A stretch of 13,836 bases of DNA, taken from contig JAYENX010000029.1 in the NCBI GenBank assembly GCA_034722435.1, positions 1 to 13,836 on the forward strand, given 5' to 3'. The translations under genes and the position numbers were made by a program. Position 1 is the stretch's first letter. The number at the start of each line of letters is the position of its first letter. Origin of the DNA: Nanobdellota archaeon (lineage in GTDB: Archaea > Nanobdellota > Nanobdellia > Woesearchaeales > JAHWHD01). The notes beneath the pieces are model-generated. The model worked only from the letters and a program-made list of their open reading frames with translations, ran no database searches and had not been told where the DNA came from. Positions 1 through 13,836 of this stretch are shown piece by piece.

Positions 1-79
1 ATTCTTTATGTAGTTCTAGCCAGAAATTGGAATGTTCAAATATCATGCCGTCCATGTCAAAGCAGATTAGTTTTGTCAT
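1..79 (-). CDS. HAD-superfamily hydrolase, 5' part only (runs off the left edge; possibly phosphoserine-phosphatase-like)
   Basis: Not in the ORF track. Manual translation from ATG at 79 gives MTKLICFDMDGMIFEHSNFWLELHKE..., open to the edge, with HAD motif I (hhhDxDG) at the N-terminus. Confidence 0.8.
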   Translation of the reverse strand, partial: MTKLICFDMDGMIFEHSNFWLELHKE

Positions 80-164
80 AAGTTTTTGTTTTTTAGAGAG
101 TTTATATAGTTTATTAATATCTTCTAATTACCTTTAAATAATTTACATATGTTCTATATATAAT

Positions 165-707
165 ATGAGAAAAACTTTGTTAGCTGCTATTGCATTTACA
201 TTATTAGGTGCTACAGCGTTCGCACAGGGTAGTATTGTTTCAACTGTTCCCACTACGGTTTCTATTTCTACTTCTGTTTTTACTACATCTACAAAAGTTG
301 ATGTTAAAAGGGATAAATTGAAAGATGGATTAAAAGATGCTTTGCAGAGTGTGTGTAAAGTGTATCGTACCAATTTAATAGAGGGTGGTGCTTACAGGTA
401 TCATCTGGTTGCTAAAAGAGGTGTAGTAAAGTACGACCTTATTTGTTGGTCGAAAGATAAAACTAAGATCGACAATTCTAAGCTCATTGTTAGTACTGCT
501 TACAGATCGAACTCTGAAATAGGTTTTGAGTATGCTCCTTTGTTTAAATATTTTGATAAAGGTGCGAATGCAAAGTGTGAAACTTTTAGAAGGGCGGGTT
601 CAGGTTTTATGGAAGAATATGAATCTAATAAACGAATTAAAAAGTGTTATAGAGGAGATCTTCATAATGCGTTACTTATTCTAGGATTACACAATTCGTC
701 CAAGTAA
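165..707 (+). CDS. Hypothetical secreted protein (Sec-type signal peptide, Ser/Thr-rich linker, 4 Cys)
   Basis: 180-aa ORF. N-terminus MRKTLLAAIAFTLLGATAFA|QG has basic, hydrophobic and AxA cleavage regions, followed by S/T-rich SIVSTVPTTVSISTSVFTTST. No family recognised. Overlaps the convergent HTH-CBS gene by 21 bp (687-707). Confidence 0.7.
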   Translation: MRKTLLAAIAFTLLGATAFAQGSIVSTVPTTVSISTSVFTTSTKVDVKRDKLKDGLKDALQSVCKVYRTNLIEGGAYRYHLVAKRGVVKYDLICWSKDKTKIDNSKLIVSTAYRSNSEIGFEYAPLFKYFDKGANAKCETFRRAGSGFMEEYESNKRIKKCYRGDLHNALLILGLHNSSK

Positions 708-1241
708 ATCTGCTTTTGTTATTATTCCCACTATTTTACCTTTTTTTGTTACTAAAAGCATGGGGAAATGTTTTAATAATGAAGATGCTACTTTTTGTGA
801 TGTTGTTATAGGTATAGACGGTGGGGGTTCTTTCATCACATCTTTTACAGTCAATTGAGTTATCTTTGAAGGGTTTTCAATTGAAGATATTTTTTCAAGA
901 ATGCTTGATTCGCTTACCAAACCTATTGTAATATTATTTTCTATAACGGGGAGTTGTGAGATGTTAAGTTTTCTTATTTTTTTGATGACATCTTTAATTT
1001 TGCAAGCAGATTTGACAGATGTGATTCTTTTGCACATGAAATCTTTTATTTTTATTTCTTGTTTTTTGTCAAGAAGTTCGAGAGTGTTAAAAATTTGTTT
1101 AGCTTTAGTATACGCTGGGTCGATTCTGCCCGCCTCAATCTTTGCAATTAATGATTGAGATACGTTTGCCTTTTTTGCAAGCTCGCCCTGAGTTAGGTTG
1201 AACTTTCTTCTCAATGTTTTTATGTCTTGGAGTTGTATCAT
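687..1241 (-). CDS. Cro/C1-type HTH transcriptional regulator with C-terminal CBS pair (COG3620-like)
   Basis: N-terminal IKTLRRKFNLTQGELAKKANVSQSLIAKIEAGRIDP is a classic HTH_3. It is followed by two CBS repeats (IKDFM..., ISQLPVI...IGLVSE; VKDVM..., GKIVGIITKADLL). Confidence 0.92.
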   Translation of the reverse strand: MIQLQDIKTLRRKFNLTQGELAKKANVSQSLIAKIEAGRIDPAYTKAKQIFNTLELLDKKQEIKIKDFMCKRITSVKSACKIKDVIKKIRKLNISQLPVIENNITIGLVSESSILEKISSIENPSKITQLTVKDVMKEPPPSIPITTSQKVASSLLKHFPMLLVTKKGKIVGIITKADLLGRIV

Positions 1242-1252
1242 TTTTTTAGTTA

Positions 1253-1300
1253 TTAGGCCGGTTCACCTGCCATCATAGGTAACAGTTTAATTGTTTTCAA
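1253..1300 (-). CDS. Candidate 15-aa upstream micro-ORF (MKTIKLLPMMAGEPA)
   Basis: TTG start at 1300 with AAGGAG (1313-1308) 7 nt upstream. Ends in tandem TAA TAA just before the HTH-CBS ATG. Sequence pattern only. Confidence 0.25.
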   Translation of the reverse strand: MKTIKLLPMMAGEPA

Positions 1301-1416
1301 TTATATTCTCCTTTATAATGCTTATGGAACAATAATAATTCTTAGTATGAAAATATTCCAATTCGAATAATTGTGTCAAGATGTTTTATATATTATTTAG
1401 TGTGGATTTGAGTGGT

Positions 1417-1662
1417 ATGAGTTGCGAAATGCCGATAGGGGTTGAGTTTCATAGGGCTTTGTCTTATTTTGACAAAAATGAGTTATTTGCGAAGAAGCCG
1501 TATGTTGCCTGGCCGGATGAACAGAGACTTGAATTATTAAGGTATATGTCTAGCGAGTTAGAGGCGTCTCGAGCATATCAGAGAACAAAAGCAGAAGTGC
1601 TTGATAAATTAACTGAAACAATACTTGAACTTGAGGTGAAAATAAATGAAAAGAATAATTAG
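1417..1662 (+). CDS. Hypothetical protein, probably first gene of the metK transcript
   Basis: The ORF track starts it at 1381. ATG 1417 (MSCEMPIG...) follows a purine-rich GAGTGGT and is more plausible. Helical, charged C-terminus. Its 3' end carries the metK SD and overlaps the metK start. Confidence 0.6.
1633..1639 (+). promoter_or_regulatory. Shine-Dalgarno site for metK (GAGGTGA)
   Basis: GAGGTGA 6 nt upstream of ATG 1646, complementary to the archaeal 16S 3' end (UCACCUC). Confidence 0.75.
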
Positions 1663-2806
1663 TTCTGAGTCAGTGACTGAAGGTCATCCTGACAAAATGT
1701 GTGATAAAATGAGTGATGCGATTTTAGATGCTATCTTTAAAGCGGATCCTACTGCAAGAGTTGCTTGCGAGTGCGGTACAAAGAATGGTGGTGTTATGGT
1801 CTTTGGGGAGATTACAACATCAACCTATGTAGATATTCCGTCTGTTGTGCGGCACACAATAAAGGATATAGGTTATACGCATGCAGATTATGGTATTGAA
1901 TGGGAAACTGCAGCTGTATGGGTTCAGATAACTGAACAATCTCCCGATATTTCTCAAGGAGTATCTTCAGGTGAAGGTATGCATAAGGAGCAAGGTGCAG
2001 GTGACCAAGGTATGATGTATGGGTTTGCATGTAATGAAACTCCAGAGTTAATGCCTATGCCGATTGTGTATGCACATAAGCTTACAAGGAAGTTAGCAGA
2101 GGTTAGAAAGACAGGATTAATTCCTTGGGTAAGGCCTGATGGTAAGTCACAGGTTTCAGTAGAGTATGATGAAAATGGTAAGCCTGTAAGAATTGATACT
2201 GTAGTTATTTCAACACAGCATGATGATGGTGTTACTTATGAAACAATTAAGGAAGAGATTGTTACTAAGGTTATTAATCCTGTATGTGGTGAGTTAATGG
2301 ATGATAAAACGATTGTTCATGTAAATCCTACTGGTGCTTTTGTAAGAGGAGGTCCGTATGCTGATGCTGGATTGACTGGAAGGAAAATTATAGTTGATAC
2401 GTATGGTGGTGTAGGCAGACATGGTGGTGGAGCTTTTTCCGGAAAGGATCCTAGTAAAGTTGATCGTTCAGCTGCATATGCTGCAAGGTATATTGCAAAA
2501 AATATTGTTGCAGCTGGTTTAGCTGACAAGTGCGAAGTTCAACTTGCTTATGCAATAGGAGTTGCTGAGCCTGTATCTATCAATGTAGATACTTTTGGAA
2601 CTGGTAAAATCCCTGAGGATAAAATATCTGAGTTAGTACGGAAACATTTCCCTACCAAGCCCGCAGATATCTTGGAACAGTTAAATCTTAGAAGACCTAT
2701 CTACTACAAAACTGCTGCATATGGTCACTTTGGAAGGAATGATCCTGATTTTACATGGGAGAAAACTGATAAAGTGGATGTTTTGAAGCAAGACGCAGGT
2801 CTTTAA
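1646..2806 (+). CDS. metK: S-adenosylmethionine synthetase (methionine adenosyltransferase), bacterial/eukaryotic type
   Basis: 386 aa with [46 protein letters not shown] and TAAYGHFG motifs. Confidence 0.98.
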
Positions 2807-2870
2807 ATCGTAAGTTTTTTATATTATTTTTATTTTCTTTTTCTTATATTTTAAGAGTTTCTCCGTAAGC

Positions 2871-2878
2871 TTTTTAAA
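2871..2878 (+). promoter_or_regulatory. Putative archaeal TATA box for the duplicated gene pair
   Basis: TTTTTAAA after a purine-containing CCGTAAGC, ~55 nt upstream of ATG 2932. The genome is AT-rich, so this is weak evidence. Confidence 0.35.
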
Positions 2879-2921
2879 TGACCCTTATGCAAAAGGTATA
2901 ATACATATGTAATATATGTTC

Positions 2922-3501
2922 AGGTATAAAAATGGTTAAACAAATTTCAGAAGCAGCAATTGGTTTATTGTTATCGCATGATAATAATTCGAACCCTGAT
3001 AAAATGTCAGTTAAACTTGCAGATATGTTGGAAAAATTAGTAGATTTAGGTCATAGAAGTCCAGTACTTTCTTTTATGGGTAATGATTTTTATAAATCTT
3101 GTTCTCGAAATGGTTATACTTGTGAGGGTTTGAAGAATATTTTACAACTTAGTAAAAAATTGTGTCCTAATTATGTTGAACCAATGCAGACCTGTGAAAT
3201 GCAAAAATATGCTTAGGTATAAAAAATGACTAAAATAACTTCAGAAGCAGCAATTGAATTATTGTTATCTCATGATAATAATTCGAATCCTGATAAGACG
3301 TCTGTTTTACTTGCAGATATGTTGGAAAGATTAGTAGAATTAGGGTATAGAAGTTCGGTACTTTCTTTTATGACTAATGATTTTTATAGGTCTTGTGCTA
3401 AAGAAGGTCATTCTGGTGAGGATTTGCAGAATCTTTTGCAGCTTAGTAAAAAATTGTGTCCTAATTATGTTGAGCCAACACCTGCATATGAAATGCAAAA
3501 A
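2922..3501 (+). repeat. Tandem direct duplication (~290-bp unit; copies 2922-3207 and 3215-3501)
   Basis: Both copies start AGGTATAAAAA(A)ATG and end GAAATGCAAAAA. The two ATGs are 294 nt apart and the coding parts align without indels. Confidence 0.95.
2932..3216 (+). CDS. Hypothetical protein, short paralog of the N-terminal domain of the downstream gene
   Basis: 94 aa. 67/92 residues are identical (manual count) to residues 1-92 of the 3226-3909 product. Confidence 0.75.
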   Translation: MVKQISEAAIGLLLSHDNNSNPDKMSVKLADMLEKLVDLGHRSPVLSFMGNDFYKSCSRNGYTCEGLKNILQLSKKLCPNYVEPMQTCEMQKYA

Positions 3502-3909
3502 AGTGGAATTTATTTATTGAAACAAAAGTTTAAGGATTCAACAGGGGAACAACGAAAATATTTTAGACAACTTTGGGATAATACTCCTGAAGAGAAAAGG
3601 GGCGATCTTATTGAAAGGATGGCTATTATTGATTGTGATCATACTTTAGATTATTTTTTAGAGCACGGTCCTGATTTTTTAGGAAGTTTAAATGATGGCG
3701 ATTCCGCAGCTGTGATTGATCTTATGGTTGATGTAAATTGTAATGAAACTTTAAGATTGTTGTTAGAATATGGAAAAGAACATTGTACCAATGGTGGTAA
3801 GAAATTATTTATGCAACTTTTGCAAACATATGCTCGAGATTTAAGAGATGAAAAGTCAAAACCTGCTGAAGTTATGGGTTACATTCATTCTGAAGTTAAA
3901 AAAGGTTAA
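3226..3909 (+). CDS. Hypothetical alpha-helical protein with two degenerate 35-aa repeats
   Basis: 227-aa ORF. Repeats LIERMAIIDCDHTLDYFLEHG and VIDLMVDVNCNETLRLLLEYG. Its stop shares a TTAA (3906-3909) with the convergent apt stop. Confidence 0.8.
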   Translation: MTKITSEAAIELLLSHDNNSNPDKTSVLLADMLERLVELGYRSSVLSFMTNDFYRSCAKEGHSGEDLQNLLQLSKKLCPNYVEPTPAYEMQKSGIYLLKQKFKDSTGEQRKYFRQLWDNTPEEKRGDLIERMAIIDCDHTLDYFLEHGPDFLGSLNDGDSAAVIDLMVDVNCNETLRLLLEYGKEHCTNGGKKLFMQLLQTYARDLRDEKSKPAEVMGYIHSEVKKG

Positions 3910-5009
3910 TCTCCTTCGAATTCTACCATTTTATAGACATTATAACCTTTATCTTGAAGTTTTTTTGTACCGCCTAAATCTGGAAGGTCTACCATGAAAG
4001 CGCATTCTGCAACTTTACCGCCTAGCTTTTCAACAAGTTCAGCTGCTGCGATACATGTACCTCCTGTAGCTAATAGATCGTCTATGATTAGTACGTTTTG
4101 GCCGGGTTCAATTGCATCTTTATGTAATGTTAATTTATCTGGACCGTATTCTTTCATGTATTCAGCTTCAACAGTTTCTGCTGGAAGTTTGCCAGGTTTT
4201 CTTATAGGTATAAAGCCAAGACCTAGTTGATGTGCTAAAGCTCCTCCTATGATTAAACCTCTTGCTTCAATTCCTGCGATAATGTCAATCTTTTTGCCGA
4301 TGTATCTTTGTACAAGGACATCGATAACTTTTCTAAATCCTACAGGGTCTTTCATTAATGTTGTTACGTCTCTGAACATGATGCCTTCCTTTGGCCAGTT
4401 TGGTATTGTCCTTATTAAGTTTTTTAGATCTTCCATAGTATTATCACCTTGTATTTCTTTAATCATTTTTTTAATTTTTTTAATAGGGAGGCCCATGATG
4501 TTTGAGTAGCTACCTTCTACTTTTTCAACAAAACAGTTGAATTCGGTATCGTCGATATTGTAAGCGCCGGCTTTTGATTTGTAAAGCCCTGATTCTATAT
4601 ATTTTTCAAGTTCTTGGTCAGGTATATCGCCTAACGTAACAAGTGAAGTGTCGGAGCCTTGAATAATTTTTCCTGTCTTTGTATTGATTAAGCAGAGGCC
4701 GGAGAAAACTTCGTGCGTCTTTCCTCTTAATAATTTTAATGTGGTTCTTGCGTTTGCGTCTGTATGTTGTTGACCTATCTCTTTACCTTCAAAATAAACT
4801 AAAGTGTCGGCGGCTATAATGATAGAATCTTTATGTCTTTTTGAGACTGTAAGAGCTTTTTGTTTTGCAAGTTCCATAGTAAGATCTTTGACATTATCTT
4901 TTGTTATAGAATCTTCGTCAAAGTTGCTAGGGTCAATAGTTATATCGTAACCGTGTTCACTAAGTATTTTTTTACGTCTTGCAGAGTTTGAGGCTAGGAT
5001 TAGTTTCAT
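3906..5009 (-). CDS. maf-apt: Maf (YhdE-type nucleoside triphosphate pyrophosphatase) - adenine phosphoribosyltransferase fusion ORF
   Basis: aa 1-191 are Maf-like (LILASNSARRKKIL, IIIAADTLV, KAGAYNI, GSYSNIMGLP). aa 192-367 are APRT-like (IRTIPNWPKEGIMFRDVTTL, IEARGL, IRKPGKLP, PRPP loop IIDDLLATGGT). One uninterrupted frame. Confidence 0.92.
   Translation of the reverse strand: MKLILASNSARRKKILSEHGYDITIDPSNFDEDSITKDNVKDLTMELAKQKALTVSKRHKDSIIIAADTLVYFEGKEIGQQHTDANARTTLKLLRGKTHEVFSGLCLINTKTGKIIQGSDTSLVTLGDIPDQELEKYIESGLYKSKAGAYNIDDTEFNCFVEKVEGSYSNIMGLPIKKIKKMIKEIQGDNTMEDLKNLIRTIPNWPKEGIMFRDVTTLMKDPVGFRKVIDVLVQRYIGKKIDIIAGIEARGLIIGGALAHQLGLGFIPIRKPGKLPAETVEAEYMKEYGPDKLTLHKDAIEPGQNVLIIDDLLATGGTCIAAAELVEKLGGKVAECAFMVDLPDLGGTKKLQDKGYNVYKMVEFEGD
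4444..4449 (-). promoter_or_regulatory. Internal Shine-Dalgarno (AGGTGA) ahead of the APRT-domain ATG at 4436
   Basis: Minus strand reads CAAGGTGATAATACTATGGAAGAT. The SD lies 7 nt upstream of Met192, similar to the metK SD spacing. Confidence 0.6.
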
Positions 5010-5569
5010 TTGAACATCTCCTCTAATATTTCAAGAGCTATGGGAAGTTCTGGACAGTTGTCGCTTGCACCCATGTGTCCTTTCTTTTCTAAGATGAGTG
5101 TTTCTGCTTCTAATTTATTTTTAAATATTTTAGAATCTGAAACAGGTACATAAGGATCATTATCAGAGAAGATAGTAACTATCTTTTTACAATTTTGTTT
5201 TATCTTGTCTGTGTTGATAGGAGTTTCAAGCCAAGGTTTTGCAATTTGTTGTTCTTCATCACCCATGCTTCCTTCTATAAGGTTGAAAAATCCTGCAACA
5301 AATAAGGCGCCGCCAATTTTTATGTTTAAATCTACGATATAACGCATTATTGTTTGGCAGCCTATACTATGTCCGATAAAAAAAGTATTCTCATCAGGTT
5401 GAACATGTTTTTTTAGAAAGTTGACCCATTCTTCAATATTAGGTGTATCTTTGTTTGGCATTTGAGGAACTTGAACTTCGTGACCTTTTTCTTCTAATTT
5501 ATTTTTTAGCCAAGGAAACCATGCTTCTTCTGGATGGCCTGACCAACCATGAATTATGAATATTTTCAT
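5006..5569 (-). CDS. RBBP9/YdeN-family alpha/beta serine hydrolase
   Basis: IFIIHGWSGHPEEAWFPWL, nucleophile elbow GHSIG, SDNDPYVP and GHMG (Ser-Asp-His triad). 4-bp ATGA overlaps with both neighbours. Confidence 0.92.
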   Translation of the reverse strand: MKIFIIHGWSGHPEEAWFPWLKNKLEEKGHEVQVPQMPNKDTPNIEEWVNFLKKHVQPDENTFFIGHSIGCQTIMRYIVDLNIKIGGALFVAGFFNLIEGSMGDEEQQIAKPWLETPINTDKIKQNCKKIVTIFSDNDPYVPVSDSKIFKNKLEAETLILEKKGHMGASDNCPELPIALEILEEMFK

Positions 5570-6318
5570 TCTACCACCTTAGGTATTGTATTTATTAATA
5601 AGTCTGTTACTTTTTCAACATTTTCTTTGAAAACTTTTAATATGTCTTCCCATTCAACAGGAGCTTCGTTATCTTTCCAGCAATCGTAGTCAGTTGACAT
5701 GGCAACTGCTGCGTAAGGTATGCCTGCTTCGTTTGCAAGAGCGCATTCAGGTGCTACTGACATGTTAATCACGTCTGCGCCCCATGCTCTGAACATGTGA
5801 GACTCTGCTTTAGTTGAGAATCTTGGACCTTCAATTGTGATGACTGTACCTTTTTCGTGATGTTTTAGGTTTAGTTCTTGAGCTGTATGTATTAGATTTC
5901 TTCTTAGAGATTTGTTAAACGGTTCAGCCATAGGTGTATGTTTCGCGTTATGTGCTTCGAAACTATCGTGAAATGTGATTGTTCGATGGCGTGTAAAGTC
6001 TATGAATTGGTCAAGGATTACAAAGTCGCCTCTTCCTATTTCTTCTTTTAATGAGCCGCAGGCTGTTGTTGCAAGAATATGTGTGCAACCTTGTTCTTTT
6101 AAAGCGTGGATATTGGCTCTGAAGTTTACGCCTGTTGGCGTTATTGTGTGTGCATGTCCGTGTCTTGCTATAAGTACAACGTCAATACCTTTAATCGTAC
6201 CAATTTTAAGTGGGGATGACGGTTTTCCGTATGTAGTTGTTACATCAATCTCTTTACAGTTTTCAAGAATGTCCGGGTTATCTAAACCAGAACCGCCTAT
6301 AATTCCAAGTTTTATCAT
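5566..6318 (-). CDS. mtnP: 5'-methylthioadenosine phosphorylase (MTAP)
   Basis: GIIGGSGL, ARHG, ANIHALK, TTACGSL, DQFID, IEGPRFST, ADVINMS and STDYDCW. The Asp-x-Asp in TDYD indicates 6-aminopurine (MTA/adenosine) specificity. Confidence 0.96.
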   Translation of the reverse strand: MIKLGIIGGSGLDNPDILENCKEIDVTTTYGKPSSPLKIGTIKGIDVVLIARHGHAHTITPTGVNFRANIHALKEQGCTHILATTACGSLKEEIGRGDFVILDQFIDFTRHRTITFHDSFEAHNAKHTPMAEPFNKSLRRNLIHTAQELNLKHHEKGTVITIEGPRFSTKAESHMFRAWGADVINMSVAPECALANEAGIPYAAVAMSTDYDCWKDNEAPVEWEDILKVFKENVEKVTDLLINTIPKVVE

Positions 6319-6547
6319 TTGTAATAAACTTAGAAAGGTGATTGTTTATATTTTTTTTGGAACTTGAGAGGGTTGATTTTTGTTGTTATGCTTGTGCATA
6401 GTTCGTTCGCACTTTCCGTAGGTTGTGTTTGTATTATGGAAAGTCATGTTTTATATTAATAATGGGCAACGTGCTCACTGGTATTTCAAGCATTATGTAC
6501 ATACTTGTTATGATAATCTTTATTAATAATCATTTTTTTAAAGTGTT

Positions 6548-7015
6548 ATGGAAAAACAATTAGAGTTTGAAGTTATTGGTATAGTTGAATCTGAGTATGA
6601 AAATCCTAAAGATTTAATTTTTGCTTGTGAGAAAGGGTTAAAGACTGAAACTTATTCTAAAATTGTTATTGAAGATAAATATAAAGAAGGTCTTAAGGGG
6701 TTAGAAGAGTTTTCGCACATGTTTGTTATGTTTCATCTTGATAAAGCTACAAAAATGGAGATTGTTACACATCCTGGTCCTCCTGATATTGATTTGCCAA
6801 GAGTGGGGGTTTTTGCTTCAAGAAGTCAGTATAGGCCGAATCATATAGCGCTTCGATTAGTGAAAATTGAAAAAGTTGAAAATGGTGTTGTATTTGTTAA
6901 AGGGTTAGATGCTATTAATGGTACAAAAATCTTAGATATAAAACCTTATGTCCCTGGTTTTGATAGACCTGGTGAGTTTAAAGTTGCGTCTTGGTATACT
7001 TGGTTTGACAAGTGA
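6548..7015 (+). CDS. tsaA: TsaA/TrmO-family (UPF0066) SAM-binding protein, putative tRNA t6A37 N6-methyltransferase (N-terminal domain only)
   Basis: IGIVES, GLKGLEEFSHMFVMFHLD, GVFASRSQYRPNHI and VKGLDAINGTKILDIKPY motifs. 155 aa, with no C-terminal extension. Confidence 0.9.
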   Translation: MEKQLEFEVIGIVESEYENPKDLIFACEKGLKTETYSKIVIEDKYKEGLKGLEEFSHMFVMFHLDKATKMEIVTHPGPPDIDLPRVGVFASRSQYRPNHIALRLVKIEKVENGVVFVKGLDAINGTKILDIKPYVPGFDRPGEFKVASWYTWFDK

Positions 7016-7045
7016 GAATGTTTTCTTTGTTTTTTTTAATTTTAA

Positions 7046-7066
7046 ATTATTATTATTATTATTATT
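7046..7066. repeat. (ATT)7 trinucleotide microsatellite
   Basis: Seven perfect ATT units followed by ATC ATT, in the intergenic region after a poly-T tract. Confidence 0.95.
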
Positions 7067-7199
7067 ATCATTGCATTTTTGATGGGACGTTTTACTAATT
7101 TAAGTGTATATTTATGTGCATATGCATCATACATGTGTGTAACGTCTAATTGATTACAAATAAACTTTAAATATAACTTATCTATATACATATTAATTG

Positions 7200-8303
7200 A
7201 TGGGGTTGGCAAGAAATTATGCATTAACAAATTCTAAGCCTCAGTATTCTATAACATCTAGATGTGCTGTTAATTCTCGTTGGATTAGGCAGTATAGAGA
7301 AAGAGAAAATTCTAACTCTGATCCTTTTATTTATGTAAAAAGATTGATACGTGATGCGAATAGAGCTGAAAGGCCTTACCTTGCTAAAGGTCAAAAACGA
7401 AAAATGAATCGTAGTTTGCAGGTTTTGAAGCAACTTGAGGAGGGTCAGGTACGCGGTCTTGAGGGAGTAGTTGGTAAACAGTTTAAAGTGGCTGAGTTAC
7501 TTGATGTGTTACATTCTATTAAAGAAAATACTGTTGGTAGATTGGTTAAATTATTGGATAGTTATGCTAAACGGTTGCAAGCTGTTGCAGATGCTGCTCA
7601 GAAAGCTGAGGAGTTAGATCTAGAACAGCAATCTGATTTTTATTTAAGGGAAAAATCTGAACAGCAAATTTATGCGGAGGCTGAACGTGAAAAAAAGAGG
7701 GCTGCGCTTGTGGAACGTTTAAGTCGTGCCAAGGTTGATGCGGATTCTGAATCTGAAATTGTAGATGATCGGCCCGGTTTTATGAAATCGTTTGCGTCAA
7801 ACATTGAAGCTATTAAAGAAACTAGTTCGGCTAAGGGTTTTAATAATCTTTATGAATGTTTTGTTAAACAAGCGGTCAGGTCAGATGAATTTCTTTATCT
7901 TCAGAGTACTTATAGGAATAAAGCTCGATTACGTAAAGCTGACCCTGATAAACTGGATGAAGTTTTGCAAGGTATTTTTGAGAGACGTTCAATTAAAATG
8001 TTGTGTAATGCTTTTGAGATAGATCCTAAAATAGGATTTGAATATGTTGTAGCTAAACTTGCAAAGGAATGTCCGGGTAAGGAAATGTATGAAATGCGTA
8101 AGAATACTGATAAAGGAACTTCTAGTTCATTTGCAGAAATATTGGCGCAGTCTAGATCAAAAATTCCTTCTGCAACTTCTGATAGTGTAATAGTCGATGG
8201 TGAGTTGGATTTATCTCCTAGTTCTATGCGTGCGTTTATGAGGCGTAAGCGTAAGAAACGGCAAAGTTTTTTTTCTTCAGATAGTTCGAAAAAGAAAAAG
8301 TGA
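7200..8303 (+). CDS. Hypothetical protein (charged, probably helical/coiled-coil; polybasic C-terminus)
   Basis: Long ORF (TTG 7197 or ATG 7200, ~367 aa). Central LQAVADAAQKAEEL...EAEREKKRAAL segment and C-terminal MRRKRKKRQSFFSSDSSKKKK. No family recognised. Confidence 0.8.
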   Translation: MGLARNYALTNSKPQYSITSRCAVNSRWIRQYRERENSNSDPFIYVKRLIRDANRAERPYLAKGQKRKMNRSLQVLKQLEEGQVRGLEGVVGKQFKVAELLDVLHSIKENTVGRLVKLLDSYAKRLQAVADAAQKAEELDLEQQSDFYLREKSEQQIYAEAEREKKRAALVERLSRAKVDADSESEIVDDRPGFMKSFASNIEAIKETSSAKGFNNLYECFVKQAVRSDEFLYLQSTYRNKARLRKADPDKLDEVLQGIFERRSIKMLCNAFEIDPKIGFEYVVAKLAKECPGKEMYEMRKNTDKGTSSSFAEILAQSRSKIPSATSDSVIVDGELDLSPSSMRAFMRRKRKKRQSFFSSDSSKKKK

Positions 8304-8343
8304 TAAACAATTTTTTAAATTATATGTTATGTTAATTTGTTAA

Positions 8344-8868
8344 TTAAATTTTAGATTTTTTTGCTTTATCTGATATAATTGCGGAGTTACCGTTAGGATC
8401 TGAAATTATTATTTTTAATTTATCCTGGCCCCATAGTACTTTGTTAATCTTTTTAAGAAGATTTTTTGCTTTTTTCTTGATAGCTGAGTCTTCTTCCATA
8501 TCACGTTTTTGTTCGATAATTGCTTTTACTCTATTGATAATTCCTTCAACATTTGTGACGTATCCGTTTGAAGAAGCGCCTGGTTCAATAGTTGCAATGT
8601 GCGGTATCTTGACAGTTGCTGATGCTGCTTTGATAACTCTTATTTTTAAATCTTCTTCGTTTGAAACTTCGAGAGTGTATTTAGCAGGTTCGTGTTTTTC
8701 TGCAAGTTCGATATCTGATTTATAATATTTGCATGTTGAGCATGTCATTGAGAAAAGGTATACTTTTCCAAAGAATGGAACATCTCTTTCGGCTTCCATA
8801 AGTGTTAATGTTTTTTTGTTGCACATAGGACAAGGTTGTCCTTTGAGTTCGTTTGATTGATCTGTCAT
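8344..8868 (-). CDS. Archaeal ZPR1-like C4 zinc-finger protein (COG1779-like)
   Basis: CPMC...DVPFFGKVYLFSMTCSTC zinc ribbon, plus IEPG...GYVTNVEG and ISDPNGNS motifs. Confidence 0.93.
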   Translation of the reverse strand: MTDQSNELKGQPCPMCNKKTLTLMEAERDVPFFGKVYLFSMTCSTCKYYKSDIELAEKHEPAKYTLEVSNEEDLKIRVIKAASATVKIPHIATIEPGASSNGYVTNVEGIINRVKAIIEQKRDMEEDSAIKKKAKNLLKKINKVLWGQDKLKIIISDPNGNSAIISDKAKKSKI

Positions 8869-8937
8869 ATAATTTAAAAATACTTTGTAACTTTTAAGGT
8901 TTTTGTTTTTTAAGAAAAAGGTTAGAAAAATAAAAAA

Positions 8938-9327
8938 TTATTCGTTTTTAATATCTGCAGTAACTGAGCTTCTGTAAACCTTTGCAAAGCTTGGGGTAAC
9001 AACTATCCAATCATCGCCGAATCCTGCAATGTCTCCATCAACTGCGTCGCATGTCTTTTTTAGTTTGTTAATTGCTCTTTTTAATTCTACCAGATCTTTA
9101 TCTTTTAGAGGTCTAATATTAACAAGTCCTATAGTATATCCCTCGCGTAGAGAATCTAGAATTATTTTTATATCCTCAAACTCTTCAATTACAAAAGGTC
9201 TAACTGTTACCTTTGATTGACCGTCTTTTAATGGTTCATGATTGAGCTCAACGTATTCTTCGCCTTCGTGCTCTTCATGACCGGAAGTTTGAATTTTATC
9301 TTTTAATCGTGAAAAAAACCCTGCCAT
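8938..9327 (-). CDS. sepF: Cell division protein SepF, archaeal type
   Basis: N-terminal amphipathic MAGFFSRLKDKI, then IKIILDSLREGYTIGLVNIRPL, LKRAINKLK and GDIAGFGDDWIVVTP. GGAGGGG SD upstream. Confidence 0.92.
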   Translation of the reverse strand: MAGFFSRLKDKIQTSGHEEHEGEEYVELNHEPLKDGQSKVTVRPFVIEEFEDIKIILDSLREGYTIGLVNIRPLKDKDLVELKRAINKLKKTCDAVDGDIAGFGDDWIVVTPSFAKVYRSSVTADIKNE

Positions 9328-9475
9328 TTTAAATTTCCCCTCCTTTAAATCAAAATAATAAAAATGTTTATTCCAAAGATATATATAAATGTTTTGTTTT
9401 TTTATATATTACAAAACCGTGTTTTGAAATTATATTTTTGGTAATTTTTTGAGTTTCAAATAATTTTGCGATAAA

Positions 9476-9489
9476 CGAAAGCTTTAAAA
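9476..9489 (+). promoter_or_regulatory. Putative BRE/TATA promoter for the rpl21e operon
   Basis: CGAAAG-CTTTAAAA, about 35-45 nt upstream of ATG 9523. Confidence 0.45.
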
Positions 9490-9522
9490 GTAAGTAATAA
9501 TTAACATGAGAATGGTGGTTAA

Positions 9523-9813
9523 ATGGTAACTAGAAAAGGTGGAGCTAGAAGAAAGTCTAGATATAAAATGAAGAAGCCCATAAGAAGAAAGGGCAAGATT
9601 AGTATCACAAGTTATTTTCAAGAATTTAATAAAGGTGATAGCGTAGTTCTTAAAGCTGAACCTGCAGTGCAGAAAGGTATGTATTGTTTAAGATTTCATG
9701 GAAGACAGGGCATAGTAAGTAAGCAAATAGGTAAGTGTTATGAAGTTGCTATAAAGGATCATGATAAAGCAAAGACTGTGATTGTGCATCCTGTTCACTT
9801 AAAGAGGGTATAA
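9523..9813 (+). CDS. rpl21e: 50S ribosomal protein eL21
   Basis: RRKSRYKMKK, FQEFNKGDSV, RFHGRQGIV and KTVIVHPVHLK motifs. Confidence 0.97.
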   Translation: MVTRKGGARRKSRYKMKKPIRRKGKISITSYFQEFNKGDSVVLKAEPAVQKGMYCLRFHGRQGIVSKQIGKCYEVAIKDHDKAKTVIVHPVHLKRV

Positions 9814-9817
9814 AAAA

Positions 9818-10171
9818 ATGAGACCTGAAATAATGAGCGAAACGCCAATTGGAATGGCTGAAATGAAGAAGGATCTTGAGTTAATCAAGAAACGAGATGG
9901 AGAGCTTAATTTTAGGGCTAATAAAACGGAAGAGTATCTAAACCTTTTTGCAGAAATGTCTCCTAAAAAGGTTGAAGAGTTACGTAACAAATTGAATGAT
10001 TTGAATGTACCAAGGCTTAAGCCTTTACACATTATTAAAATCGTTGATTTACTTCCAGAAACTGTTAACGATCTTAAAGTAATTCTACAGGGATATACAC
10101 TGACATTGAACCAAGAAAATATGAAAAAAATCTTAGGTGAGGTTGCAGAGTATCTTAAACCTGCCAAATAA
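9818..10171 (+). CDS. rpo4: DNA-directed RNA polymerase subunit Rpo4 (F)
   Basis: ELNFRANKTEEYL, IKIVDLLPETVNDLKVIL and KKILGEV, in the canonical position after rpl21e. Confidence 0.93.
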   Translation: MRPEIMSETPIGMAEMKKDLELIKKRDGELNFRANKTEEYLNLFAEMSPKKVEELRNKLNDLNVPRLKPLHIIKIVDLLPETVNDLKVILQGYTLTLNQENMKKILGEVAEYLKPAK

Positions 10172-10211
10172 TTTTTAAATTTTAAACATACGAGAAGTAT
10201 ATTAATTGAAA

Positions 10212-10772
10212 ATGGAAAGACGAAGAGCTAAGGAAGATGTTGTAATTGTACTTGACTTTTTACCAAACGGGTATCCGTTTGATTCAAGGCCGAGTTATAA
10301 GAAAACTCCAATAGTGCAAGCTATAGGTAAAGAACATTTTACACTTCTTGAATTGGTTCCTAAGAAAGGTATCTTTTTACAGCCTTATGAAGATGTTTAT
10401 ATTGGTGAAGGTAAAAGAGAAAAGATTCATCATATAATGGGTAAACTTGATGTTGATAAATTGACTGGGACAGCTCGGGCTGAACTTGAGCATGTAGTGA
10501 AAGAGTTAGTTAAAAAGAATGAACAAAGATTTGTAGATTTTTTTAATAAAGCGCAGCCGTTAACAACCAGGATGCATCAGCTTGAATTATTGCCGTCTTT
10601 AGGTAAGAAGCATATGTGGGAAATTATTGAAGAAAGAAAAGAGAAACCTTTTGAATCTTTTGAAGATATCAAGAAACGTGTTAAGTTAATGCCTGATCCT
10701 GAAAAAATTGTAATGAAAAGAATTCTTTCAGAACTTACGGGTAAAGAGAAACATAAGATTTTTGTTGATTAG
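10212..10772 (+). CDS. DUF655 family nucleic-acid-binding protein (OB fold + HhH)
   Basis: VIVLDFLPNG, QAIGKEHFTLLEL, VYIGEGKREKI, FVDFFNKAQPLTTRMHQLELLPSLGKK and FESFEDIKKRV motifs. ATG 10212 is preferred over TTG 10206. Confidence 0.95.
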   Translation: MERRRAKEDVVIVLDFLPNGYPFDSRPSYKKTPIVQAIGKEHFTLLELVPKKGIFLQPYEDVYIGEGKREKIHHIMGKLDVDKLTGTARAELEHVVKELVKKNEQRFVDFFNKAQPLTTRMHQLELLPSLGKKHMWEIIEERKEKPFESFEDIKKRVKLMPDPEKIVMKRILSELTGKEKHKIFVD

Positions 10773-10796
10773 AGTTTTAGTTATTTCTTAGATAAG

Positions 10797-10810
10797 TTTA
10801 TATATTTAAA
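10797..10810 (+). promoter_or_regulatory. Putative TATA tract upstream of the candidate ncRNA
   Basis: TTTATATATTTAAA lies ~25-35 nt upstream of the G-run at 10835 where the structured island begins. Confidence 0.4.
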
Positions 10811-10834
10811 TTAGACTTTTTCTTATACTGTTAA

Positions 10835-11080
10835 GGGAGTTACACGAAAAAAAGCAAAAAGCCTTGCCATTGAGGGGGAGGATGAATGTTATTTGTGTTT
10901 TGTGCTTTTTTTGTGTCCTAGAAATCCGTTTCGAAAATCCTGTGCAAGTCCGGTCTTTTAGGGTTGGGTAAGTGGGATTTTAGGATTTCAATGACTTCAG
11001 GAGGTGATGTGTGCTTCGGTATATATCGTCGGCTTTTCGGAGTCGTACTTGGAGCTTAGACCTTGGCAGGTTATTTTTTC
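10835..11080 (+). ncRNA. Candidate structured non-coding RNA of unknown family
   Basis: 45% GC over 10861-11070 (95/210, manual count) versus very AT-rich flanks. Several nested helices, a C(UUCG)G tetraloop hairpin, 5'-3' long-range complementarity, an upstream TATA and a downstream T-tract. Confidence 0.55.
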
Positions 11081-11269
11081 TTATTCCTCTTCTTGATATT
11101 TCATGGCAAAGAAATCGTTTAGGTTTTTGTCTGTAACAATGCCTGCGTATTCGTCAGTTTTAGCAAGTTCTTTAACTAAATCGAATAGTTTTTTATCAAG
11201 TTTAATTATCATGCCGACTAGTTCTTCCTTGGACTTTTTCATTAGTTCATCTATAACTTTTTGTTCCAT
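11081..11269 (-). CDS. Small hypothetical protein (helical, acidic tail)
   Basis: 62-aa ORF with protein-like amphipathic composition (LMKKSKEELVGMIIKL). No SD seen. Confidence 0.55.
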   Translation of the reverse strand: MEQKVIDELMKKSKEELVGMIIKLDKKLFDLVKELAKTDEYAGIVTDKNLNDFFAMKYQEEE

Positions 11270-11324
11270 GAGACTTAGAAATTGGAAAGAGTATTTTAAT
11301 TTTGTGGAAAAAGAAAATAAAAAA

Positions 11325-11783
11325 TTATTGTTTTGAACCCCATAACATTTCTTCTAGTTGTTCACTTGTTAAAGGAGTTTTTGGTAAAGAAGCTGTTGTT
11401 GGTTTGGTTCCTATCAATGATTTGAATGAACCGCCTTCATCTTCTTCAATGCTAGAATCTAATCCCCTTATGTGGTCTCCCATAGTTTCTGGTTCGGTTC
11501 TCGGTTGAGAATGGTAGTTGCCTAGTTGTTCATCTGTAACAATATATGTTGGATCAGTTGTGGTTTTTGTAGGGTCTGCACTATCATCTCCTAGTACCAT
11601 TTCTTTTAGATCGTTTCTGGATATAGGAGGTGGAGGTCCTCCGAATAATCTGTTGTCAGAATATTCATTACTTATTTTAGGTTTAATACTGCTATATACT
11701 TGTTCTTCTTTTATTTTATCTCCAGCAAAAAGACTTGTTGCTGCATAGATAACTGCAATTGCTGCCATGTATATTTTTTTCAT
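11325..11783 (-). CDS. Hypothetical secreted protein, Pro/Thr/acidic low-complexity
   Basis: GGAGG SD 9 nt upstream. Signal peptide MKKIYMAAIAVIYAATSLFA|GD, followed by GGPPPP and DPTKTTTDPT segments. Confidence 0.75.
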   Translation of the reverse strand: MKKIYMAAIAVIYAATSLFAGDKIKEEQVYSSIKPKISNEYSDNRLFGGPPPPISRNDLKEMVLGDDSADPTKTTTDPTYIVTDEQLGNYHSQPRTEPETMGDHIRGLDSSIEEDEGGSFKSLIGTKPTTASLPKTPLTSEQLEEMLWGSKQ

Positions 11784-11930
11784 GTTATATTACCTCCGTT
11801 ATAATTGCTATATATACTATATGTTTAATAAATATTTAAACTTTGGGTAAGGACTTGAAGGAGACGAAAGTAAAAATTTATTTTAATTTAACAGGTTTGA
11901 AAGAATTTTTATATTTCTTTGGTATATCTT

Positions 11931-12701
11931 TTATTTTTTACATACAAAGAAAAAATCAGTTGAATTGTTTAGGTATTCTTTTTTTTGTGCGTATTCAATC
12001 TGGAGGTTAAACATTTCTTTATGTTTCTTTTTATTTTGTAACCAATCTGGGTTGTCGTATTTATCGAGAAGGTTGTAAATACCGTAAACTTGGAGGTTTT
12101 TGAAAGATTTGAATGCTGTTTTTAATTCTTCGAGAGTAAATTCGTGGCTCCAGTGACTTCCACCGCCCCAACCAATATGTCTATCTCCTTTTTTCATACT
12201 TTTTTTGAATAAAGTGAAGTTTCCATTTTTGAGTTCGTGTTTTGATGCGTAAACGAATCTGTTGTTCACGTTACCCATGACAATACCGTTTGGTTTTAGG
12301 ATTCTTTTGATTTCTTTAATTGCTTTTTTATAATTTCCGCAATAATCCAGTATTGCGTTTATCACTAGAACGACATCAAATGAGTTTGGTTTATGGTTCT
12401 TTAGATCTGTTACAGATTCTTTGACAAAATTAATTTTTATTTTTTCTTTTTTTGTTATGAGTTCGGCTTTATCGAGCATGCATTGAGAAATGTCTGAAAG
12501 TGTAACTTCGTGTCTTTGTTTTGCTAGAGGAATAGCAAAACGTCCAATACCTCCTCCGATATCTATAATTTTAAGTTTACGTTTTGGTAGGTTTGAATAT
12601 ATGAAATGTTCTAGAATTTCGTCACAGAATCTTTTATTATGATCTTCGTATCCTTTCGCAACATTGTCATAGAATTGTTCGAGTTCTTTTTCTTTTTTCA
12701 T
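11931..12701 (-). CDS. Class I SAM-dependent methyltransferase
   Basis: Motif I IIDIGGGIGRFA, post-I LSDISQCML and motif II SFDVVL. Substrate not identifiable from sequence. Confidence 0.93.
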   Translation of the reverse strand: MKKEKELEQFYDNVAKGYEDHNKRFCDEILEHFIYSNLPKRKLKIIDIGGGIGRFAIPLAKQRHEVTLSDISQCMLDKAELITKKEKIKINFVKESVTDLKNHKPNSFDVVLVINAILDYCGNYKKAIKEIKRILKPNGIVMGNVNNRFVYASKHELKNGNFTLFKKSMKKGDRHIGWGGGSHWSHEFTLEELKTAFKSFKNLQVYGIYNLLDKYDNPDWLQNKKKHKEMFNLQIEYAQKKEYLNNSTDFFFVCKK

Positions 12702-12751
12702 ATCTGTCTTTAATAAGATTTAAATATATAAAAGTTGCTTTTTTATATCTA

Positions 12752-13693
12752 ATGTATAAAAAAGAAATTAAAGAAGTGATTAGAACGCATTATGGTGAAC
12801 TGGGGATTTCTAAAGTAAATCATTTGAAAATAAGTAGATTAGGCGTGGGTGAAAATAATATTAGTATGCTTGCAGTAGTTGATGATAAGAAATTAGTTTT
12901 CAGGATTGGAATTAAAAAAGATCTTGAGAAAAATATGAAACGGGAATTTGATTATATGAAGAAACTTCCTGATGGGTTGGCTGCCGACCCAATCTTTTTT
13001 GATAATTCAAAAAAAATAATTCCTAAAATATATTCTGTTCTTTCTTTTATTCCGGGGAAACATATTGTGAGATGGTCGGATAAACATCTTAAAGCGTATG
13101 CTAAATCTTTGGCAATGTTGCACAGAAAAAAGTTTAATTTTTGGGAAGGGCTTGACGGGAAAAGGTATAAATTGTTTAATATTTTGAATGTTTTTGAAGA
13201 TGATTTGAAGGATTATGGATTTATATCTGAGGATGATGATATTCAATTGTTGCTTCCTTATGTTCGTAAGTATCTTAAAAACCATAATCATTATTTTAAA
13301 AGTCTTAAATATTTTTCTTTGTGTCATATAGATCCTTGCATAACTAATGTTTTGTGGGCTCATAAAGAGGTTAAATTTATTGATTGGGAATGGTCGAGAG
13401 TGTTTGATAATGCTGTAGATGTTGGAATGTTTTACAAGACTGATTTCGCAATGAAGCCGTGGTGTATTAAACTTTCAAGGAAGAGAGAAAATCTGTACTT
13501 ATCTGAATATCTTAAGTATAATCCTGATAAAACGTTACGGCAAAGGGTTAAGGTGTGGAAAGTGTGTAATGACTTTTTGGAACTAGTATATTTTAAATGG
13601 AAAGTTAAGAACTATCATAAAGATTATACTGAATTACCTAAAGTTATATATGAAAATAGTGTTAAAGGATTGTTGAAAATTTTAAAGAACTAA
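12752..13693 (+). CDS. Aminoglycoside phosphotransferase / choline-ethanolamine kinase-like protein
   Basis: G-rich loop LGVGENN, VFRI, E in KREF, Brenner motif CHIDPCITNV and metal-binding FIDWE. Confidence 0.88.
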   Translation: MYKKEIKEVIRTHYGELGISKVNHLKISRLGVGENNISMLAVVDDKKLVFRIGIKKDLEKNMKREFDYMKKLPDGLAADPIFFDNSKKIIPKIYSVLSFIPGKHIVRWSDKHLKAYAKSLAMLHRKKFNFWEGLDGKRYKLFNILNVFEDDLKDYGFISEDDDIQLLLPYVRKYLKNHNHYFKSLKYFSLCHIDPCITNVLWAHKEVKFIDWEWSRVFDNAVDVGMFYKTDFAMKPWCIKLSRKRENLYLSEYLKYNPDKTLRQRVKVWKVCNDFLELVYFKWKVKNYHKDYTELPKVIYENSVKGLLKILKN

Positions 13694-13836
13694 AAATAGT
13701 TCCTCTTTGTATTTCCTACGAATATGAACCATGTGATATAGAGAAGGTTAAGGAGCTTTATAATAAAAAGAAAGATAAAAATTATAAAAAAACCCGATTA
13801 GACGACCTAATGAGCATGAGCAGAGGAATGACTACT
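13666..13836 (+). pseudogene. Start-less fragment resembling the C-terminal half of a bacterial PlsC-family glycerol-phosphate acyltransferase (runs off the right edge)
   Basis: Not in the ORF track. The -1 frame relative to the kinase is open for 57 codons: RIVENFKELKIVPLCISYEYEPCDIEKVKELY...YKKTRLDDLMSMSRG. This matches my recollection of the Bacteroidota/Gammaproteobacteria motif L.IVP.SISYEYDPCD..K..E...Y.K...DD..SM..G. It is closed upstream by stops at 13657 and 13663. Confidence 0.6.

What the first reader, a model, noticed from the sequence alone, without database searches (positions are those of the whole stretch)
10835..11080. GC-rich, highly structured non-coding island of no recognisable RNA family, downstream of DUF655
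Seen in the sequence: 45% GC across 10861-11070 inside AT-rich flanks, with no plausible long ORF. Helices found by eye are (a) ACAC-G-A7-GCA (10842-10856) with TGC-T7-GTGT (10903-10916), extendable by AAAA/TTTT; (b) GAAATCC 10921-27 / GGATTTC 10983-89 stacked on AAAATCC 10934-40 / GGATTTT 10975-81; (c) GACTTC 10993-98 / GGAGTC 11039-44 enclosing a 12-bp hairpin 11003-11030 capped by C(UUCG)G; (d) CTTGCCA..AGG 10863-75 with CCTTGGCAGG 11061-70, crossing helix a; (e) AAG(T)CCGG 10946-53 with TCGGCTT 11029-35, a crossing helix with a bulged U reminiscent of RNase P P4. Many pairs are G-U, which favours the + strand. A TATA tract (10797-10810) precedes the island and a T-tract (11071-79) follows it. 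Inference: an independently transcribed ~240-nt RNA or an RNA switch. Caveat: the + strand of this window looks G/T-rich overall, which inflates chance G-U pairing.
Basis: partly seen in the sequence, partly recalled or inferred. Interest (0 to 1): 0.72.

Follow-up and report, generated by a model that had tools for sequence, protein, structure and literature searches.

The report
Transposon-split gene for a circular RNA
The "structured island" is two things nested: a small RNA gene of an undescribed family, probably cut out and closed into a ring by the tRNA-splicing enzymes, and a 152-base gene-less jumping element of the IS200/IS605 type that landed inside it.

Summary
The sequence facts are right (45% GC, helices a-c, TATA tract, T-tract), but the island is not one 240-nt RNA. 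Window 10844-10995 is a multicopy mobile element. There are 5 copies in this genome, at least 19 in a genome of another family, and matches in 33 of 151 genomes of the order. It is missing from the same site in a same-genus genome.

The element has no terminal inverted repeats. It lies 3' of TTAC and has two similar subterminal hairpins. The 4 nt before each hairpin pair with the cleavage tetranucleotide by the IS608 rule, and they co-vary with it across lineages (LE 30/30, RE 45/48 positions). It is therefore an IS200/IS605-type PATE. No matching transposase was found.

With the element removed, 10828-10843 plus 10996-11069 form a 92-nt RNA (z = -3.25). It has its own TATA box and T-run and two UUCG-capped hairpins. 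Its closing stem is a canonical bulge-helix-bulge. Homologues occur in 10 of 151 genomes. In them 96% of cells pair and 19 of 26 pairs show compensatory change, and none matches Rfam.

EndA and RtcB are encoded, so a ~65-nt circular RNA is predicted; no RNA data exist. The PATE sits in the 5' bulge and probably disables the gene. This scan has noted other stand-alone BHB RNA genes on other DNA.

The parts
10797..10804 (+). Archaeal TATA-box-like element of the small RNA gene, about 24 nt before the closing stem
   Evidence: Read in the sequence. Every homologue has an AAAG(C/T)TTAAATA-type box at the same distance. Promoter use is inferred.
10828..10836 (+). P1a 5' strand (outer helix of the BHB), pairs with 11061-11069
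   Evidence: MFE of the RNA with the insert removed. The helix co-varies in homologues: 3 of 4 modelled pairs change on both sides.
10837..10840 (+). P1b 5' strand (central 4-bp helix of the BHB), pairs with 11054-11057
   Evidence: Structural alignment with homologues; 100% of cells paired in the family. In this copy 2 of the 4 pairs are G-U.
10841..10843 (+). 5' three-nt bulge of the BHB (UAC). Together with 10840 it forms the TTAC target after which the transposon inserted.
   Evidence: Homologues have AAC or UAC here; empty site in G001.
10844..10995 (+). IS200/IS605-type non-autonomous element (PATE), 152 nt. Left guide AAAG 10858-61, left hairpin 10862-81, AT 10882-83, T7 run 10906-12, right guide CAAG 10945-48, right hairpin 10949-68, right cleavage site TGAC 10992-95.
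   Evidence: Repeat copies with sharp ends; empty sites; CM hits in 33 of 151 genomes; guide-cleavage code; depth 150-220 against 25-40 in the flanks in the source metagenome.
10996..11001 (+). P1c 5' strand (inner helix of the BHB), pairs with 11048-11053
   Evidence: 5 of 6 pairs co-vary.
11002..11008 (+). Conserved single-stranded junction AGGUGAU. With the preceding GG it reads as a Shine-Dalgarno-like GGAGGUGAU.
   Evidence: Conserved in 8 of 11 homologues. Complementarity to the 16S 3' end is from general knowledge and was not tested here.
11009..11024 (+). Hairpin P2 capped by a UUCG tetraloop
   Evidence: all 5 modelled pairs co-vary.
11030..11045 (+). Hairpin P3 capped by a UUCG tetraloop
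   Evidence: 4 of 6 pairs co-vary.
11048..11057 (+). P1c 3' strand (11048-53) and P1b 3' strand (11054-57)
11058..11060 (+). 3' three-nt bulge of the BHB (AGA)
   Evidence: Always 3 nt in the homologues; UGA or AGA in 8 of the 11 full-length homologues, UGU, GUU or UGG in the other three.
11061..11069 (+). P1a 3' strand
11071..11079 (+). Oligo-T tract, likely the archaeal terminator of the small RNA gene
   Evidence: Read in the sequence. T-runs follow several homologues. Function is inferred.

Best explanation
Two nested features. (1) A stand-alone small RNA gene: TATA box at 10797, RNA body 10828-10843 plus 10996-11069, T-run at 11071. It belongs to an undescribed family found in about 7% of sampled genomes of this DPANN order. 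The RNA is a three-way junction with two UUCG-capped hairpins, a conserved single strand AGGUGAU, and a closing stem. The closing stem is a canonical bulge-helix-bulge: helix, 3-nt bulge, 4-bp helix, 3-nt bulge, helix. The tRNA-splicing endonuclease EndA is predicted to cut in both bulges and RtcB to join the ends. That would release a ring of about 65 nt here and 67-76 nt in relatives; what the ring does is unknown. (2) A 152-nt IS200/IS605-type non-autonomous transposon (PATE) inserted 3' of TTAC, exactly in the 5' bulge. Such elements move as single-stranded DNA circles made by a Y1 transposase (TnpA) supplied in trans. TnpA binds the two subterminal hairpins, and the 4 nt before each hairpin base-pair with the cleavage or target tetranucleotide. 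The insert separates P1b from P1c and brings a T7 run on the RNA strand, so the RNA gene is probably inactive in this genome. Shown here: the repeat, the empty sites, the end architecture, the co-variation, the fold, and the presence of the enzyme genes. Inferred: transposition chemistry, cleavage and circularisation, and inactivation.
For: PATE:
- Sharp ends and unrelated flanks in 18 aligned copies. G058 copies are 95.5% alike on average; G000 and G058 copies are 86% alike although the genomes are in different families.
- The element is missing at orthologous sites in G001 and G002.
- There are no TIRs. TTAC lies at the 5' edge, 18 nt before an 8-bp hairpin that is preceded by AAAG and followed by AT. 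IS608 has the same TTAC, AAAG and AT, with a 19-nt distance (PMC3201880 and PMC5934647).
- A similar TTTA-looped hairpin lies near the 3' end.
- The IS608 pairing rule holds at 30/30 LE positions in 10 lineages (shuffle mean 19.6, P~2e-4) and 45/48 RE positions in 16 lineages (shuffle mean 37, P~5e-5). Five different LE pairs and four different RE pairs occur.
- 62% of genomes with the element have a Y1 TnpA gene, against 30% of genomes without it.

RNA gene:
- z = -3.25, -3.70 and -2.73 for three lineages, and the MFE fold gives the BHB directly.
- Model R2 finds it in 10 of 151 genomes.
- 96.2% of cells pair, against 78.2% in shuffles (0 of 500 as high); 19 of 26 pairs change on both sides; slid controls give 29-50%.
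- A TATA box precedes every copy, and none lies inside a tRNA gene: ARAGORN finds only one tRNA-Arg, about 60 nt downstream in G041.
- EndA and RtcB are encoded in G000.
- The BHB definition is from PMC7714728.
Against: - No TnpA-bearing element with these ends was found. G000 has only a TnpA remnant.
- The right cleavage site lies 23 nt after the hairpin, against 10 nt in IS608.
- The hairpins of the window copy are decayed (mismatches and G-T pairs).
- Guides were read with an assumed 8-bp stem. Three RE lineages break the rule.
- Related copies of about 60 nt and about 120 nt lack one or both transposase-binding hairpins, which the model does not explain.
- There is no RNA evidence for transcription, cleavage or a ring junction.
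- The alignment used for pair counts was fitted to the model, and the model was built from one sequence of an unpublished genome.
- The G000 copy is the only one in its genome and is interrupted, so the RNA is not essential.
Confidence: 0.8

Rival explanations
1. The whole island (10835-11080) is one ~240-nt structured RNA or RNA switch.
For: A promoter-like box and a T-run bracket it. Many local helices exist, with G-U pairs favouring the + strand.
Against: z = -1.29 for the whole. 156 nt are a mobile repeat with copies elsewhere, absent from the orthologous site in G001. The long-range helices d and e cross the insertion boundary. Homologues of the RNA are 74-97 nt.
Confidence: 0.03
2. The small RNA is real but stays linear. 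The closing stem only protects its ends or serves in 3' end formation, and the bulges are not cut by EndA.
For: No junction reads are available. The bulge letters vary. A stable terminal stem plus T-run would also suit a linear sRNA.
Against: The exact 3-4-3 geometry is kept in all 11 full-length homologues while all three helices change sequence. This is the defining EndA substrate (PMC7714728). EndA and RtcB are present. EndA-made rings from non-tRNA genes are documented (PMC4731332).
Confidence: 0.2
3. The repeat is a guide-RNA (omega RNA) carrier. Its right half is transcribed as a scaffold that, with the flanking DNA as guide, programmes a TnpB nuclease made elsewhere.
For: PATEs of IS605 elements often carry omega RNAs (PMC10055086). 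The right half is a conserved 75-nt hairpin ending at the element boundary.
Against: No TnpB zinc-ribbon domain was found in G000, and only sub-threshold hits in G058, which has at least 19 copies. There is no Rfam omega or HEARO hit. The co-varying positions are those of DNA guide-cleavage pairing.
Confidence: 0.07
4. The repeat is a classical MITE mobilised by a DDE transposase such as the IS1182-family element that shares 40 nt with its right end.
For: G025:C153 carries an IS1182-family transposase gene followed by 40 nt identical to the 3' end of the G058 copies.
Against: That IS ends at its own inverted repeat, and the shared DNA is flank. The IS sits inside the TTTA loop of the right hairpin. 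A relative in L047 sits in the loop of another such hairpin. The repeat has no TIRs or target duplication.
Confidence: 0.03
5. The small RNA is really a tiny mRNA: the GGAGGUGAU is a ribosome-binding site for the AUG that follows.
For: A perfect Shine-Dalgarno-like string lies next to an AUG in most copies.
Against: The AUG overlaps the SD string, leaving no spacer. An 8-nt indel in G001 shifts the frame and the peptides are not conserved. Substitutions follow base-pairing, not codons.
Confidence: 0.04

Closest known systems
PATEs (palindrome-associated transposable elements) of Haloquadratum walsbyi and PATE-like elements of Geobacillus stearothermophilus, derived from IS200/IS605
   Same: Too short to encode a transposase, no terminal inverted repeats, no target duplication, near-terminal palindromes similar at both ends, a 4-5-nt targeting sequence at the 5' edge, many copies. 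Other mobile elements insert into their palindromes (PMC3119063; PMC10055086).
   Different: The host is a DPANN archaeon. Each transposase-binding hairpin is nested in a longer outer stem. The right cleavage site is unusually far from its hairpin. No parent IS with the same ends was found. Shorter relatives lack the hairpins altogether.
IS608 of Helicobacter pylori (IS200/IS605 family)
   Same: Same target or left cleavage site (TTAC), same left guide (AAAG), the AT right after the left hairpin, nearly the same spacing (18 against 19 nt), and the same guide-cleavage pairing rule at both ends (PMC3201880, PMC5934647).
   Different: No tnpA or tnpB. The right end is TGAC with guide CAAG, not TCAA with GAAT. 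The right site is 23 nt rather than 10 nt from the hairpin. The hairpin sequence is unrelated.
Circular, permuted SRP RNA of Thermoproteus tenax and other non-tRNA BHB substrates (pre-rRNA stems, 5' UTR of HVO_1309 in Haloferax)
   Same: A non-tRNA transcript whose ends form a BHB that the tRNA-splicing endonuclease cuts, after which the loop-side piece is ligated into a ring (PMC4731332; PMC7714728).
   Different: Here the released RNA matches no known functional RNA. It is only about 65-76 nt and has its own promoter. Processing is predicted, not observed.
Stable circular tRNA introns (e.g. the tRNA-Trp intron carrying a box C/D guide)
   Same: Size range, BHB excision, and a stable structured ring with a possible function of its own (own knowledge; also cited in the earlier scan note e1-5776616).
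   Different: No tRNA exons surround it. The C-box-like GUGAUG and D-box-like CUGA cannot form a K-turn in the conserved fold.

Membership tests
IS200/IS605-type non-autonomous element (PATE) | No terminal inverted repeats and too short to encode a transposase | tested here: met
   152-161 nt; the ends are not inverted copies of each other.
IS200/IS605-type non-autonomous element (PATE) | Insertion 3' of a fixed tetranucleotide, without target duplication | tested here: met
   TTAC precedes 17 of 18 aligned copies' body. Empty sites in G001 and G002 at two loci show a clean insertion. A 2-nt AC duplication cannot be excluded because the target is not conserved in the empty alleles.
IS200/IS605-type non-autonomous element (PATE) | Subterminal imperfect palindromes at both ends, similar to each other | tested here: met
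   Two 8-bp hairpins with a TTTA loop, at 18 nt from the left end and 27 nt from the right end; they co-vary among lineages.
IS200/IS605-type non-autonomous element (PATE) | The 4 nt 5' of each hairpin pair with the cleavage tetranucleotide (IS608 rule) | tested here: met
   LE 30/30 and RE 45/48 positions are Watson-Crick; shuffles P~2e-4 and 5e-5; cross-end control 15-16 of 27. The stem length of 8 bp was assumed.
IS200/IS605-type non-autonomous element (PATE) | Left cleavage site farther from its hairpin than the right one (IS608: 19 against 10 nt) | tested here: not met
   Left 18 nt; right 23 nt plus the tetranucleotide. This is a geometry difference within the family, not a defining chemistry.
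IS200/IS605-type non-autonomous element (PATE) | A Y1 (HUH) TnpA able to act in trans, ideally on a parent IS with the same ends | tested here: inconclusive
   TnpA occurs in 55 of 151 genomes of the order and is enriched in carriers. No TnpA locus has matching ends. G000 has only a C-terminal remnant.
IS200/IS605-type non-autonomous element (PATE) | Strand bias of insertions | tested here: inconclusive
   8 of 9 neighbouring copy pairs on shared contigs are co-oriented. Replication direction is unknown.
Archaeal BHB substrate of the splicing endonuclease | A 4-bp helix flanked by two 3-nt bulges on opposite strands (hBHBh') | tested here: met
   Present in the MFE of G001 and G133 and kept in all 11 full-length homologues. 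In the window copy the 5' bulge holds the 152-nt insert.
Archaeal BHB substrate of the splicing endonuclease | Outer and inner flanking helices | tested here: met
   P1a is 4-9 bp and P1c 5-6 bp; both co-vary.
Archaeal BHB substrate of the splicing endonuclease | EndA and an RNA ligase encoded by the organism | tested here: met
   PF01974 at 102 bits at C58:50304-50564; RtcB at 566 bits at C25:36993-38276.
Archaeal BHB substrate of the splicing endonuclease | Observed cleavage at the bulges, or a circular junction | not testable with these tools
   No RNA run holds the locus.
Rfam families (RNase P, SRP, riboswitches, ribozymes, omega/HEARO) | Covariance-model score at or near the gathering threshold | tested here: not met
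   No hit in the window nor in uninterrupted homologues at E<=1. RNase P and SRP RNAs are on contig C13.
Box C/D sRNA | C box (RUGAUGA) and D box (CUGA) juxtaposed by a short terminal stem to form a K-turn | tested here: not met
   GUGAUG and, in some copies, CUGA occur. But the conserved fold keeps them apart, with the 3' one inside the BHB bulge, and the last A of the C box is not conserved.

The most novel reading that the evidence does not exclude
The excised ring is a circular 'Shine-Dalgarno decoy'. Its only conserved single strand, (GG)AGGUGAU, is the exact complement of the universally conserved 3' end of 16S rRNA. It is displayed on a nuclease-resistant three-way junction stiffened by two UUCG tetraloops. 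A ring like this could bind the anti-SD of free 30S subunits or pre-16S rRNA, and so tune translation initiation or small-subunit maturation in these reduced DPANN archaea.
Probability: 0.1. Interest if true: 0.85.

Novelty: new variant of a known kind. Interest (0 to 1): 0.62.

Why it matters
- It shows that a "novel structured RNA" call can hide a composite. Removing a transposon turned a fold with z = -1.3 into a clean, co-varying RNA family.
- The RNA family adds a promoter-driven gene whose only evident purpose is to feed a small RNA to the tRNA-splicing machinery for circularisation, in archaea with very small genomes. The conserved anti-16S-complementary strand gives a concrete hypothesis to test.
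- The transposon family extends IS200/IS605 PATEs to DPANN archaea. It supplies natural co-variation data for the DNA guide-cleavage code, with five left and four right combinations. That is the property exploited to retarget IS608.
- Its 86% identity between genomes of different families points to horizontal spread.
- For annotation, both features are currently invisible to Rfam and to IS finders.

Tried and rejected
- Rfam at gathering and relaxed thresholds on the window and on uninterrupted homologues: only chance hits.
- ARAGORN on the window and the homologue loci: no tRNA or tmRNA that explains the RNA.
- RNase P or SRP identity: rejected, because both lie on C13.
- Parent transposon. 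The G058 TnpA has different hairpins. The G025, G003, G141 and G150 TnpA loci have different ends. Metagenome scan with the left end: two contigs that both break inside the element. Viral contigs: nothing for either feature.
- IS1182 transposase relatives in genome contigs: none shares the ends.
- A 24-nt match in G025:C146 lies within what reads as a methyltransferase-like coding stretch and looks like chance.
- Sequencing runs: no RNA holder listed. Contig laying showed only repeat depth and the flanks of other copies.
- MAFFT alignment of the small RNA including the interrupted copy was mis-registered, so the model was built from the two identical G133 copies.
- Exact-pattern searches for the RNA under-reported it, at 3 genomes of 401; the covariance model found 10 of 151.
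- Small ORFs in the RNA were considered and rejected.
- A coding 'mini' match in G000:C23 is probably chance.

Full report
**Observation.** The quoted strings and coordinates are correct. The GC content is 45.2% over 10861-11070, against about 20% in the flanks. The interval lies between the stop of a DUF655 gene (10206-10772) and a convergent small ORF. The DUF655 gene is the last gene of an L21e / RpoF / DUF655 cluster. Folded as one unit the island is unremarkable: + strand -67.5 kcal/mol, z = -1.29; - strand z = +0.08. Rfam gives nothing at gathering scores and only chance hits at E<=10. The genome's RNase P RNA and SRP RNA lie on contig C13.

**The larger part is a mobile repeat.** A DNA search of 60 relatives showed that about 156 nt of the island recur. 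They recur twice more in this genome at 90-92% identity, and at least 13 times in G058, a genome of another family, at 81-86% identity. Aligned copies have razor-sharp ends and unrelated flanks. nhmmer and a covariance model add two diverged copies in G000, bring G058 to 19, and find matches in 33 of 151 genomes of the order.

- In the same-genus genome G001 the DUF655 gene and the DNA right of the repeat are conserved (80% and 76%), but the 156 nt are missing.
- A second copy (C3:22679) is likewise missing in G001 and G002.
- In the brine metagenome that holds the window, contig depth over 10833-10996 is 150-220 against 25-40 beside it. The loose ends there are the flanks of the other copies.

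**What kind of element.**

- It has no terminal inverted repeats and no evident duplication.
- All copies begin after TTAC. Eighteen nt further comes an 8-bp hairpin with a TTTA loop, preceded by AAAG and followed by AT.
- A similar hairpin, preceded by CAAG, lies near the right end, which terminates in TGAC.
- For IS608 the literature gives: insertion 3' of TTAC, which lies 19 nt from the left hairpin; left guide AAAG; AT after the hairpin forming base triples; pairs between guide position 1 and -3 and between guide position 2 and -4; right site TCAA with guide GAAT (PMC3201880, PMC5934647).
- The same rule fits both ends here.
- In other lineages found by the model, the tetranucleotides change together. 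Left-end pairs are TTAT with AAAA, AACA or AATA; ATAC with ATAG; ATAT with ATAA; and TATA with TAAT. Right-end pairs are TGAT with CAAA or CATA, and TTAC with AAAG.
- Counting one lineage per genome and assuming 8-bp stems, 30/30 left and 45/48 right positions are Watson-Crick. Shuffled means are 19.6 and 37.0. Guides of the wrong end fit only 15-16 of 27 positions.
- The hairpins and outer stems also show compensatory change.

This is the architecture of an IS200/IS605 element without genes, that is, a PATE as defined in Haloquadratum (PMC3119063).

**Limits of the PATE reading.**

- No tnpA locus with matching ends was found.
- G000 keeps only a TnpA remnant.
- The right site is unusually distant from its hairpin.
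- The window copy's hairpins are decayed.
- Relatives of about 60 and about 120 nt lack one or both hairpins. This remains unexplained.
- TnpA genes are commoner in carrier genomes (20 of 32 against 35 of 118).

**The rest is a small RNA gene that the element split.**

- A pattern search for the conserved right-hand part hit G001 and, unexpectedly, two sites in G133, a genome of another family.
- Comparing them showed that the 5' end of the unit lies left of the insert. Positions 10828-10840 pair with 11054-11069, and the partner sequences differ completely between lineages while pairing is kept.
- With the insert removed in silico the 92-nt RNA folds at -32.2 kcal/mol with z = -3.25. G001 and G133 give z = -3.70 and -2.73.
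- Their MFE structures contain helix, 4-bp helix, 3-nt bulge and helix on one strand and the mirror arrangement on the other. [quoted passage not shown]
- A model built from the G133 copy finds homologues in 10 of 151 genomes, with four in G133.
- On the 12 aligned matches 96.2% of cells pair, against 78.2% in shuffles (0 of 500 as high). 19 of 26 pairs change on both sides, and slid partners give 29-50%. The alignment is model-fitted, which favours the structure.
- Every homologue has a BRE/TATA-like box about 33-37 nt upstream. Several are followed by T-runs, and none lies in a tRNA gene.
- No Rfam family matches the intact homologues.
- G000 encodes EndA and RtcB.

By analogy with the circular SRP RNA of Thermoproteus and other BHB substrates (PMC4731332, PMC7714728), the loop-side piece should be excised and circularised. 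This is inference: no RNA run holds the locus. The only conserved single strand, AGGUGAU preceded by GG, reads as a Shine-Dalgarno sequence. A coding role is unlikely, because an 8-nt indel shifts the frame and there is no spacer before the AUG.

**How the two fit together.** The TTAC target is the last base of the central helix plus the 5' bulge (10840-10843). The insert therefore separates the central helix from the inner helix. It also puts a T7 run (10906-12) on the RNA strand, which archaeal polymerase would be expected to read as a terminator (general knowledge). G000 has no second copy of the RNA. The gene is thus probably dead here, although its pairing is still largely intact, with many G-U pairs.

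**Dependence on unpublished genomes.** The empty-site comparisons rest on G001 and G002. Model R2 and part of the co-variation rest on G001 and G133. The homologues in G019, G146, G013, G077, G029, G041 and G138, and all PATE lineages used in the code test, come from genomes not flagged as unpublished.

**Earlier notes of this scan.** One note had called copies on C3 of this genome "IS200/IS605-end-like" (e1-5775969); I tested this reading and agree with it. Another noted a copy in another genome as tandem hairpins (e1-925933). Other stand-alone BHB RNA genes were noted on other DNA (e1-5776616, e1-5284398); those are not sequence look-alikes of this one.

**Verdict.** The island is a new DPANN family of IS200/IS605 PATEs inserted into a member of a new family of BHB-closed, probably circularised small RNAs.

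Noticed in passing
L005/L046 (G025:C153 = JAGLMD010000070.1) 1146-1260; L047 (JAGVYS010000040.1) 2055-3758: An IS1182-family IS (DDE_Tnp_1_6) sits inside the TTTA loop of PATE-type hairpins, apparently with a TTTA duplication. In G025 it splits a copy of this very PATE. In L047 the flanks form another such hairpin. This recalls the SMR-A elements that target PATE palindromes in Haloquadratum.
   Followed up: partly
L040, L008, L041, L043, L044, L123-L135; L148:1454-1515: 'Mini' relatives of the PATE (55-67 nt) keep only the two outer stems and often the end tetranucleotides, but have no transposase-binding hairpins. Copies of about 120 nt have only the right hairpin. In G141:C42 a mini copy in reverse orientation overlaps the 5' end or leader of a tnpA gene. 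Their origin and mobility are unexplained.
   Followed up: partly
G000:C24:36091-36219 (L078): C-terminal remnant of a Y1 transposase of the ~200-aa type seen intact in G141, G150 and others. It is the only TnpA trace found in this genome.
   Followed up: partly
window 11081-11302 (-): A small hydrophilic ORF (62-74 aa, no Pfam match) convergent with the RNA gene and conserved at 77% aa identity in G001. In G001 its stop codon lies inside the 3' strand of the RNA's outer helix, so the two transcripts would overlap tail to tail.
   Followed up: partly
window 9523-10772: Conserved archaeal cluster of ribosomal protein L21e, RNA polymerase subunit Rpb4/RpoF and DUF655. SepF lies upstream on the other strand (8938-9327).
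   Followed up: no
window 10865-10957, run X2 (sediment metagenome): One low-depth contig carries a PATE variant in which 91 nt between the left guide region and the right hairpin loop are replaced by 4 nt. It may be a hairpin-to-hairpin core deletion like those described for Haloquadratum PATEs.
   Followed up: no
L172/L178 (G133:C35) 1-26 and 353-434; L173 (G133:C38) 26-107; L189; L190: G133 holds four full copies and one end fragment of the BHB RNA gene, three of them at contig ends. Two copies are identical from promoter to beyond the terminator, so the gene may be amplified or carried on a repeat there.
   Followed up: no
G000 against G058 copies (A2): PATE copies in genomes of different families are 86% identical, far above what intergenic DNA would retain. 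This suggests recent horizontal spread within a shared brine or sediment habitat.
   Followed up: no
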